64,000 nt of DNA from positions 134,488 to 198,487 of the forward strand of contig JBFWNU010000009.1 in assembly GCA_050250895.1 (NCBI GenBank), written 5' to 3'. Under the pieces are notes generated by a model that ran no database searches, was not told where the DNA came from, and saw only the letters and a program-made list of their open reading frames with translations. The position numbers were made by a program, and so were the translations under genes. Below, piece after piece: positions 1 to 64,000 of the stretch; the first letter of the stretch is position 1; every line of letters begins with the position of its first letter. Origin of the DNA: Vulcanimicrobiota bacterium. Its GTDB lineage: Bacteria; Vulcanimicrobiota; Xenobia; Xenobiales; JADMJV01.

Positions 1-868
1 TAGCCACCCGTCCGGGGCACAGCGAAACGTCGGTCGAGGTGCCTCCCATGTCGAGGGTGAGCAACTGAGTGTAGCCGCAGGCCGAGGCCACCGTGAAGGC
101 GCCCCGCACTCCGGCCGCCGGGCCCGAGAGTACGACGGCGTTGGGGGAATGGCTGGCTTCGGCGGCGGTCATCACCGCCCCGGCCGAGTGCACCACCCAG
201 AAACGGCGGCTCCCGCGCCCGGCCAGTTGCTCTTCGAGGCGGCCCAGATAGCCGGCCAGCAAAGGCTGCAGGTAGGCGGCCAGGGCGGTGGTCGAAGCGC
301 GCTCGTATTCGCGATACTCGGGCGAGATATCGCTCGAGAGTAGCGCCGTCAGGCCGCGGCGACGCAGGGCCTGGCCCACCATCTGCTCGTGCTCGGGATA
401 GCCAAAGGAAAACAGCAGACAAACAGCCACCGCCTCGACCCCCAGCTCGCTCAGGCGGTCGGCCACGGCCTCGACCTCGGCCGGTTGCAGGGCGCGCAAG
501 ACCTGGCCTTGAGAGTCGACCCGTTCGTCGAGTTCGAGACAGACTTCGGGCAACGGTGGGCGGCGGCGGGGATGGATCGCGTAAAGCTCGGGCCGGGTGC
601 CGCGCCCGAGCACCAACAGGTCGGCAAAGCCCCGGGTGGTGACCAGGGCGGTGCGCGCCCCCTTGCGCTCGAGCAAAGCGTTCGTGCCCACGGTGGTGCC
701 GTGGGCCATCTCGAACTCGTGGGCCAGCCGCAGTTGGTCGACGGCGGCCAGCACTCCCCGCCCCGGATCGGGGCGGGTGGTGGGCACCTTGAGCACCTTC
801 AGCCGACCGGCTTGATTGACCACCACGTCGGTGAAGGTGCCGCCGGTGTCACAGCCGAGAACGGTCAA
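1..868 (-). CDS. Hydantoinase/oxoprolinase family protein (HyuA/OplA-like), runs off the window edge
   Basis: Not in the ORF track. Manual translation from TTG at 868 (TTGA overlap with the upstream stop) gives MTVLGCDTGGTFTDVV...KVPTT, then LSGPAAG and LDMGGTSTDV, all hallmark motifs of the family. Confidence 0.88.
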   Translation of the reverse strand, partial: MTVLGCDTGGTFTDVVVNQAGRLKVLKVPTTRPDPGRGVLAAVDQLRLAHEFEMAHGTTVGTNALLERKGARTALVTTRGFADLLVLGRGTRPELYAIHPRRRPPLPEVCLELDERVDSQGQVLRALQPAEVEAVADRLSELGVEAVAVCLLFSFGYPEHEQMVGQALRRRGLTALLSSDISPEYREYERASTTALAAYLQPLLAGYLGRLEEQLAGRGSRRFWVVHSAGAVMTAAEASHSPNAVVLSGPAAGVRGAFTVASACGYTQLLTLDMGGTSTDVSLCPGRVA

Positions 869-2265
869 TCCAGCACGAAGGTGGGAACGACTCCTCCGCC
901 GGCCGTGACGTTGCACAGGGCGGTGGCCGAGAGTCTGGTCAACAGGCCCTCGATCTCGCCGTGAAAGACGAACGGATCCAGGTCGACCGAATACTCGCCC
1001 CACTGGATGTTCGAGCCATCCCAGGTGGGATAGTGGTCGCGGGCCACCTCGACCCGGTTCTGGACCAGGTAGAACGATTGCAGAGCGGTCTGGATGGCGT
1101 TGTCCCACTCGCGGTCGTCGAGTTCCCAGCCCACGAAGATGCCCTTGCCGCCGTACTCGTCGTTGGGCTTCATCACCAGCTCGTGGCGGTTCTTGCGAAT
1201 CCAATAGAGCAGCTCGATGTCCTTGCCCTCGAGATCGGTGGTCCGGGTGTCTTCGACCTTACGGGTCCACGGCACGTGAGTATAGACCGCGAAGAGCTGC
1301 TCGGGACTCATGCCATCTTGATATTTGGGGTCGGTAACCAGCGCGAAAATGGCCTTCTTGTGGAGATATTTGGAGCGAAAAGAGTTGACCACGCAGGCCG
1401 TCCCGTCGGCGTAGGCCTCGAAGATCGGCTTGGCCTCTTCGTAGCGCTCGAGAAATTCGTTGATTAGCAAGCGACGGTAGACGAGGTTGATGACCTGCCC
1501 CTGGAAGGACAATTGCCGGTTCTTGTATTCGAGGGTGGTGGGGTCGGCCACCACCGCCTTGTAGCCCCGTTCTTCAAAAAAGTCCTTAAGGATCTCGAAC
1601 TCGTGGCGAGTAGGCAGACCGGCGTAATCGACGATAGCGATGACCGGGTCGTCTTGGCCGCCCCAGCGACGATAGGTGTCGATGAGCGCGGTCAACAGGC
1701 TCTCGCTGGTGTACATCGGCTGGAAAGGATAGTCGCGAGCGAACTGCTGCACGAGTGGCTGATTCAAAAACGACTGCATCATCTGGTCGTTGTAGCCGAT
1801 TCCGGCTGGACACTCTGCGTTGTATTCCACGAAGCGCACCTTGCCACCCAACAGGAAGCTATCCAGGCGACTGGTAACCGACAACTCGGGATAGCCCGGC
1901 TCGGCTGCCGCCAGGCGCCGCTCGGCTTCGGTCAAGCCCAGGAAATCTTGCAGCTCAGGCTCGTCTACGATGCGAGGGGCGAGCACATTCATGGCCCCTA
2001 CCACTCCGCGCACGGCCGAAGCCAACAGGTCGAGTTGCTCCCGGCCGACGAAATTGGGACGCAGAAACGGGCAGAGCGGTCGGTCTCCGAACATGGCGCG
2101 TCGGTTGCGCATGTCCTCCTGGAGGCTTTGGGAGAACTCGGCCAGGTCGTATTTCTCGAGCAGGGTGTTATAGAACGACACGGCTTCGATGCGATGGCCT
2201 TCTCGGGCCGCCGCTCGCAGAGCAGCGTCCACGCCATCGGCTTTGATCTGTTTGAGCAGTGACAT
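865..2265 (-). CDS. Circularly permuted ATP-grasp amidoligase
   Basis: Motifs EYNAECPAG, NSFRSKYLHKK, KPNDEYGGKGI and C-terminal CNVTAGGG. Confidence 0.85.
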   Translation of the reverse strand: MSLLKQIKADGVDAALRAAAREGHRIEAVSFYNTLLEKYDLAEFSQSLQEDMRNRRAMFGDRPLCPFLRPNFVGREQLDLLASAVRGVVGAMNVLAPRIVDEPELQDFLGLTEAERRLAAAEPGYPELSVTSRLDSFLLGGKVRFVEYNAECPAGIGYNDQMMQSFLNQPLVQQFARDYPFQPMYTSESLLTALIDTYRRWGGQDDPVIAIVDYAGLPTRHEFEILKDFFEERGYKAVVADPTTLEYKNRQLSFQGQVINLVYRRLLINEFLERYEEAKPIFEAYADGTACVVNSFRSKYLHKKAIFALVTDPKYQDGMSPEQLFAVYTHVPWTRKVEDTRTTDLEGKDIELLYWIRKNRHELVMKPNDEYGGKGIFVGWELDDREWDNAIQTALQSFYLVQNRVEVARDHYPTWDGSNIQWGEYSVDLDPFVFHGEIEGLLTRLSATALCNVTAGGGVVPTFVLD

Positions 2266-2274
2266 AGTACCGTC

Positions 2275-3213
2275 CTAGCTTTTTGCTTTGGTATTGGAGA
2301 GGTTCTTGCTCCGAGGGGAAGGGGTAGCCTCTTTCGGAGCTTGGGGTTGGCGCTGGAGGCGCTCGATGGCCAGATCGGCCACACTGGCTACCAGATGGAT
2401 AAACAGGTCTTCGGATAAAGCCCACCAATCGAAGGTTGGGCAGGCGTCGAGGTCGATGAGATAGAGGTCGTGCTGATGCACGGCCAGTTCCACGGAGGCC
2501 ATGTCCAGCCCCAGGCTGGCCACCAGTCGACTCGCTCCCTGACGGGCCCTCGAGGCCAGGCGCGAATCGAGTTTTTTCTCGATCTGATAGCGGCGAGCCA
2601 CGGCGTCGTAGGCCACCGGGTAAGTGGCCTTGCCCACACAGAACACCGCCACAGACTGATCCCGGGGAATGGTCTCGGTCAACTCGGCCACGGCCTGGCC
2701 GGTTCGTCCATAGGCCTCCCACAGATCTTTGAGGTTATTGACGCGAGCCGCCGCGGGGCGTTCACCCCGGATGGGTCGCACCAGCGCCGGCAGCCCTACA
2801 TAAGCGAGCATCTCTTCCCAGGGTAGCGGATAGACCAGGTTGCTTAGCGCGGGTCCGTCCAGGCCGGCCGGGTAGTCGCAGGAAGGAAGCAGCACCGAAC
2901 GGGGCACTTTGAGGCCGGCCTGTTGGCCCAGACGCGCCCGCAGGAAGCGGTTGTCCTGCTCGACCCGGAAGGGGTCGTTGATACAGAGGGTCTGGCCTGT
3001 AGCCACGGCAAACTTGAGGTAGTCGCGATAGAAGTTGACCCGGTGTGACATACGGTCAACGATCAGGTCGTAGCCCACCGGCTGATCGGCCCGGACCCCG
3101 CCCACTCGAACGGCCTCGGCCACCACCCCGGCCTTGCGGGCGTTGACCTCTTCGATAAAGGCCGTGGGGAAGGTCTCTTCTTCACCGTGCAGCAATCCGA
3201 TCAGCTTGGCCAT
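2275..3213 (-). CDS. RimK/glutathione-synthase-like ATP-grasp protein, apparently degenerate
   Basis: N-terminal IGLLHGEEETFP, DLIVDRMSH, INDPF and VLLPS..P....L.NL.YPL.W match this ATP-grasp subfamily. Start taken at MAKLIG. Confidence 0.7.
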   Translation of the reverse strand: MAKLIGLLHGEEETFPTAFIEEVNARKAGVVAEAVRVGGVRADQPVGYDLIVDRMSHRVNFYRDYLKFAVATGQTLCINDPFRVEQDNRFLRARLGQQAGLKVPRSVLLPSCDYPAGLDGPALSNLVYPLPWEEMLAYVGLPALVRPIRGERPAAARVNNLKDLWEAYGRTGQAVAELTETIPRDQSVAVFCVGKATYPVAYDAVARRYQIEKKLDSRLASRARQGASRLVASLGLDMASVELAVHQHDLYLIDLDACPTFDWWALSEDLFIHLVASVADLAIERLQRQPQAPKEATPSPRSKNLSNTKAKS

Positions 3214-3406
3214 GGTCGGGCTGCGTTCGCCCTGGGCTGGTTGGGAACCTCTCATCGGCGTTTCAGCAGAGTGTTTACAGTCTCGTTACAGATTTTGCTT
3301 TTTCTTAACACTCGGAGTGTACTCCGGAGTCCTCGAGAGGCATACTCTTGAATCATCCTCGACTCGCCCCTCGAGAGGCGAGCGAAGAAGAACGAAGGAC
3401 CAACCA

Positions 3407-4192
3407 ATGCCAAAAACGCCCCCTGCCGGGACGCGGACTCAACCACCGCGCGTCTCTCGCGCCGCCAAGCCCAAAACACAAAAGCCGGCGGCTGCTCCCA
3501 AACCCTCTGCACCTCAAGATACCAATGGAGTGAAGGCCCCCAAAGCCGACAAACCCAGCACCGGCGGCAAGAGCCTGTTCGGTGGTATCATGGACACGTT
3601 CGGAGGCCTGGGGCGTAAAGCGGCTGGCTCTCTCAAGCCGCTTGACCTCACTGCCGATCAGAAACGGGCCGGCCAGGAGGCGAGTGGGACGCTCGACCGC
3701 CTGGCCGGTCCGGATGGCCAATGGACGGCCGACGATCTGGGCCGCAACTTTGCCCAACTCCAGTTCCCTCGGGGCATCAAAGGCGTGGCCGCCCGCGGCA
3801 TCGCGGCCGGCCGGCTGATGGAAAGTCACGGCCTGGACCGCAATGACAACGAACTGCGCAACAAGATCATGCAGCAAGGTCGCGATCTAGCCGAGGCCAA
3901 TCCCGACATTGCCAAGCTGGCCAAGCTCGAAGGAATGGACACCTCGAAATTTACCGACGAGCAGCGTCAAAAATATGATAGCCTGGTCGATCCCCTGCGC
4001 GAGTCGCTGGGTGAACAGGGCCTGCTGCCCGTCACCCTCGACCAGATGCAGGATTTCGGCGACAGCGCCGACGTGCTCAAAGAAAAGCTCCAAGAGCGTG
4101 GCATCGACCCACCGCCGCCCGGCACACCGGTGGACGCCGGTCAATTCCGCGGGCTCTTTGAAGGCAAACCGCCAATCCAGACCATGTTCTAG
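3407..4192 (+). CDS. Hypothetical protein with Pro/Lys-rich low-complexity N-terminus
   Basis: ORF with AAGGA before ATG 3407, followed by a terminator. Confidence 0.65.
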   Translation: MPKTPPAGTRTQPPRVSRAAKPKTQKPAAAPKPSAPQDTNGVKAPKADKPSTGGKSLFGGIMDTFGGLGRKAAGSLKPLDLTADQKRAGQEASGTLDRLAGPDGQWTADDLGRNFAQLQFPRGIKGVAARGIAAGRLMESHGLDRNDNELRNKIMQQGRDLAEANPDIAKLAKLEGMDTSKFTDEQRQKYDSLVDPLRESLGEQGLLPVTLDQMQDFGDSADVLKEKLQERGIDPPPPGTPVDAGQFRGLFEGKPPIQTMF

Positions 4193-4261
4193 GCAGTCCG
4201 GCGCCGTCTGCCATCGAGCGCCGAATCGCCTTGACTGTGTGCCCCTGTCGTGTCGTGTCCG

Positions 4262-4297
4262 GGCCGGGGCGAGCCTAACCGCTCGCCCCGGCCTTTT
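4262..4297 (+). terminator. Rho-independent terminator
   Basis: GGCCGGGGCGAGC-ctaacc-GCTCGCCCCGGCC followed by TTTT. Confidence 0.85.
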
Positions 4298-4333
4298 CCA
4301 TGGTTTTTAAGACCCGCCCCTTAGGCTAAGAGG

Positions 4334-4816
4334 ATGAGAATCCACGCCTTTCGACCGCCAGTGACCGCCGCCACCCCCCGCAAAGATCCCGTCGAGGAAC
4401 TCCGCGAGGCCATGCGCTATCTCGAGGAGAACCCCGACGCCACCTTTGAAGAAGCTTATCTGGCTCCCTATAACAAGGCTTGCAAAGACAGCACCAAGGT
4501 CGTCGACCAGCCGGTCATGCGTCTCAACGTGGCCCTGATGGGCGGGCTGGCCACCCTGCACCCGCTCTCGGCCTTTGCCTTCGGCACCACCACTGGCCTG
4601 GGCGTGACGGCCCTGGGAGCCCTCGAGGCCATCGAGGGGCGCCGCGACAATAACCCTTTCATGGTCAAAGCCGGCCTCTTCAATGCGGCCATCGGCCTGA
4701 GCCTGGCCGCCACTCCCTTCGTGCCCCCGGCGGCCCGGCTGGTGCCGCTGGGCCTGATGGGCCTGCGCGAACTCTGGATCCGCCAGGCTGCCGACACGGT
4801 GCAACTGCCCAAATGA
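4334..4816 (+). CDS. Hypothetical membrane protein
   Basis: ORF with Gly/Ala-rich hydrophobic segments. ATGA overlap with the next gene. Confidence 0.6.
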   Translation: MRIHAFRPPVTAATPRKDPVEELREAMRYLEENPDATFEEAYLAPYNKACKDSTKVVDQPVMRLNVALMGGLATLHPLSAFAFGTTTGLGVTALGALEAIEGRRDNNPFMVKAGLFNAAIGLSLAATPFVPPAARLVPLGLMGLRELWIRQAADTVQLPK

Positions 4817-5676
4817 TCTCGCCCCTGCGCGTCGAGGTAGAGCAACGAGGCTGGCTGCGTTCGAGCTGGTCCCCGGTGCCTACCGAGCAACTCGACCAGC
4901 TGGTCCACGACGGCTACGCCGGTCGGGTGGCTGTGACGACCGACCATGGCCGAGTCGAGTTCAAGTCGCCCCAAACGGCGGCCCTGCTTTTTGGCGAAGA
5001 GCCTCCGGCCGGCGCCGAGGGCCGGCTGGGCCGGGCCCTGGGCAACCTCGACCGGGCCGGCTGGCGCTTCATGTCGATTCGCAACGACGAGGGCTTCGTG
5101 CAACCGCTGGATGCAGGCCAGGCCTACCAGTATCTGACCGGCAAGCGCAACACCAACCTGCGCTCGGGGGACCGACTGCTGTTACTCAAGCCCGAGCATC
5201 AAGACTTTTCCAACCCAAAGACCTACTTTCATGTGGTCGACCACGAAGAGGTCGGAGCGGTCGACTTCTTTCGGGGCACCGGCGACCCCGAGGTGGTAGC
5301 CCGCCCCGAACTGGCCAGGCAACTCAAGACCCTCGAGGGCTTCGAGGTGGGCATGCGTAGCGCGTCCAAGCGCTATCCGTTTCACCGCGGCGCCCTGCAG
5401 GCCTATCTCGGTTTCTGCCGCGAGAGTGCGGCCGAGTTCTCGTATGGTGGCAACCCCCTCGGCCCCGGCCCCCTTCAGGCCAACCAGCTCGACGAGCTGG
5501 GCGCCCTCGGTCAGCTCGAGCACATGGAGCCGCTAGCTCGTAAAGAGTTCCTCACCAACTTACTGCTGGGGGCCAACCCCAAGCAGGCCCTGGCCAGCCT
5601 GCAACCAGTCGCCCTCGAGCAGTTCGACACCCATCTGGTCATCGACGGCATCTCCATCGACATCAACCAGACCTAG
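4813..5676 (+). CDS. Hypothetical protein with C-terminal beta-hairpin-like tail
   Basis: ORF coupled to the upstream gene. No recognised domain. Confidence 0.65.
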
Positions 5677-7328
5677 CCGGCTTCTACCGAAAAGAGCGAG
5701 ACGTTGGTATGCAGGGTCTTGGCCGTGCCTCCCAGCTGTTGAACCGACAGGTTCGACTGTCTCACGGCGTCGGCCGTTTGCTGGGCCACCTGGCCCAGTT
5801 GACCCATGGCTTCGCTAATCTGCTTCGAGCCGAGCAGCTGGGTCTGCATGCCCTGGTTGACCATGTCGAGCCGAGGCGAGAGGGTCTCTACTTGCTCGAT
5901 GATGGTCGATAACTGCTCGGCCACCTGGCGCACTTCGCCCACTCCGGTCCGCAGCTCTTCCGTGAACTTGTTCATTCCACCCACGGCGCTCGACACCGAC
6001 GACTGAATCTCGAAATTCATCTGCTCGATGTCGAGGGTGGCCAGGGCGGTCTGATCGGCCAAACGGCGAATCTCGACCGCCACTACCCCGAAGCCGCGGC
6101 CGTACTCTCCGGCCTTCTCGGCCTCGATGGCGGCGTTGAGCGAGAGCAGGTTGGTCTGGTCGGCAACCTTGCTGATGGTGGTGGTCATCGTCGTGATGTT
6201 GGCCGCCTTTTCCGAAAGCACGGCCAACTTCGAGGTGATGGTGCCGGCCGCCTCGAGCATGGTGTCCATGCTGGTGCGCATGGCCGCCACCCCTTCGCGG
6301 CTCTGGCTGGCCACCTCGTGGGTCTGGTCAAACACCTGGTCGACCTGGGCGATGGCATCCACCAGTTCCTTGGTCGTGGCCGCGATCTCGCGAGCGCTCG
6401 AGACCACCTCCATGGTGCTGGCCGCCTGCTCTGAGGCCGACGCCTCTTGCTCTTTGGCGGTGGCGGCCAACCGGGTCGAGGCGCTGGCCACCTCGATGCC
6501 CGAGCGCTGAACGGCCAAAATCAGTGCGGCCATGCGATCCAGAGCTTGATTGAGAGAGGCACCCAGGCGACCCATCTCGTCCTGCGAGTCCACCTTCACC
6601 CGGGGGGTAAGGTCGCCGGCGCTGATCTTCTCCAGCACCTCGACGTTGCGGTTGACCCTCTCGCAGATGTTGCGACTGATCACCAGCCCCAGCCCCGAGG
6701 CCAGCACCACGAAGCCCAGGCCCAGCGCGAGCAACCAGCGGGTGCGCTCTTGAATGTGCTGGTCGGATTCCGCCAGCAGGCTGGCGTCGGCGGCCACCCG
6801 CTCGTTAGCCAGCCGCACGATTTCGTCGACGGCCGCGCGGTGCTCGTCATAAATCGGCTTGAGCTTCTCGAGGGCCAGCTTGCGAGCCAGATCCCGGTCG
6901 CCCCGACGCAAGGCGGGGATCACCTCCTGGTCGCGCACCGACAGAAACTCCATGGCCGAACGATAGGAAGTCGTGACCATGGTGTCGCGCAGCAAGCCGG
7001 GCTCGAGGGTCTTCTCCCAATGGGCGTGGCGATCGAGATACTCGACCCGCAACTGCTTGGAGCGCTCTTGCAGGGCCAGAAGCTCGGCCGAGTCGGTCTC
7101 GTTGACCATCTGAAAGACCAGCAGATACGACTCGACTAAATACTCGGGCGGGGGCAAAACGTCGGCCACCACGTCTTTGCCCTCGACGATCCGTTGATAG
7201 AGCGGCCCGTTGACGCGGTAACGCCCCAGCGTCTCCATGGCGATGCTACCGAAGACCAGAAATCCGACTGCGAAGACGGCGATCACCAGGAAAAGCTTCC
7301 AACCCACCGGCAGGTCTCTAAAATTCAT
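5673..7328 (-). CDS. wspA: Methyl-accepting chemotaxis protein (WspA-like)
   Basis: Two TM helices, HAMP (DEMGRL), signalling hairpin [29 protein letters not shown]. Start 7328 or 7343. Confidence 0.9.
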
Positions 7329-8298
7329 ATTCGCCACTTCCATCCTTTTCCGTAGTGCTGCGGGCAAGCCGGCGCTGCAAAGCCTCCGGAATGGCCCCGA
7401 GCGGCAAGACCTGGCAGGCCGCTCCCAATTCGATAGCTGCCGCCGGCATGCCGAAGATGGCCGAAGTGGCTTCATCCTGGGCGATGGTGTGGCCACCTTG
7501 CTGGCGCAATCGCAGCAGCCCCTGAGCCCCATCCCGGCCCATCCCTGTTAGCAGCACGCCCAGACAGCGGTTCGGCCAGTGCTGGGCCACGCTCTCGAAG
7601 AAGACATCGATGGAAGGACGATGGATGGTGTCGGGCTCGGGCTGATAGGCCAGCGACCCCTCGGGCGTAATCACTAGATGAGCGGGCTGAGCCGCCACCA
7701 GAGCCTGCCCGGCTCGAGGATACTCCCCGCCTTCGGCCACGGCCACCTGTAAAGCGGTTTGGTCGTTGAGCCAAGAGGCCAGACCAGCTGAAAAGCCCGC
7801 ATCGATGTGCTGAACGATTACGATGGCCGCCTCGAATCCGGCCGGGAGTTGGCCCAGTAACTCGGCCAGGGCGGCCGGGCCCCCGGCCGAAGACCCGATG
7901 GCCACCAGGGGGCAGCCGGAGGAACGAGCCGGTGGTTTATCCTCGATTAGCCGGGCCACCGTTTCCAGGCTGGTCAACAACTGAGACTCGGCGCCGGTGG
8001 GGGCCTCGACCGCATCCAGAGCACCCGCGCTCATGGCCTCGAACACGGCCCCTGAAGCCCTCGAGATGGAGGCCGTGGCCACCAAAACAGAGGCCGGAGC
8101 GAGTTGACGCTGTAGTCTCAGGGCGCCTGGAACAGCGACATCGAGAAGGATCAGATCGGCCGGCTCGAACTGGCTCTGGGCCAGAGCCTGCTCACAGTCG
8201 AGAGCCAGCCAGGCGACCTGATGGCGGGTGTGGGCGAGAATGCTCTCGCTGAGGCCGTGGGCCACCGTATAGCTGTGATTGAGAATGCCGATCTTCAA
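7318..8298 (-). CDS. wspF: CheB-type methylesterase with REC domain (WspF-like)
   Basis: [19 protein letters not shown] and LTGMGRDGA motifs. Confidence 0.92.
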
Positions 8299-10451
8299 GT
8301 CTCCGGGCCCCCGATCAGGTCGTGGACGGCGCGGATGAAAGCGCCCCGGTCGAAGTCTTCCTTGGCCAGAAAATAGTCGGCGCCCACGTCCAGTCCGAGC
8401 AAGCGGTCCTGGCCTTCTTCCCGCGACGAGACGAGCAGAATGGACAGCCCGGCCAGGGTCGGCTCGCGCCGCACCTTCGTGACCAGCTCGAGTCCGCCCA
8501 GGCGAGGCATCTGGACATCACAGACCAGCAGGTCGAAGACTCCCGAGCAAAGAGCCGTCCAGCCTTCGATGCCGTCACAGGCCACTTCGACCTCGTAGCC
8601 CTCGGCTTCGAGCAGCTTGCGCTCGGTCTGACGGCTCAGCAGCGAGTCATCCACCACCATCACCCGCTTGTGGGTCGAGACGGGCCAGTCTCGGACCGGG
8701 CCGCACTGGAACTCGTCGAGCCTGGCCACCAGCTCCTCGACGTTGAGAATCAGCACCGGGTTGCCATCGTCTAGAATGGCGCCGGCAGTAACGCAGGGAA
8801 AGCTGTCGAGCAACCGATCCAGGGGTTGGAGCACCAGCTCTTGCTGACCCACCAAACGGTCGACCACCAAGCCCACCCGCCTGGGGATGTGGCCGAGCAC
8901 CAGCACCTCGAGTTCGCTGCCCAGCACGCTCGAGCCCCACCCCAGCAACTGGCTGGCCATGGCCAGCGGTAGCATCCCGCCGCTCCAGGGCACGTGGGGC
9001 AGGCCTTGCAGCTCGACCAGGTCACGGCGCTCGAGCCGGAACAACCGCTCGATGCGGCTCAGGGGCAGGGCGAACGGCTCGCCGGCCACTTCGACGATGA
9101 GACATCGAGTCACTGAAAGAGTGAGGGGCAAAAACAGGTGGGTGCGCATGCCTTGCCCTGGCGTGGTGCTCAGCCTGACCCGGCCCCCCAGCTCGTCCAC
9201 CACACTGCGCACGACATCAAGCCCAACCCCCCGCCCCGAGTACTGGTCCGCCTGCTGGCGAGTGGTGAACTTGGGCACGAAGAGAAACTCCAGCAGGTCT
9301 TCGTCACTGAGGCGCTCGGCCGCCTCGGCAGCCACCAATCCCTGGTCTACCAGCCTCGGGCGCAACTGATCGAGGTCGAGGCCGCGTCCATCATCCTCGA
9401 TCTCGATGACCAGCCGGCCGGCCCGATGGGCAGCCCTCAGCACCAGGCGTCCAGAGCCGGGCTTGCCGACCCGCTGGCGGTCCTGGGGCGACTCGATGCC
9501 ATGGTCGACCGAGTTGACCAGCATGTGGTTGAGGGGAGCCTCGATGCGCTCGAGGATATCGCGGTCAACCGGTGTCTCTAGTCCCTCGATAGTGAAGTCT
9601 ACCTGCTTGCCCAGATTGCGGGCCACATCTCGCAGCATGCGGCTAAAGTCGGACACGCCCTCGGAAAAGGGGCACATGCGCGAGCCCATGACCTCCTGGC
9701 GCAAGCGACTCGACAGGTCGAACATGCGTCGGTCATAATTCTCGAGGTCGTGGATGCCGTGGCTGGTCAATCCGTTACAAACTCTGACCAGCCGGTCCAC
9801 GCTTTCGAGGGCCGTGGCCAGCAGCGGCTCGGCCCCCTCCAGCCGAGCACCCAACTCGTGGGTGGCGCTGGTCAACTGAGCCATCTGGCGTTTGAGGGTC
9901 AACATGGTGGAACGAAAGCCGGTCAACCAACCACGCGAGACATGCACTTCGCTGGACAGGCCGATGAGCGCATCCAGCCGCTCGGCCGAGACCCTCAGGC
10001 TGCGGTCACCAACAGCTTTGCGGGGGCCGGGGACCAGTCCGGCCGAGGCCCCGGTCGAGGCCACCGCCGGGGTCTCGGCGACTTCCATCGTGGCCAGAGC
10101 CCTGAGCCTGTCGACCAGGGGCCCGGACTCGACCGGCTGGTCGGCCAGGGCCAGGGCTTTGATGGCGTCTAGCCCCTCGAGCATGGTATCGATGTGGTGG
10201 CTGGCCAGGGCCGTCAGACGGCCCGGCCCTCGCATCAAGACCTCCTCGAGAGCATGGGCCAGCTCGGCGATGGCCTGGATCTCCATCAGGCGCGCTCCGG
10301 CTTTGATCGAGTGGGTGGCCCGCAGCATCGGCTCGAGCGACTCATCGGTCAGACCCGATTTCTCGAGGGCCAACAAGCCTTCGGTCAACACTCCGAGATG
10401 AAAGCGCACCTCGTCTTGAAAAAGTTGGAGTAGTTCGGGGTCGTGACTCAA
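8295..10451 (-). CDS. wspE: Hybrid CheA kinase, Hpt-HATPase-CheW-REC (WspE-like)
   Basis: HSIK Hpt, NSVDHGIE, DDGRG, SGRGVGLDVV and C-terminal REC DVQMP. Confidence 0.92.
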   Translation of the reverse strand: MSHDPELLQLFQDEVRFHLGVLTEGLLALEKSGLTDESLEPMLRATHSIKAGARLMEIQAIAELAHALEEVLMRGPGRLTALASHHIDTMLEGLDAIKALALADQPVESGPLVDRLRALATMEVAETPAVASTGASAGLVPGPRKAVGDRSLRVSAERLDALIGLSSEVHVSRGWLTGFRSTMLTLKRQMAQLTSATHELGARLEGAEPLLATALESVDRLVRVCNGLTSHGIHDLENYDRRMFDLSSRLRQEVMGSRMCPFSEGVSDFSRMLRDVARNLGKQVDFTIEGLETPVDRDILERIEAPLNHMLVNSVDHGIESPQDRQRVGKPGSGRLVLRAAHRAGRLVIEIEDDGRGLDLDQLRPRLVDQGLVAAEAAERLSDEDLLEFLFVPKFTTRQQADQYSGRGVGLDVVRSVVDELGGRVRLSTTPGQGMRTHLFLPLTLSVTRCLIVEVAGEPFALPLSRIERLFRLERRDLVELQGLPHVPWSGGMLPLAMASQLLGWGSSVLGSELEVLVLGHIPRRVGLVVDRLVGQQELVLQPLDRLLDSFPCVTAGAILDDGNPVLILNVEELVARLDEFQCGPVRDWPVSTHKRVMVVDDSLLSRQTERKLLEAEGYEVEVACDGIEGWTALCSGVFDLLVCDVQMPRLGGLELVTKVRREPTLAGLSILLVSSREEGQDRLLGLDVGADYFLAKEDFDRGAFIRAVHDLIGGPET

Positions 10452-10993
10452 CCGGTCACCCCCCCGGCCAGCCCCTCCAGCAGGCTTTCGTGGTCGAGCA
10501 GCGCCGTGATTCTACCTTCGTGCTCGAAGGTTCCCAGGATGAAGCTCAGCATTGGGGTGCTGCCCGCGCCCTCGGCGCTGAGTTCATCCTGGCTCAGGTC
10601 GTGCAGGCCCACGATTCGGGTCACGCCAAAGGCATAGCGCCGCTGCTGCTGGCGCAGCACCAGCAGGCGTTCGGGCGGGCCGCCGGCCTCGATGCCCAGC
10701 AGATGCTCGAGGCAAACGCAAAGCTCGAGCCGGCCTTGAAGGTTGATAACCCCCTGCAACAGCCCGCCACTGCGGTGGGGCAAGCGGCGCACCGGGCGCA
10801 GTTCGACCACCCCCTCGAGGACCCGGCAGGGCAGCGCGAGTTGCTCGTTTCCCAGCCCGAACATCAACACAATCGAGTGACGTCGCTCCAACTGGCGGGC
10901 GGGTTTGGCCAGCAGCTCGCTCCAGGCCTCGAGGTACCCCTGCGGGGGTGGCCGGTCGAGCAAGTGCTCGCCTTGCAAGTTGGGCTGGCTCAC
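10448..10993 (-). CDS. wspD: CheW-like adaptor (WspD-like)
   Basis: LPHR...LQGVINLQG CheW signature and operon position. Confidence 0.85.
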   Translation of the reverse strand: MSQPNLQGEHLLDRPPPQGYLEAWSELLAKPARQLERRHSIVLMFGLGNEQLALPCRVLEGVVELRPVRRLPHRSGGLLQGVINLQGRLELCVCLEHLLGIEAGGPPERLLVLRQQQRRYAFGVTRIVGLHDLSQDELSAEGAGSTPMLSFILGTFEHEGRITALLDHESLLEGLAGGVTG

Positions 10994-12030
10994 CAGCCGG
11001 CCCGCTCTTTCACTCGCCAGGCTCGCTGGCGCAGCCGCATGGCCACCTGGGTCCGACCGGCCTGCTCTTCATAAAGGGCCAGTTCGAGCATGGCCAGATG
11101 GTCCTCGGGATCGAGATAGATAGCCCGCCGCAGCCCTTCCACTCCGGCTCGGCCAGGGGTTGGCTCGCTCTTCACCAGGACCCGGGCCGATTTGGGCTCG
11201 ACCACCGGCCGAGGCGGGCGCGAGGCCGGCAAGCGGGGTAGCGGCGCAACCGGTTGGGCGCTCAAACGACGAAAGGCGGCCGGACCGGCGGTAGGATGAT
11301 GAACGAACAGCTGCTGGGGTGGCAAGGCCAGTTCGCACAACCCGACGTAAAGCAGGCCATCTTCGTCCAGCAAACTGTGAAGGGCCCGAAAGGCGCGCTC
11401 GCGGGCCGGCTGGTCGAGATAAATCAGCAGATTGCGACAACAGGCCAGATCGTAGGCTCCCGGCACGAAGGCGGTCGGACCGAGCAGGTTGGCCCGGCGC
11501 CAGCGAACAAGCCGAGTCAGCCGGGGAAGGATCTGCCAACCGCCTTCCACGGCCTCGAAATAAGTCTGGCGATAAGCATCTCCGCCGCGAAACGAATAGT
11601 CGCGATAGATCCCGGTTGCGGCCCGGCCCAGGGCGGCCTGGCTAAGGTCGACCGCCTCGATAGTGAAGGCCGCCTCGGGAAAGCTAGCCGCCAGCAGGGC
11701 GATCACCATGGAGTAGGCCTCTTCGCCGCTGGAACAGGGCAGGCTCAGCAAGCGCACCGGGTTGGGCGAAGACAGACGCCGACGGCGGACCTCGTCAGGA
11801 AGGTGCTCGAACAGCTGGGGCTCGCGAAAGAACCAGGTTTCGGGCACCAGAAACTCTTCGGCCAGGCCCAAGAACTCTTGCTCGTCGCCCAGCAGCCTGG
11901 CCACATAGCGCTCGAGCCCGGCCTCGCCGCGACAACGTTCCAGAGCCCGACCCAAAGCCTCGGGATTCAAGACATCCTCGTTCCAGCCGAATCGTGAGGC
12001 CAGCTGAGCGAGCAGCCACTCCTGGCTCAT
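10990..12030 (-). CDS. wspC: CheR methyltransferase with short C-terminal TPR (WspC-like)
   Basis: VPETWFFRE, PCSSGEEAYS, CRNLLIY and tail RRAIYLDP. Confidence 0.9.
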   Translation of the reverse strand: MSQEWLLAQLASRFGWNEDVLNPEALGRALERCRGEAGLERYVARLLGDEQEFLGLAEEFLVPETWFFREPQLFEHLPDEVRRRRLSSPNPVRLLSLPCSSGEEAYSMVIALLAASFPEAAFTIEAVDLSQAALGRAATGIYRDYSFRGGDAYRQTYFEAVEGGWQILPRLTRLVRWRRANLLGPTAFVPGAYDLACCRNLLIYLDQPARERAFRALHSLLDEDGLLYVGLCELALPPQQLFVHHPTAGPAAFRRLSAQPVAPLPRLPASRPPRPVVEPKSARVLVKSEPTPGRAGVEGLRRAIYLDPEDHLAMLELALYEEQAGRTQVAMRLRQRAWRVKERAGW

Positions 12031-12485
12031 GAGGCCAGGTCCGGATAGAGGATGGCGCGCACCTCATCGGTCAACAGTTCGTCGATGGACAAGAGCTGGG
12101 TTAGCCCCTGGGGGCTGCACTGCAGGCCGCCCAGAAAAGGTGGACCGTCGACTCCGGCAGGCTTGAACTCTGAGGTGTCCTGGCGGGTGGTGCGGGTCAG
12201 ACGTTCGACCATCACGCCGAGCGGCCCGGGCCCGTAGTCGACCAGCAGAATCCGGGTGCTGAGCCACGGCTCGCAAGCCCGCCCCAGGCAGAGTTGACAG
12301 AGATCGATGACGGGCAAGGCCTGACCCAGATAGTCGATAACCCCGGCCACGAACGCGGGAGTCTGGGGGATGGGTCGAGGCGCGATGGCGGGCAACACTC
12401 GCAGGACTCGCGAGGCATCCAGCGCGTAGGCTTCGTCCCCCAGCCCAAACACCAGCAAAAGTCTGCCCCGACGCCAAGCCTCCAT
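12027..12485 (-). CDS. wspB: CheW-like adaptor (WspB-like)
   Basis: IPQTPAFVAGVIDYLG..LPVIDL. Confidence 0.87.
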   Translation of the reverse strand: MEAWRRGRLLLVFGLGDEAYALDASRVLRVLPAIAPRPIPQTPAFVAGVIDYLGQALPVIDLCQLCLGRACEPWLSTRILLVDYGPGPLGVMVERLTRTTRQDTSEFKPAGVDGPPFLGGLQCSPQGLTQLLSIDELLTDEVRAILYPDLAS

Positions 12486-12578
12486 GGTCGATGGTGTTCG
12501 ACGACGACCATCAATTCCTCCAGCCCCGATAGATGCTCCAAAAGAGGATTCCAGTCCGGGTTTGCCAAGACAGCCGGG

Positions 12579-13580
12579 ATGGATCTATCCCGATGCGGAG
12601 TTCTGTCCGGGGGTCGTTTGCTGGCTGTCGATGACAGCGCGTTACACCGCACCAAGTTGACGCGCGAACTCATCGCCCTGGGTCACGAAGTCGAAGGGGC
12701 CGAGAACGGTCGCCAGGCTCTTGATTTGCTGGCTGCCAAGCCGTTCGACCTGATGTTGCTCGATCTGAAAATGCCCGAGATGGACGGCCACGCCGTGCTC
12801 GAAGAGTTGCGCCGACGCGACCTGTTGCGCGAACTGCCGGTGATCGTTATCTCGGGGACCGAAGATGTGGCCGTGGCCGCCCACTGTATCGAGCTTGGCG
12901 CCGAGGACTATCTGACCAAGCCCTTCGACACCATCCTGTTGCGGGCCAGGGTGAACTCGAGCCTGGAAAAAAAACGCCTGCGCGATCTCGAGGCCGAACA
13001 TCTGCGAGAACTGACCGAACTGCGCGGCCATCTCGAAGAGCGCAACGCCGACCTGACCAGGGCCAACGAAATGCTGGCCGAGATGGCTTTCACCGATTCG
13101 CTCACGCGCTTGCCCAACCGGCGCTTCGCCCTGCAGAACCTGGACCAGATGTGGGAACTGTTTCGTCGCCGCCGCCGGCCCTTCTCGTGCGTGTTATGCG
13201 ACGTCGACTATTTCAAGAAGATCAACGATACCTTCGGCCACGACTGGGGCGATCGCGTGCTGATCGGGGTGGCCGAGCGTCTCAAGACGATGGCCCGAGG
13301 GGCTGACATCGTGTGCCGCTTCGGAGGCGAGGAATTTCTGGTGCTCTGCCCCGAGACCGAACTCGAGGGAGCCGTGCAGCTAGCCGAACGCCTGCGCCAG
13401 GGGGTCGAGGCCATCGAATTCAAAGAGCTTGAACGCACCATCACGGCCACTTTCGGAGTCGGCCAGGTGCTGCCCGGCATGGAGCGCGCCGGCCTGGTGC
13501 TCAAAACCGCCGACGACGCCCTCTATCAAGCCAAAGAGGCGGGCCGCAACCGGGTCGGGATCGCGGCGGCCGCCTCGTAG
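12579..13580 (+). CDS. REC-GGDEF diguanylate cyclase (WspR-like)
   Basis: REC (AVDD, DLKMP, KPF), coiled-coil linker, DSLTRLPNRR, RGAD I-site and GGEEF. Confidence 0.92.
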   Translation: MDLSRCGVLSGGRLLAVDDSALHRTKLTRELIALGHEVEGAENGRQALDLLAAKPFDLMLLDLKMPEMDGHAVLEELRRRDLLRELPVIVISGTEDVAVAAHCIELGAEDYLTKPFDTILLRARVNSSLEKKRLRDLEAEHLRELTELRGHLEERNADLTRANEMLAEMAFTDSLTRLPNRRFALQNLDQMWELFRRRRRPFSCVLCDVDYFKKINDTFGHDWGDRVLIGVAERLKTMARGADIVCRFGGEEFLVLCPETELEGAVQLAERLRQGVEAIEFKELERTITATFGVGQVLPGMERAGLVLKTADDALYQAKEAGRNRVGIAAAAS

Positions 13581-13590
13581 GTTTTCTTCT

Positions 13591-13758
13591 TCAACCGCGC
13601 CCGGCGGTTGCCATGTAACCCAACAACAGGCCATACAGGCCAGCCGTCCACGGGTTACACATCAGGCCTCAGGTGCTGCCGACCTGACGCGAGAGAAAAC
13701 TCCAGCCCAGGCCGATCAGAAGGCCAACTCCCATACCGATCAAGGTCTTCGATGTCAT
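13591..13758 (-). CDS. Putative selenoprotein, DUF6132-like small two-TM protein (in-frame UGA at 13669-13671)
   Basis: GGAGG RBS. Read-through gives MTSKTLIGMGVGLLIGLGWSFLSRQVGST-U-GLMCNPWTAGLYGLLLGYMATAGRG, and a second TM helix continues after the UGA. Confidence 0.72.
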
Positions 13759-13783
13759 GGCCACCTCCAAATCTAACATTCTC

Positions 13784-13812
13784 AATATACCAATTTGGAT
13801 GACCAAGATCAA
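13784..13812 (-). promoter_or_regulatory. Sigma70-type promoter overlapped by an FNR/Crp-like box
   Basis: Minus strand TTGATC-N17-TATATT with extended TG. The box TTGATCTTGGTCAT (13799-13812) matches the box at 38056 at 12 of 14 positions. Confidence 0.6.
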
Positions 13813-13880
13813 GCCACGGCCTGCACTGGGTGACCCGCACCTGGCGGGATTCCTGGCCCCTGCGCGGAGAACACCCAGAA

Positions 13881-14315
13881 ATGCGGTGGCCAATCATCCT
13901 CTGTCTACTTTGGATCGTTCAAGGGCCGGTCATGAGTGAGCCCAGCCTGACCGGTCGTTGGGTGACTTCAGACCTGCTCTGGAAGGATCCCGATACTCTC
14001 GAGCCACCGCGCGAACTGGTTCTCGAGCTGAGCGAGGATGGTCAAGCCCGGCTGGACAGCTGCGTCATCTCCCGCGTTTATCGCACCACTGTCGAAGGTT
14101 GCTTCTTGCAAGAGACCCGCAGTGACGAACGCCACCTCGAAGGTCGGTACGAGCTGGTCGATTCGGTGTTGCGTTTCCACTGGACTCGGCCCGACCCTGT
14201 CCTGAGCCCATTTTTCGTTCTCGATGGCAACACTTATTGCTGGCCGACCACCAGCCTGTGGCCGCTCACCGTCGACCTGCCTGCGATGGTCATGGAGTTT
14301 CGTCGGCCGCGTTAG
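13881..14315 (+). CDS. Hypothetical exported protein
   Basis: Signal-peptide-like MRWPIILCLLWIV, followed by a beta-rich LTGRW domain. Confidence 0.55.
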   Translation: MRWPIILCLLWIVQGPVMSEPSLTGRWVTSDLLWKDPDTLEPPRELVLELSEDGQARLDSCVISRVYRTTVEGCFLQETRSDERHLEGRYELVDSVLRFHWTRPDPVLSPFFVLDGNTYCWPTTSLWPLTVDLPAMVMEFRRPR

Positions 14316-15028
14316 ACGAAGCGAGGAAACATCTGGCGCCAAAGGGGCCAGTCGTGGATGCCCGGATCCTCCCAGACTTCGAGGCGATGACCGATGCCCT
14401 GCCGCTCGAGGATGCCGGCCAGATTGATGGTCGGCCCCAGGCAGAAATCCCAGCGGCCGGCTCCCAGAATGATGTCCATCTCACGGAAGGCGGCCAACAG
14501 CTCGGGGTCGGTGACGTTGGGCATAAAGTGAGGCGGGCAGTTGTAATACACATCGTCGTCATAGTAGCCGTCGACGCACTGACAAATGTCGTAGTCGCCC
14601 GACATGGCGATGACGCGCTTCACCAGGCGGGGGTGTCGAAAGCTGAAGTTGACGGCGTGAAAAGCGCCAAAGCTGGCCCCCGTCACCATCAAGAAAGGGT
14701 TCTGGTTGACGCTCCTGAGATATGGCAAGAACTCGTCGAGCAGATAGGCTTCGAACTGAAGGTGGCGCTCGAGCTGGTCAAACTGGTGAGCCTCGAAGTT
14801 ATACCACGACTCGCGGTCGACCGAGTCGATACAGAACAGCTGAATCCAGCCGTTGGCTAGATGCCGGGCCACCGGCCCCAGCATGCCGAAGTCTTCCCAC
14901 TGATAGAACTTGCCTCCCGAGGTCGGAAAGACCAGCACCGGAGCGCCACCGTGACCGAGGACCAGGTGTTCCATCCGGCGCTCGAGATGTTGGCTCTCGA
15001 GGAAGCCGTAATGACGGGCGTAGCTCAC
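14312..15028 (-). CDS. Esterase family alpha/beta hydrolase
   Basis: GHGGAPVLVFPTS, GASFG nucleophile elbow and HDWPLW. Confidence 0.88.
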   Translation of the reverse strand: MSYARHYGFLESQHLERRMEHLVLGHGGAPVLVFPTSGGKFYQWEDFGMLGPVARHLANGWIQLFCIDSVDRESWYNFEAHQFDQLERHLQFEAYLLDEFLPYLRSVNQNPFLMVTGASFGAFHAVNFSFRHPRLVKRVIAMSGDYDICQCVDGYYDDDVYYNCPPHFMPNVTDPELLAAFREMDIILGAGRWDFCLGPTINLAGILERQGIGHRLEVWEDPGIHDWPLWRQMFPRFV

Positions 15029-18000
15029 TTGGTCGAGGTGAGTTCGAGTTCGCTGAATCCATCAGACTCGGGCTGCTCGGCTGCCTCGGGGGCGGGCGTT
15101 GCAGCCGGCTGCGGCGCCTCGAGCCAGTTCATCTTGATGACGGCCCGGCGCAACACGTCGGGATTCGGCTCAAAGAAGATCCAGCGGCTACAGACGAGGT
15201 CGGCCGTGGCCTGATCGTCGGTGGCCAGCAGGGTGAGTTCGCGCAGGGTCGCGCGCAATTGGGTCATGCGAGAGGGGCGCACCTCGAGAAACGCCTCGAT
15301 GGTGGCTCGTCGCACGGCCTCCATCCGCTGTTCATGAATCGAGAGCTCGCGGATCAAGCTCAGCCCCAGGCTGGGATTCTCGCGGATCGTGGCCCGGGCC
15401 AGTTCGATGCGAGCCTGACCTGCGACGGCCACTGAACCGATCTGCTCGAGACGCGCCAGGGCAGCCTCGGTCTGGCCCAAGGCCATTTCGACCTTGAGCA
15501 GGGCGAGGTGGGCTTCGTCCGCTTCGTATCCTTTTAGCCTCTTGAGCGAGCCCGAGGCCTTCTTGAGCAGCTTCTCGACCTCGCCCTTCAGTTGCAGGCG
15601 GTTGGCCAGGCCGGCCGCCAACAGCAGGGCTCCTGATCCGGTCAACTCGAGTGCCGACAGCTGGGACAGGGCCGCAAAGGCGCGACTCAGGCATTCCCTG
15701 GCGTCATCGTGGGCCAGCAACTGGTGATGGGTCGAAGCCATGGCCACCAGCCCCTCGGCCTGCTCGGCAGCCGAGGCCTCTTCTACTGATTCGCCCGCTT
15801 CTTTGAGCAGCTGATGCAGCCGGCGGTCCTCGCCAGCCATGCCGAACTGGGTGGCCAGATTGGCCAGGGTCACCGCCTTCTGGCTGCCGTTGCTCATGGC
15901 GCGGGCAGCGGCTACCGCCTGACTGAGAAGCTTCTGTCCCCACTCGCTATCCCCCAGCCGGGACAAACTGCCGGCCAGGGTGGAAAGAGCGGCGGCCTTG
16001 AGCTGGGGCGCCAGACCGTCGGCTTGCAAGGTGGCCTCGGCGCCGACCTGCAGATACTCGGTCGAGGTCTGTTCGCTGCTCGACATCAGGGCCATCTTCA
16101 TGGTGCCGCGGCAACTATGGTCGATATCGACCGAGTGGGTCTCGACCTGGATGGAGTGATAAGCCAGATCCCGGGCCCGGGCGCGATGGCCGGTCCGGGC
16201 CACCGCTCCGGCCACGAACGACAGGGTTTCGGAGCGCGTGGCAGGGTCTTCAATGGTGAAGGCCATGGCGGCGGCCTCGGAAAAACTGCGACTGGCTTCG
16301 CGGGTCGAGCGCAAACGGTGCAGGCCCACCCCGATGTCGGCCAGGGCTTTGGCCTGAAGTGAACGGTCGTCGAAAGCTCCGGCCAGGGCTGACAGGCGCT
16401 CGTAGGCCTCGAGCGCTTTGTCGGAACGCTCCAGCCGGCTCAGGCAAGAAGAGAGGCCAAAGATGGCCCGCAGGCGCTCGGCCGGCACGTGCACGGTAGC
16501 TGCCGCCTGCACCAGTTGCAGAAAGGCCTCAGGCACCCAGTCGAAGGCTCGCACCTCAGACAGCGCCTCACCCAACTCGACATACCCGCTGACCCGGCCG
16601 GGGTCCCAGGGGCGGGCACTGACCGCCCCCAGCAGGTCGCCGAACGCCTTTTGCGGCGTCTTGGCTCGCGAGAAGACTTTGCGGTCCACGCGGTCCGGAG
16701 CCCGTTCGGGCACCGGCAGATTCTCGCCCAGTTCGGCCAACCCGCTCACCAGGGCGGCCTCACGCAGGTCCCTGGGCGGACCGGCAGGAGCCGCCTTGAG
16801 GCACTCGAGGCCGGCCTTGAAGGCCCGCTTGCGCAGCGGGTCGCCCAGCACCGAGATCCGTCCGAAGCCGAGCCAATAGGTGGCCTGGCGCAGCGGCTCT
16901 TCTTCGAGGGCCAAGAGAGCGAAGGCCTTCTCGGTATAGTTGGGATCGCTGGCGAAGTCGGCCAGGATCCGCAAGACCAGGGGAAGATCGACATCACGAA
17001 ACTGGGGTAGCGGGATGGCCAGAGCTTCGTCAAGGATGCTCTGAGCCAGCTCGTGACGACCCTCTTCCCAGGCCTGCCAGGCCAGCAGCAGAAAGGTCTT
17101 GAAGCGGCATCCTTCGGCGGCGATCATGCGGGCGTTGTCGAGGGCTCGGTCAAAGTCGCCCGAGTCGGCCTGGTGATGAGTGATTACCGCCGTCTGGTTG
17201 GCCCGCATGCGCGGCATGCCCAGGCCGTAGGCCAGGATGCGCGGCAGGTCGCCCTCTTCGAGGGCCGCCTCGAGCCCCCGATGCAGGTCCTCGAGCACCG
17301 ACCTCACCGAGCCCGTGCGGGCCAGTTTAGAGTGGATGTAGGGACCTTCGCACAGCCAGTGCAGGATGGAAAAATCACGCCGCCGCGAGGAGCGGGCCAG
17401 CCGGTCGCAATGATAGCCCAGGTACATCCAGCCATAGATGTCGTTCATCTCTTCCCAAGACGGATAGGTCTCGCGGAAGAAGGCCACCACGCGGCCGTGA
17501 GTGGCCACCAGGTCGCGGCGCAGCAAGTTCGAGATCACGATTTGCATCTGGCGCGAAAACAGGCAAATCTTCTCTCCCTGGTTGCGCAAGATGGGCAGCA
17601 TGGCCTCGAGCAATCCGTGGACCCGAGCGGCCGAAAGGCCTAGAAAATCGGCGATCGAGGCCGGTGCCAGCGGCTCGGGAGCCTCGCTCAGCAGCCCTGC
17701 CATCAGGCAGATATCGGCCTGCATGTCGGCCGGCAGACTGTGCAGTAGCTCGCGCCAGGCCAGGGCCAGGACCAGCGACAACTTGCCCGGCACGATGTCG
17801 CCTTCGGGCAGGCCCTCGCGAACAAAGTGCTGGGCCACCAGGAAGTTGCCCTGACTGCGTTCGAGATAGGTCTCGAGCTTGTCGTTGCTAAGGCCCTCGC
17901 TCTTAAGGTAGTCGCGCAGGTCCTCGCGATTGCGCTCATCGCGCGAATCGAGCGCAATCACCTCGGCGCCGCCGCGGTAGAGGGCGGCCAGATGAGCCCC

Positions 18001-18435
18001 CGGCCGGCAGGCGATGATCACCCGCACGCCCGGAATGGGCCGGTCGAGACCGGCCAAGCCGCCGGCATCCCAGAGCCAGCCGCCGCGTTCAAACGAGTCG
18101 ACCACGATGAGGCGTTCTTTCTTGCCCCCGGGAGGCAGCATCTCTTCGGCCCAGGCCACCGACTCGTGCACGGTCGAAGGCAGGCGTTTGCCCTCGAGGT
18201 CGAGCTGGGCCAGCAGAGCGTGCCAGAAGCCGATACCGACGTTCGTGCCCAGGGTGGGGCGAACCGAGACCCAGAGGCTGTCAGATTCGTCCTTGACCAG
18301 ATCGCGCAGAAATGCGGTCTTGCCCGCGCCTGGTTCTCCGATTAGAACCATCATCGGTGGTCCGTTCTTGCGCCACTGCTCCACTGCGTCACGCAGCCAT
18401 TTGCGACCGACCAGACCGGATTTCTGCTTCGCCAT
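15025..18435 (-). CDS. STAND/NACHT-like P-loop NTPase with a long TPR-like helical C-terminus
   Basis: LVGRKWL, Walker A GEPGAGKT, Walker B LIVVDS, SQGNFL and Ala/Leu-rich helical repeats. GGAGG before ATG 18435. Confidence 0.75.
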   Translation of the reverse strand: MAKQKSGLVGRKWLRDAVEQWRKNGPPMMVLIGEPGAGKTAFLRDLVKDESDSLWVSVRPTLGTNVGIGFWHALLAQLDLEGKRLPSTVHESVAWAEEMLPPGGKKERLIVVDSFERGGWLWDAGGLAGLDRPIPGVRVIIACRPGAHLAALYRGGAEVIALDSRDERNREDLRDYLKSEGLSNDKLETYLERSQGNFLVAQHFVREGLPEGDIVPGKLSLVLALAWRELLHSLPADMQADICLMAGLLSEAPEPLAPASIADFLGLSAARVHGLLEAMLPILRNQGEKICLFSRQMQIVISNLLRRDLVATHGRVVAFFRETYPSWEEMNDIYGWMYLGYHCDRLARSSRRRDFSILHWLCEGPYIHSKLARTGSVRSVLEDLHRGLEAALEEGDLPRILAYGLGMPRMRANQTAVITHHQADSGDFDRALDNARMIAAEGCRFKTFLLLAWQAWEEGRHELAQSILDEALAIPLPQFRDVDLPLVLRILADFASDPNYTEKAFALLALEEEPLRQATYWLGFGRISVLGDPLRKRAFKAGLECLKAAPAGPPRDLREAALVSGLAELGENLPVPERAPDRVDRKVFSRAKTPQKAFGDLLGAVSARPWDPGRVSGYVELGEALSEVRAFDWVPEAFLQLVQAAATVHVPAERLRAIFGLSSCLSRLERSDKALEAYERLSALAGAFDDRSLQAKALADIGVGLHRLRSTREASRSFSEAAAMAFTIEDPATRSETLSFVAGAVARTGHRARARDLAYHSIQVETHSVDIDHSCRGTMKMALMSSSEQTSTEYLQVGAEATLQADGLAPQLKAAALSTLAGSLSRLGDSEWGQKLLSQAVAAARAMSNGSQKAVTLANLATQFGMAGEDRRLHQLLKEAGESVEEASAAEQAEGLVAMASTHHQLLAHDDARECLSRAFAALSQLSALELTGSGALLLAAGLANRLQLKGEVEKLLKKASGSLKRLKGYEADEAHLALLKVEMALGQTEAALARLEQIGSVAVAGQARIELARATIRENPSLGLSLIRELSIHEQRMEAVRRATIEAFLEVRPSRMTQLRATLRELTLLATDDQATADLVCSRWIFFEPNPDVLRRAVIKMNWLEAPQPAATPAPEAAEQPESDGFSELELTSTK

Positions 18436-18527
18436 GGGCCCTCCAGGGAAAGAGTGGGACGGTTCTTCGGGAAAGGCCGACCTAGTCCTCTGCAGGGATC
18501 GCTCGGCAATCTGCAAAGAATCGGCCC

Positions 18528-19502
18528 ATGACCAGCACTACTCCGGGAGTCCTCGAAACCACCCTGCCGGTGGTCGAGCAAGCCGACCATGTGCGGCTCG
18601 ATCGCGACCGCATCGACGCCCTCTGCCAGCAATGGCTCGACAGCTCCTTTAGCGTGCCCAACTGGGACGACGCCGTGCACTGGAGCGACGGCAGCGAGCG
18701 CACGGCCAACGCAGTGCTGCTGCTCGACGCCCTGAACTTCTGCTTCTGGCCCGACCCCGGCCAACCCAGGTGGGCCATCGACTACCAGGGGCGCCGCTAC
18801 AACGGCTATATGGCGCTGGCGGCGAGCCTCAAGCGGGCCATGGAAGAAGGCGACCCTCTCTATGACGCGGATCGTCTGGCCGAACTGTCCCTCGACGACC
18901 TGAAACATATCTTTCGGGGCGAAAACGAGATTCCGATGCTCGAAAAGCGCCTGGCCAACGCTCGCGAAATCGGCCAGGTCTTGTCGTCGCGCTGGCAGGG
19001 GCAGTTCGCCCGGGTCATCGAGAAAGCGGCCGGTTCGGCCGTCTACTTGACCGACCTGTTGACCCACGAATTCTCGAGCTTTCGCGATGTCACCACCTAT
19101 AAGGGCCAGGAAGTGCGTCTGCTCAAGCGCGCTCAGATCTGCGTCATCGATTTGTTAGGCACGTTTGGTGGCCAGGGGCTGGGGCACTTTTCCGACGCCG
19201 GTCAACTGACCGCCTTTGCCGACTACAAGATCCCCCAGGTGCTCGAAGCGCAGGGGGCCCTGGTCTATAGCTCGGACTTATGCGCCACCCTCGACAACTA
19301 TCAACTGATCCCCCCCGGGGATTCGCGCGAAGTGGAGATTCGGGCCGGCATGGTCTGGGCGGTCGAGTATCTACGCCAGGGTTTCGAACGCCTCGGCCGC
19401 GCCACTTCGGCCTATGAACTGGACTGGTTCTTGTGGAACGTCGGCCAGCGCCCGGTCGAAAACGAGCGCCCCTACCACCGCACCCGCACGATCTATTATT
19501 AG
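18528..19502 (+). CDS. Queuosine salvage hydrolase (Q_salvage/DUF2419, QNG1-like)
   Basis: DALNFCFW, KRAQI, FADYKIPQVL, EVEIRA, D.FLW and C-terminal PYHRTRTIYY. Confidence 0.9.
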   Translation: MTSTTPGVLETTLPVVEQADHVRLDRDRIDALCQQWLDSSFSVPNWDDAVHWSDGSERTANAVLLLDALNFCFWPDPGQPRWAIDYQGRRYNGYMALAASLKRAMEEGDPLYDADRLAELSLDDLKHIFRGENEIPMLEKRLANAREIGQVLSSRWQGQFARVIEKAAGSAVYLTDLLTHEFSSFRDVTTYKGQEVRLLKRAQICVIDLLGTFGGQGLGHFSDAGQLTAFADYKIPQVLEAQGALVYSSDLCATLDNYQLIPPGDSREVEIRAGMVWAVEYLRQGFERLGRATSAYELDWFLWNVGQRPVENERPYHRTRTIYY

Positions 19503-19592
19503 GGGCCGGACGGGCCCGAACTGATGGGTGAAACCTGGGAACTGGACCTTTAGCGAAGGGCCATCTTTGGCCAGCGCCGAACGGCCCAGCCG

Positions 19593-21809
19593 ATGTTTCG
19601 GTTCTCTCTCGCCGTCCTTTTGATTCTTGCCAGCCTGGCCAGCGCCCAGGCCCGTCCGCGTTATAGTGTGCGGGTAGGCGACCAGCCCGGCAAGTGGGAA
19701 GCGAGGGCGGCCGAGGATCTGGCCAGGTATCTGGGCCAGGTCATGGAGGCCGAGATGGTCGAGAGCGGCCAGGCTGAATTGACCTTCGTGGTCGGCAAGC
19801 TGGCCCTCGACGAATGCCCCCCGTTGCAGAGGAGCCTGGCCGGGCTGACCCAAAAGCCCCCCGTGATCCGGCGCGACGCCATCGCCCTCGAGCAGGTGGG
19901 TTCGACCATCTATCTGGCCGGCAGCAACGACGACTCGCACTACTTCGCCGTTGCCTATCTACTGCAAAAGCTGGGATGCCGCTGGTATATGCCGACCGAG
20001 TTCGGCGAGTATGTGCCCCGGCTGCAGCAGTGGCCGCTCCCCAAACTCTCGGTGGCCTATGCCCCCCCTTTCGAGGTGCGCACCTACTGGATCTCCTGGA
20101 ACGGCGACCGCCAGGGCTATGAAGAGTTCGCCCACCGCAACTTCTACAACCTCGAGCGCAACCCGCCCGGCGGCCACGCTCTGGGCGTCAGTCGCTTCAC
20201 CAAGGACGAACTGCCCATGGACGGCAGCTGGAACAGCCCCGCCACCATCGCGGCGGTGGCTAAATCGTTCGAGCCCGACTTTGGGGCCGGCAAGTCGTTC
20301 TCGCTGGCCATCAAGGACATGGTCCAGCGGCGCCTGGATGGCCCGGACTCGGTCCTGGGTGGAGGCCTTCACGACAAGTTTTTCCATGCCCCGGCGGTCA
20401 GCGACATCTTTCTGGCCTTCTACAACGCGGTCTGCACCGAGCTGATCAGGTTGCATCCCCAGAGCCAGGCCAAAATCGGGTTTCTGGCCTATGTCAACCT
20501 GACTCTGGCTCCTCAACGCAACATCGTGGCCGCCGCCCCGCTGGTCGCCTATCTGGCTCCCATCGATATCGACCCTCTGCATGCCATGGGCGATCCTCGC
20601 TCTCCGGAGAAATCCGACTACCAGGGCGCCCTTACGCGTTGGGCCGAGGTCATGCAGGGCCGGGTGGTCATCTACGATTATGACCAGAGCATGCTGGTCT
20701 GGCGCGACCTGCCCAATCCTTCCCACGAGGTCCTGCGCAAAGAAATCAAGCTCTATCAAAAGCTCGGCATCCTGGGCTTTGCCACCGAGAGCCGCAACGC
20801 CATCGCGACCACCTTTACCAACCTCTTCTTCCGGGGGCAGCTCTATTGGAACCCCGACTTTGACGTCGAGGGCGAGCTCGCGCTCTTCTATCGCAACTTC
20901 TACGGTCCGATGGCCGAGCCGATGTCCCACTACTGGAGCGCCATCTATGCGGCCTGGGAGGCCACTCCCCTCACCTATCACGAGTTCTTTGTCATCCCCG
21001 ATATCTACACCCCCGAGCTGGTCACGCGATTGGGGCAGCACCTGCAGGCGGCCGAGGCGCTGGCCGGCCAGCTCACCCCGCGCGAGCAACAGCGGCTGGA
21101 GTTCACTCGCCGCAGCCTGGGGCTGATCGAAGCCTACACCGAGATGGCCCGAAAAGCCGGCTCGGAATGCGACTTCAGCGCAGCCGTGGCGGCCGGTAAG
21201 CGCGGATTGGCGATCCGCGAAGAGCTGACCAAAGCCAGCGGCATCTTCACTACCTATGTCAAAATGCCCGAAAAGGGTCCGGCCTGGTGGCCGGGCGAGG
21301 TGGAGTATTACGGTCAGCTCGAGCAACTCTGCCAGGGAGCAGCCGGTCGGCTGGTGGCCCAAACCCCGCTACGGTGGAAGTTTCAAGCCGACCCCTATGA
21401 CGAGGGCTTATGGCGCAACTGGGGCGTGGATCCTCCTGATGCCGGTTGGGCTAGCCTGAAGGTCGACAGCTTGCCGCGGGCCCAGGGCGTCTACGCGTCG
21501 GACTACCACAGCCCCGAAGGGTTCGGTTGGTATACCTGCAGCCTGAGCCTGAGCAAACTCCCGGCCCGGCCTCATCTCGCCTTTCCCGGGCTATTCAACG
21601 AGAGCTGGCTCTATGTCAACGGTGAGTTGGTGGCCCACCGACCCCAACAGGCCCTGTGGTGGCTCAACGACTATCGCTTCTTGTGGGATGTCGACCTGGC
21701 CGGCAAGCTGCGCAAAGGCAACAACCAGTTCGTCTTGCGCACCAAAATCGACCGCCATCCCAGCGGCATGTTCCGGCGCCCCTTCGTGTATGAGGCGGTG
21801 GCTCGATGA
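19593..21809 (+). CDS. Exported DUF4838-type glycoside-hydrolase-like protein with C-terminal sugar-binding jelly-roll
   Basis: Signal peptide, LGCRWYMP..GE.VP, FLAY, and GWY...L.FPGL.NE.WLYVNG. Confidence 0.65.
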   Translation: MFRFSLAVLLILASLASAQARPRYSVRVGDQPGKWEARAAEDLARYLGQVMEAEMVESGQAELTFVVGKLALDECPPLQRSLAGLTQKPPVIRRDAIALEQVGSTIYLAGSNDDSHYFAVAYLLQKLGCRWYMPTEFGEYVPRLQQWPLPKLSVAYAPPFEVRTYWISWNGDRQGYEEFAHRNFYNLERNPPGGHALGVSRFTKDELPMDGSWNSPATIAAVAKSFEPDFGAGKSFSLAIKDMVQRRLDGPDSVLGGGLHDKFFHAPAVSDIFLAFYNAVCTELIRLHPQSQAKIGFLAYVNLTLAPQRNIVAAAPLVAYLAPIDIDPLHAMGDPRSPEKSDYQGALTRWAEVMQGRVVIYDYDQSMLVWRDLPNPSHEVLRKEIKLYQKLGILGFATESRNAIATTFTNLFFRGQLYWNPDFDVEGELALFYRNFYGPMAEPMSHYWSAIYAAWEATPLTYHEFFVIPDIYTPELVTRLGQHLQAAEALAGQLTPREQQRLEFTRRSLGLIEAYTEMARKAGSECDFSAAVAAGKRGLAIREELTKASGIFTTYVKMPEKGPAWWPGEVEYYGQLEQLCQGAAGRLVAQTPLRWKFQADPYDEGLWRNWGVDPPDAGWASLKVDSLPRAQGVYASDYHSPEGFGWYTCSLSLSKLPARPHLAFPGLFNESWLYVNGELVAHRPQQALWWLNDYRFLWDVDLAGKLRKGNNQFVLRTKIDRHPSGMFRRPFVYEAVAR

Positions 21810-22414
21810 CCTATCGCAGTCACGGTAAGCGGCTGTTCGACCTGGTGGCCGCCGGGTTGGGCCTGATCCTGTTGTCTCCGGTGTTGGCGGGGCTGGCCCT
21901 GCTGGTGCGCCAACGCCTGGGATCGCCGGTCTTGTTTCGCCAGCAGCGCCCCGGCAAAGACGGTAAGATCTTCGAGCTGGTCAAGTTTCGCTCGATGACC
22001 GACGAGCGCGACCCGTCCGGCCAGCTCTATCCCGACGAGCGGCGCCTGACCCCGTTTGGCCAGTTTCTGCGCAGCACCAGCCTGGATGAGTTACCCGAGC
22101 TCATCAACGTGCTCAAGGGCGAGATGAGCCTGGTGGGCCCGCGTCCGCTGCTGGTGAAGTATCTCGAGCGGTACAACGATTTTCAGCGACGCCGCCTGGA
22201 AGTCAGGCCCGGCATCACCGGCTGGGCTCAGGTCAACGGACGCAACGCCACCGACTGGAACGAGCGCTTTCGCCAGGATGTCTACTACATCGACCATATG
22301 TCGCTGGCCCTCGACCTCAAGATCCTGTTTATGACCGTCAAGGCGGTGGTGGTGCGCGAGGGTATCTCGCGAGAAGGCCACGCCACCATGCCCGAATTTT
22401 TGGGCGACGACTGA
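21806..22414 (+). CDS. Small phosphoglycosyl transferase (Bac_transf, PglC-like)
   Basis: [32 protein letters not shown] and [13 protein letters not shown]. Confidence 0.93.
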
Positions 22415-22454
22415 CTTTCACGATGGTTTGAGGGCCTCGCACTAGATTCAGGGG

Positions 22455-23354
22455 GTGAACCTCTGGCGCCTCTACCACCGTTTCACCCAGCCGAGTCAGC
22501 AACTCTCGGTGGCTCAGGCACGCCAGCACAAAGGCTTTCAGAAGCTCGAGCAAGAGGTGGCCGAACTGACCGGCGCCCTGAGCGATCGCTACCAGGGCCA
22601 GACCACCGACCTGTTCGACCCCAACCTCGACGGTTGGTTGACCCAGGCGAAACTGGTCGAGGGCCGGCCGGTCGAGGTCAAAGCCACCGGCTACGGCATC
22701 AGCTCGAGGACCGAGCTACACCTGAACTGGACTCCTTCCGGCTGGGAAGCACGGCGTCTCTATCTCTTCGAAGGCTGCGCCGGCGAGGACCTGATGGCCA
22801 CCGAACAAAACGCCCACCTGGACGGCGGACAGGTGAAGCTGCAAGAATTCGACTTCTCCGAGTCAGGCCTCTCTATCTATAGAGACCAGCGCTGGGTGGT
22901 CAACGGCCGGCGGGCGGCGCTGGCCGCCATGGTAGACCAACCTATCGACCAGGAGTGGGTCGCCCGGGCTCGCCGACTCGGGTCCGAAGAGCAAGTCGTC
23001 AAGACCTGGAAGACGGCTGTCGCTGGCCACGGGGACCGTCTGCCCGGTCTAAGCCAGTTGCTCGAAGCCGACCCGGCTGCAACTCTCGAGCAGATCGGCT
23101 CGGTCCAAACCCCGGGCTGGCCGCGATTCGAGCGGTTGCTCGCGGTTTTCGGTCGCGAGCCGTCGGGACTGCTGGCCGCGGCCAAAGGTCTGGATTGGCT
23201 CGACGCGCAACGCGCCCAGGGTCTCGACGAGAGCACCGCCTTCCAGCGATTACTGGCTTCTCACCTGCCGGCCACGCTGTCGTTCGCGAGCGTAGGTTTA
23301 AACCTGGAAGAGGACTATCTTCAGGTGGGCAGTTTCGGCCTGGACCGCCACTAG
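22455..23354 (+). CDS. Hypothetical protein with C-terminal beta-hairpin-like tail
   Basis: ORF with GTG start after AGGGG. No recognised domain. Confidence 0.6.
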   Translation: MNLWRLYHRFTQPSQQLSVAQARQHKGFQKLEQEVAELTGALSDRYQGQTTDLFDPNLDGWLTQAKLVEGRPVEVKATGYGISSRTELHLNWTPSGWEARRLYLFEGCAGEDLMATEQNAHLDGGQVKLQEFDFSESGLSIYRDQRWVVNGRRAALAAMVDQPIDQEWVARARRLGSEEQVVKTWKTAVAGHGDRLPGLSQLLEADPAATLEQIGSVQTPGWPRFERLLAVFGREPSGLLAAAKGLDWLDAQRAQGLDESTAFQRLLASHLPATLSFASVGLNLEEDYLQVGSFGLDRH

Positions 23355-23375
23355 CGGGCCCTCGCGAGGGCCCGC
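23354..23375. terminator. Perfect 22-bp palindrome between convergent genes
   Basis: GCGGGCCCTCGCGAGGGCCCGC, no U-tract. Confidence 0.5.
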
Positions 23376-23383
23376 CAGGGCTC

Positions 23384-23614
23384 CTAGAGAGCCTTGATGG
23401 CGTCGCGGACCTCGGACCACTGGGCGTGGCGGCCGATCTTCTTCTTCGAGAAGACGCGTTTTCCGTCGACATCGACCTCGAAGGCTCCGCCGCCGGAGGG
23501 AACGAGGGTCAACCCCTCGATTTCGTCACGAAACTCCCCAATCAACTTCTCTGCCATACTGGCAGCCTGAGGAGTGTAGTTTCACATCAAGCAGAATTCG
23601 ATCTGGATCTTCAT
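23384..23614 (-). CDS. SelW/SelT/SelH (Rdx family) selenoprotein, CxxU
   Basis: Not in the ORF track. GGAGG RBS, then MKIQIEFCLM-U-NYTPQAASMA...LTLVPSGGGAFEVDVDGKRVFSKK.IGRH (76 aa). UGA at 23582-23584. Confidence 0.93.
23544..23581 (-). promoter_or_regulatory. Bacterial SECIS element
   Basis: After UGA: AACU...CUGCCA-GUA-UGGCAG...AGUU. The apical loop starts with GU, 22 nt from the UGA. Confidence 0.8.
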
Positions 23615-23666
23615 TGCTAACCTCCGCTCCTCACCTTCTCTCTGGACGGTTGGATTTCATCTTGGG

Positions 23667-24062
23667 CTAGCTAGCGCGAGCCAGTCGGTCTACGATCATG
23701 GGGTCGATCTTCTGGCGCAACTTCAGGTATTGCTCGCGGTGGCGTTCGGCCATCTCCCAGCAAAAGAGGGCTTTGCGGACCTCGTCGCGTCCCCGGCCGT
23801 CGCGATAGGCTCGCAGGTGGTCAAGACACTGCTCCAGGGCCCGACTCTCACCTTGACTATGCCGCTGGGCCCGGCGAACCGAAATCAGCTCCCCTCGGCG
23901 CAAGGGAAAACCCAGCCACATGCTGTGTTGGGCGTGCTGCTGACGAAGGTGCTGTTCAACCCCTTCGACCCTGTCCAAAAAAACGGCCACGGTCTGCTCT
24001 CCGGCCCGACCCTCGAGCACCTGGCTGCAATAAACTGGTATCATATGTATCGAGTGTTCCAT
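23667..24062 (-). CDS. Hypothetical protein
   Basis: ORF with GGAGG RBS, upstream of the SelW gene on the same strand. Confidence 0.55.
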   Translation of the reverse strand: MEHSIHMIPVYCSQVLEGRAGEQTVAVFLDRVEGVEQHLRQQHAQHSMWLGFPLRRGELISVRRAQRHSQGESRALEQCLDHLRAYRDGRGRDEVRKALFCWEMAERHREQYLKLRQKIDPMIVDRLARAS

Positions 24063-24199
24063 CGACCCTCCCTGGCATTGGTTGGCTTGGAACCCATCCT
24101 AGCCCGCCTCCGGGGCCGGTTCAGTGACGCTCGACGGGTGGCCCGGTGACCGCCGTCACCCTTTGAACAGGCTTCAACCAGGCCCGGCCCCGCCCCAAA

Positions 24200-24230
24200 T
24201 TGACCAGAACTCATTTCTGTGCTATATATT
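24200..24230 (+). promoter_or_regulatory. Sigma70-type promoter
   Basis: TTGACC-N17-TATATA with extended TG, in an AT-rich patch. Confidence 0.6.
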
Positions 24231-24378
24231 AGTTGTTTTCCAGGGTTCAACGGTCCGCTTGTGAGGAGCACTCCTTGACTTATTTTCAAGCGGACACGGA
24301 AGGGAGAGAAGCCAGATTCAGGCTCCCGGCTCCAGTTGATAACCCCTGCTGGTGCCAAGAGCCTGAAGAGCGAATCGA

Positions 24379-24888
24379 ATGAACAGCTCGGTTCTTGTGC
24401 TCAATGCTAGCTACGAGTATCTCAACGTTACCTCGCTGCAGCGGGCGGTGAAGTTGCTCTACAAAGAGAAGGCCGAACTCGTCGAAACCGTCCAGGGGCA
24501 AGTCATTGGATCGGTGCGGCGGCAGTTCGGCATGCCTTCTATTATCCGCATGCTGTACTACATCCGGCGACCCTTTAAAGAGGTGCCGCTGACGCGTAAG
24601 AATATTCTGGTGCGCGACCAGCACGTCTGTCAGTATTGCGGTCGCAATGGCGACACCGTGGATCACGTCAGGCCCCGCTCGCGCGGGGGGCCCAACACCT
24701 GGACCAACTGTGTCTGCGCCTGCGCCGAGTGCAACCGCAAAAAGAACAACCGCACGCCCGATGAAGCCGGCATGCGGCTGGCTCGCAAGCCGCGCAAACC
24801 CTCGCACTTGCCCTGGGTTCGCATGAAACAAAGTTCGGCCCACCACAGCTGGGCACGCTATCTTTTCTGGGCGGGTGACGGTTTGTGA
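24379..24888 (+). CDS. HNH endonuclease (McrA/HNH_5-like)
   Basis: VLVLNASYE, RD..CQYCG, TVDHV.PRSRGG..W.N.V.AC..CN.KK. Confidence 0.92.
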   Translation: MNSSVLVLNASYEYLNVTSLQRAVKLLYKEKAELVETVQGQVIGSVRRQFGMPSIIRMLYYIRRPFKEVPLTRKNILVRDQHVCQYCGRNGDTVDHVRPRSRGGPNTWTNCVCACAECNRKKNNRTPDEAGMRLARKPRKPSHLPWVRMKQSSAHHSWARYLFWAGDGL

Positions 24889-24964
24889 TCCGGTTCACAG
24901 ATCGGGTGGTCAGAATCGGTTATCCTCTGGTCAGAAGATAACTCCCATAGACACCCAATCCCCC

Positions 24965-24995
24965 AAGAACACCCCGCCCCCAACGGGGTGTTCTT
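24965..24995. terminator. Bidirectional terminator
   Basis: AAGAACACCCCG-N7-CGGGGTGTTCTT between convergent genes. Confidence 0.75.
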
Positions 24996-24997
24996 CT

Positions 24998-25447
24998 TTA
25001 TCCCTCGACGTCGTCGGTCAGGGCGAACAGGAAATCGGCCCGGGCCAGTTGCTCTTCGCCCACCCGGCACACAATCTCGGTCTTGCCCATGTCCTTGCGC
25101 AGGTTGAGCATGCGAGCCTCGATGTCGAGTCGCTCTCCGGGTTTGGCCGCACGACCGAACTCGGCGTTATCGAGCGACCCAAAAAGAATGTATCGTCCCT
25201 GGCTATCAGGCTGCGAAAGAATCACGGCCGCTCCCACCTGAGCCATGGCTTCTAGCATCAACGACATCGGCATCTCGGGCTGGCCCGGGAAATGTCCCTG
25301 AAAAAAGGGTTCGTTATGGGTCAGTTGCTTGATGCCAACAGCCCGGTCGACCCCTTCTGTCTCGAGGATTCGGTCGATCAGCAAGAACGGATAGCGATGG
25401 GGCAGGTAGCCCATTATTTCTTGAATCGACAGCGCCGGCTTGGACAT
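24998..25447 (-). CDS. fabZ: 3-hydroxyacyl-ACP dehydratase
   Basis: LPHRYPFLLIDR and NEPFFQGHFP...EAMAQ. The helix motif is atypical (PEMPMSL). Confidence 0.85.
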   Translation of the reverse strand: MSKPALSIQEIMGYLPHRYPFLLIDRILETEGVDRAVGIKQLTHNEPFFQGHFPGQPEMPMSLMLEAMAQVGAAVILSQPDSQGRYILFGSLDNAEFGRAAKPGERLDIEARMLNLRKDMGKTEIVCRVGEEQLARADFLFALTDDVEG

Positions 25448-25549
25448 CCAATCACCTCCCGGTGGGGGCCCGCCATTCTACGGCTCTAACTTGCCCCCCT
25501 GCCAGGCCCGGCCGCAGGAACGCAGGCCGCTTCGGTGAACCGGCGCAGC

Positions 25550-26716
25550 ATGAAACCTGTGGCCATTCTTTCTGCCTGCCGGACCCCCATCGGGAAATTC
25601 GGAGGAACCCTCGCCGAACTGACGGCCGTCGACCTGGGCGTCGTGGCCATCGAAGAGAGTCTTCAACGAGCCAGACTGGCCCCGGCTCAGGTCGACCTGG
25701 CCATCGTGGGAATGGCCCGTCAGGCCGGCTGCGGACCCAACCCGGCTCGCCAGATGGCGGTGCGGGCCGGCATCCCGGTCGAGGCGCCCAGCTACACCCT
25801 CAACCAGGCCTGCGCCTCGGGGTTGGCCGCTCTGGCCATGGCCGCCGGCCATATCGCCCTGGGAGAGGCCCAGGTGGTGGTGGCCGCCGGGGCCGAAAGC
25901 ATGTCCAACGTCCCCTATCTGCTGCCAGCGGCCCGCTGGGGCCTGCGCCTGGGCCATCGCAAACTGGTCGACGGCATGTATCAAGACGGGTTCTTCTGCC
26001 CCCTGGCCGACATGATCATGGGCGAGACAGCCGAGGTCGTGGCCGGCGAACTTTCCATCGGACGGGCCGCCCAGGACGAGTATGCGGCCACCAGCCAGAA
26101 CCGATGCCAGCAAGCCACCGAGGCGGGCCGTTTCGAGGCCGAGCTGGTCCCGGTCAAGACCCGCAAGACGGTGCTCTCGGCAGACGAGCACCCGCGGGCC
26201 AACGTGACCGCTGAAAAGCTGGCCAAGCTCGAGCCCGTTTTTTCCAAAGAAGGCACCATCACGGCCGGCAACGCCTCGGGCATCACCGACGGCGCCTCGT
26301 CTTTGGTGGTCTGCTCACAGGAATATGTCCAAGCCCACGGGCTCAAGCCGATGGCCTGGTATACCGGCGGCAAGACGGTGGGCCTTGATCCTGTCCGTAT
26401 GGGGCTGGGTCCGGTTCACGCCATGCGGGCCTATTTCGCCAACGGCGGCGGCAAACTCGAAGACTACGACTTGATCGAACTCAACGAGGCCTTCGCCGCC
26501 CAGGTGCTGGCCTGCCACACCCAGATGCCGCTGCCGCTCGAGCGGGTCAACGTCAACGGCGGAGCCATCGCCCTGGGCCACCCCATCGGCTGCACGGGCA
26601 ACCGCATCGTGGTCACCCTGCTGCATGAAATGCAAAGGCGCCAGGTAGCCAAAGGTCTCGCCACGCTGTGCGTCTCGGGCGGCCTGGGCATCTGCGCTTC
26701 TTTCGACAACGCTTAG
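25550..26716 (+). CDS. Acetyl-CoA C-acyltransferase (thiolase)
   Basis: RTPIG, NQACASG, NEAF, GHPIG and LCVSGG. Confidence 0.93.
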
Positions 26717-26762
26717 GGCCCTTAGACCAAAAATCACAGACCGCCGCTGGTATCATGAGGAC

Positions 26763-27197
26763 ATGAAGAATCTCGCAATAGTGGTGGTGGTCGTGGCCGC
26801 GCTCATGACCGCCCTGGTTCAACTCCCCTCGCAACCGCTCGAACTGAACGGAATTCGGCTGGGCATGACCGTCCGAGCACTCGAGGACACCCGCGGTGGC
26901 GAAGCCCTGGTCAACAACGGAGTAGGCGTCTACGATGGCCAGCTCCTCTATCTGGATCAACACGACCGTATCCTCGGTGTCCTGGGTCAACGGCTCGATG
27001 ACCAGCTGGGACCACAAGCCAGCCTGACCGACGTAGAAAATCGTTTCGGCCCCGTCAAGCTACGCCGCCAAACGCGCTGGGGCACGATGCTGACTTATGG
27101 CCACGACCTGCGGGTCTGGAGCCAGGACGGCCGCGGGGTCACCTTTTATCTGCTCGGCGAGGTGCCCGACAGCGCCATCAAAGAACTCTCGCGCTAA
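26763..27197 (+). CDS. Hypothetical exported/membrane-anchored protein
   Basis: N-terminal hydrophobic helix and GAGG RBS. Confidence 0.6.
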   Translation: MKNLAIVVVVVAALMTALVQLPSQPLELNGIRLGMTVRALEDTRGGEALVNNGVGVYDGQLLYLDQHDRILGVLGQRLDDQLGPQASLTDVENRFGPVKLRRQTRWGTMLTYGHDLRVWSQDGRGVTFYLLGEVPDSAIKELSR

Positions 27198-27288
27198 AAT
27201 CGAAAAGTAGGGAGAACACACCTTGTAGCGCGGGCATGCACATGCTATGCTGCTAGGCAAACCTAGCAAACAGAATCGGCGGACCTGC

Positions 27289-29271
27289 ATGCCCTGGAAC
27301 GATATAGCCAATAAGCTCCTGCCCGAAGGCACCGAGCCTCAACTCGAAAGCTTGGCCCAACTACTCGAAGCCTCAGCCGGAGAACGGTTGCAGTCGCTGG
27401 CCGTGCTGCGCTTTCTCGAGAGCCTGAAAGGCCCCCTCGACGGCCTGACCGAGCGCTTTCGCTTTCTGGCCCAAACCTGCGGTAGCTGGTCGGCGGCGAA
27501 GTTGGCCCTGTCGCTACTGCGCGAGCCGCTCGAGACGCCCAGTCAAGAGTTGCATCAGGCCCTGCGCAGCAACCATTGCGTGCCGGCGGCCATTCGGCTG
27601 TGCGAGGCTCTGCGTCAAAGCGGCTGTCAAGATCAAGAGCGGCGCCTGCTGGCCCTCGAGGCGGCCGCACTGCTCAGTGACGGAGCCCGCCAGCAGGTCG
27701 AATTGCTGCAGCACTTGCTCGATTCGGCCCCGCTCGAGACCCTCGAGAGCCTGGCCTTTTTGGCCCGCCAGTTGAGGCTGGTCGGCTGGGAGGCGTGTGG
27801 CAGCTGGGGTCTGGTCGAGGATCCCCAGCGCGGCCTGGTCATCAACGACGGCGCCCACCCCGACCGGCGCGAGGCCTTCGGAATGACCTTTACCTCCGAG
27901 CCCATCAGCCTGGAAGGGCAAATTCGTAGCAAGCTTCAGTTTATGGCCAAGGTCGAAATCCTGGGGCTCACCGACCGTTGCCATCTCGAAGTCTCGAGCG
28001 ACGGCCAGGAGTGGGTCAAGCTGGTCAAGTTCGACGGCAGCCAACCGTGGAGCAGCCGCGAGGTGGACCTGTCGGCCTATGACGGTCAGACCATCCGGCT
28101 GCGCTTTCACGTCATCTCGGGCCACGACCGCCAGGGCGGCGGGGTCTATCTCGACCGTCTCTGCCTGACCGGGGTGCTGCCTGACCGCAGCCTGGCTCTG
28201 GGCTGGCAGGCCCAGGCCTGGGAAAGGGACGTCGTGGTGGCCGGCAGCGAGATTCCCTGGGCTTGTACCAGCGGCGACGACAATCACTTGACCAGCCAGC
28301 CTATCGTGCTCGACTCCATCGGTTCGCCGACCCTGTTGCTGAGCTATCGGCTGCAGACCAGCTCGCTCTACGAGCGCTGTCAACTGGAGCTGCAGGTCGA
28401 CGAACAAGATTGGCAAGAGGTCTCGGCCTTTGAAAGCGGCGAGGGACGCCGCACCATCGACCTGGCCCCCTATGGCGGAAGAACCGTCAGACTGAGGTTT
28501 TCTACCAATCTCAACCCACGCCGGCCCGGAGATGGATTCTTCTTGACCCGACTCAAGCTGGTAGGCACCGGTGCTTCCCACAGTTGCCATCGGATGGCTC
28601 CCCTCGACGGCAGCCCCGAGGACGGTCAGCCCCAACGAGAAGGTCTGCGCCAATTGGCTCTGGCCGGACGCTTCGAAGAACTCGGTCATCTGGCCCGGCT
28701 GGTGGCTCAACTCAAGAGCGTGGCCTGCGCCCTGTCCTTCTTGCCGCATCTGCAGACCGAGCAGGACCTACAGGCTCTGCTGGTGCTCCATCTAGCCTTC
28801 AAGGAGCAGGCCGGAGAGCTGTTCGAGCGATTGCGCGCCAGCAGCCGCGGCGACGAAGACCTCGAGCGGCTGGCCCGCCTGATGGTGTTGACCGGTCCCG
28901 ACGGCTATCTGGCCGCCCGCGACTTGCTGGGCGAAGGCCTGTTGGCGGCGGGCGAAGTGGATGCCAACATCGATCTCTATCTAGAGCTGGCCCGCCTGTG
29001 GGGAGTCGACCTGGCCGAAAGCGCCTTCAATCTGCTGCTGGTCCCGGTGGCCGCCGAAAGCCTGGCCGAACGACGGCAAGCCTTCGTCCAGCTCGTCCAG
29101 GCTTGCCCCGACGAGCCCGACGACGCCCTGCGCGACTGGGGTCTGGTGACCCGTTGGACGGGGGACCAGAGCCTGGGCGAGGCGGTGGGAAGTTTCGTGA
29201 CCCGGCTCGAGGCCGAAGGACAGGAAAAGGCCCGGAACCATCTGGCCCAGGCCCAAAGAGTGGCGTCTTAA
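27289..29271 (+). CDS. Hypothetical protein with two jelly-roll (carbohydrate-binding-like) domains between helical regions
   Basis: Internal duplication TS.PI.L...LEVSSDG.EW...VDLSAYDGQTIRLRF and TSQPIVL...IDLAPYGGRTVRLRF. Confidence 0.65.
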   Translation: MPWNDIANKLLPEGTEPQLESLAQLLEASAGERLQSLAVLRFLESLKGPLDGLTERFRFLAQTCGSWSAAKLALSLLREPLETPSQELHQALRSNHCVPAAIRLCEALRQSGCQDQERRLLALEAAALLSDGARQQVELLQHLLDSAPLETLESLAFLARQLRLVGWEACGSWGLVEDPQRGLVINDGAHPDRREAFGMTFTSEPISLEGQIRSKLQFMAKVEILGLTDRCHLEVSSDGQEWVKLVKFDGSQPWSSREVDLSAYDGQTIRLRFHVISGHDRQGGGVYLDRLCLTGVLPDRSLALGWQAQAWERDVVVAGSEIPWACTSGDDNHLTSQPIVLDSIGSPTLLLSYRLQTSSLYERCQLELQVDEQDWQEVSAFESGEGRRTIDLAPYGGRTVRLRFSTNLNPRRPGDGFFLTRLKLVGTGASHSCHRMAPLDGSPEDGQPQREGLRQLALAGRFEELGHLARLVAQLKSVACALSFLPHLQTEQDLQALLVLHLAFKEQAGELFERLRASSRGDEDLERLARLMVLTGPDGYLAARDLLGEGLLAAGEVDANIDLYLELARLWGVDLAESAFNLLLVPVAAESLAERRQAFVQLVQACPDEPDDALRDWGLVTRWTGDQSLGEAVGSFVTRLEAEGQEKARNHLAQAQRVAS

Positions 29272-29726
29272 AGCCAGCTCAGGTCGACTTCTTCAACGAC
29301 GTTCCAACCCGGGATCTGACGATTGTAGGTCGTCAGTACTCCGCGCAAGCCGCGGCTGGTCTGTTCGAACTCCAGGCAGTGCACCGAGTCGGTCGAAAAG
29401 CGCACGCCGCGCACGCTGGCCGGTCCGCTCGACAGGTGCTCTTCGCAGAAGTATCCGTCGGCCGAGGTGCCGCGGTAGCCGATGCGGGTGACCACGCCGC
29501 CGCCGCGATAGCAAAGATAGAAGGGGCGGTCGTCTTCGTCGGGCAGGGGCGAGGAGTTGTTGTCCCAGGCGGGCAGCGAGCGGTCGATGTAGCCCTCGTA
29601 GAAGTTCAGTTGGCGCTGGGCCTGCTTGCCGTTCAGCGGGGCGCGAACGAGGCTCCGCGAGGGGAGTTCGCCACGCTCGAAGCGTTCGATACCGCGTTTG
29701 ACATCCGTCCACTGCACTCTGGTCAT
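29268..29726 (-). CDS. Hypothetical protein
   Basis: ORF with a TATCAT -10-like hexamer just upstream, possibly leaderless. Confidence 0.5.
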   Translation of the reverse strand: MTRVQWTDVKRGIERFERGELPSRSLVRAPLNGKQAQRQLNFYEGYIDRSLPAWDNNSSPLPDEDDRPFYLCYRGGGVVTRIGYRGTSADGYFCEEHLSSGPASVRGVRFSTDSVHCLEFEQTSRGLRGVLTTYNRQIPGWNVVEEVDLSWL

Positions 29727-29770
29727 AGTATGATACTACCGGCTGAGTGACAGTTACGCTGTGAGCTGCT

Positions 29771-30148
29771 TCACAAACTGTCGCGGGGCTCTAGAGCGTA
29801 TACTTTCAGACCTTTCCACTTCTTGAGCACCACCTTGCCGGCCGGAAAACCCCTCGGCTTGCTCACCTCGTGCACTCGGCAGTAGTGCACTTCTACCTTG
29901 CCACCGGCCTCGCGGGCCTTGGAGAAGTGGGCGGCCAGGCCGGCCGCGTGCGCCAGGACCGAGCGGGGAATCTCGCCCCGGTGGGGGTTCTTTACTACTA
30001 CATGGCTACCCGCGTAGCCGCCCGCGTGCAGCCAAAAGTCCTGCGGTTCGGCCACCTTGAAGGTCAGGATATCGTTGTCGCGGGCACCTTTACCGACCAG
30101 AATCTGGTATCCCTCGAACTCATAGGCTCGATAGCACTCGGCAGCCAT
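29771..30148 (-). CDS. Stand-alone NFACT RNA-binding (DUF814) domain protein
   Basis: ILVGKGARDND.LT, DFWLHA..AGSHVV and AA.LAA.FSK. GAGGAG RBS. Confidence 0.85.
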   Translation of the reverse strand: MAAECYRAYEFEGYQILVGKGARDNDILTFKVAEPQDFWLHAGGYAGSHVVVKNPHRGEIPRSVLAHAAGLAAHFSKAREAGGKVEVHYCRVHEVSKPRGFPAGKVVLKKWKGLKVYALEPRDSL

Positions 30149-30214
30149 GTCAGGTCTCCTCAGGGGGAGTATTTTCCCGGACTGCCAGCGTGAAAACCCT
30201 CCCCTTGCTCCTTC

Positions 30215-30256
30215 CTGATCTAGATCATCCAATCCAACGGCCGATTTGACTATGGT
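30215..30256 (+). promoter_or_regulatory. FNR/Crp-like box and -10 of the cco promoter
   Basis: CTGATCTAGATCAT versus consensus TTGAT-N4-ATCAA. TATGGT lies 36 nt from the box start. Confidence 0.7.
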
Positions 30257-30265
30257 GGAGGTGCG

Positions 30266-31720
30266 ATGAAAGACAAGACTGTTTACTACGATGAGTCCAC
30301 TCCCCGGACTTTCGCGTTTTTCACGGTCTTTTGGGGAATCGTCGGGATGCTGGTGGGGCTTTGGGCGGCATTGGAGTTAGCTTTTTGGCAGCTCAACTTC
30401 GACATGCCGTTCTTGACCTTCGGGCGTATCCGGCCGCTTCACACCAATGCCGTGATTTTTGCCTTCGCAGGCAACGCAATTTTTGCCGGGGTCTACTACT
30501 CCACCCAGCGACTGTGTCGCACTCGCATGTTCAGTGACGCTTTGTCCAAGGTCCACCTGTGGGGCTGGCAGCTGATTATCGTACTCGACGCGCTGGGTCT
30601 TGTGACCGGTCACACGGACGGCAAAGAATATGCCGAACCTGTGTGGACCATCGACCTGCTGATCACCGTCATCTGGGTGGTCTTTGCGGTCAATTTCTTC
30701 ATGACCCTGTTCAAGCGCCGCGAGAAACACCTCTACGTGGCGCTCTGGTTCTACATGTCGACCATTATCACCATCGCGGTTTTGCACCTGGTCAACAACG
30801 CGGCCATCCCGGTCTCGCTGACCAAGTCCTACCCGATCTACGCCGGGGTGCAGGACGCCCTGATTCAGTGGTGGTACGGTCACAACGCGGTGGGCTTCCT
30901 GCTCACCACTCCCTTCCTGGGCCTGATGTATTACTTCTTGCCCAAGGCGGCCGAGAAGCCGGTCTACTCCTACCGGCTCTCGATCCTTCACTTCTGGTCG
31001 CTGATCTTTCTCTACATCTGGGCCGGCCCGCACCACCTGATCTATACAGCGCTGCCGGACTGGACCCAGAGCCTGGGCATGGTCTTCTCGCTGATGCTGA
31101 TCGCCCCGTCCTGGGGCGGTATGCTCAACGGTATCCTGACCCTCAAGGGCGCCTGGGACAAGCTACGCACCGACCCGATCCTGAAATTCTTCGTGGTCGG
31201 TCTGACTTTCTATGGAATGTCGACCTTCGAAGGTCCGATGCTGAGCATCAAGAGTGTCTCGGCACTGGGCCACTTCACCGACTGGATCGTCGGTCACGTC
31301 CACAGTGGAGCTCTCGGTTGGGTCGGGTTCACCGTCTTCGGAATGCTCTACTGGATGGTGCCTCGCCTGTGGAAGACCGAACTCTATTCGGTCAAACTGG
31401 CCACCAACCACTTCTGGATCGCCACCGTCGGAATCGTGCTCTACATCACCTCGATGTGGATCACCGGCGTCACGCAGGGTCTGATGTGGAGAGCCGTCAC
31501 GGCCGAAGGCAGACTGATGTATGACTTCCTCGAAACGGTGACCTATCTCAAGCCCTACTACATCATTCGAGCCCTGGGCGGAGCCCTCTATCTCACCGGC
31601 GCCGTGATGATGGCCTACAACCTCTTCATGACGGCGCGCAGCGGCAAAATCGCTCCCGAGCCGATCCTGCTCAAAGATGACGAAACCCCGTCCTATCACG
31701 AAGTAGGGAAAGGAGCCTGA
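30266..31720 (+). CDS. ccoN: cbb3-type cytochrome c oxidase subunit I
   Basis: RPLHTN, QWWYGHNAV, WAGPHHL, STFEGP and GHVH. Confidence 0.97.
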   Translation: MKDKTVYYDESTPRTFAFFTVFWGIVGMLVGLWAALELAFWQLNFDMPFLTFGRIRPLHTNAVIFAFAGNAIFAGVYYSTQRLCRTRMFSDALSKVHLWGWQLIIVLDALGLVTGHTDGKEYAEPVWTIDLLITVIWVVFAVNFFMTLFKRREKHLYVALWFYMSTIITIAVLHLVNNAAIPVSLTKSYPIYAGVQDALIQWWYGHNAVGFLLTTPFLGLMYYFLPKAAEKPVYSYRLSILHFWSLIFLYIWAGPHHLIYTALPDWTQSLGMVFSLMLIAPSWGGMLNGILTLKGAWDKLRTDPILKFFVVGLTFYGMSTFEGPMLSIKSVSALGHFTDWIVGHVHSGALGWVGFTVFGMLYWMVPRLWKTELYSVKLATNHFWIATVGIVLYITSMWITGVTQGLMWRAVTAEGRLMYDFLETVTYLKPYYIIRALGGALYLTGAVMMAYNLFMTARSGKIAPEPILLKDDETPSYHEVGKGA

Positions 31721-31722
31721 CA

Positions 31723-32394
31723 GTGAAACACCGTGAACTCGAATCCAAAGGCCTCATCATGGGTTTGCTGGCCGGCTTCGTCATCCTGATCGGCGGCATC
31801 GTCGAAATCGTGCCGCTCTACACGGTCGAGTCGTCCGTGCCCAAGATCGCCGAGGTCAAGCCTTATACGCCGCTTGAACTCGAGGGCCGCGACATCTACA
31901 TCCGCGAGGGTTGCTACACCTGTCACAGTCAGGTAGTGCGTCCCTTCCGAGACGAAACCGAGCGCTATGAAGGCCCCTACTCCAAGGCGGGCGAGTATGT
32001 CTACGACCGTCCCTTCCAGTGGGGCTCCAAGCGCACCGGTCCCGACCTGCACCGAGTAGGCGGCAAATACCCCGACTCGTGGCACTACCTGCACATGCAG
32101 AACCCGCGCAATATCAGCCCGGGTTCGATCATGCCGAACTATCCGTGGCTTGCCACCAACAAGCTCGACACCAGCTTGACCGTCAAGAAGATGCAGACCC
32201 TGGCCCGACTGGGGACTCCTTATCCGCAGGAGGACCTCGACAACGCTCAGGCCTTGCTCAACGAACAGGCTCAGGCTATCGTCGAACGTCTCAAGGCCGA
32301 CAAGGTCGACCAGGCCGAAGCCGACCAGGAGATGATCGCCCTGATTGCCTATCTGCAGCGACTGGGCAGCGACATCGGTTGGAGGAACAAATAA
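31723..32394 (+). CDS. ccoO: cbb3 oxidase subunit II
   Basis: YIREGCYTCHSQ, WGSKRTGPDL and SIMP. Confidence 0.97.
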   Translation: MKHRELESKGLIMGLLAGFVILIGGIVEIVPLYTVESSVPKIAEVKPYTPLELEGRDIYIREGCYTCHSQVVRPFRDETERYEGPYSKAGEYVYDRPFQWGSKRTGPDLHRVGGKYPDSWHYLHMQNPRNISPGSIMPNYPWLATNKLDTSLTVKKMQTLARLGTPYPQEDLDNAQALLNEQAQAIVERLKADKVDQAEADQEMIALIAYLQRLGSDIGWRNK

Positions 32395-32549
32395 TGGAAC
32401 CTCTACCCTATCTCGACGTCATCAAGCAAGTCGTGACCGTGATGTTCAGCCTGTGCTTTACCGCCATCGTCCTGTGGACGATGTCCAGGGCCGGGGCCGA
32501 AGCCGAGAACGACCGAAACCTGCCCTTCCTGGAGGATCACCATGGCTAA
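32394..32549 (+). CDS. ccoQ: cbb3 oxidase small subunit
   Basis: 51-aa single-TM ORF ending LPFLED, located between ccoO and ccoP. Confidence 0.8.
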   Translation: MEPLPYLDVIKQVVTVMFSLCFTAIVLWTMSRAGAEAENDRNLPFLEDHHG

Positions 32550-33048
32550 ACTACTCGACCACGAAGTGGACGGAATTCAGGAATTCGACAACCCCCCTCC
32601 GGCCTGGTTGGTGTGGCTGTTCAACTTCACCATCATCTTCTCGGTCATCTACGTGATCGTCTATCCGAGTACGTGGTTCTGGCAGGGCACGACCCAATGG
32701 ACTTCGGGCCAACAGTACGAGAACCAGATGGCCCAGGCGCAGGAAATCTACGCTTCGGCCCAACCGGCCTCGATGCCGACCGACGGCCTGCCCACCGACC
32801 CGGCCGCCCTGGAATTGGGTGCCCAGGTCTACAAGCTGCGCTGCGCACCCTGCCACGGCGATAACGCCGAAGGCAAGGTCGGGCCGAATTTGACCGACAG
32901 CGAGTGGATCTATGGCAAAGAGCCCAATGATCTGGTCGAGACCATCACCAACGGCCGACCCAAAGGGATGCCGCCCTGGGGCAAAGTCCTCAGTCACGAA
33001 GAGGTCCTGCAGGTCGCCGGCTATGTAACCACTTTGGGAGGAGAGTAA
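32542..33048 (+). CDS. ccoP: cbb3 oxidase subunit III, short mono-heme type
   Basis: DHEVDGIQEFDNPPPAW, a single CAPCH, GPNLTD..W and MPPW. Confidence 0.92.
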   Translation: MAKLLDHEVDGIQEFDNPPPAWLVWLFNFTIIFSVIYVIVYPSTWFWQGTTQWTSGQQYENQMAQAQEIYASAQPASMPTDGLPTDPAALELGAQVYKLRCAPCHGDNAEGKVGPNLTDSEWIYGKEPNDLVETITNGRPKGMPPWGKVLSHEEVLQVAGYVTTLGGE

Positions 33049-33051
33049 GTC

Positions 33052-33183
33052 ATGCTTGAGCAGATTTTGCACACCGAAGTCGGTTTTTACGGAGTGGCTG
33101 GTCTGATCTTGACGGTGCTGGTCGGCATCTGGCTCCACGCCTGGATCGTCAAGGAGATGGCCAAAGGAGATAGCGATGAGTAA
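33052..33183 (+). CDS. 43-aa single-TM protein (DUF3149-like)
   Basis: Not in the ORF track. GGAGGAG RBS, MLEQILHTEVGFYGVAGLILTVLVGIWLHAWIVKEMAKGDSDE, overlapping the ccoG start. Confidence 0.7.
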   Translation: MLEQILHTEVGFYGVAGLILTVLVGIWLHAWIVKEMAKGDSDE

Positions 33184-34504
33184 GGTTTACCCACGAAATA
33201 GCCCGGGCCGCTTCCGCAATCTGCGGAACGTCGTCAGTGTGATGCTGCAGTCCATTCTGTTCATCACGCCCTGGCTGATGTGGGGGGGGCGTCAAGCCTT
33301 TCTAATGGATGTTCCGGCCCGGAAACTCCACCTGTTGCACTGGACTTTCTGGCCCCAGGAGACCTATTTCATCTTGCTGCTGCTGATCTCGGCAGCCCTG
33401 ACCCTGTTCCTGGTGACCTCACTGTTTGGCCGCGTCTGGTGTGGCTATGCTTGCCCCCAGACGCTGCTCAGCCAGGCCTTCATCATGGTCGAGCGCTTCA
33501 CTGAAGGCGATTCCTACCAGCGGGTCCGGCTGGACGACGGCCCCTGGAATGCCAACAAGCTCTCGCGCAAAACCGTTAAATGGTCGATCTGGCTGGGCAT
33601 GAGCCTGTTCTTGGGACTGACCTTCGCCGGCTACTTCACCCCCATACGGGGGTTGGCCGCCGACCTGCTCTCGGGACACGCTCAGACCGGTAGTCTGACG
33701 GTCATCGGATTCTTCACCCTGGTGTCGCTCGCGTTCTTCGGCAACATCCGAGGCCGATTCTGCACCACGATGTGCCCCTACGCCCGTTTTCAGGGCTCGA
33801 TGTTCGATGCCAACTCGCTCATCGTGGGCTATGACGCGACCCGCGGCGAGCCGCGCGGCAAGGCCAAGGACCCGAGCGCCGGCAGCTGTGTCGACTGCAA
33901 GATGTGTACCCAGGTCTGCCCGATGGGCATCGACATTCGTGAAGGACTGCAGTTCGAATGCATCACTTGCGCTGCCTGCATCGACGCCTGCGACACGGTG
34001 ATGGACAAACTGGGTCGCGAACGGGGACTGATTCGCTACGCCAGCGAGAACGAGCTCGAGGGCAAGTCCACCGGGCGGCTAATGCGTAGCCGCCCGGTGG
34101 TTTACGCGGTGCTCTTGACCGCGTGTATATCGATCCTGGGGGTCCTCCTCTGGAGGCGCCCGCCCATCGAGGTCGACGTGATGCGCGACGGAGTCAACGG
34201 ACCGTTCACCCGCACTGCCGACGGGCGGATCGCCAATCTCTACAACTTGCGCGTCATCAACAAGCAACTTGGCAACCGAGCCTACGCCTTCGAGATCAAG
34301 GGCATCGAGGGCGCCGAGTTGATGACCAGCGAAAACCCTATGCACATCCCCGGTGAGAGCGGCGTGGTCGACAAAGTCTTCGTGGCCGTACCCGAAGACG
34401 CCGTTTCCACCATCGTTCCCATCGAGTTTCGGGTCTGGGACATCGAGCATCCTGAGCGGGTGTTCGTCAGAAAGACCACCTTTGTGGCTGGAGGAAGCCG
34501 ATGA
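33176..34504 (+). CDS. ccoG: cbb3 accessory Fe-S membrane protein
   Basis: GRVWCGYACPQT, CPYARFQ, CVDCKMCTQVCPMGIDIR and ECITCAACIDAC. Confidence 0.96.
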   Translation: MSKVYPRNSPGRFRNLRNVVSVMLQSILFITPWLMWGGRQAFLMDVPARKLHLLHWTFWPQETYFILLLLISAALTLFLVTSLFGRVWCGYACPQTLLSQAFIMVERFTEGDSYQRVRLDDGPWNANKLSRKTVKWSIWLGMSLFLGLTFAGYFTPIRGLAADLLSGHAQTGSLTVIGFFTLVSLAFFGNIRGRFCTTMCPYARFQGSMFDANSLIVGYDATRGEPRGKAKDPSAGSCVDCKMCTQVCPMGIDIREGLQFECITCAACIDACDTVMDKLGRERGLIRYASENELEGKSTGRLMRSRPVVYAVLLTACISILGVLLWRRPPIEVDVMRDGVNGPFTRTADGRIANLYNLRVINKQLGNRAYAFEIKGIEGAELMTSENPMHIPGESGVVDKVFVAVPEDAVSTIVPIEFRVWDIEHPERVFVRKTTFVAGGSR

Positions 34505-34977
34505 CCAAAAAGAAGTTCAATCCCTGGCCGATGGGCCTGTTCCTATCGCTGGCGCTTTTCATTACCGTCCAACTATCGGTCGTAGGCCTGGCGGCGTCGA
34601 CCTTCGAAGGCCTCGATGACGTGGAGTATTACCGCCACGGCATCGAGTACGGGCAAGAGATCCAGCGCCAGAAGATGCAGAAGGATCTCGGCTGGCAGAT
34701 CGAGTTCAACCTGAAGGAAGGCATCCCCACCCGCCGCGAGTATCCCCTGCGGGTTCGCCTGCAAGACCGCGACGGCAAGCCGGTAGTGGGCGCCAAAGCC
34801 CACCTCAAGATGGGCCGTCCGGCCACCATTCGCGACGACCAGCAGTTCGACCTCAAGGAAGTGGGCCCCGGAATCCACGAGGTCGCCATTGTTCCCGGCC
34901 CCGGCGCCTGGCGCTTCGACCTCACCGTCGAAAAGGGCGAGACCGTGGTCAAGGCCACCAAGAGGCATCGGTTTTAA
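34501..34977 (+). CDS. ccoH: FixH/CcoH family protein
   Basis: N-terminal TM, YY..G..Y...I.......LGW and RPA...D. Confidence 0.85.
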   Translation: MTKKKFNPWPMGLFLSLALFITVQLSVVGLAASTFEGLDDVEYYRHGIEYGQEIQRQKMQKDLGWQIEFNLKEGIPTRREYPLRVRLQDRDGKPVVGAKAHLKMGRPATIRDDQQFDLKEVGPGIHEVAIVPGPGAWRFDLTVEKGETVVKATKRHRF

Positions 34978-34981
34978 CCCC

Positions 34982-37285
34982 ATGGGCGCCTGCCGTCATT
35001 GCGGCCAACCCGCCAGCGACGAGTTCTGCTGCCCCGGTTGCGCGGCCGTCTACAACACCCTCCACGACGAGGGCCTGGACGGCTTCTATGGACTGAGGGC
35101 CCAGGCCGGACCCCCGGTGGCCTGGGATGCGACCGAAGCCCCGGATTGGCAGGCTGGCGCCGACCGCTTCGAACGTAGCCTGGGTGACGGTCTGGTGCGC
35201 ACCCGCTTCGCCCTCGAGGGCCTGCATTGCGGAGCCTGTATCTGGCTCATCGAAAAGGGCCTGACCGCGGTCGAGGGGGTGCGCTCGGCCCGCGTCCACC
35301 TGGGCGACTCGTGGGCGCAGGTCGACTACCTGCCGGTGGCCGTCAGCCTGAGCGAGCTGGTGGCTCGCCTGGGGCGCCTGGGTTATCGGGCCACACCCAT
35401 GGCTCCCAACGCGCGGGCTGACCGCCGTCCCGACCTGGAACTGCTGCTCAAGATGGCGGTGGCCGGCTTCGGAGCCGGCAACATCATGATGGTGGCGGCC
35501 GCCCTCTATCTGGGCCAGTTCCAGGGCATCGAAGCCACCTTCCTAAAGTTCTTTCACTGGATCTGCCTGCTGTTGGCCACTCCGGTAGTCCTCTACTCGG
35601 GCAGCCACTTCTTCGAGGGAGCCCGCCGAGCAGTGGTGGGACGCGCCCTGACCATGGACGTGCCCATCTCGATCGGCATCCTGGTCACCTACGGCTACAG
35701 CCTGCTGTCGCTGCGCGGCGGTCAGGTCTATTTCGACTCGGTGACGGTCTTCATCTTCGTGCTGTTGATCGGACGCTATCTCGAGTCGTCTTCACGCCGG
35801 CGCCTGGGTAGCGCGGCCGAGCACCTGCTCAGCCTGCGACCCGCCTGGGCCCGGCTCAGCGACGGCAGCCAGCTTGCCGCTGACCGCCTGGAACTCGGCC
35901 ACGAACTGCTCATTGGCGCTGGCGAAATCGTGCCCACCGATTGTCGGGTCAGCCACGGCAACGCCTCGGTCGACGAGTCGATGGTGACCGGTGAATCGGT
36001 GCCGGTCTGGCGGACCGCCGGCCAACCTCTCATGGGCGGCTCGAAACTGGTCGAGGGCGAGGTTCAGGCCCGAGTCGAGGCCATTGGCGAAGACACCATT
36101 CTGGCTCGGCTGGTCGATCTGGTCGAGCAGGCTCAGGCCTCGAAGAGCCGCACCCAGACGCTGCTCGACCGGGCCGCCGGCTATTTCGTGGCCGTCACTT
36201 TGAGTCTGGCCGCCGTCACGGCCGTGTGGTGGTGGCCGGCCGGCCCCGACCGGGCTCTGATGGTGGCCGTCTCGGTCTTGATCATCACCTGTCCCTGTGC
36301 CCTGGGTCTGGCCGCCCCGATGGCTCTGTGGCAATCGGCTCGGGTGGGTCTCGAGGCTGGCGTGCTGTTTCGCGACCTCGAAGTGATTGAAGATGCGGCC
36401 CGCATTACCGATGTGGTGCTCGACAAGACGGGAACCCTCACCAGCGGCCACTTTCAGGTGAGCGCCATCGAGAGCTGGGGCATGGAACAAACCCAGGTGC
36501 TGGCGCTGGCCGCCGCCGCCAACCGACTCAGCCAGCACCCGCTGGCGGTGGCCCTGTTGCGGGCCGGCGCTCCCCACCCTGAGGTCGAGGTGGTCGAGCA
36601 ACTACCCGGACGGGGGATGGTAGCTCGCTTTGCGGGTCAGCGTCTGCTGGTGGGCAGCGCCCGTTTGCTGGAAGATTTCGGGGTCGAAACGCCGGCTCGC
36701 CAGGGTCAAACCAGCCACGTCTGGGTGGCCCTGGGCCAGCAACTCGTGGGTCTGGTCGAGCTAGAAGACAGCCTGCGCCCCGAGGCCACCGAAGTGGTGG
36801 CTGCCCTGGCCGAATACAATCTGTGGCTGGCCTCTGGCGACCGCCCTGAACCGGTGGCCCGGGCCGCCCGTCGGCTGGCCCTCGACCACGTGTTGGCCGA
36901 GGCCGGACCCGAAGCCAAGCGTCAGCTGGTCGACCGCCTTCAGGAGCGCGGAGCCCACGTGGCCTTTCTGGGTGACGGTGTCAACGACGCGCCCGCCCTG
37001 GCCGCTGCCCGCGTCGGGGTGGCCGTGGCCGGCAGCACCAGCGTGGCCACCGGCACGGCCGATGTCGTCTTGCTTCGGCCCGGCCTCGAAGGGCTCGGGT
37101 CGGCCCTCAAGCTTGCCCGTGAAACCCGGCGCCGGATGGTGGGCAACCTGACCATCTCGGCCCTCTACAACTTGCTCGCCATTCCGGCCGCGATGGCCGG
37201 CTGGGTCACCCCGCTGGGCGCGGCCGTGGCCATGCCGGTGGCCTCGTTGCTGGTGGTAGCCAACTCTCTGCGGAGGTATCGATAA
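34982..37285 (+). CDS. ccoI: P1B-type Cu-transporting ATPase
   Basis: CRHCG/FCCPGC, CGAC HMA, TGES, CPC, DKTGT, GDGVND and YN. Confidence 0.95.
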   Translation: MGACRHCGQPASDEFCCPGCAAVYNTLHDEGLDGFYGLRAQAGPPVAWDATEAPDWQAGADRFERSLGDGLVRTRFALEGLHCGACIWLIEKGLTAVEGVRSARVHLGDSWAQVDYLPVAVSLSELVARLGRLGYRATPMAPNARADRRPDLELLLKMAVAGFGAGNIMMVAAALYLGQFQGIEATFLKFFHWICLLLATPVVLYSGSHFFEGARRAVVGRALTMDVPISIGILVTYGYSLLSLRGGQVYFDSVTVFIFVLLIGRYLESSSRRRLGSAAEHLLSLRPAWARLSDGSQLAADRLELGHELLIGAGEIVPTDCRVSHGNASVDESMVTGESVPVWRTAGQPLMGGSKLVEGEVQARVEAIGEDTILARLVDLVEQAQASKSRTQTLLDRAAGYFVAVTLSLAAVTAVWWWPAGPDRALMVAVSVLIITCPCALGLAAPMALWQSARVGLEAGVLFRDLEVIEDAARITDVVLDKTGTLTSGHFQVSAIESWGMEQTQVLALAAAANRLSQHPLAVALLRAGAPHPEVEVVEQLPGRGMVARFAGQRLLVGSARLLEDFGVETPARQGQTSHVWVALGQQLVGLVELEDSLRPEATEVVAALAEYNLWLASGDRPEPVARAARRLALDHVLAEAGPEAKRQLVDRLQERGAHVAFLGDGVNDAPALAAARVGVAVAGSTSVATGTADVVLLRPGLEGLGSALKLARETRRRMVGNLTISALYNLLAIPAAMAGWVTPLGAAVAMPVASLLVVANSLRRYR

Positions 37286-37286
37286 C

Positions 37287-37430
37287 ATGGAAATTCTCTT
37301 CTTCCTGGTGCCCATCGCCCTGGCCCTGTCCGGGGTCGGTTTAGCCTGCTTCTTCTGGGCGGTCGGTAACGGCCAGTTCGACGATCTCGAAGGCGAGGCC
37401 AACCGTCTGTTGCTGGAGGAGCGGTCATGA
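37287..37430 (+). CDS. ccoS: cbb3 oxidase assembly protein
   Basis: Not in the ORF track. MEILFFLVPIAL...FFWAVGNGQFDDLEGEANRLL. Confidence 0.93.
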   Translation: MEILFFLVPIALALSGVGLACFFWAVGNGQFDDLEGEANRLLLEERS

Positions 37431-38059
37431 TCTACTCGAGCGCCTTCCTGTTGGGCTTTCTGGGCAGTCTTCACTGCCTGGGCATGTGTGGGGGCTTCGT
37501 CCTGGGGCTGGCCCGGGGCGAGCGGTATCGCCGCCACGTCCTGGCCTTTCAACTGGGCCGCCTGTTGACCTACGCCACCCTGGGTGCGGTCATCGGGATG
37601 GTCGGCTTATCGATCAAGACGATGCTTCCCCTGTGGGGACCGCGTTTGGCCCAGGGCCTGGCCGGAGCCGCCATGTTGGCCCTGGGCAGCGCCCTGCTCA
37701 AGCCCGGCAAAGGACTGCTGCCGGCTGGCTGGGTGTCGACCTCGGGCAAGTGCCTGCTGGGCGATGACCGGTCCGAGAGTTCGGTACTGCTGGGCGTGCT
37801 GGCCGGCTTTCTGCCCTGCGGCCTTCTCTACGCCGCCCTGGCCGGGGCGCTGGCCACCGGCAATCCCGTCTATGGCGGGTTGGTCATGGCGGCCTTCTGG
37901 GCCGGCACGGCTCCGGCCCTGGTCTGGTTGGGATTCATGAAGGGGCGTTTCGGAGGCGAGCGCGGCGAGCGGCTGGCCTCGCTGGTAACGATCGCTATCG
38001 GTATGGCCACACTCTATCGGGCGGCCTTCCCTCCCCTCACCCATTCTTGCTGCCATTGA
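37427..38059 (+). CDS. DsbD_2/TauE-SafE-like cbb3 biogenesis membrane protein
   Basis: SLHCLGMCG, GRLLTY, GFLPCGLLY and C-terminal CCH. Confidence 0.9.
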   Translation: MIYSSAFLLGFLGSLHCLGMCGGFVLGLARGERYRRHVLAFQLGRLLTYATLGAVIGMVGLSIKTMLPLWGPRLAQGLAGAAMLALGSALLKPGKGLLPAGWVSTSGKCLLGDDRSESSVLLGVLAGFLPCGLLYAALAGALATGNPVYGGLVMAAFWAGTAPALVWLGFMKGRFGGERGERLASLVTIAIGMATLYRAAFPPLTHSCCH

Positions 38060-38097
38060 TCTAGATCATAGCCATCATGGTCAAAACTATGTAGCAT
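38056..38097 (+). promoter_or_regulatory. Second FNR/Crp-like box with -10
   Basis: TTGATCTAGATCAT, with TAGCAT 36 nt from the box start (same spacing as at ccoN). Confidence 0.65.
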
Positions 38098-38103
38098 AGC
38101 CTT

Positions 38104-38217
38104 GACAGCGGTCCACTCGTCCACCCAAGACCGCCAGCCGCCTCTGGCGACCAGGAGTCACGCTGAGTTGGTGTCACCACAGGCGGTCCGAGCCCCCTTC
38201 GCGGGGGCTCTTTTCTT
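38104..38217 (+). ncRNA. Candidate FNR-type-regulated sRNA or attenuating leader
   Basis: Bounded by the predicted promoter and a terminator. GACCGCC/GGCGGTC stem and no convincing ORF. Confidence 0.45.
38190..38217 (+). terminator. Rho-independent terminator
   Basis: GAGCCCCC-ttcgc-GGGGGCTC-TTTTCTT. Confidence 0.88.
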
Positions 38218-38254
38218 ATGAGGGGCAAACGCTTCCGACGGCGAAGGGAGACGG

Positions 38255-39550
38255 GTGAGTGACTCCCGCATCCGCCAGATCAATCGACTACTCGAGCTCG
38301 AGCCCGAGAACAACGAGCTTCTGCTCGAACTGGCTCGCCTTTATAACAACAAAGGTGAAGACCTACAGGTCACCCGGGTGCTCGAAAAGGTGGTCTTGCA
38401 CTCGCCCAAACTGCACCAGGCAAGTTTTGACCTGGGGCTGGCCTACACTCGCATGAAGAACTTCGAGAGCGCTCTCAAAGCCTGGGAACGCATGGTCGAT
38501 AGCGACGGCGACCTTTTGCTCGAACCGATCAACCGCAAGACCGCCGGCTCGGCCATCGGCATCTGGAACAGCTTTCTGGCCCGCAGCGACGGCTCGGTCT
38601 TCACCTACTATCGAGCCGGATTGGCCCTGCTGATTCTCAAGAAGCTCGACACAGCCGCCGAGGCCTTCGAGAAGGTGGTCACCATCAACGGCGAGTTCGA
38701 GCGGGTCATCTATTACCGGGCTCGCACCCTGATGGAACTCAAACGGCCGGGCGAGGCCATCGATGGCCTCAATTGGTGGCTGGGCCGCAATCCTCAGGAC
38801 GCCTTCTGCCATTATCTGCTCGGAGCTTGTCTGCTGGCCGTGGGCCGCGACCGCAACGCGGCTGAGCACTTCAAGAAGGTGGTCGGCATCAAGCCTCGCC
38901 ATCTCAAGACTCGCCTGCGCATGGCCGAGGCCTTTCTGGGACGCGAAGCCACCGAGCCGGCTTTGCGCGTGCTCGAAGAAGCCCTCGAGGTCGATCCCAG
39001 TTGTGTCGAGGCCTTCCTGATCAAGGCCGAAGTGCTCGAGAAAGCCTTTCGCATGGACGAGGCCGTCTGGGCTCTCGAGTGCGCCCTCAAACAGAACGGC
39101 AACTCGCGCGAGGCCCACCGGGCCCTGGGCATCCTCTTTCGCAAGCTGGCCCGGAACCGCGAAGCGGTGCGCCACCTGCAAAAGGCCACCCAGCTCGACT
39201 CCGACGACGCCGAAGGCCACTACTATCTGGGCATGGTGCTGGCCGATCTCAAGCAATCCGACGAGGCGGTCAAGGCCCTGCACGCGGCCCATCGCCTGGC
39301 CCCCGGCGACACCTTCATCGCCTTTGCCTTGAGCCAGACCCTGCTGGAACTGGGCCAGCACGCCGAGGCGGCCGGCATCCTCGACCACCTGCTGATCAGC
39401 AAGCCCAACGACCGCAAGATGCGCATGGCCCTGGGTCAGGCCTATCTGGGAATGAAACAGCCCGAGTTGGCTCGGGCCGAGTTCAACCGGCTCTTAGAGA
39501 CCAATCCTCACGATGATGCCGTGCTCAAGCTACTCGACCACTGCCGCTAA
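38255..39550 (+). CDS. Tetratricopeptide repeat protein
   Basis: Many 34-aa repeats (YYLG...A...A....P). Confidence 0.88.
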   Translation: MSDSRIRQINRLLELEPENNELLLELARLYNNKGEDLQVTRVLEKVVLHSPKLHQASFDLGLAYTRMKNFESALKAWERMVDSDGDLLLEPINRKTAGSAIGIWNSFLARSDGSVFTYYRAGLALLILKKLDTAAEAFEKVVTINGEFERVIYYRARTLMELKRPGEAIDGLNWWLGRNPQDAFCHYLLGACLLAVGRDRNAAEHFKKVVGIKPRHLKTRLRMAEAFLGREATEPALRVLEEALEVDPSCVEAFLIKAEVLEKAFRMDEAVWALECALKQNGNSREAHRALGILFRKLARNREAVRHLQKATQLDSDDAEGHYYLGMVLADLKQSDEAVKALHAAHRLAPGDTFIAFALSQTLLELGQHAEAAGILDHLLISKPNDRKMRMALGQAYLGMKQPELARAEFNRLLETNPHDDAVLKLLDHCR

Positions 39551-39553
39551 TCC

Positions 39554-40477
39554 ATGTCCGTATTAAGCTCGCTACGCAATAACCTCGAGCAGGTCATTCT
39601 GGGCAAGCCGGCGGCTGTCGAGCACCTGCTGGTGGCCCTGGTGGCGGGTGGCCATGTGCTGATGGAAGACGTGCCCGGAGTGGGCAAGACCACCCTGGCC
39701 CGGGCCCTGGCCCAAACCATCGCCGGCGAATTCGCCCGCATTCAGTTCACTCCCGACCTGCTGCCGGCCGACGTGCTGGGCGTCTCGGTCTATAACGCCG
39801 CCGGCGGCACTTTCGACTTCAAGAAGGGACCGGTGTTCGCCAACATCTTGCTGGCCGACGAGATCAACCGCGCCTCTCCCCGCACCCAATCGGCCCTGCT
39901 GCAAGCCATGAGCGAGGCCCAGGCCACCGTCGACGGGACTACTTACGACCTGCCCTCGCCCTTCATGGTGCTGGCCACCCAGAACCCCATCGAGTTCCAC
40001 GGCACCTATCCCCTGCCCGAGGCGCAACTGGACCGTTTCTTGCTGCAAACCAGCCTGGGCTATCCCGATCCCGAGACCGAGGTCGAGGTGCTCTTTGGCC
40101 AGGCCCAACAGCACCCTCTCGAGCGTCTGCAGGCCGTGGTCGATACCACCCAGGTGCTGGAGCTGCAGGCCCAGGCCCGCCAGATCACGGTGGAGCGCTC
40201 GGTGGCCCGCTACATGGTCGACCTGGTCGAGGCCAGCCGACGCCACTCGGCCCTGTCGGTGGGAGCCAGCCCGCGCGGCAGTCTGGCCCTCTTCCGCTGC
40301 TGCCGAGCCCGGGCCCTCATCGACGGCCGCGACTATTGCCAGCCCGATGACGTCAAGGCTTTGGCCGAGGTGGTGTTGGCCCACCGCCTGGTGCTCGATG
40401 TCAAAGCCCGTTACGCCGGCACCACCGCGGCCGACGTGGTGGGCGAACTGCTGGCCCAGGTGGCTCCGCCCACGTGA
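39554..40477 (+). CDS. MoxR family AAA+ ATPase
   Basis: EDVPGVGKT, RIQFTPDLLPAD, DEINRA and YPLPEAQLDRF. Confidence 0.95.
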   Translation: MSVLSSLRNNLEQVILGKPAAVEHLLVALVAGGHVLMEDVPGVGKTTLARALAQTIAGEFARIQFTPDLLPADVLGVSVYNAAGGTFDFKKGPVFANILLADEINRASPRTQSALLQAMSEAQATVDGTTYDLPSPFMVLATQNPIEFHGTYPLPEAQLDRFLLQTSLGYPDPETEVEVLFGQAQQHPLERLQAVVDTTQVLELQAQARQITVERSVARYMVDLVEASRRHSALSVGASPRGSLALFRCCRARALIDGRDYCQPDDVKALAEVVLAHRLVLDVKARYAGTTAADVVGELLAQVAPPT

Positions 40478-41640
40478 ACTGGCTGCGCCGGCTGACCCGC
40501 CGCTACCTCACCACCGGGGGTCGCATTTTGTTGGGGGCAGCCGCGGCCAGCGCCCTGGCGGGCCTGGATCCCTTTCGAACCCAGCTGGGCGGCCTGTTCG
40601 TCGTGATCGGCTCGTTAGCCGTCATCACTTTTCTCCTGGGCCTTTTCACCCGCCCGCGTCTGAGCGGCCAGTGGTCGGCCCCGGTCCGGGCCGTGGCCGG
40701 AGGCCGCTTTCGCCTCACCGTTCGCGTGCTCAACCAGGGGCGGCGACCGGCCTACGACTACGAGACCTATCTCGACCACTTGCCCGACGGGCTCAGCCAT
40801 GGCAAGGAAGCCCCCGAATCGCGCCACGACCTGCTCGAGCCCGGACATAGCCATGAGTTGCGCATCCCTGTCTGGGCCTGGCGTCGCGGGGCCTACGACC
40901 TGGGTCCGGTCTTCGTCGGCAGCACCTATCCCCTGGGCCTGTTGCGCCTGGGTCGCAAACTGGCGGGGCAACGGCGGGTGCTGGTGACTCCGCCCATCCA
41001 TCCCATCGCCCAACTCGAGTTGGCCTCGGGCCTTCGCTACCAGCCCGGGGGCGTGCCCCTGGCCAGCCAGACCGGAGAGTCGATGGAGTTCGTGGGGGTG
41101 CGCGAGTATCGCCACGGCGACAGCCTGCGCAAGTTGCACTGGAAGCTGTGGGCCCGGCGCGGCCAGCCGGTGGTGCGCGAATACAGCCAGGAATACTTTT
41201 CCCGGGTGGGGGTCATCCTCGACACCTACCGGCCCGGCGAACTCGAACCGGCCGTGGAAGTGGCCGCCTCGATCGCGGCCTATCTCGAGCGGCGTGACGC
41301 CATCGTCGACTTCTTTGCTGCCGGCGAGACCGTCTATACTCTTTCCGCCGGACGCCACGTCGGAGCCCTGCAGAGCATTCTCGATGTGCTGGCCTGCGTC
41401 ACCGCCTGCAAACAGCCCCCGTACGCCCGCCTCGAAGCCCAGCTCTCACGCATGCTGGCCGGCCTGTCGGCAGTGGTGGTGGTGACCTTCGCCCTCAATC
41501 CCGAGCGAGCCGACTTCCTCGAGCGCCTGCGAGTGCACGGCGCCCCCCTCAAAGTCATCGTGGTCGGCTCCGGCGAGTGCCCGCCCGAGGCCGTGCGCGT
41601 CAACCCGAAGGAGATGCCCGAGTGCTTGCAGCGCCTGTAA
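40474..41640 (+). CDS. DUF58 domain membrane protein
   Basis: EFVGVREYRHGDSLRKLHWK..AR. Confidence 0.9.
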   Translation: MNWLRRLTRRYLTTGGRILLGAAAASALAGLDPFRTQLGGLFVVIGSLAVITFLLGLFTRPRLSGQWSAPVRAVAGGRFRLTVRVLNQGRRPAYDYETYLDHLPDGLSHGKEAPESRHDLLEPGHSHELRIPVWAWRRGAYDLGPVFVGSTYPLGLLRLGRKLAGQRRVLVTPPIHPIAQLELASGLRYQPGGVPLASQTGESMEFVGVREYRHGDSLRKLHWKLWARRGQPVVREYSQEYFSRVGVILDTYRPGELEPAVEVAASIAAYLERRDAIVDFFAAGETVYTLSAGRHVGALQSILDVLACVTACKQPPYARLEAQLSRMLAGLSAVVVVTFALNPERADFLERLRVHGAPLKVIVVGSGECPPEAVRVNPKEMPECLQRL

Positions 41641-43553
41641 ACCGCCTGCGCGGGCCCGAAATGATCATGGCCCTGGTGGCCGCTCTCACCTTTGCGGTAG
41701 TGGCCGAAGGTTGGCGCTGGTTGACCCTGGCCCTGGCGCTGCTGGTGGTGGCCAGCTGGTGGACCCCCTGGCGCTACCACACCACCCCCGCCCGCCAGCG
41801 CCTCATCTTCTCGCTGGCCGGTCTGCCCTTTCTTATGGCCGGGCTCTATCATCTATCCACCGGTCGCGAGGCCATCATCACCGCCCAGCGCGTGGCCGTG
41901 CTGGGAGCCGTGTACGTCTTCGTGGGAGCGGTCATCGAACTGTATCGCGAGCCCGGTCTGGCCCGGGCCGGGGTCTTTCACGTCGGTTGCCTGACCCTGC
42001 TGATGCTGGGCGGCCTCAGCTATCTCAATCCCTACTATCCGCTCAGCCTGCTGGCCTATGCCACCGCCGTCGTCTTCTTCCTCCAGCACCCCTTTCCCGG
42101 AATGGAGGGCGAACTCGCACCCACCCGCTCGCGGGCCCCGGTGGCCGGCATCTGGCTGGCGCTGGTCCTGGCCTTCGCCCTGAGCTACTGGTCTTTTCGC
42201 CAATTGCCCCGGCTGGGTGCCAGTGTCTATCGGGCCTACGCCCGCACGCTGGTCTCGGATGTCCGGCCGGCCACCGGCTTCTTCGGTGCCACCACCGAAC
42301 TGTCAGACATCCAGGACCTGGCCGGCTCGCGCCAGGTGCTGGCCCGGGTCAACGGCCCCCAGACCCTGTTGCGAGGCCAGATCTACACCGTTTATCGCGG
42401 TGGCCGCTGGGCTAACCCCAGTACTCGCGAGACCCGCGAAATCATGAAATCAGACCAGGCGGAATATCAACTGCCCGGCCCGCCCCCCGAGCCCATGCTC
42501 GAATGGCGTATCGCTCCCGTCAAGACCGCCGCGGGCGCCCTCAACGCGCCTCCCGGTGTTTATCGCCTGGCCATCCAGGTGGACGAACTCGAGATCGACG
42601 CCTATGACGGCCTGGTGGCCGACAACCAGTATCCCTACACCGTCTGGGCCTCGGGAAGCCTCGGCCTGGGTCGCAGCCCGCGCCGGCTCGACCCCACCCA
42701 TCGCGAGTATGTCGACTTTCCCCCCGGCCTCAAAAACGCCTTGACCGAAGCCGCCCGGGCCCAACTCGAGCCGGGAATGACCCCCCGCCAACAGGCCCTG
42801 GCCCTCGAGAACTGGCTGTCTGAGCAGGGCCGCTATCAGCCCGACGCCGAGCGCCCCCGCGGAGTGGACCCCATCGCCCACTTCCTCTCCCACGGCCTGG
42901 CCGGCCACTGCGAGTTTTTCGCCAGCTCGATGGCCCTGATTCTGCGCTCTCAGGGCATTCCCAGCCGCTATGTGGTCGGCTTCAAACTCTACGAACGCAA
43001 CCCCTGGGGCGACTACTGGGTGGTCCGCGACCGCGACGCCCACGCCTGGGTCGAGGTCTATCTCGAAGGCGAAGGCTGGGTCACCTACGACCCCACTCCC
43101 CCCGGCGAGCAGGCCGCCACCCACCCCGAAGGTGATCGCACTTCCGGCCTGGACGCTCTCTGGGACGGCCTCAAAGCCCGCTTGAGTGGAGCCTGGCGCT
43201 GGCTGATGGAACGCAGCTGGGGGCGCGTCGGCGCCGCCCTCGGCGGGCTGACCCTGCTCACCCTCCTGGTGGGTGGGGGCTGGTGGCTGCGCCGCTATGG
43301 GCCGCAACTGCTGGCCAGTTCGCACCCCACCCACGAACTGCAACCGCTGTTGCTGCGCCTGGACCGCCACCTGGCCCGCAGCGGCCAGGAACGGCGCCCC
43401 CTCGAGACCCCGCTCGAGCTGGCCGAGCGCCTCGACCCCCTGGTCCCCGAGGCGGCCGCCTGGCTGCGGGCTTACTCTCAGGCCCGCTTCGGCCCCCCCG
43501 ATCCGGTCCGAATCGCCGAGCTAGAACAGGGGCTGTCCCGCTTGCTCAGGTAG
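41622..43553 (+). CDS. Membrane transglutaminase-like protein (TgpA type)
   Basis: Multi-TM N-terminus, GHCEFFASSM, HAWVEVY and W..YDPT. Start uncertain. Confidence 0.9.
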   Translation: MLAAPVNRLRGPEMIMALVAALTFAVVAEGWRWLTLALALLVVASWWTPWRYHTTPARQRLIFSLAGLPFLMAGLYHLSTGREAIITAQRVAVLGAVYVFVGAVIELYREPGLARAGVFHVGCLTLLMLGGLSYLNPYYPLSLLAYATAVVFFLQHPFPGMEGELAPTRSRAPVAGIWLALVLAFALSYWSFRQLPRLGASVYRAYARTLVSDVRPATGFFGATTELSDIQDLAGSRQVLARVNGPQTLLRGQIYTVYRGGRWANPSTRETREIMKSDQAEYQLPGPPPEPMLEWRIAPVKTAAGALNAPPGVYRLAIQVDELEIDAYDGLVADNQYPYTVWASGSLGLGRSPRRLDPTHREYVDFPPGLKNALTEAARAQLEPGMTPRQQALALENWLSEQGRYQPDAERPRGVDPIAHFLSHGLAGHCEFFASSMALILRSQGIPSRYVVGFKLYERNPWGDYWVVRDRDAHAWVEVYLEGEGWVTYDPTPPGEQAATHPEGDRTSGLDALWDGLKARLSGAWRWLMERSWGRVGAALGGLTLLTLLVGGGWWLRRYGPQLLASSHPTHELQPLLLRLDRHLARSGQERRPLETPLELAERLDPLVPEAAAWLRAYSQARFGPPDPVRIAELEQGLSRLLR

Positions 43554-43571
43554 CGGCGGAGCACCCAGTCC

Positions 43572-43712
43572 CTCCCGTTGGGCCGCGAGAGCGAAATCGA
43601 CCGACACATCCTCATTGTCCTGGCCCAGCAAAGTGAAGCTGTCATAAAGCTTCTCTTCGCGTTCGCGCTCGAGTCTGAACACAAGACTCTCCACCAGCAA
43701 CTCGTTTAGACT
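43572..43712 (-). pseudogene. 5'-truncated remnant of a ribbon-helix-helix-type antitoxin
   Basis: Frame reads SLNELLVESL..RLEREREEKLYDSFTLLGQDNEDVSVDFALAAQRE, with no proper start and no toxin gene following. Confidence 0.4.
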
Positions 43713-43723
43713 CGAAGCGCGCT

Positions 43724-44170
43724 CTAGACGCGCTGCAGGTGGCTGGCGTCCATGCGCCAGCTGCGGCCGTCGAAGACCACCACGTAATAACCCGAAAGAT
43801 GGGCGGCCGTGCCGCTCGGCTGCAGGGCGGTCAGACTCACATCGACCCTGGCCTGGCCCGGCCCTACCGCGCGCACCCCGACCACCTGGGTTTCGAGATG
43901 GTCCAGGTTGCGAAAGCCTGATTCGAACTCGCCTCGGGGCAGAGCCTGTCGCCAGTTGGGAGAGAGTCGATCATAGGCGGCCTGGTAGGCCCCGCCGTCG
44001 ATGGCCCGGTGAAAATCAAGCACCGTCTGGGCTGCGTCTACCAGACGCGCTCCGTCATCGTTTTGACTGGCCCGCAAGACCCAATGGCCGAAGCCGAGCA
44101 CCACCATCAGCAGTGCCACCACGGCCATCGTCAAACTGAGTGAGGCGGCGTCGCGAAGTTTCCCCTGCAT
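43724..44170 (-). CDS. Membrane-anchored NTF2-like domain protein
   Basis: TM followed by DFHRAIDGGAYQAAYDRLSPNWR....EFESG. Paralog of the neighbouring gene. Confidence 0.7.
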   Translation of the reverse strand: MQGKLRDAASLSLTMAVVALLMVVLGFGHWVLRASQNDDGARLVDAAQTVLDFHRAIDGGAYQAAYDRLSPNWRQALPRGEFESGFRNLDHLETQVVGVRAVGPGQARVDVSLTALQPSGTAAHLSGYYVVVFDGRSWRMDASHLQRV

Positions 44171-44223
44171 CCCCTTCAGGATATTCCCGAGATGTTTCCG
44201 AACTGTCTACTGGAGCGCCCACA

Positions 44224-44253
44224 TGTTAACGAGGCATTGCCGGCTTGTTACAA
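44224..44253 (-). promoter_or_regulatory. Duplicated ECF-like promoter motif, copy 1
   Basis: Minus strand TGTAACAAGCCG-N8-TCGTTAACA, 53 nt before the ATG. Confidence 0.5.
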
Positions 44254-44255
44254 GT

Positions 44256-45071
44256 TCACTGCGCGTAGACCAGATGGCAACGGTCGAGGTTCCAGTTAGC
44301 GCCATCATGGACTACCAGATAGTAGCCAACCAGGCGCTCTACCTGGTCCCCCGCGACCTTGTCGATGGTGACGGCTACGCGGGCGCTGGTATCGGTCTCG
44401 AACGTGACCTGTCCGGGATAACAGTAGACGCTATCCACTTTGCCATACCCCGATTCGAACTCGCCAAAATCGAGGGCCTCGCGCCAGGCCGGCGTCAGTC
44501 GCTGATAAGCGGCCTGATAGGCCTGGGCGTTGACGGCCTTATAAAAGTCACTGACTGACTGGGAGGCGTCGTCGGGACGAGGTTCGGTGCCGGCCGAGGC
44601 TTTGTGAACCGACAGACTCATCATGATCAGCACGAAGAAGAAGACCGACATCACGGTCACGGTGGCCAGTCCCCGGGCCAGGCTCTCGACGGCCTCCCGA
44701 AGACTGGGCAAAGGCCGGGCCTTTTCGCGGGCCCAGTCCCGACCCTTGGCGGTCTCGCTCGAAAGCCAGCCGAAAAACTCAGCGAAGAAGCGCTGGCCAA
44801 TCAACAGGGCGATCTTCAAGCGCAGGCCCGGAGGTGGTCCGGCGGGCTCGACCGGAAGGGGCGCCGGAGCCACGATCGTGATCTCCTCGCCGATCTCCAG
44901 TTCAAGGGCCTGCTCGTCGAGGCTCTCGGGAAGAGCATCTTTGGGCGCCTCTTCCCCCACCTCGGCGCAGCCCGACACCGTGCGATGTCGTTTGAGCGAA
45001 ATCGGGTGCGAGAACGTCTGCCCACAGCTACAGGCGTATTTCTTGGAACTCTTGGCTTTCAACTTGGGCAT
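44256..45071 (-). CDS. Zinc-finger / TM / NTF2-like protein
   Basis: YACSCGQTFSHPISLKRHRTVSGC, a TM helix and DFYKAVNAQAYQAAYQRLTPAWR....EFESG. Confidence 0.72.
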   Translation of the reverse strand: MPKLKAKSSKKYACSCGQTFSHPISLKRHRTVSGCAEVGEEAPKDALPESLDEQALELEIGEEITIVAPAPLPVEPAGPPPGLRLKIALLIGQRFFAEFFGWLSSETAKGRDWAREKARPLPSLREAVESLARGLATVTVMSVFFFVLIMMSLSVHKASAGTEPRPDDASQSVSDFYKAVNAQAYQAAYQRLTPAWREALDFGEFESGYGKVDSVYCYPGQVTFETDTSARVAVTIDKVAGDQVERLVGYYLVVHDGANWNLDRCHLVYAQ

Positions 45072-45123
45072 GGTCTCAGTCTATTCAGGCAGGGCAGCGC
45101 CAGCGCAATCTAAGGGGGTCATT

Positions 45124-45153
45124 TGTTAACGATCGATGAACGGATTGTAAACA
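45124..45153 (-). promoter_or_regulatory. Duplicated ECF-like promoter motif, copy 2
   Basis: Minus strand GTTTACAATCCG-N8-TCGTTAACA, 52 nt before the ATG. Confidence 0.5.
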
Positions 45154-45162
45154 AATGGGCGG

Positions 45163-45484
45163 GTCGACGCTGCGCGTCGGCAGGGAGCGCCGACGTTGTC
45201 GGCGGGAAGAGGAGCCGGCGCTTCGCGCGGAGATATCGACGCTAGCGCGTCGACAGGGAGCGCCGACGTTGTCGGCGGGAGAAGGAGCCGGCGCTTCGCG
45301 CGGAGATATCGACGCTAGCGCGTCGACAGGGAGCGCCGACGTTGTCGGCGGGAAAGGAGCCGGCGCTTCGCGCGGAGATCTCGACGCTAGCGCGTCGACA
45401 GGGAGCAGCCTTCGGCTGATCCCGCGAGCGCAGCGAGCGCTCCTTATCCCGGCCGAAGGCCGCTCCTTCGCGAGCGAAGCGAGC
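45163..45484 (-). repeat. Mosaic hairpin array with three 72-73 bp tandem units
   Basis: Units start at 45181, 45254 and 45327. Each has three short palindromes separated by purine linkers, plus a short arm with the opposite linker polarity. Confidence 0.9.
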
Positions 45485-45906
45485 TACTGCAACGGTGTCA
45501 TCTCGCCTTCCCAGCGAGCTCGCGAGAGGATGTCGTGGAAGGTCTCGCGGTCGAGGTCGCGGGTGTAGAGCATGATCACGCACTCGGGTTGGGACAGGCG
45601 CAGATGGGTCACCAGGGCCGGGGTGGAGCTGCCCAGGAACTGCGAAGCCCGAATGACTTTGACTTCCAGGCCGCAGAACTTGTCCTCCCACTCCTCTTCG
45701 CTCACCATCGGACCGCCGGGACGAGGCGGATAGGGCTTCCAGTAGAAGGCGTGCAGTTGGGCCCCCTGGCCGTTGCGCCAGCTCATCTGGTGTTCAGTTA
45801 CGGTGGTTCCGGGAATGAGCCCGGGCACTTCCTGGCGTGAATCGGCAACGCGCTCGAAGTCAGGGGGGAGGACCAGCGCCAGAAAGACGAAGAGCCAGGT
45901 CTTCAC
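45484..45906 (-). CDS. Hypothetical exported protein
   Basis: GTG start overlapping the upstream stop, MKTWLFVFLALVL. Confidence 0.6.
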   Translation of the reverse strand: MKTWLFVFLALVLPPDFERVADSRQEVPGLIPGTTVTEHQMSWRNGQGAQLHAFYWKPYPPRPGGPMVSEEEWEDKFCGLEVKVIRASQFLGSSTPALVTHLRLSQPECVIMLYTRDLDRETFHDILSRARWEGEMTPLQ

Positions 45907-46508
45907 GAGCCCTGGTCGAGGCGCACCTTGCGATTGCGCATGCTGCCCCGACTGCGGATGCGGCAACCGTTCTTGTCGATCTGGAGGCCCTCGAAATCGG
46001 CGTCGGCGAAGCGCACCAGTTGGTCGCCACAATGATCTGGCGAAGGCAGGATCTCGACCTCATGAGCCTTGCACAGTTCCCAGAGTTGATTGAAGAAGTC
46101 GCGGTGACGGCTGTCCATGGCCCGAATCCAGACGTCGGGGCGAGAGATCGTCTGCAAGCGGCAGTTGAGACGGGCGTTGCGGCGGAAGAGTTCGCGATAG
46201 ACGAAGACGGGAATGCGCGCCTTTTCGGCCAGGTCGACCGTTTCCATCCCCTCGGAACTCTCGGGGTCGAGGATGGCCACCACCGCGGCCTCGGCCTGCT
46301 CGCTGAGATCGTCGATGGCCTCTTCACGCGAGGTATAGCGCAGACAAGGCACCCCCTGGCTCGAGGCCCATTGGGCGGCCCGCCCGGCCAAAGCGCCCTG
46401 GGCCGCCAGGCAAGCTACCTCTTGCACCTCGACTCCGCTGGCTTCAAGGGCCCGCTCGACCACGGTGGGGTCGGTGAGCACGGCCGGTCCGCACAAGAGC
46501 ACTCTCAA
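45903..46508 (-). CDS. Divergent SLOG-fold (YspA/DUF2493-like) protein with extra C-terminal domain
   Basis: MRVLLCG...D..VV.RAL, A.QWA...GVP and AVVAILD..S......VDLA.K..IPV. Confidence 0.6.
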   Translation of the reverse strand: MRVLLCGPAVLTDPTVVERALEASGVEVQEVACLAAQGALAGRAAQWASSQGVPCLRYTSREEAIDDLSEQAEAAVVAILDPESSEGMETVDLAEKARIPVFVYRELFRRNARLNCRLQTISRPDVWIRAMDSRHRDFFNQLWELCKAHEVEILPSPDHCGDQLVRFADADFEGLQIDKNGCRIRSRGSMRNRKVRLDQGS

Positions 46509-46921
46509 GTCAGGCGCTCCCACATTCGACGGTAGCGGGCCAGTCGTTCTAGCTCTTTGGGACCTAGCTCGCGCAGGCGGCGGACATCCATGTTGTCTTC
46601 GAGGTCGGCCCTCTTCACGGCGCGCGCGATAGGATTGGCCGCCGCCCGCTCGATGAACTCGTCGTAGCTCTCGTCAGCGCGTCGGGTCAAGCCGTCAACG
46701 GCCTCCACCACCTCGGCCGGAAACCCCTCGGCCATCAGTTGTTCGAGTGAAACTTCGGTGTCTTCCACCACATCATGAAGAACGGCGGCCATGCGAGCGT
46801 GCTCGCCGTCGACCGCCAGCATCATCCGAAGGGGATGAAGGATGTAGGGTTGCCCGGCCTTGTCTTTCTGACCGCGGTGGGCGGAGACGGCCAGAGCGAT
46901 CGCTTCTTCAAGCCCCGCCAT
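46505..46921 (-). CDS. Stand-alone RelA/SpoT-type HD domain protein (small alarmone hydrolase-like)
   Basis: AH.GQ.DKAGQPYILHP, AVLHDVVEDT and VK.AD..DN. Confidence 0.88.
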   Translation of the reverse strand: MAGLEEAIALAVSAHRGQKDKAGQPYILHPLRMMLAVDGEHARMAAVLHDVVEDTEVSLEQLMAEGFPAEVVEAVDGLTRRADESYDEFIERAAANPIARAVKRADLEDNMDVRRLRELGPKELERLARYRRMWERLT

Positions 46922-47270
46922 CAGACTCCTCAGCGGGGGGCTCTTCGGTGGCCACGGCGGCTTTGGGCATCGGCCGGGTGGGAGCGTCGGCTTCGGGTGT
47001 CTCGAGGTCGGCGGTAGGCGAAACCGGTGCGGGCGCGGCGGGCGCCGGGGCGGGGGGAGCCACGGCCAGGGCGGCCGGCTGGGGCCGGTTGGCTTTGACC
47101 TCGCTTTCGACCACCTCGCTCACTTCGGCCTTGAGGTCGCTGGCTGCCTTGCGGAAGGCGCGCAAGCCTTCGCCGGCGGCTTTGGCAATCTCGGGCAGGC
47201 GCGAGGGCCCGAACACGAGCAGAGCCAGCAGGCCCAACAGCATCATTTCACTCGGTCCGATATTAAACAT
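46908..47270 (-). CDS. tatA: Twin-arginine translocase TatA/TatB subunit
   Basis: MFNIGPSE...LLVFGPSRLPE.A...G..LRAFRKA. Confidence 0.85.
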   Translation of the reverse strand: MFNIGPSEMMLLGLLALLVFGPSRLPEIAKAAGEGLRAFRKAASDLKAEVSEVVESEVKANRPQPAALAVAPPAPAPAAPAPVSPTADLETPEADAPTRPMPKAAVATEEPPAEESDGGA

Positions 47271-47283
47271 GCTTAGCTATACC

Positions 47284-47499
47284 CTACTTCCGGCTCTTGC
47301 GAACCAACCCTTCGAGTGTGCGATGCGCGTTCAAACACTGAGCGTAGACTCGGTCGAGCACCGAAGGGGCTATGGGAGTATTCTCTCCTCCCCGGTCTAA
47401 CTCATCCAGGATGGCCACCGCCTGCCGCAATTCTACCAGAGTTTCGTCGAGCGCTTCCAGCCCGGACTGAAGGCACAGGTCGAGACCCTTACTCATCAT
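47284..47499 (-). CDS. Hypothetical protein
   Basis: Short helical ORF coupled to its neighbours. Confidence 0.5.
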   Translation of the reverse strand: MMSKGLDLCLQSGLEALDETLVELRQAVAILDELDRGGENTPIAPSVLDRVYAQCLNAHRTLEGLVRKSRK

Positions 47500-48568
47500 G
47501 AACCGCCTTTTCTAGAGTTGGTTTCGTCAAGCGAAACTCCGCCCCCGAACGGGTAGTCACCACCACCGTACCGTCGTCGTCGCGCAGACTCATGCCGCTG
47601 GGGGTCTGAAGGCTCGAATAACTCCACTCCGGGCCGGCCTTGAGCATCGACGATCGGGTTTTCACCAAAAACTGGGCCGCCTGCCAAAAACCGTCGGTTT
47701 CACGCTGACCCTCGATCAACTTGTCGGCCGGCGGAAAGGTGGCGAGGGCGATGGCCTGGGCCAACTGCTCGGCACTCGGCATCAGCATGCGGCTGCGGGG
47801 TTGAGCGTTTTTGAGTTCGGTGAAAAAGTCTTTGACGGCGTTGCTTCCGGGCACCGACAGGGCCTGGCGCACGGCCCCGAGATAGGCCACGCTCAGGCGC
47901 CCGTAGTGCCTGTTGACTTCTTCTCTCTGGCCCGAACGCAGGCGAATCAGCAAGCCTTCAGGACCCTCGCCCGAGGCCGGTGGTTGCTCGCACAGTTCGC
48001 CAACCCGCTTGCGGGCTAGCGAGAGATCGTTGGTGAGCGAAATGGTGACCGGGGCCCGATGGGGGTCGATGGACTTCATGCCCGTGGTCAGTTTCTCGAC
48101 AGAGGCAACGTCGTCGACCTGGTTGAGCCAGGTGACCACGGCTCGCAGGGCCGAACGCTGGACGGCCATCCCGGCCAGTTGCTCGCCCGGCTTGCGGCGC
48201 ATTCGCAACTGTTGACCCAGCTCCAGGCTGGCCACGAGGTCGTCGACGGCGTCGGCCCTTCCCGTGGCGGCTCGAAAGAGAGCGCGCAAAGCCAGGGTTC
48301 TGGCCAAATCGCACCACCGCTCCAGACTCTGCTCGTTCAATATCGGAGAGGATCTCGACTTGCGGGCTTGCTCGAGGGCCGCGTCGTTGCGATCGAGGTG
48401 GCGCAGAGCGACCGGCGGAGCCTCGGACCAGCCGGCCCCCAACAGGCGCTCGAGTTCGGCTCGCGTGAGCTCGGCCTGGTAGGACGCTGCCACCGCCTCA
48501 TGGCTTGTTTCGCACCAGCCAGCCACGGCCAGTCCGAGCACGAACAAAATCGCGAACAAGCTACGCAT
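47489..48568 (-). CDS. Hypothetical exported helical protein
   Basis: GGAGG RBS and signal peptide. Confidence 0.65.
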   Translation of the reverse strand: MRSLFAILFVLGLAVAGWCETSHEAVAASYQAELTRAELERLLGAGWSEAPPVALRHLDRNDAALEQARKSRSSPILNEQSLERWCDLARTLALRALFRAATGRADAVDDLVASLELGQQLRMRRKPGEQLAGMAVQRSALRAVVTWLNQVDDVASVEKLTTGMKSIDPHRAPVTISLTNDLSLARKRVGELCEQPPASGEGPEGLLIRLRSGQREEVNRHYGRLSVAYLGAVRQALSVPGSNAVKDFFTELKNAQPRSRMLMPSAEQLAQAIALATFPPADKLIEGQRETDGFWQAAQFLVKTRSSMLKAGPEWSYSSLQTPSGMSLRDDDGTVVVTTRSGAEFRLTKPTLEKAVHDE

Positions 48569-48704
48569 TGCAACGCCTCCGTTTCCATCTTTCCCAAAGG
48601 ATAACCTCCGACAACCCTAGAAATTTCGTCGCAGTTAACGTTCTCCGGAAAGCCCCGGGAACATAGGCACACCCCTTCGAGCCGAGGGGTAGACAGGTGA
48701 ACTG

Positions 48705-50111
48705 ATGTCAGAGCCCCTCAAGCTGGGCAGTCGAGTAGAGATTGCCGTGCATGACGTGGCCGCCGGTGGCGAGGCCGTCGGCCGCCTAGATAATTTCGTG
48801 ATTTTCGTCCCCCACGCCGCCCCGGGCGACCTGCTCGAAGTGGAGATTACCCACCTCAAGAAGAGCTACGGCCGGGCCAGGATCTCGAAAATCGTCAAAC
48901 CCTCGCGGCGCCGGGTCGAGCCCCCCTGCCCGATCTACTACCAGTGTGGCGGCTGCCAGCTGCAGCATATCGACTATGACGCCCAGCTGTTTCATAAAAC
49001 CAAGATGGTCACCGATTCCATCGAGCACCTGAGCAACCTGGGCAACGTCAAAGTGATGCCCTGTCGCGGCATGGAAGACCCCTGGAACTATCGCAACAAG
49101 GCTCAGGCAGTGGTGGCCGCCCAACCCTTTCTCAAGGAACACAAGCCCACCGAGCGATTCCGGCCTTTCGTGGGGCTCTACGCCAAGGGTACCCACCGGG
49201 TGGTGAAGATCGACGACTGCATGATCCTCGATCCCCTCAACAACCAGATCCTGCGGGCCACCCGCGAGATCCTCGAGCGCCTTCAGTGGCCGGTCTACAA
49301 CGAAAAAGACGAGTCAGGAATCATCCGCTACCTGGTCACCCGAGCCTCCCTGTCCACCCGCGAGGCTCTGCTGGTGCTGGTCTCGGCCCAGCCGCGTCTG
49401 CCCCAGGTGCAAGAGTTCATCAACTTCATGCAGCGCCGGGTGCCCCAACTCAAGGGGGTGATGCTCAATCTCAATCCCCATCGCTCCAACGTCATCCTGG
49501 GCACCACCACCCGCACCCTGTGGGGCAAAGACCATCTCACCGAAGAGGTCGACGGTCTCAAGTTTCACATCTCGCCCACCTCGTTCTTCCAGGTCAACAC
49601 CTGGGGACTCAAGGCCCTCTACCAGGCCCTGGGCAAGTATTGCAACATCCGCCCCAAAGACGCCGTTCTCGATCTGTATTGCGGAGTCGGTTCGCTGACG
49701 CTGTTTCTGGCTCGCAAGGCCCGGCGGGTGGTGGGCATCGACTCGTCGGCGCCGGCCATCGAAGACGCGGTGGTCAACTCGGACCTCAATGAACTGGCCA
49801 ACACCACTTTCATGGCTGGCAATGTCGAGCGCCACCTGCCGCAGCTCTATCGCCAGGGCGAGCGCTTTTCGCTGGTAGTGCTGGATCCACCTCGAAAAGG
49901 TTGTGACGCCAGTCTCTTGAAGACCATAGCCCGCATGCGCATTCCGAACATCGTCTACGTCTCTTGCAACCCGTCCACGCTGGCCCGGGACCTCGGCTTG
50001 CTGGCCGAGCTCGGCTATCAGACCAACGAGATTCAGCCCATCGATATGTTTCCTCAGACCTACCATGTCGAGTGCGTAGCCCATGTCACGCTCAAAGGAG
50101 GCCGCCGTTAG
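48705..50111 (+). CDS. rlmD: 23S rRNA (uracil-5)-methyltransferase
   Basis: TRAM domain, CPIYYQCGGC, SFFQVN, DLYCGVG, LDPPRKG, YVSCNP and DMFPQT.HVE. Confidence 0.95.
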   Translation: MSEPLKLGSRVEIAVHDVAAGGEAVGRLDNFVIFVPHAAPGDLLEVEITHLKKSYGRARISKIVKPSRRRVEPPCPIYYQCGGCQLQHIDYDAQLFHKTKMVTDSIEHLSNLGNVKVMPCRGMEDPWNYRNKAQAVVAAQPFLKEHKPTERFRPFVGLYAKGTHRVVKIDDCMILDPLNNQILRATREILERLQWPVYNEKDESGIIRYLVTRASLSTREALLVLVSAQPRLPQVQEFINFMQRRVPQLKGVMLNLNPHRSNVILGTTTRTLWGKDHLTEEVDGLKFHISPTSFFQVNTWGLKALYQALGKYCNIRPKDAVLDLYCGVGSLTLFLARKARRVVGIDSSAPAIEDAVVNSDLNELANTTFMAGNVERHLPQLYRQGERFSLVVLDPPRKGCDASLLKTIARMRIPNIVYVSCNPSTLARDLGLLAELGYQTNEIQPIDMFPQTYHVECVAHVTLKGGRR

Positions 50112-52453
50112 TGGCCCTGCACCTGTCCGACACTTCCGAACAGGTCAAGCGCCGGGCCATGGACCTGACCCGAAAATGGAAGCACTTCTTCCTCAGCACC
50201 GAGCACTACCTCTGCGCCGCCTGCATCGAAGACCCGGGTTGTGAACGCTGGTTGACAGGCCAGGGCCTGAGCATCGAGGATTTCGAAGAGGCCGTGCTCA
50301 AGCTCGTGCCCGAGGGCGACGAGACTCCCATCTGGGAGGGCATTCCCGAGTCGCCGCGCATGCGCCGGGTATTGACCAAGCTGGCCCAGGCCGAAGCGGA
50401 GGCCCAAAAAGCCATGCGGGTCGAGCCTCGCCACATCATCGCTGGCATCATGCGCGACGGCAAAGGCATTGCCGTGCGGGTCATCGAGGAGTTGGGGCGC
50501 AACCCCAAGGCGGCGGTCGAGCAACTCGGCGGCGGTTCGTCGCCGGCTGGGGGCAACGGCTCGGGACGTCCGGCCGCGACCTCTGAGCCCGACCGCCGAG
50601 GTCGCGACGGCAACAAGAAAGAGAAGTTTCTCACCAAGTATTCGCGCGATCTCATCGAGGTAGCCCGCAACGGCAAGATGGATCCCGTCATCGGCCGCAA
50701 CGACGAGGTGCGGCGGGTGCTGCAGATCCTGACCCGCAAGACCAAGTCCAATCCTGTGCTCATCGGCGAAGCCGGAGTCGGCAAGACGGCCGTGGCCTGG
50801 GGTCTGGCCCAGCGTATCGTATCCGGGACCGTGCCCGACGCCCTCAAAGAGCGCCGCCTGCTCGAACTGAGCCTCTCCTCGATGGTGGCCGGGGCCAAGC
50901 ACCGGGGCGAATTCGAAGAGCGCCTCGAGGGAGTCGTCAAAGAGGTCCTCAACGACCCCTCCATCATCCTTTTCATCGACGAGATCCACCAGCTGGTAGG
51001 GGCCGGCGACTCGCGCGGGGGCATGGACGCCAGCAACATCCTCAAGCCTGCCCTGGCCCGGGGTGAGCTTTGTGTGCTGGGAGCCACCACTACCGACGAA
51101 TACCGACGCTACATCGAAAAGGATCCTGCCCTCGAGCGTCGCTTCCAACCGGTGCTGGTCAGCGAACCCTCAGAAGAGGACGCCCTGGAGATTCTCAAGG
51201 GTCTCAAAGGCCGCTACGAATCCCATCACGGAGCCACTTTCACCGACGAGGCCCTGCTAGCCGCGGTCAAGCTTTCGGTCCGTTTTTTGCCCGACCGCAA
51301 CCTGCCCGACAAGGCCATCGACCTCATCGACGAAGCCGCGGCGCGGGTCAAGACCCGCTCGGGAGTGTTCGGTCCCGAGGCTAAATTCGAGGTCACCGAT
51401 GATATTGTGGCCGAGGTGGTGGCCGACTGGACCGGCATCCCGGTCAGTCGCATGACGCAAGAAGAGTCAGCCCGCCTGCTCGACATGGAAAACCTGCTGG
51501 CCAAACGGGTGGTGGGCCAGGACCACGCCGTGATGGCAGTGGCTCAGACCATCCGGGTGGTGCGGGTGGGACTGACCTCGCCCAACCGACCCGGCGGAGT
51601 CTTCTTCTTCCTGGGTCCCAGCGGCGTGGGCAAGACCGAACTGGCCAAAGCTCTGGCCGAGTTTCTCTTCGGCAACGCCAACGAGATGGTGCGCCTGGAT
51701 ATGTCCGAGTACCACGACAAACACTCCATGTCGCGCCTGATCGGCTCGCCCCCTGGCTATGTGGGTCACGACGAAGAAGGCCAACTGACCCGGGCGGTGC
51801 GCACCAAACCCTACTCGGTGGTGCTGCTCGACGAGGTCGAAAAAGCCCATCCAGAGGTCTTCGACCTGTTTCTACAGGTGTTTGACGACGGACGCCTGAC
51901 CGACTCCAAGGGCCGCACCGTCAACTTCACCAACACCATTATCGTCATGACCTCGAACCTGGGAGCCCGCGAGGCCATGGAGCGGCAGGTTCCTAACCAG
52001 GGTTCCACCGGTCAACTCGACGAGATGCCCGGAGTCTATCAGAACGCACTGCGCAACCACTTTCGCCCCGAGTTTCTCAACCGAGTCGACGAGATCGTGG
52101 TCTTCCGAGCCCTCGAGCGCAAAGACCTGGTAGGCATCGTGCAGATCCATCTCGGTCGCCTGGTCAAGACCATCAAGGAACAGCGCAGCATTCACCTCGA
52201 CATCCGTCCCTCGGCAGTCGAGTTTATCCTGGAACACGGCTACCAGCCCCAGTTCGGAGCCCGACCCTTGCAGCGGGCCATCAACACGCACCTATCCCGG
52301 CCCCTGGCCGAAGAACTGCTGCGCAACCCCCCCGAAGCCGGCAGCACGCTGGTAGTCGAACGACAAGAGGACAAGCTGGTCTTCTTGCCCAACGCCCAGG
52401 CCAACTTCGAGGGTGACACCATCGGCCCGGGGGGCTTCGACGATGAGGATTAA
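50111..52453 (+). CDS. Class I Clp/Hsp100 ATPase (Clp-N plus two AAA+), atypical
   Basis: GEAGVGKT, IDEIH, DPALERRFQ, LPDKAIDL, GPSGVGKT and RPEFLNRVD. GTG start at the rlmD stop. Confidence 0.92.
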   Translation: MALHLSDTSEQVKRRAMDLTRKWKHFFLSTEHYLCAACIEDPGCERWLTGQGLSIEDFEEAVLKLVPEGDETPIWEGIPESPRMRRVLTKLAQAEAEAQKAMRVEPRHIIAGIMRDGKGIAVRVIEELGRNPKAAVEQLGGGSSPAGGNGSGRPAATSEPDRRGRDGNKKEKFLTKYSRDLIEVARNGKMDPVIGRNDEVRRVLQILTRKTKSNPVLIGEAGVGKTAVAWGLAQRIVSGTVPDALKERRLLELSLSSMVAGAKHRGEFEERLEGVVKEVLNDPSIILFIDEIHQLVGAGDSRGGMDASNILKPALARGELCVLGATTTDEYRRYIEKDPALERRFQPVLVSEPSEEDALEILKGLKGRYESHHGATFTDEALLAAVKLSVRFLPDRNLPDKAIDLIDEAAARVKTRSGVFGPEAKFEVTDDIVAEVVADWTGIPVSRMTQEESARLLDMENLLAKRVVGQDHAVMAVAQTIRVVRVGLTSPNRPGGVFFFLGPSGVGKTELAKALAEFLFGNANEMVRLDMSEYHDKHSMSRLIGSPPGYVGHDEEGQLTRAVRTKPYSVVLLDEVEKAHPEVFDLFLQVFDDGRLTDSKGRTVNFTNTIIVMTSNLGAREAMERQVPNQGSTGQLDEMPGVYQNALRNHFRPEFLNRVDEIVVFRALERKDLVGIVQIHLGRLVKTIKEQRSIHLDIRPSAVEFILEHGYQPQFGARPLQRAINTHLSRPLAEELLRNPPEAGSTLVVERQEDKLVFLPNAQANFEGDTIGPGGFDDED

Positions 52454-52727
52454 GCTCGAGGTACTCAGTGGTCCCATGGACGGCCACATTTTTCAGTTCA
52501 ACTCCAGCAGCGACATCGGGCGCGAGGGCCAGCTGAAGTTGCCCGTCGACCGCTTCATCTCGCGCCGCCACGCCCGCATTGAATTGCAGGGTCCGAACGT
52601 CTTTCTCGAGGACCTGCGCTCGACCAACGGCACCTTCATCGACGACGCCCGCCTCGAAGGCCGGGCCGAACTCTCCAATGGCAAAGTCTTCAGAATCGGA
52701 CGGACGTGGCTCGAGATTACCTGGTAA
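52443..52727 (+). CDS. Stand-alone FHA domain protein
   Basis: IGR, ISRRHA and DL.STNGT. Confidence 0.92.
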   Translation: MRIKLEVLSGPMDGHIFQFNSSSDIGREGQLKLPVDRFISRRHARIELQGPNVFLEDLRSTNGTFIDDARLEGRAELSNGKVFRIGRTWLEITW

Positions 52728-54301
52728 AGCTGCTGTTGGGGGTCGCACTCCTGGGTCTGGCTCGCGCTGGTCAGGCCGACACTCTAGCTTATCGAGAAGC
52801 CGGACTGACCCGCCGCGAGGCGGCCGCTCATCTGCTCAGTCGCTTCACCTTCGGCGCCCGCCCCGGCGAGGTCGACCAGGTGCTGGCCATGGGCTTAGAC
52901 AAGTGGCTCGACCAGCAACTCGACGGGGACCAGCCCGAGCCGCCCTATCCCGGTACCGACAACAACTACGGCAATCTGCGTGGCAACAAGCTCAACCGGG
53001 CCCTCAACTCGCCCAACCAGCTGCGCGAGGTGCTCACCGACTTCTGGTTCAACCACTTCAACGTCTCGGCCCGCGGTCGGGTCAACCAGGTCGTCACCGA
53101 TTACGAAGCCCAGATCCGCAAAGCCAGCCTGGGCAACTTTCGCGAGCTGCTGGGCACCACCGCCCATCATCCGGCCATGCTGATCTATCTCAACAACGAC
53201 CAGTCACGCGCCCCGCCACCGGGCGAAACCCTGAGAGTCGAGGAGGACCCCTTCGGCTACGGGCCGGCCTCGCGGGCCCACCGGCGGCCCACCGACCCCC
53301 TCGGTTACGGCCCACCCAGGCGCGTCGAGGTCAGCCTGCCCAGCCTGACCACTCCCAACCGGCGAGGCATCAACGAGAACTATGCCCGCGAACTGATGGA
53401 GTTGCACACCCTCGGGGTCGACGGCGGCTATCGCCAGCAGGATGTCATCGAGGTGGCCCGGGTGCTGACCGGCTGGACGGTCGAGGGCACCCCCCCCACC
53501 TTTCGCTATAACGACGACCTTCACGACAACGGCACCAAGACGGTCCTGCACCGCACCATCCATCCGGCCGGCCAGAAGGAAGGCGAGCAGGTGCTCGACC
53601 TTCTTTGCGGCGATCAGGCCACCGCCCGTCACGTCTGCCGCAAACTGGCCGTGCGCTTTGTCTCGGACCACCCTTCCGAAGAGCTGGTGCGGCGCTTGGC
53701 CCGCCGCTATCTCGGTACCGGAGGCAACATTCGTCTGGTCCTTCGCGAACTGGTGGCCCAACCAGAGTTCTGGCGCTCGCGGCGCCAAAAGGTGAAGAGC
53801 CCCTTCGAGGTAGTGGCCAGCGCCCTGCGAGCCCTCGACGCCAGGGTCGACAACTATAACGCGGCCGTGTCGCAAGTCGAGCAGATGGGTCAGGCCCTCT
53901 ATCAATACGAGGCGCCCACGGGCTTCCCCGACCGGGCCGATTTCTGGATCAACCCCGGCTCGCTGGTGGCCCGCATGACCTTCGGCCTGGATCTGGCCGA
54001 AGGGCGGGTAGGCGGAACGAAGGTCGACCTCGAGAAGCTGGTCCCAGCCAAACAGGCCACTTCCGCCCGCGAGGCCCTGCGCTATCAGGCCGAGACCCTG
54101 TTGCCCGACCGCCCCATCGAACCCATGCTAAAAGACCTGGTTCCCTCGCTGGAAGACCCCGACTTTGCCCAACGAGTCCGCAACAAGCGCAAAGGCGCCA
54201 AGCCCTCGCCCCGCTCCAAGCAGCGCCCCAAGGCCAAAGATTTCGACTCCAAGCTCGTGCTCGGCATCCTGCTTGGCTCGCCCGAGTTTCAGCGACGCTA
54301 G
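52706..54301 (+). CDS. DUF1800 family protein
   Basis: HLLSRFTFG, FWFNHFNV, PAMLIYL, NENYARELMELHTLG and SPEFQRR. Start uncertain. Confidence 0.9.
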   Translation: MARDYLVKLLLGVALLGLARAGQADTLAYREAGLTRREAAAHLLSRFTFGARPGEVDQVLAMGLDKWLDQQLDGDQPEPPYPGTDNNYGNLRGNKLNRALNSPNQLREVLTDFWFNHFNVSARGRVNQVVTDYEAQIRKASLGNFRELLGTTAHHPAMLIYLNNDQSRAPPPGETLRVEEDPFGYGPASRAHRRPTDPLGYGPPRRVEVSLPSLTTPNRRGINENYARELMELHTLGVDGGYRQQDVIEVARVLTGWTVEGTPPTFRYNDDLHDNGTKTVLHRTIHPAGQKEGEQVLDLLCGDQATARHVCRKLAVRFVSDHPSEELVRRLARRYLGTGGNIRLVLRELVAQPEFWRSRRQKVKSPFEVVASALRALDARVDNYNAAVSQVEQMGQALYQYEAPTGFPDRADFWINPGSLVARMTFGLDLAEGRVGGTKVDLEKLVPAKQATSAREALRYQAETLLPDRPIEPMLKDLVPSLEDPDFAQRVRNKRKGAKPSPRSKQRPKAKDFDSKLVLGILLGSPEFQRR

Positions 54302-54817
54302 CTCGGAGAGGCACCTCGCTGACGCTCGGAGAGGGGAGCCTCGCTGACGCTCGGAGAGGGGAGCCTCGCTGACGCTCGGAGAGGGGAGCCTCGCTGACGC
54401 TCGGAGAGGGGAGCCTCGCTGACGCTCGGAGGGGGGAGCGAAGCTCGCTTTGGCTCGCTTCGAGGATTGGACAGGCGGCCTGCGGCCGCAACCCTTCGGG
54501 CGGCGAAGCCGCCTCATAATTGACGACGCGCAGCGTCGAGTACCTCAAGAACTCGAGCCGTAGCGCAGCGTAGGCTCGCTCCCAACTCGAGGCGCAGCCT
54601 CGCTCCCATCTCCGGGCGCAGCCGGCTCCCATCTCGATGACAAAGTCATCGCTCCCCTCTCGAGGCAACCCTTCGGGCGGCGAAGCCGCCTCATAATTGA
54701 CGACGCGCAGCGTCGAGTATCTCAAAAACTCGAGCCGTAGCGCAGCGTAGGCTCGCTCCCATCTCTGGGCCCCAGCCCAGCTCCCATCTCGATGACAAAG
54801 TCATCGCTCCCCTCTCC
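54301..54817 (+). repeat. Mosaic hairpin array, left copy
   Basis: Five 25-bp tandem units (54314-54438), two 91-bp cores (54488, 54665) and linker-hairpin modules. Confidence 0.92.
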
Positions 54818-55134
54818 GACCTCGCCTCTGCCGGTGAGAGCTTCTCATAGAGACTGAGCAAGCCCCGGACGGCGCGGCCTACCGTAAACTGCTGTTGATG
54901 TAAGTAAGCAATTCCGGCGTGCTCCCGATCGCCAGCTGCCATGGCGAGGAAATCCTCGTCCTGCGTAAACAGAATCCGGCCTTGGAGCCTGGCAAATTCC
55001 AGCTGATCGATGTCGGTTGCACTGATTCGTCCGGCCTCGCCCGTTGTGAGGACGTCTATTCCTCTTCGACGAAGACCTCCGGCCACAGCCGGGTCGACCA
55101 TTTCGTCGAGATAGAACCGAGGTTGGTCAGGCAC
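54691..55134 (-). CDS. DUF5615 PIN-like toxin (VapC45 type) whose C-terminus runs into the repeat
   Basis: RFYLDE.V, LR..GIDV.T, ATD...L.FA...GRILFTQDEDF and HAGI. GTG start overlaps the antitoxin stop. Confidence 0.85.
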   Translation of the reverse strand: MPDQPRFYLDEMVDPAVAGGLRRRGIDVLTTGEAGRISATDIDQLEFARLQGRILFTQDEDFLAMAAGDREHAGIAYLHQQQFTVGRAVRGLLSLYEKLSPAEARSERGAMTLSSRWELGWGPEMGASLRCATARVFEILDAARRQL

Positions 55135-55417
55135 TTCGTGAGTCGGGCATCGCTTCTGGGCGAAGCTGGTCGGCCACGTCGAGACTGCGACGGATGTCCT
55201 CGCGAATCTCGTCAAGGTTGGCAAAATAGTATGCTAAGGCAGCGTGGACCTGACTCAGGTCAAGTCCATACATGTGCGCGATCTCGTCAGGGCTCTTGCC
55301 ATGTCTTTCGCTCATCAGCGCGACATCTAGCACTCGAATTCTGTGGCCCTTTATGCAAGGACGACCTCCACACACGCCGGGAGTCCTGGTGATAAACTCT
55401 GACAACATTAGGCCCAT
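55127..55417 (-). CDS. DUF433 antitoxin (VapB45 type)
   Basis: I.RTPGVCGGRPCIKGHRI.V, SPDEIA..Y.L....V.AALAYY. Confidence 0.92.
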   Translation of the reverse strand: MGLMLSEFITRTPGVCGGRPCIKGHRIRVLDVALMSERHGKSPDEIAHMYGLDLSQVHAALAYYFANLDEIREDIRRSLDVADQLRPEAMPDSRSA

Positions 55418-55458
55418 TGTAGCATAAGACGACTACCTCGCACCTGGCTCCGGGCAGG

Positions 55459-56445
55459 AGAGGGGAGCCGGCCTGTGGCCGGAGGGGGGAGCCTCGCTGA
55501 CGCTCGGAGAGGGGATTGGACAGGCGGCCTGCGGCCGCAACCCTTCGGGCGGCGAAGCCGCCTCATAATTGACGACGCGCAGCGTCGAGTACCTCAAAAA
55601 CTCGAGCCGTAGCGCAGCGTAGGCTCGCTCCCAACTCGAGGCGCAGCCTCGCTCCCATCTCTGGGCCCCAGCCCAGCTCCCTTCTCGATGACAACGTCAT
55701 CGCTCCCCTCTCGAGGCCGCAACCCTTCGGGCGGCGAAGCCGCCTCATAATTGACGACGCGCAGCGTCGAGTACCTCAAAAACTCGAGCCGTAGCGCAGC
55801 GTAGGCTCGCTCCCATCTCGAGGCGTAGCCTCGTTCCCATCTCGAGGCGTAGCCTCGTTCCCATCTCGAGGCGCAGCCTCGCTCCCATCTCGATGACAAA
55901 GTCATCGCTCCCCTCTCGAGGCAACCCTTCGGGCGGCGAAGCCGCCCCATATTGACGACGCGCAGCGTCGAGTACCTCAAAAACTCGAGCCGTAGCGCAG
56001 CGTAGGCTCGCTCCCAACTCGAGGCGCAGCCTCGCTCCCATCTCCGGGCGCAGCCGGCTCCCATCTCCGGGCGCAGCCGGCTCCCATCTCGATGACAAAG
56101 TCATCGCTCCCCTCTCGAGGCAACCCTTCGGGCGGCGAAGCCGCCTCATAATTGACGACGCGCAGCGTCGAGTATCTCAAAAACTCGAGCCGTAGCGCAG
56201 CGTAGGCTCGCTCCCATCTCGAGGCGCAGCCTCGCTCCCATCTCCGGGCGCAGCCGGCTCCCATCTCGATGACAAAGTCATCGCTCCCCTCTCGAGGCCG
56301 CAGGCCTCGTCGCTCCCATCTCGAGGCGTAGCCTCGTTCCCATCTCGATGACACAGTCATCGCTCCCATCTCTGGGCCCCAGCCCAGCTCCCTTCTCGAT
56401 GACAACGTCATCGCTCCCCTCTCGAGGCCGCAGGCCTCGCTCCCA
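55459..56445 (+). repeat. Mosaic hairpin array, right copy
   Basis: Same orientation as the left copy. Cores at 55537, 55719, 55921 and 56120, with many CTCCCATCT-hairpin modules. Confidence 0.92.
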
Positions 56446-56465
56446 GCGGGCCCGAAAGCCGGCCC

Positions 56466-58934
56466 GTGTCAACCGCCCAGCGAATCGTGGACTGGTGCCG
56501 GCGCCATCCGGCCATTTTCTCGCTGCTGTTCTCACTGAGCCTGGCCCTGGCCCTGATGCACAAGTTGCTGCTCGGCCAGACCTATCTGCCCACCGACGTG
56601 CTGCTCGACTATCCTTTCTGGTATGACTGGGTGAGCCACCCCAAGAACTTCGACCTGTTCGACGTCATCATCTTGTTCTATCCCCACGATCTGGTCTATC
56701 ACCAGCAGTTGAACCAGGGCCACCTCTTCTTCTGGAACCCCTACAACTATCTTGGCCACCCGGTCTTCGCCGACGGCAAGTCGGCGATGCTCTATCCGGT
56801 CAGGGTTCTGCTCAACATGGTGTGGTCAACCCACCGAGCTCACGACCTCTATCTGCTGCTGCACCTGACTCTACTCGGAGTGGCCACCAGCTGGCTGTTA
56901 CGGCGGCTCGAGCTTTCGCTGTTCGGAGCCACGGTCGGGGCCAGCACCTGGATGCTCAGCGGCTTTGTCATGGGCTGGCTCGAGCACGAGCACGCGGTGA
57001 CCTTTTCGGCCTGGTTGCCGGTAGCGCTGGGCTTGTTGCACCAAGGTTTTAACGAGCGGCGACCAGCCCGATTGATGATGGCCTCGCTGGTGCTGGGCAT
57101 GCTCGGCTTTGCCGGCTCGGTCCAACTGGTGGCCTACGTGCTACTATTTTGCGGGTTCTGGGGGTTGTACTGGTGGTGGCAGAGCGGGCGCAAACCGGCT
57201 TTGCTGGCCTGGTTCGCCGTGGCTATGGCCCTGCCGCTGCCCCTGGCCGGGGTGCAACTGCTGCCGACCATGGAATTGGTGGCCCGTTGCTCACGGCCTC
57301 CGGCCCATCTCGAAATGCTCATCGCTGCCTACCGCCAGCTCTTGCTGGGCCTGCCGGCCAGCCTGCTCGCCCCCGATTTCATGGGCAACCCGGTGGACGG
57401 ATTCGCGCTGCGGCGCATCTGGGCCGGCAACTACTGGACCTACTCCGAGACCTATGCCTATGTGGGAGTGATGCCGCTGTTGCTGGCCGGACTGAGCTGG
57501 AGTTCACGGCGGGATCGAGCCTGGCGCTTTTTCGCCGCGGCCCTGGTGCTGCTGGTGGTGGTACCGGCCTCGCCGCTGTGGGCTGTTCCTTTCCACCTGC
57601 TGCCGGGTTTTCAGCAGACCATGCCCACTCGGCTGCTGATGTTCATCGACTTTTGCCTGGCCGTACTGGCCGCCTACGGAGCCCACGACCTGGTCGCCGG
57701 CAAAGCCCGCGGGATGGGCTCGATGGCCCTGGTGGCCTGCGGCTTCTGCCTGGCCTGGCTGGGAGTGGTGCAGTATGTGGTCTCGCACCTGAGGCCTTTC
57801 CTGGAATGGATGGTGCGCAGCGGGGCGGTGCGACTTCCCGACCCGGACGCGGCGGGTCCCAACTGGGTCCCGGCGGTGGTCTCGGAAGCCACCGGTTTTT
57901 ATTCATGGAGCAACCCCGTCCTGTGGCTTCCGGCCATGTGGTTGGGACTGGCCGCGTTGGTGCTTTTCTGCTGGTCGAGGAGCCTTTTCTCGCGCCAGTT
58001 CCTGATTCTGCTCACCCTCTTCCTGGTGGCGGCCGATCCGCTCTATTACGCTGTCCGCTTCAACGTGGCCAACCCCGTCGAGACCCTCTATCCGCCTACT
58101 CCGGTCAGTTCGTTTCTGCAACGACAACCCGGCTATCATCGCGTCATGGGGCTGGGCACGCTCAAGCCCAACACCGGTATGCCCTACGGTCTGCACGATG
58201 TGGGCGGGGTCGACTCGCTTTTTCCCGACCACATCACCAGGTTCGTCACCGCCCTCGAACTCGGGCCCGGGGCACCCCCTCGCAAGGTTTTCAACAACCA
58301 GCTGTTTCCCATCAGTAACGCTCACTCGCCCCTGCTCGATCTGGCCGGCGTACGCTTCTTGCTCACCTATCCCAGGCCCAACCTGCCGCCCAGATTCGAG
58401 CACCGCCACGGGCGCTATCTCCAGGTCTGGGAAAATCCCAACGCCCTGCCCATCGTGTGGTCGGCCCCCCGAGCCGTGCCGGTACAAAGCTTCGAGCAGG
58501 CACTCGACCAGCTCAACCGCGAGGGTCTCGACTATCGCCAGCAAGTGCTGGTCGAGGGGCTCGAGACCGAGGAATCCTCCCAGACTTTCGCGGTCGAGGT
58601 CCAGGAGTGGTCGCCGGGGCTCATGCGCTGCCGGGTCGAGGCTCCAGAAGGAGGCTGGCTGGTCTTTAGCGAGACTCACTATCCCGGTTGGAAGGCCTCT
58701 CTCGACGGCCAGCGGCTGCCGGTCTATCCAGCCAACGCCCTGTTCATGGCCACGCGCTTGCCTGCAGGCGCTCAGGGAACGGTGGAGTTTCGCTTCGAGC
58801 CCGATAGCTTCCGCCGTGGCCTGGTGGTCAGTGGCCTGGCGGGGCTGGTCTGGCTGGTGTTGCTGGGACTAGCGTTTCGGCTGACAGACCGAGTAGGTGA
58901 GCCTGGCTCCGCGCAGGCGAGTGTCGCGAGTTAG
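56466..58934 (+). CDS. YfhO family (GT-C-like) membrane protein
   Basis: WNPY.YLG.P..AD...A.LYP, many TM helices and C-terminal LVFSE.HYPGWKA.LDG. Confidence 0.85.
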   Translation: MSTAQRIVDWCRRHPAIFSLLFSLSLALALMHKLLLGQTYLPTDVLLDYPFWYDWVSHPKNFDLFDVIILFYPHDLVYHQQLNQGHLFFWNPYNYLGHPVFADGKSAMLYPVRVLLNMVWSTHRAHDLYLLLHLTLLGVATSWLLRRLELSLFGATVGASTWMLSGFVMGWLEHEHAVTFSAWLPVALGLLHQGFNERRPARLMMASLVLGMLGFAGSVQLVAYVLLFCGFWGLYWWWQSGRKPALLAWFAVAMALPLPLAGVQLLPTMELVARCSRPPAHLEMLIAAYRQLLLGLPASLLAPDFMGNPVDGFALRRIWAGNYWTYSETYAYVGVMPLLLAGLSWSSRRDRAWRFFAAALVLLVVVPASPLWAVPFHLLPGFQQTMPTRLLMFIDFCLAVLAAYGAHDLVAGKARGMGSMALVACGFCLAWLGVVQYVVSHLRPFLEWMVRSGAVRLPDPDAAGPNWVPAVVSEATGFYSWSNPVLWLPAMWLGLAALVLFCWSRSLFSRQFLILLTLFLVAADPLYYAVRFNVANPVETLYPPTPVSSFLQRQPGYHRVMGLGTLKPNTGMPYGLHDVGGVDSLFPDHITRFVTALELGPGAPPRKVFNNQLFPISNAHSPLLDLAGVRFLLTYPRPNLPPRFEHRHGRYLQVWENPNALPIVWSAPRAVPVQSFEQALDQLNREGLDYRQQVLVEGLETEESSQTFAVEVQEWSPGLMRCRVEAPEGGWLVFSETHYPGWKASLDGQRLPVYPANALFMATRLPAGAQGTVEFRFEPDSFRRGLVVSGLAGLVWLVLLGLAFRLTDRVGEPGSAQASVAS

Positions 58935-59447
58935 CAAGCTCTGGCAGTCGTAAAGGCCTTCGAGGGGAGCCAGGTGGCCGCGGATGGGCCGAAAGATATA
59001 GTCGCCTCGATCCAGGTGAAGGAAGATGCGCTGAAACCAGTTCGAGCGCTCGGGGTCGGGGTCGACCACCCCCACCGGCCCGCCCACCAACCGGTGCAGG
59101 CGTTGGCCCAGTTGCCCGACCTGCTCTTCCGAAAGGTGATGCAGGGCGCACACCACCAGCGCCTTGGAATACTCGCCTTCGACCACCTGAATGTCGCCGT
59201 GGACGAAACTGACTCCGGGGCGGCCGTAGAGCTTGCGAGCATAGTCGATATAGCCCTCGTCGACGTCGAGCCCGACATATTCGACTCCGTTGCCGGCCAG
59301 ACAGCTGGCCTCCCCTACCCCACAACCCACATCCAGCAATCGGTCGCCGGGCCGCAACTCGAGTAAGCGGTGGAATTCGGCGAAATAGTTGCCGTTGACC
59401 AAACGGCGCAGATAGTGAAAGACGAACGGCACGTTTAGCAACTGCAT
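58869..59447 (-). CDS. Class I SAM-dependent methyltransferase
   Basis: LLDVGCGVG, YVGLD and ALHH. Confidence 0.8.
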   Translation of the reverse strand: MQLLNVPFVFHYLRRLVNGNYFAEFHRLLELRPGDRLLDVGCGVGEASCLAGNGVEYVGLDVDEGYIDYARKLYGRPGVSFVHGDIQVVEGEYSKALVVCALHHLSEEQVGQLGQRLHRLVGGPVGVVDPDPERSNWFQRIFLHLDRGDYIFRPIRGHLAPLEGLYDCQSLLTRDTRLRGARLTYSVCQPKR

Positions 59448-59500
59448 TCCGGGGCGTTCGGCGGTGAAGGGACCCTCTCCCGTTCGCAGAAAGCTGGCCC

Positions 59501-60295
59501 GTGGATCCCAAGATCTATAACGAGAACTACTTTCGCACCATGCGCGGCGAGAGCCAATATTATGAGGGCAAGGCCGAGATCAACCCCCTCTACCAAAAGG
59601 CTCTGCGGGTCATCGGGCGCCACTTTCGCCAGGGCACCGTGCTCGAGTTCGGCTGCGGCCGCGGCGAGATGCTCAAGTTCTGCCTCGACGAGGGGGCCGA
59701 GAAAGTGGTCGGAGTCGACTTTTCGCCGGTAGCTATCGAGCTTTCGGCCCAGCTACTGGCCGGATACGACCAACAGCGCTACGAGCTAAAAGAACAAGAC
59801 GCCGCCAAGTTCGCCTACGACCAGCCGGTCCGCCTGGTGCTGATGATGGATTTCGTCGAGCATGTCCCCGACAGCACCCTCGACCATGTCTTCTCGGTCT
59901 GCGCCCAGTGCCTCGAGCCCGACGGCCAGATCCTGGTCCACACCTTTCCCACCCGAGGGCCCAACAACATCTATCACTGGCTGGTGCGAAAAGGCGTGGT
60001 GGGCGGTTCGCTCGACCTGCAGTATCACGTCAACGTCCAGAGTCGAGCCAGTCTGCGGGCCACCCTCGAGCGGGCCGGTCTGGTCGTCGAGAAGATGTGG
60101 CTCGAAACCGGTTATCTCACCGAATCCAACGTCCTCTATAACCTCAACAAGAAGTATCCCTGGCTGGGCCAGCTGGTGGGCGTGGCCGAACGCTTTCTCA
60201 ATCTCGGCCCGGTCCGCGCGCTGGTGCGGGCCCTGGGCCTGGAAGAATACATCTACATGTCGATCTGGTCTTTGGTGCGCACGCCCAGGTCCTGA
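59501..60295 (+). CDS. Class I SAM-dependent methyltransferase
   Basis: VLEFGCGRG, GVDFS and DFVEHV. Confidence 0.85.
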   Translation: MDPKIYNENYFRTMRGESQYYEGKAEINPLYQKALRVIGRHFRQGTVLEFGCGRGEMLKFCLDEGAEKVVGVDFSPVAIELSAQLLAGYDQQRYELKEQDAAKFAYDQPVRLVLMMDFVEHVPDSTLDHVFSVCAQCLEPDGQILVHTFPTRGPNNIYHWLVRKGVVGGSLDLQYHVNVQSRASLRATLERAGLVVEKMWLETGYLTESNVLYNLNKKYPWLGQLVGVAERFLNLGPVRALVRALGLEEYIYMSIWSLVRTPRS

Positions 60296-62460
60296 GAAAG
60301 CTGCTGGAAGTCCATTCCGATTTTCGAAATGCTGTGGTGGCGCTTGCCGGTGCGACCCAGCGGAATCTCCTCCACATACTCCACCTGGATGTCGGTGGTG
60401 CGCCCCAGATACTCGCGGATCAGGTCGACGATCTCCTCGAAAGCCGAGTCGCTATAACGCGGCCCCCGCACCACCAGAAAGCGCACTGCTCCGGCTTTCT
60501 CTTGCAAGATCTGGAAATGGCGCACCACGTGGTGATAGTCCTTGATGAGGTGGGCAAAGAACGTGCCCGGCACATAGGTGCCGTTGGCCCCCACGATGAT
60601 GGCCTGAACGCGCCCTTCGATATCGCCGATGCGCGGTAGCCCGCGCCCACAGCTGCAGACCTCGTCGGGGTCCACGGCTACGGCCAGATCGCCCACCCGA
60701 TACCGGATAAACGGCATGCAGTAGTTGTTGAGGTCGGTGATGACCACCTCGCCCATCTCGCCAGGAGCGGCCGGCTTGCCGCCCTTGAGGATCTCGACGA
60801 TATAGCTCTCGGCCACCACGTGGTGTCCCTGGTGGGCCTGGCACTCGTAGGCGATGCCCGAAAACTCGCGGCTGCCGTATTTGTCGAAGACCTGGCAGCC
60901 AAATTGCTCTTCGATAATGCGCCGGCTGGCGGCCGGCAGCGACTGGGCTGACGAGATGATGGCCCTGGGGCGAAAAGGCGGAATACCGTGCTCGCGCACA
61001 TAGTGAGCCAGAAAGTTGAACGACTCGGCGTAACCGTCGATGAGCACCGGATTGTAGGCGGCCAATTCGCGGATGAACTTCTCGAGCCGCTCGTCGGTTA
61101 GCTCGAAAGCCGGAATGAAGAGCCGCCGGCTCAGTCGCGCCGCCAGCTTCTCCTTGAAAGCCTGGCTCTGGCTCATGCCGATGGTCTGGTGCCACAGCCG
61201 CGCCTGGCGGTCGCCGAAACGATAGCCCGTCCACTCGGCGCTACGCTGGGTCGAGGCCCAGCGCATCTCCAGTTGAGCCGTGTCGACATAGCAGATGAAA
61301 GGCTCGCCGGTGGAGCCGCTGGTGGTGATCTGGTGAATATCGGCCTTGTTGTGGTTGTCAGACAACAAATCGAAGTAGAGATGCTCGCGCACGTCGTCCT
61401 TGCCCAGCAACGGCAGCTTCTGCAGGTCTTCAATCGTGCGGACGTCGCGCGGGCGCAAGCCCAGCCGGTCGAAGGTCTCGCGATAATAGCCCACGTGGCG
61501 ATAGGCGTGGTCGACCAGCTTTTGCAGCCGCAACTCCTGCAGCTCGCGCACCTGCGCGGGAGCCAGCCATTGGGTCTTCTTGAGCTCGTGGTAATAATCG
61601 GCCGCCCGCCTGGTGATGTTCCAGTGGTGCAGCGGTAAGGTCGAAACGTAGAAATTGAAGGCCTGGCGGCGCCACCCGGGCAACGTCTCTTCTTTCTCTT
61701 GCACCGGATGTTTGGCCAAAAAATCGCCCAGCACCCGGGTGCGGATACCCACCAGGCGGTATTCCACAAAGGCTTTGCCCAGGTCGACCAGCACTCCGCT
61801 GATGACTTTGAAGGGAAATTTAGCGATAAACGACTCGCCCACCAACCGGCTGTTGAACAGCGTCTCGACCTCGCGAATCGAATAGCCACGAGCGTTGGCC
61901 GCCACCGTGATCAGGGACTGAAAATAGGCGTAGTCGTAGCGGTGGCTCAGGATGTCGGCGAACACCTCGCGCCGGCACAGGATAAATCCCGACTTGTTGT
62001 CGCGCAGGTGCATCTTGAACAGCGAGTTGAGCAAGACATTGAGACCGATACTCAGAGTGTAGCGGTTGTCCTTCGAGCGCCCGATCGAGCTGCGCACCCC
62101 CTGCACCAGATCGGCCCCGCTATTTTGCAATTCGCGATAGAGCCGGCCCACGTCTTCGGGCAGATACTGCAAGTCGGCGTCGATGATGCAGACATAGTCG
62201 CCTTTCGAGGCCGCCAAACCCGAGCGCCAACCCGCCTCGATGCCCTGGTTGACGGCGTGGTGCACCCCCACAACCCGCTCATGCTGGTCGCTCAGTCGCT
62301 CGATCTCGGCCCCCGTGCCGTCCGAACTGCCGTCGTTGACCAGGACCACCTGGCCCGAAATCTCGCGCTTGTCAAAGACCGCTAGCAGACGGTCGACCAG
62401 TTCGGCCAGGTTTCCCTCCTCGTTGTAACAGGGGGCTATCACAGACAGGGTCGGTTTCAA
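60253..62460 (-). CDS. Fusion of GT2 (polyprenol-P glycosyltransferase-like) and CapK/PaaK-like adenylate-forming domain
   Basis: SVIAPCYNEE, NDGSSDGT and IDADLQ, then TTSGSTGEP, YGSRE, MPFIRYRVGD and IEGR in one frame. Confidence 0.88.
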   Translation of the reverse strand: MKPTLSVIAPCYNEEGNLAELVDRLLAVFDKREISGQVVLVNDGSSDGTGAEIERLSDQHERVVGVHHAVNQGIEAGWRSGLAASKGDYVCIIDADLQYLPEDVGRLYRELQNSGADLVQGVRSSIGRSKDNRYTLSIGLNVLLNSLFKMHLRDNKSGFILCRREVFADILSHRYDYAYFQSLITVAANARGYSIREVETLFNSRLVGESFIAKFPFKVISGVLVDLGKAFVEYRLVGIRTRVLGDFLAKHPVQEKEETLPGWRRQAFNFYVSTLPLHHWNITRRAADYYHELKKTQWLAPAQVRELQELRLQKLVDHAYRHVGYYRETFDRLGLRPRDVRTIEDLQKLPLLGKDDVREHLYFDLLSDNHNKADIHQITTSGSTGEPFICYVDTAQLEMRWASTQRSAEWTGYRFGDRQARLWHQTIGMSQSQAFKEKLAARLSRRLFIPAFELTDERLEKFIRELAAYNPVLIDGYAESFNFLAHYVREHGIPPFRPRAIISSAQSLPAASRRIIEEQFGCQVFDKYGSREFSGIAYECQAHQGHHVVAESYIVEILKGGKPAAPGEMGEVVITDLNNYCMPFIRYRVGDLAVAVDPDEVCSCGRGLPRIGDIEGRVQAIIVGANGTYVPGTFFAHLIKDYHHVVRHFQILQEKAGAVRFLVVRGPRYSDSAFEEIVDLIREYLGRTTDIQVEYVEEIPLGRTGKRHHSISKIGMDFQQLSQDLGVRTKDQIDM

Positions 62461-63374
62461 GCTTGCTCCTTCATCCAGGCAAAGGTCCGGGCCAGCCCCT
62501 CTTCGAGGCTCACGGCCGGCTTCCACCCCAGTTGGCAAATTCGAGTATTGTCAGCCACCCGCGAGGTGCCAGCAGTGCCGTCGGCCGGCCCGAACACGGG
62601 CGCGAGGTCACTTCCCGCGGTTTTTAGCATGGCCTCGGTCAACTGGTTGACCGACAATCCCCGCCCGCTGCCCACATGCAAGACCTCCCCCGACTCGGGT
62701 CGTTGGCCGGCCAGCAAAGTCGCCTCGACCAGGTCGCCCACATAGGTGTAGTCGAGGCTCTGCTCGCCGTCGCCGAGCACCAGCGGCGGCTCTCCCCCCA
62801 GCAGGCGGGCAAAGTTTTTGTAAATGACCGACGGGTACCCCAGACCATAGAACTGCCCCGGCCCATAGGTAAAGAAATAGCGCAGGGCCGTGGTCGAGGC
62901 TCCGCCCTCTTTGTGATACCAATCCAACAAATGCTCGCCGGCCAGCTTCGAGATGCCGTAGACAGTGGTCGGCCTGGGCCGGTCGTCTTCGCGCAGGGGA
63001 GGCTGATGGCGCCCTCCATGGGCATAGAGCGACGAGGCGAAGACCAGCTTGCGCGCCCTGCCCTTCAGAGCCGCCTCGAGGAGCCGCTGGGTTCCCTGCA
63101 CATTCACTTCCAGGGTGCGGTCGGGCCGGTCCAGGGCCTGGTGGTGCTTGACGGCAGCCAGGTGGAAGATGACCTCGGCCTCGGCCAACTGCCTGGTCGC
63201 CGTCCAGAAGTCACCCCGGACCAGCTCGACGCTCACACTCTCGGCCCGGCCCGTGGAGAGATCGTCGACCACCACCACCTCGGCCCCCAGCTCGACCAGC
63301 CGCGCCACCAGGTGCTGACCGATGAAGCCGCAGCCTCCGGTCACGAGGGTCCTCACCCCCCGCCAGTCGCTCAA
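62457..63374 (-). CDS. NAD-dependent epimerase/dehydratase
   Basis: TGGCGFIG, HLAA, YGISK and YGPG. Confidence 0.92.
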   Translation of the reverse strand: MSDWRGVRTLVTGGCGFIGQHLVARLVELGAEVVVVDDLSTGRAESVSVELVRGDFWTATRQLAEAEVIFHLAAVKHHQALDRPDRTLEVNVQGTQRLLEAALKGRARKLVFASSLYAHGGRHQPPLREDDRPRPTTVYGISKLAGEHLLDWYHKEGGASTTALRYFFTYGPGQFYGLGYPSVIYKNFARLLGGEPPLVLGDGEQSLDYTYVGDLVEATLLAGQRPESGEVLHVGSGRGLSVNQLTEAMLKTAGSDLAPVFGPADGTAGTSRVADNTRICQLGWKPAVSLEEGLARTFAWMKEQA

Positions 63375-64000
63375 GCGGCTCCTTTGCTACACGTCAACAA
63401 GAAGTGGAGAGGAAGGAAGAAGACCGGCAGGTTGTAGCCGCGCACCTCGATGGCTCCCAACTCCTGGGCCCATCCGCCCAAAATCTTGTTGTCGAGTTGG
63501 TGCAAGTGCCACTCATGCCCATCGTGACTGGGCTGGTGTCCGTCGGGTCCCGACTGCTCGAGCAGCCTTCCCAGCCCGAACTTTCTCACCAGGCTCTTGA
63601 GAAAGTGGATGAGCCCGTCGTTGGGCACGGTCAAAATCAGGGTCCCGCCGGGTTTTAGCACCCGTAGACACTCGGCCACCGCCGTACGCGGCTCGAGGGT
63701 GTGCTCGAGCACCTCGGTGCAAAAGACGGCGTCAAAGCGGCCATCCTCGTAGGGCAGCGCCTCGGCGCTACCCTGGCGAATCTCGGCCCGCTCGCCCAAC
63801 CGCTGGCGAGCCATTTCGACCAGGTGCTCGGAAAGGTCGATGCCGTAGACCTTCTGCCGGGGCACGGTAGCCAACACATAACCCGGCCCGCAGCCCACTT
63901 CGAGCACGCTGCCCTCGGCCGGCAAAGCCGCCACCACCCGTCGAATCCGCTGCCCTTGCAGCCAGCGAATGGGAAACCACGAGTTGGAATGATACTCGTC
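63371..64000 (-). CDS. Class I SAM-dependent methyltransferase, 5' end outside the window
   Basis: LEVGCGPG, CTEVLEH and RVLKPGG. The frame stays open to the window end. Confidence 0.85.
   Translation of the reverse strand, partial: DEYHSNSWFPIRWLQGQRIRRVVAALPAEGSVLEVGCGPGYVLATVPRQKVYGIDLSEHLVEMARQRLGERAEIRQGSAEALPYEDGRFDAVFCTEVLEHTLEPRTAVAECLRVLKPGGTLILTVPNDGLIHFLKSLVRKFGLGRLLEQSGPDGHQPSHDGHEWHLHQLDNKILGGWAQELGAIEVRGYNLPVFFLPLHFLLTCSKGAA

Follow-up and report, generated by a model that had tools for sequence, protein, structure and literature searches.

A Probable 55-Residue Membrane Selenoprotein Related to DUF6132 in a Vulcanimicrobiota Bacterium

A short gene on the minus strand of a Vulcanimicrobiota contig, interrupted by an in-frame TGA, is best explained as coding for a small membrane protein that would belong to a divergent, mostly selenocysteine (Sec)-containing branch of the DUF6132 superfamily. 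Judging from comparative sequence data, there is little doubt that this open reading frame (ORF) is a real selenoprotein gene. The reading as a whole, in which thioredoxin-coupled redox chemistry would take place at Sec30 and Cys34, is given a probability of roughly 0.6. The window, that is, the whole stretch of DNA analysed, comprises 64,000 nt of a Vulcanimicrobiota bacterium (GCA_050250895.1, contig JBFWNU010000009.1, 134,488..198,487).

Gene Anatomy and Window Context

The first-pass annotation had described an ORF led by a ribosome-binding site, with a TGA at codon 30 and an in-frame continuation beyond it. Coordinates read directly on the minus strand bear this out, and the following features were located:

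13812..13784, minus strand: promoter-like site, with −35 TTGATC (13812..13807), a 17-nt spacer and an extended −10 TG-TATATT (13789..13784)
13768..13761, minus strand: Shine-Dalgarno sequence GGAGGTGG, 2 nt 5' of the ATG
13758..13591, minus strand: coding sequence of a predicted 55-residue product, from the ATG (13758..13756) to the final stop TGA (13593..13591)
13752..13681, minus strand: predicted helix 1 (residues 3-26), hydrophobic and Gly-rich (AlphaFold2, pLDDT 65)
13671..13669, minus strand: in-frame TGA, codon 30, predicted to be read as Sec; conserved column, aligned with a DUF6132 Cys
13660..13613, minus strand: SECIS-like long mRNA hairpin, 9-56 nt past the UGA, in the minimum-energy fold
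13659..13657, minus strand: codon of Cys34, likely partner of Sec30 (U-x3-C) and invariant in the 19-row alignment
13653..13603, minus strand: predicted helix 2 (residues 36-52), starting from the conserved N-P-W (AlphaFold2; P36 invariant)

The promoter-like site, defined by consensus match only, is the sole sigma-70-like site within 13450..13950, one being found where 0.2 were expected in shuffles. Beyond TGA-30 the frame remains open for 25 codons, GLMCNPWTAGLYGLLLGYMATAGRG, up to the second TGA at 13593..13591. In the read-through product, the turn S-R-Q-V-G-S-T-U-G-L-M-C-N-P-W separates two stretches that are both hydrophobic and rich in Gly. As had been predicted, standard annotation misses the full gene, since standard-code calling ends at the first TGA and yields a 74-aa ORF (13669..13893) that halts at TGA-30. 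The gene is solitary in the window, flanked by a convergent GGDEF response regulator (12294..13580, plus strand) and a divergent ORF that matches no known family.

Selenocysteine Machinery

The genome encodes the complete set of Sec components, and selA, selB, selC and selD, whose presence had been named as a check, were all found above curated cut-offs: selB with 383 bits (cut-off 242), selA with 517 bits (cut-off 268), selD with 358 bits (cut-off 125) and the tRNA-Sec with 73 bits (cut-off 47). The selD, selA and selB genes are adjacent to each other on one contig (C1), and selD itself contains a TGA. Two SelW-like genes with TGA are present in the genome. One of them, with the TGA in frame, lies in the window (23393..23611, minus strand), in agreement with the earlier use of a SelW gene as a sign of Sec usage. 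By its gene content, the organism should be able to insert Sec. SelA and an RpoB segment of this genome are at most 55% and 73% identical, respectively, to those of named genomes, and these matches come from several phyla.

Conservation of the TGA and Coding Constraint Downstream

A six-frame search with stops read through was performed on 41 related genomes. At a cut-off of E<1e-3, exactly one in-frame TGA was present in all 20 places recovered (the window and 19 places in 18 other genomes), and the TGA column was identical in all 19 sequences extracted (the window and 18 relatives). The ORFs in these 19 sequences have 50-62 codons, with the start codon 24-33 codons ahead of the TGA. Residues G12, G16, U30, C34, P36 and G43 are invariant in the resulting 19-row alignment. 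When this profile was run against 401 genomes of the window's phylum, 36 places in 33 genomes matched; one TGA was found in 32 of the 36, and no stop in the other four. The non-TGA place that was read, L066, has Cys in the Sec column. Ten further Sec forms from more distant families carry the TGA in the same column, which brings the TGA-bearing loci to 29. Three Sec forms of this phylum (L065, L067 and L068) have Lys at position 34, and their partner Cys precedes Sec by two residues (C-G-U). The single other genome of the window's genus (98% complete) gave no match in the family searches.

The sequence beyond the TGA was analysed over 21 codons in 28 distinct sequences. Differences by codon position amounted to 0.418, 0.332 and 0.645 for the first, second and third positions, respectively. 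Single-base codon changes were synonymous in 2015 cases and non-synonymous in 945, compared with 478/2292 and 351/2406 (synonymous/non-synonymous) in the other two frames. These counts are non-independent because the genomes are kin; nevertheless, the pattern is uniform. No stop occurs past the TGA in the coding frame, and the two alternative frames contain 34 and 13. The 21 codons 3' of the TGA thus behave as coding sequence, and homologues continue past the UGA; an end at the UGA would have spoken against the proposal of the first-pass annotation.

The same data bear on the view that the TGA is an ordinary stop, that the product is a 29-residue peptide with a single helix, and that the downstream frame is coincidental or part of something else. 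TGA does serve as a normal stop in this genome, the very same ORF ends with one, and standard gene calling terminates at TGA-30. Against this stand the frame kept for at least 21 codons with synonymous bias and free of stops across the 28 distinct sequences, the invariant C34, P36 and G43, all of which lie 3' of the TGA, a Cys in the corresponding column of 113 out of 125 database relatives (see below) and the complete Sec machinery. An ordinary stop is therefore highly improbable, and decoding of the TGA as Sec is the preferred reading.

RNA Structure 3' of the UGA

In the window, the 72 nt that start with the UGA form a single long hairpin (−33.4 kcal/mol, z −2.77). Its outer stem joins the codons for Cys-Asn-Pro to those for Gly-Tyr and is followed by an inner stem and then by an apical stem. 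The apical GGCC/GGCC stem closes the loop UGUAU (13637..13633), located 32-36 nt past the UGA. Structure in this region is common among relatives and not uniform. Across 31 Sec forms, mean z was −1.97 for the 66 nt that begin at the UGA, with 17 of the 31 below −1.64, compared with a mean z of −0.26 and 2 of 31 below −1.64 for the 63 nt before the UGA (Wilcoxon p 7e-6, for sequences that are kin). The long hairpin, with its apical loop 30-37 nt past the UGA, was found in 22 of the 31 Sec forms, and in 21 of these 22, from GC-rich and AT-rich genomes, the same codon pairing forms the outer stem. The other nine fold a hairpin closer to the UGA, whose loop comes 17-29 nt past it; this loop reads GGUC in the two MAGs titled Kiritimatiellae and Chloroflexota (see below). 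For the SelW-like and selD genes of this genome, hairpin loops (GUA, GUC and others) lie 17-39 nt past the UGA.

In a fixed register, 67.6% of cells in the long hairpin were paired, compared with 64.9% in shuffles (3 of 500 reached the observed value) and at most 51.7% when slid, which lends modest support because the structure was derived from the same sequences. RNAalifold on the codon-anchored alignment retained a stem of 4 pairs, because registers differ among the sequences. The Rfam search gave no family match. The long hairpin is a plausible candidate for the SECIS element.

The element first put forward as SECIS-like was a different one, namely a CCG-UGGA-CGG hairpin enclosed by GGCC/GGCC pairing. 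Its bases are present, and its pairing is absent from the minimum-energy fold. Across 28 distinct relatives that pairing occupied 47.4% of cells, a value reached by 66 of 500 shuffles, with slid registers giving at most 46.4%; the middle pair of the CCG-UGGA-CGG hairpin forms in 3 of the 28. That pairing does no better than the controls, and these data do not support it as a conserved feature.

Relationship to DUF6132

The Pfam and NCBIfam scans of the read-through product returned no match, and Pfam hmmscan listed no row at E<=10. The PF19628 (DUF6132) model, when run against the whole genome at E<=10, detected 6 weak places, none of them at this locus, and the window protein falls short of the Pfam gathering threshold of 23.2 bits. 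Profile searches gave the link. The 19-row profile matched 8 proteins out of 5.8 billion, 7 of which carry PF19628, and hhalign of the Sec-form profile against those 7 gave 99% with an E of 5.6e-18, a score that is not fully independent because its rows came from the same profile. The earlier wording "DUF6132-like" is therefore apt, as the Pfam model misses the protein and profile searches connect it. In the hhalign alignment, U falls on the second Cys of DUF6132, which agrees with the claim that the UGA sits on the conserved Cys of that family. The DUF6132 consensus given in the first-pass annotation was unsupported as a test, and alignments derived from tools were used in its stead.

A filter-free search of 1.84 billion representatives yielded 126 matches at E<=0.001, from which P0017, a repetitive protein of 782 residues, was dropped; the remaining 125 were aligned to the profile. 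The Sec30 column contains Cys in 113 of them, Trp in 9 and Ser, Arg or Gly in 3. A partner Cys is found 5 residues before this column in 63 of the 125 (C-x4-C, the classic DUF6132 pattern) and 4 residues after it in 47 (C-x3-C, as in the window), one match having both. In the window protein the first Cys of the C-x4-C pair is absent, its column being occupied by Q25, and C34 is the partner. These column and partner counts place Sec on the single residue that the whole superfamily keeps, while the second Cys moves. Together with L066, the hhalign and profile alignments provide the Cys/TGA pairs in the same column that had been sought as a check.

Scores against the PF19628 model form a continuum from below to above the cut-off. 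The nearest Cys forms (P0010, P0012, P0013, P0015, P0016 and P0018) lie below the threshold too, P0011 reaches 22.5 bits (cut-off 23.2), and the C-x3-C forms P0019, P0030 and P0051 pass it and bridge both groups. An Atlas search with a natural Cys form gave DUF6132 clusters only as the nearest ones (score 0.90). A search for related loci with the single protein yielded nothing beyond a chance similarity to a helix encoded by a Lactobacillus genome. Taken together, the window protein is very likely a relative of DUF6132.

Sec forms also occur beyond the window's branch. Two relatives (55-56% identical) of P0082, one of the forms with Trp in the Sec column, come from MAGs titled Kiritimatiellae and Chloroflexota and have TGA in that column, and all four PF19628 matches above the cut-off in those two MAGs contain one TGA. 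Sec forms are thus found within DUF6132 in the strict sense, and also in MAGs whose titles name other phyla. Among 301 genomes from the phylum of the Kiritimatiellae-titled MAG, the family was detected in 43, with TGA in 5 of 45 places; in the phylum of the Chloroflexota-titled MAG, PF19628 was detected in 1 of 301 genomes, that MAG itself. Sec forms thus predominate in the window's phylum and are exceptional outside it. A FastTree phylogeny of 153 hairpin sequences implies at least 11 Sec/Cys changes by parsimony, which is a hint only, the tree being weak (55 columns).

The Trp found in this column in 9 database relatives may be taken to mean that the UGA is read through as an amino acid other than Sec, e.g., Trp or Cys via a near-cognate tRNA or a local code change. 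For P0082, the W is most likely a gene-calling artefact, because the DNA of its relatives shows TGA. Furthermore, these genomes use TGA as a stop at other sites, and many of the ORFs themselves end with it; non-TGA forms carry Cys at this position, a classic Sec/Cys pair, and the RNA past the UGA is more structured than the RNA before it. Non-Sec readthrough is hardly credible on these grounds, and Sec remains the preferred assignment for codon 30.

Thioredoxin Fusions and Gene Neighbors

Thioredoxin, to which several relatives are joined, provides the strongest clue to function. In 11 of the 125 matches, an N-terminal hairpin is followed by a thioredoxin domain, and 9 of these 11 also pass the DUF6132 cut-off. 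The Cys matching Sec30 and the first thioredoxin Cys are both invariant in the fusion alignment. A homologue search with the fusion P0030 retrieved plain thioredoxins only and no further fusions. In the other phylum sampled, 33 loci with 99 ORFs were scanned: hairpin-thioredoxin fusions were found at 8 loci, a separate trx in an adjoining gene at 5 (3 of them also fusions) and a DsbD-type membrane reductase gene directly upstream at 2. OsmC was a neighbour at 3 of these loci and AhpC at 1, and outer-membrane efflux proteins and RND pumps were neighbours at 6 and 3, respectively. Among the Sec forms of this phylum, L258 has trx, and L259 a DsbD-like gene, directly before the Sec form on the same strand. 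At one further locus, L246, the hairpin gene is surrounded by DUF4405, DUF302, OsmC and TusA-DsrE genes.

The scan of the window's phylum covered 30 loci and 94 ORFs; most neighbours vary, and some recur. An adjacent trx was found in only 1 of the 30. In that locus, L056, the Sec gene stands between trx and a CsoR-like gene in the order trx, Sec gene, CsoR-like, all on the same strand, and the promoter-like site ahead of this run overlaps a palindrome. L064 also has a CsoR-like gene after the Sec gene. In L016 and L019, which belong to one genus, the Sec gene is immediately followed by CcoG, and in L009 and L010 it adjoins a membrane rhodanese with a YgaP-type anchor. Genes for a cytochrome c peroxidase-like protein, a cytochrome c, DUF302 and DUF4405 were each met as single cases.

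The fusions and neighbours point to a membrane Sec/Cys redox site or soft-metal site that would be served by thioredoxin-type reductants. A "redox or metal-binding loop" had been suggested from the window alone. That suggestion is still conjectural and is now backed by the thioredoxin fusions and the neighbouring genes.

The metal side of this pair deserves separate consideration. A selenoprotein of the same family could be a membrane-located binder or donor of soft metals, chiefly Cu(I), acting as a chaperone, a sensor or an accessory of uptake or efflux in the manner of MerF/MerE/MerT or CopZ, with thioredoxin merely keeping the ligands reduced. Several neighbours are in line with this. CcoG, of the cupric reductase family, is encoded directly downstream on the same strand (456 bits in L016 and 451 in L019, cut-off 317). 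The genes directly downstream in L056 and L064 encode CsoR-family repressors, with the copper sensor RicR as the best model (below its cut-off), and the product in L056 shows the Cys...His-x3-Cys spacing, which we take to mark copper sensors. The outer-membrane efflux proteins and RND pumps near DUF6132 loci of the other phylum fit as well. In addition, MerT-family selenoproteins are on record in a recent review (PMC13188914). On the other hand, the partner Cys shifts between +4, −5 and −2 relative to the invariant residue, which is common in redox pairs and less so in a fixed chelate; no association is more frequent than fusion to thioredoxin; no metal-binding family matched the protein in the Pfam and NCBIfam scans; and within the window's phylum each copper-linked neighbour is limited to 2 genomes, the CcoG pair coming from one genus. 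A primary role in metal binding is accordingly doubtful, and thioredoxin-coupled redox chemistry is preferred.

Structure and Topology

The AlphaFold2 model of the window protein, based on a 131-row alignment, comprises helices at residues 3-26 and 36-52 with a 9-residue turn between them (pLDDT 65). In a model of a fusion protein (11 rows), the same hairpin reaches pLDDT 70-81 and the thioredoxin fold is confidently predicted, with an ill-defined linker between them. The conserved Cys/Sec lies in the turn and N35-P36 at the start of helix 2, as in the two-helix layout of DUF6132. No solved structure was detected in a sequence search with the 131-row profile; the best hit, at E 0.043, was a Gly-rich stretch of the prion protein.

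Lys/Arg-rich segments favour the cytoplasmic side of membranes (the positive-inside rule). In Cys forms, Lys plus Arg number 2.6 for the N tail and 1.4-2.0 for the C tail (its first 15 residues), compared with 0.4-0.8 for the turn. With about 4 in the tails, cytoplasmic tails and an outside turn are favoured by this rule for the Cys forms. For Sec forms of the window's phylum, the values for N tail, turn and C tail are 0.41, 0.93 and 0.62, from sequences whose N tails were partly truncated in extraction, and favour neither orientation. With the turn and the fused thioredoxin on opposite sides of the membrane, the redox partners would be separated. If this topology holds, it may be read as evidence against direct reduction, or as the basis of a minimal trans-membrane relay.

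Proposed Mechanism

The favoured mechanism would run as follows. SelB and tRNA-Sec would decode UGA-30 as Sec, aided by the mRNA hairpin just downstream, and the product would be a 55-residue helical hairpin in the membrane, with Sec30 in the short inter-helix turn and Cys34 four residues further on. Sec30 may act as the reactive nucleophile or as a ligand; together with Cys34 it would form a selenenylsulfide or chelate a soft metal. A thioredoxin-type partner, fused or adjoining in many relatives and probably encoded elsewhere in this genome, would then restore the reduced state of the Sec30/Cys34 pair. Going by the neighbourhoods, candidate substrates may include copper, organic peroxides and sulfane sulfur. 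The sequence data show the gene anatomy, the conserved TGA and downstream frame, the Cys/Sec column, the Sec machinery, the homology to DUF6132 and the thioredoxin fusions. For the window protein, we infer Sec insertion itself, the Sec-Cys redox cycle, the thioredoxin partner and the topology.

A bolder proposal, which we hold to be tentative and rather unlikely, casts the DUF6132 hairpin as a membrane redox relay of minimal size, a "two-helix DsbD" that would probably be oligomeric. By way of a single Sec or Cys at the turn, electrons from thioredoxin in the cytoplasm would reach a substrate within the membrane or on its far side, and the window gene would represent a widespread and uncatalogued family of membrane selenoproteins of ~55 residues. 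Such a relay might act on Cu(II)/Cu(I), serving detoxification or the assembly of oxidases, on lipid or organic peroxides, or on sulfane sulfur. If this proposal is true, the window's family exploits the higher reactivity of Sec.

Novelty and Significance

The interpretation given in the first-pass annotation, a little-known or new selenoprotein family, is supported by the conserved UGA, the Cys/Sec pairs and the Sec machinery, and the family would represent the Sec branch of a domain without an assigned function. No literature mention of it was found in the sources as far as they were covered. In the full texts accessible to the search, DUF6132 was not found as a selenoprotein, and the term was met in the context of nucleotide sugar transporters. 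Neither PF19628 nor UxxxC occurs in the main text, including the family table, of the 2026 review of the prokaryotic selenoproteome (PMC13188914). The covered parts of deep-Sep, the preprint of Haft and Gwadz and BSepDB mention no such family, which may be listed in the 111-family supplement of BSepDB or in Haft and Tolstoy (2025). NCBIfam models gave no match to 9 hairpin proteins, whether Sec or Cys forms.

With this gene, the bacterial selenoproteome would gain a membrane-embedded family of ~55 residues. DUF6132 would also obtain its first functional handle, i.e., a near-invariant reactive Cys/Sec, a movable partner Cys and a recurrent fusion or adjacency to thioredoxin-type proteins. To our knowledge, selenoproteins of ~55 residues are among the shortest. 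There is also an annotation problem, as such genes are truncated at the UGA or catalogued with W at the Sec position.

Comparison With Known Systems

The relays of DsbD/CcdA and the thioredoxin-fused membrane redox proteins likewise link a Cys pair in or at the membrane to a thioredoxin fold. They differ in size, DsbD/CcdA having six or more helices and the hairpin two, and the DsbD_TM family has no match to the hairpin. The fusion P0030 gave a weak score of 27 bits (cut-off 805) with the C-terminal part of the model of TsoB, a rhodanese/DsbD-like selenoprotein. The mercury transport proteins MerF, MerE and MerT are likewise small helical membrane proteins that rely on paired thiols or a selenol, and some MerT-family proteins are selenoproteins according to PMC13188914. 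They have no sequence match to the window protein, and no mer genes were present among the scanned neighbours. TsoA (NF045695), listed as "LULAXC motif selenoprotein" in the same review (PMC13188914), would share the U-x3-C spacing with the window protein, going by the name and motif given there. Its model of 144 positions matched neither the window protein nor anything in the genome at E<=10.

The closest comparison is with DUF6132 (PF19628) itself, bacterial proteins of roughly 50-80 residues without a described function. In both, a short turn connects two hydrophobic helices rich in Gly, and the pattern G-x-C ... N-P-[WY] ... G-A-x-x-G is shared. The window protein differs from DUF6132 in that its partner Cys comes 4 residues after the reactive residue (U-x3-C) and not 5 before it (C-x4-C), and in that no proline follows the reactive residue. 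A further difference is the use of Sec in place of Cys, which was observed in 32 of 36 places in the window's phylum compared with 5 of 45 in the other phylum sampled.

Probable Selenoprotein Genes and Sec Machinery

Besides the hairpin gene, the genome carrying the window (G000) contains further genes with in-frame TGA and the genes for selenocysteine (Sec) insertion, of which the following are located:

23393-23611 (-), window: SelW-like gene (Rdx family), one in-frame TGA, C-x-x-U motif, 56 bits
G000:C1:698421-702633 (loci L021, L035 and L036), one strand: selD, selA and selB, adjacent to one another

The UGA of the SelW-like gene in the window is followed, about 25 nt downstream, by a hairpin with a GUA loop, and a second SelW-like gene with TGA lies on contig C4. 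The selD gene on contig C1 itself contains an in-frame TGA; therefore, judged from its reading frame, the selenophosphate synthetase of this genome is a selenoprotein.

A terminator scan flagged 13629-13645 (-) as terminator-like. What was flagged is the SECIS-like hairpin's apical stem together with the T-rich stretch behind it, even though it sits within the coding sequence of the Sec gene.

Family Members in Databases and Related Genomes

Nine database members of the family (P0039, P0047, P0053, P0058, P0082, P0083, P0094, P0096 and P0123) carry Trp exactly at the Sec column, the alignment column of Sec30. Because two relatives of P0082 have TGA at this column in their DNA, the public gene calls seem to have taken TGA for Trp there, as in a code-4-type call. 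P0017, a protein of 782 residues built of repeats in which the turn motif (T-C-S-P-W) was matched 14 times, probably represents a repetitive product or one read in the wrong frame, and was left out of the family counts.

The phylum-level profile search found two copies of the family in some genomes. Both copies are Sec forms in G015. In G006, as in G008, TGA is present at one of the two places and absent from the other.

Gene Neighborhoods

At locus L070, two neighbouring ORFs (1508-2226, +) adjoin a ferredoxin gene, and the second of them contains part of a pyridine nucleotide-disulfide oxidoreductase. The two ORFs may constitute a single gene split by a stop, possibly another selenoprotein.

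At locus L056, trx, the Sec gene and a CsoR-like gene follow in succession on the same strand, downstream of one site:

L056:1078-1123: promoter-like site (TTGACA, 17 nt, TATACT) with palindrome

The 23-nt palindrome, TATACTATAC-AGT-GTATAGTATA, overlaps the promoter-like site and may serve as operator for the CsoR-like repressor, whose gene is the last in the row.

Follow-up and report, generated by a model that had tools for sequence, protein, structure and literature searches.

The window analysed here, a 64,000-nt stretch of Vulcanimicrobiota DNA, contains two bipolar arrays of linkers and mini-hairpins (54301-54820 and 55446-56445) on either side of a DUF433/DUF5615 pair, which raises the question of whether such arrays capture or mobilise genes, act as structured RNA, or have grown by some other route. 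The observation itself is real, as seen in the anatomy of the arrays, their spread across the genome, their restriction to this lineage, their strand asymmetry, their orientation bias relative to replication, their abutment on stop codons and their bracketing of all three PF05635 genes.

Architecture of the two elements

Each element consists of an inverted arm, followed by two or four copies of a 92-nt core and then by head-to-tail linker/mini-hairpin modules. The features of the locus, together with a related array elsewhere in the window, are as follows.

45163-45480, no strand assigned: bipolar array, related but of a different subfamily, in which 73-nt units (3.4 copies) carry the inverted linkers CAGGGAGC and GAAAGGAGC and are followed by a short direct arm with GCTCCTTATCCC and GCTCCTTC, terminating at a stop codon
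54301-54439, minus strand: element 1, left arm, inverted, a 25-nt unit repeated 5.6 times and made up of a hairpin-like spacer with terminal AGAGGGGAGC
54440-54488, plus strand: element 1, hairpins at the junction of left arm and first core, GAAGCTCGCTTTGGCTCGCTTC and GGCGGCCTGCGGCCGC
54489-54580, plus strand: core copy 1, 92 nt, four hairpins, with the invariant ACGACGCGNAGCGTCGAGTA within
54581-54665, plus strand: direct-arm modules behind core 1, three modules and the linker into core 2
54666-54757, plus strand: core copy 2, the second 92-nt core of element 1
54758-54820, plus strand: direct-arm modules behind core 2, extending into the toxin reading frame at its 3' end
54691-55134, minus strand: DUF5615 (PIN-like) toxin reading frame, Pfam 53.2 bits (cut-off 23.8)
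55127-55417, minus strand: DUF433 antitoxin gene, Pfam 68.3 bits (cut-off 23.6)
55446-55518, minus strand: element 2, left arm, three inverted linkers
55538-56212, plus strand: element 2, four higher-order repeats, each a core followed by three or four modules
55538-55629, 55720-55811, 55922-56012 and 56121-56212, plus strand: element 2, the four cores
56213-56445, plus strand: element 2, terminal run of nine modules, stopping 21 nt ahead of the start codon of a YfhO-like membrane protein gene

The left arm of element 1 begins at the stop codon of a DUF1800 gene. The six core copies of the window are 97.8-100% identical, and behind each core the modules follow in the order CGAGGC-type, CCGGGC- or CTGGGC-type, and CGATGAC-type, with copy number alone varying. 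The module order within 55538-56445 is given as in the assembled sequence, and its metagenomic support comes from short contigs rather than long reads; in four public metagenome runs, such contigs contained the same modules and bridged the junctions of array with toxin-antitoxin pair and of array with downstream gene.

A module of 23-26 nt joins a C/T-rich linker of 9-10 nt, GCTCCCNTCT, to a mini-hairpin of 4-7 bp with a GNA or AAA triloop, in which tandem G·A mismatches are frequent. Linker variants are concentrated in 54301-56445 as compared with the rest of the 64-kb window (CTCCCATCT, 15 vs 1; CTCCCCTCT, 7 vs 0; CTCCCAACT, 3 vs 1; CTCCCTTCT, 2 vs 0; TTCCCATCT, 3 vs 0; AGAGGGGAG, 5 vs 0), and the hairpins listed by the earlier, sequence-only reading of this DNA occur two to five times each. 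Linker forms among 357 modules include CCTCT (104), CATCT (75) and CTTCT (63), and the spacers between linkers, 8-26 nt long, are palindromic and recurring, 161 of the 357 being distinct. A CRISPR array, which would have identical 23-50-nt repeats and unique spacers of like length, was considered and rejected, the constant part being only 9-10 nt and the would-be spacers being recurring palindromes. A genome-wide fold survey of 94 unique even-length spacers found 81 that fold (56 of them perfectly) and 13 that fold poorly; the 34 stem mismatches of the G·A (18) and A·G (16) kinds compare with no C·T or T·C, the loops include GCA (21), GAA (20) and AAA (14), and G·T pairs number only 2 among about 500 stem pairs. 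Stem 4 of the core covaries (GC 27/AU 6; GC 17/CG 10/UA 4; UA 17/CG 14).

The direct arms and cores of the locus (1307 nt) contain GCGNAGC 30 times and its complement 0 times, against a genome average of about 0.5 per kb per orientation. Mini-hairpins of d(GCGNAGC) are exceptionally stable in vitro, as found in work with oligonucleotides, and we know of no role for them in repeat arrays; here the motif dominates the loops of arrays genome-wide. Folding of element 1 (535 nt) as DNA (-156 kcal/mol, z -6.9) and as RNA (-295 kcal/mol, z -8.4) predicts arm-to-arm pairing in both cases, which agrees with the earlier suggestion that the arms could zip into a rod.

The two genes between the elements have the layout of a putative type II DUF433/DUF5615 pair, being small and adjacent, with the antitoxin first and with its stop overlapping the probable GTG start of the toxin (55134) in GTGCCTGA. 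The last 41 codons of the toxin frame (54694-54816) are array sequence. Related strains, represented by runs X1 and X2, carry 24 nt with the toxin's own stop between 54817 and the array, the stop lying 18 nt past 54817.

The anatomy proposed by the sequence-only reading stood up in the alternation of linkers and hairpins, the number of cores (six of 92 nt), the abundance of GCGNAGC triloops, which is strongly strand-specific, the placing of the arrays around a reverse-strand DUF433/DUF5615 pair (both Pfam matches lie on the minus strand), and the bipolar layout, as the second array too opens with inverted linkers. Its claim of a shuffled order needed correction, as the modules are not freely shuffled and their order behind every core is fixed.

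A dispersed family oriented with replication

Across the genome, the linker family comprises 84 runs of at least three linkers, with 441 linkers at 49 loci, whereas the reversed genome gave no such run, so that a chance origin is excluded. In searches of the genome and its relatives, the two-linker pattern was found 175 times here and in none of 40 relatives, and the backward-read pattern gave 0; BLAST of one element left 39 of these relatives unmatched and returned a single marginal match (E 0.003), in G002. These relatives are distant, the gene neighbouring an array being only 29-40% identical in them. The arrays are mostly intergenic and dispersed, each of the 36 cores is followed by a direct arm, and inverted arms surround the core at 9 loci; no gene lies between the arms at 45 of the 49 loci, as counted with our own crude gene caller, which missed the toxin-antitoxin pair. 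Contigs of runs X1 and X2 show module adjacencies that differ from those of the window. The arrays form an apparently undescribed, dispersed, lineage-specific family of hairpin repeats. Module-wise gain and loss, as had been proposed, is seen in copy number that varies within a locus and in junctions that differ between related strains, and of the proposed undescribed REP/BIME-like family the dispersed, lineage-specific hairpin repeats were recovered, loosely REP/BIME-like, but not the defining REP features (no GTAG/CGTC tag and no alternating orientation).

With dnaA at the GC-skew switch, the runs divide into 27 on the plus strand at negative skew, 14 plus at positive skew, 37 minus at positive skew and 6 minus at negative skew (Fisher p 1.4e-6), and the net orientation per locus makes the folding strand the nascent lagging strand in 36 of 46 (p 1.9e-4), both statistics being inflated by paralogous copies, as the loci are not independent. 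This bias belongs to the strict linker family only, because a less strict detector, based on runs of the GCTCC 5-mer, was unspecific (137 runs vs 133 in the control) and its loci outside the 49 had no orientation bias (23/42). Among 60 outer arm ends examined, all 17 that are within 30 nt of a gene face its stop codon, and within 60 nt of a gene the stop side outnumbers the start side 28 to 8; over the whole set of 60, gene 3' ends and 5' ends stand at 34 to 26. Neither the replication-linked orientation bias nor the link to PF05635 genes described below was part of the sequence-only reading.

The orientation bias could alternatively reflect strand-specific insertion by some enzyme. In the strictest form of such a reading, the arrays would be a REP family proper, whose hairpin modules a Y1 HUH transposase (RAYT), or an enzyme like it, would excise as single-stranded DNA and insert into the lagging-strand template; we regard this as quite unlikely. 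The modules do carry a constant unpaired tag, copies are dispersed and intergenic, and TTAC adjoins the invariant hairpin of 19 out of 34 distinct cores. However, the stabler hairpin strand here is the leading-strand template, and the strand preference of IS608 is the opposite. Mobilisation by an HUH or tyrosine enzyme, the suggestion of the earlier reading, was not upheld: no RAYT or Y1 HUH gene (PF01797) was matched in this 99.64% complete genome, the same search having matched 6 of 14 control genomes, and the reading is weakened because the enzyme is missing. Beyond that, no transposase candidate was found beside the arrays, the sole IS110-type gene lies far from every array, and the tag is not GTAG/CGTC. 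Replication-linked orientation is a feature of IS200/IS605-type elements (PMC6006769), which fits the REP reading, but a head-to-tail order of modules, as found here, is reported to be absent or under-represented in REP families (PMC3733652).

In an integron-like system, the arrays would be attC-like folded recombination sites capturing small genes such as the toxin-antitoxin pair. Four small accessory units do lie between two elements (the three PF05635 genes and this pair), and the codon composition of the pair is atypical (GC3 0.60-0.63 vs a median of 0.77). Nevertheless, such a system appears exceedingly improbable: none of the 15 tyrosine-recombinase matches (PF00589) in the genome lies at any of the 49 loci, 45 of which have no gene between the arms, and the arrays, hundreds of bases long and internally repetitive, are unlike attC. 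An integron cassette array was rejected on the same counts. The expected enrichment of toxin-antitoxin genes at arrays did not materialise either, as only 1 of the 5 DUF433 genes of this genome is bracketed and among 24 DUF5615 loci from elsewhere in the phylum none has arrays on both sides (array coverage 0.8%). We infer that the pair is a passenger between two elements, rather than a cassette caught by a dedicated recombinase.

PF05635 brackets and the origin of the arrays

All three PF05635 (four-helix-bundle) genes of this genome are bracketed by arrays, the upstream unit returning downstream as its reverse complement in 3/3, and between loci the arms are 86-91% identical and the proteins 55-57%. 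At homologous loci in many phyla, tandem arrays stand on both sides in 59 of 77, sharing 6-mers that are inverted in 52 of the 59 and direct in 0; the period is 7 in 139 of 163 arrays, and array coverage is 14.6% near the gene versus 1.4% farther out. Brackets elsewhere are plain heptamers without hairpins, typically in 4-5 copies, whereas the units here are 22-29 nt long with hairpins, and because of this difference the descent of the present arrays from PF05635 brackets is a likeness of arrangement rather than an established homology. The three genes here may also be bracketed simply as arrays fill space around accessory genes. No earlier description of inverted tandem-array brackets at PF05635/TIGR02436 genes was found in print.

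Given these brackets, a system centred on PF05635 could be envisaged, in which a pentameric protein would bind the repeats of its own bracket and of the gene-less arrays, in RNA or single-stranded DNA form, and would regulate, process or mobilise them, in analogy to a REPtron without the HUH enzyme or to TRAP wrapped by its repeats. Besides the bracketing here and elsewhere, this is consistent with the joint absence of gene family and arrays from the 15 same-family relatives searched, with the five chains deposited for the nearest solved structures, 2GSC and 2RLD, and with the C2 gene having arrays of a linker subfamily other than that of the C6 and C8 genes. The family is also similar to Avd, which handles nucleic acids as the partner of DGR reverse transcriptases (PMC10053308), but the protein scores 25 bits against the Avd equivalog model, far under the cut-off of 80, and a search of the genome found no reverse transcriptase. 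In addition, arrays here reach 15 modules of about 25 nt as against about five heptamers, and the co-occurrence of gene and arrays is based on one genome; we consider a PF05635-centred system rather unlikely. Somewhat less doubtful, and put forward tentatively, is the broader idea that PF05635/TIGR02436 genes and their inverted brackets constitute a widespread undescribed genetic unit whose ring-shaped protein acts on single-stranded repeats, with the heptamer arrays of many bacteria and the present hairpin arrays as its gene-less offspring. If so, the arrays of the window would be its binding or processing sites, not inert slippage products.

A role as RNA is likewise improbable. Transcripts from the cores, or read-through from neighbouring genes, would form long imperfect duplexes cut by RNase III like 23S intervening sequences, or the linkers, which are anti-Shine-Dalgarno-like (and Shine-Dalgarno-like on the other strand), would titrate mRNAs or ribosomes. 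The predicted RNA fold of element 1 points in this direction, as does the better predicted folding of the plus strand (z -3.4 vs -1.3 for the minus strand); linker variant GCTCCTTTCT, present 22 times among the 357 modules, matches 9 of 10 bases of the 16S 3' tail CCTCCTTTCT, and the YfhO-like gene starts so close to the array that its promoter must lie within or beyond it. PF05635 genes, moreover, occur in rRNA intervening sequences (PMC10053308). However, no Rfam family matched at gathering score in the whole window, 54000-56800 yielded neither a sigma-70-like promoter nor an intrinsic terminator, G·T pairs are nearly lacking from the stems, and the loops are not GNRA or UNCG tetraloops but GNA triloops, as in mini-hairpins of DNA. 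Orientation, furthermore, tracks replication, and arm ends lie at gene 3' rather than 5' ends in only 34 to 26.

On balance, we lean towards the arrays being a foldback repeat of a REP/BIME-like kind that is driven by slippage and descends from brackets of the PF05635 type, the toxin-antitoxin pair being a passenger, which seems to us a little better than an even prospect. The family would represent the brackets of inverted short tandem repeats at PF05635/TIGR02436 genes in the form they take in this organism, proliferated and bearing hairpins, and modules would be gained and lost by replication slippage or by unequal recombination between repeated linkers. Arrays would persist and grow chiefly when it is the leading-strand template (nascent lagging strand) that folds strongly; on the lagging-strand template, stable hairpins would cause deletions. 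Growth may continue until blocked by coding sequence, one arm in the window having probably passed the stop codon of the toxin, and the whole element, as single-stranded DNA or RNA, is predicted to fold back on itself.

Comparison with known systems

Like integron attC sites, the arrays are folded, strand-specific sites beside small accessory genes, toxin-antitoxin pairs included, but they have no adjacent integrase, are long and repetitive, and mostly lack a cassette. The intervening sequences of 23S rRNA, which are processed or excised by RNase III, share with the present loci a PF05635 gene within complementary flanks able to form a stem; here, in contrast, the genes lie outside rRNA, the flanks are tandem-repeat arrays and most arrays have no gene.

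The GGGAATC heptamers of Xanthomonas and GGGGAYT heptamers of Nostoc, to which the cyanobacterial STRR heptamers are comparable as heptameric tandem repeats, also form intergenic tandem arrays at many loci, often as inverted pairs, and the same kind of array brackets PF05635 genes elsewhere, although their unit is a 7-nt sequence without hairpins instead of a 23-26-nt hairpin unit with a core. Their length varies between close relatives and their function is unknown; the paper describing them proposes G-quadruplexes and links no gene family to them, and the terms 'helix bundle', 'S23' and '23S' do not occur in it (PMC4692102).

REP elements are defined as palindromes of 20-40 bp that bear, at one end, a conserved unpaired GTAG/CGTC tag (PMC3733652). 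Shared with REP/BIME are short stem-loops rich in G+C that carry a constant unpaired tag, a copy number in the hundreds, species specificity, a dispersed and mostly intergenic location, often at gene 3' ends, and mosaic clusters with conserved linkers. The tag here, however, is the 9-10-nt linker, stems are 4-7 bp with GNA/AAA triloops, no RAYT gene was found, and arrays of up to 15 modules run head to tail, with arms inverted around a 92-nt core; linkers are conserved as in BIMEs, but orientation switches once per element, at the core, instead of alternating.

In comparison with MITEs and with the foldback elements of eukaryotes, no transposase relative was found and arm lengths vary by whole modules between the present copies. 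Nevertheless, long inverted arms composed of short tandem units enclose a short non-coding centre at 9 loci, with predicted arm-to-arm foldback, and as in those elements the copies are dispersed and gene-less.

Build and range of the array family

The interval 54301-56445 of the window consists of two non-coding arrays of identical build, each made of an inverted arm, 92-nt cores and a direct arm, with a toxin-antitoxin pair (a DUF5615 toxin and a DUF433 antitoxin) lying between them. Each repeating module combines a linker, GCTCCCNTCT, with a mini-hairpin whose closing bases are the last C of that linker and the first G of the following one.

Hairpin arrays of the window and their neighbours
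45163-45480: second-subfamily bipolar array, 3.4 copies of a 73-nt higher-order unit, then a short direct arm
52706-54301: DUF1800 gene (Pfam, 424 bits); array 1 begins at its stop codon
54301-54439: array 1, inverted arm of 5.6 25-nt units, with AGAGGGGAGC at the end of each
After this arm: array 1, two junction hairpins, a 92-nt core with three modules, a second core with two modules
Between the arrays, minus strand: DUF5615/PIN-like gene
55127-55417, minus strand, between the arrays: DUF433 gene
55446-55518: array 2, three inverted linkers at the array start
After these linkers: array 2, four cores with 3-4 modules behind each, and a nine-module run at the end
Start 21 nt downstream of the last module of array 2: YfhO-like membrane protein gene

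The window's six cores are 97.8-100% identical, and behind each of them the hairpin types follow one another in a conserved order, with variation in copy number only. The sequence-only reading of the modules as shuffled was therefore an overstatement, although copy numbers do vary.

Runs of at least three linkers on one strand, spaced 14-60 nt apart under a strict linker expression, were found 84 times in the source genome (9.5 Mb, 17 contigs, 63% G+C), comprising 441 linkers at 49 loci, of which the window locus is the largest; the reversed genome gave none. All 36 cores genome-wide share an invariant hairpin segment and are followed by a direct arm, and the fourth core stem carries paired substitutions among the 34 distinct cores compared. 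Loci with arms of both orientations always run from inverted arm through core to direct arm, the direct-arm-first order being restricted to places with a gene in between. Linkers are constant across loci and hairpins differ, with 161 distinct spacers in 357 modules. Different linkers (GCTCCTTCTCCC, GCTCCCTGTC and AGATCTC; inverted form GGGATAAGGAGC) characterise a second subfamily, whose array at 45163-45480 has the start region of a minus-strand gene on one side and another gene's stop codon on the other.

A generic detector of runs of the 5-mer GCTCC had no specificity (137 runs vs 133 in the control), so that its orientation count (23/42) is uninformative. Clustering by hairpin density, which served only for finding other array types, yielded 222 loci, many of them probably chance or coding, and recovered 31 of the 49 linker loci.

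Several other repeats were seen in the genome. At C1:520160-521053, an 893-nt block of a different tandem repeat (period about 100 nt), in which no credible gene was seen, separates an inverted arm of 14 modules from a direct arm of 12, and about 700 nt at C7:24737-25461 are dense in CTTCGG-looped (UUCG-type) hairpins, resembling a large structured RNA more than the DNA-type arrays. Abundant palindromic repeats include CTTCCAGCTGGAAG (122 copies), GCCGAATTCGGCAC (111), GTGTGCGCCGCACA (78) and an TTCACCCCGCGATT family, and a CRISPR-repeat-like sequence of about 36 nt occurs in about 180 copies; some of these other families adjoin hairpin arrays. The linker variant GCTCCTTTCT matches the 3' tail of 16S rRNA (CCTCCTTTCT, C1:2632513) at 9 of 10 bases, so that the inverted arms hold strings of strong Shine-Dalgarno-like sequences (AGAAAGGAGC).

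An element family, as proposed from the sequence alone, is borne out by the 49 loci of this genome, and its range appears narrow. A two-linker pattern occurred 175 times in the source genome vs none in 40 relatives (among them one of the same genus and 14 others of the family), many of which are fragmented and may be missing repeats. BLAST of one element gave no match in 39 of these relatives and a marginal 30-nt match (E 0.003) in the other, G002. In public genome contigs the two-linker pattern gave at least 93 stretches, and the 10 loci inspected, including the longest linker runs, were all other repeats, for example partial duplications of CCCCTCTCCCC...GGGGAGAGGGG hairpins, so that these were rejected as members of the family. 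Such hairpins, seen in unrelated genomes (Gemmataceae, Spirulina, Lysobacter, Myxococcota and another Planctomycetota; L015, L037, L061, L065, L077, L086), have tandem partial copies of their 5' half in front, with the same linker-like motif in a different build. With the core pattern, 12 single matches turned up in public genome contigs, most in apparent coding regions and none with linker arrays, and two scans of public metagenome contigs returned 0 and 3 stretches, the 3 being unrelated. The matching sequencing runs were five, all of DNA, at small shares (0.06-0.12), and short contigs from four of them, sludge metagenomes of two studies, contained pieces of 90-99% identity, which indicates that close strains exist.

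Arrays lie at five contig ends (C4:75-303, C4:763002-763121, C5:12-339, C6:143-321 and C2:984460-984579) and the array at C1:519987-520030 includes a run of N, indicating that the family breaks assembly and that further copies may be unassembled. REPs are defined by GTAG or CGTC tags according to Di Nocera et al. (2013, PMC3733652). No description of the present arrays was found in the published main texts searched. They are best read as a lineage-specific and apparently undescribed form within the broad class of intergenic hairpin repeats.

Position, replication orientation and predicted folding

All 49 loci are intergenic by our own crude gene calls. Outer arm ends (n = 60) point toward a gene's 3' end in 34 cases and its 5' end in 26; those within 30 nt of a gene are all at stop codons (17/17), and those toward start codons keep a distance of at least 35 nt. 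Arrays thus occupy any non-coding space that is free. The dnaA gene (C1:1,144,953) marks the exact sign change of GC skew, and the GCTCC strand is the negative-skew (lagging) strand at 36 of 46 net-oriented loci (Fisher p 1.9e-4). Counted by runs, plus-strand runs number 27 in negative and 14 in positive skew, and minus-strand runs 37 in positive and 6 in negative skew (p 1.4e-6). The window has negative skew and its arrays are net plus in orientation, in agreement with this rule. Gene strand bias does not explain the array orientation, since it shows no switch at the origin. The bias fits the direction-dependent instability known for hairpin-forming repeats. In E. coli, CTG repeats expand and are deleted in a direction-dependent manner; IS608 is known for a lagging-strand preference.

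The hairpins themselves are strand-specific. Among 94 unique even-length spacers, 81 fold (56 of them perfectly) and 13 fold poorly. In the stems, 18 G·A and 16 A·G mismatches were counted, most often as tandem pairs, alongside two T·G, whereas C·T and T·C did not occur; loops are mostly GCA (21), GAA (20) and AAA (14), their complements being nearly absent, and GCGNAGC occurs 30 times in the window's arrays vs 0 for its complement. The d(GCGAAGC) hairpin is exceptionally stable. These mismatch, loop and GCGNAGC asymmetries argue that the GCTCC strand is the well-folding strand, with which fold predictions for a 201-nt piece agree weakly (DNA z -4.3 plus and -3.2 minus; RNA z -3.4 plus and -1.3 minus). 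The energies do not discriminate single-stranded DNA from RNA. For array 1 as a whole, the prediction is an arm-on-arm foldback (z -6.9 DNA, -8.4 RNA), consistent with the earlier suggestion that the arms could zip together.

Targeted family searches of the genome found no Y1 HUH transposase and no reverse transcriptase; the single IS110-type gene is distant from all arrays, and none of 15 tyrosine recombinase matches lies at an array. These results do not support the proposed mobilisation by an HUH or tyrosine enzyme encoded elsewhere. No Rfam family was found in the window, and a promoter/terminator consensus scan of 54000-56800 gave 0 promoters and 1 terminator-like site, without excess over shuffles.

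PF05635 genes, inverted brackets and the toxin-antitoxin pair

No enrichment of toxin-antitoxin or integrase genes beside the arrays appeared, with one of five DUF433 genes bracketed in the source genome and no integrase at arrays, but another family stood out. PF05635 (TIGR02436, "four helix bundle protein") is represented by three genes in the source genome, and all three occupy the slot between one element's direct arm and the next element's inverted arm, the slot type that the window's toxin-antitoxin pair also occupies. Their proteins are 55-57% identical to one another and the flanking arms and cores 86-91% identical between loci, so that the arrays are either homogenised or younger than the genes. 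All three share a conserved upstream leader, GGACATTCGTTCGAC ... GTCGAAG (a possible stem), with one ComM/YifB-like gene (C6:48662, C8:174584, C2:653423 and C1:2716981).

PF05635 is rare in the phylum (10/301 sampled genomes; 0/15 in the same family), and its members in other genomes lie within inverted tandem arrays built of 7-8-nt units. This holds for 7 of 8 full-length genes from the phylum sample, and for 13 of 17 genes from three further genomes, two of them cyanobacterial and one of Opitutaceae. A search with a 4-protein alignment supplied 80 loci from many phyla (L166-L245), 77 of them with enough flank, where Tandem Repeats Finder, used in place of an 8-mer statistic that was too noisy for inverted flanks, detected arrays on both sides at 59, on one side at 16 and on neither at 2. 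Shared 6-mers are inverted at 52 of the 59 double-sided loci and direct at none. The period is 7 in 139 of 163 arrays, mostly with about 4-5 copies, and arrays cover 14.6% of the sequence up to 230 nt from the gene vs 1.4% of the more distant parts of these loci. Several heptamer units (AGGGAGC, TAGGGAG, AGATGGG) resemble the source genome's linker core. The observation that PF05635 genes are almost always enclosed draws on loci L129, L137-L142 and L147-L163 as well. No published link between PF05635 and flanking repeats was found in the main texts searched.

DUF5615, present in 56 of 301 sampled genomes (a tally that includes one genome flagged unpublished, G127, on which no other result depends), served as control: in the same phylum sample its loci had both-side arrays in 0/24 and one-side arrays in 5/24, with 0.8% coverage. 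In contigs from two public metagenome runs (X1, X2), the toxin gene reaches a stop of its own 18 nt past window position 54817, and the array follows 6 nt further on. The source genome lacks those 24 nt, and its toxin frame enters the array for 41 codons (54691-54816, minus strand), so that it is without the last codons and normal stop kept by related strains. The toxin-antitoxin pair is probably a passenger; its family is unbracketed elsewhere and one arm has damaged the toxin gene. Other metagenome contigs have different module joining orders, and in one run the array ends differently ahead of the YfhO-like gene, a neighbour with homologues in 3 of 5 relatives (29-40% identity). Skipping joints (e.g. 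54623 to 56413) were rejected as signs of toxin-antitoxin loss, being module adjacencies possible from any array.

Proposed origin and comparison with known repeats

Given the bracketing of all three PF05635 genes here and the near-universal inverted brackets elsewhere, it is likely that the arrays descend from PF05635-type brackets and then multiplied without the gene. Replication slippage between repeated linkers could add or remove modules, and it is the best explanation for the constant linker, whole-module copy changes, strain differences and orientation bias. On this reading, arrays would be lost more readily where their strongly folding strand serves as lagging-strand template. The arrays run up to stop codons, and array 1 of the window appears to have over-run that of the toxin. 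The locus illustrates colonisation of intergenic space by a hairpin repeat, and the fit of its orientation bias to direction-dependent instability makes it a natural system in which to study bacterial repeat expansion.

The wider result, that Avd-like PF05635/TIGR02436 genes lie almost always inside inverted arrays, mostly of heptamers, outweighs the locus itself, and the brackets provide a testable handle on the function of the small and common TIGR02436 family. TRAP and eukaryotic foldback elements offer comparisons, and rRNA intervening sequences are known to be excised by RNase III. The closest solved structures, 2GSC (Xanthomonas) and 2RLD, have five chains each as deposited. According to a review of DGR accessory genes (PMC10053308), PF05635 resembles Avd, and intervening sequences of 23S rRNA encode some of its members. 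Heptamer arrays of GGGAATC in Xanthomonas, often in convergent pairs, and of GGGGAYT in Nostoc are described by Rehm et al. (2015, PMC4692102) as differing in length between close species and having no known function; these authors name no associated gene family. The brackets found here offer a testable handle on heptameric tandem repeats, whose excess in bacterial genomes has long gone unexplained.
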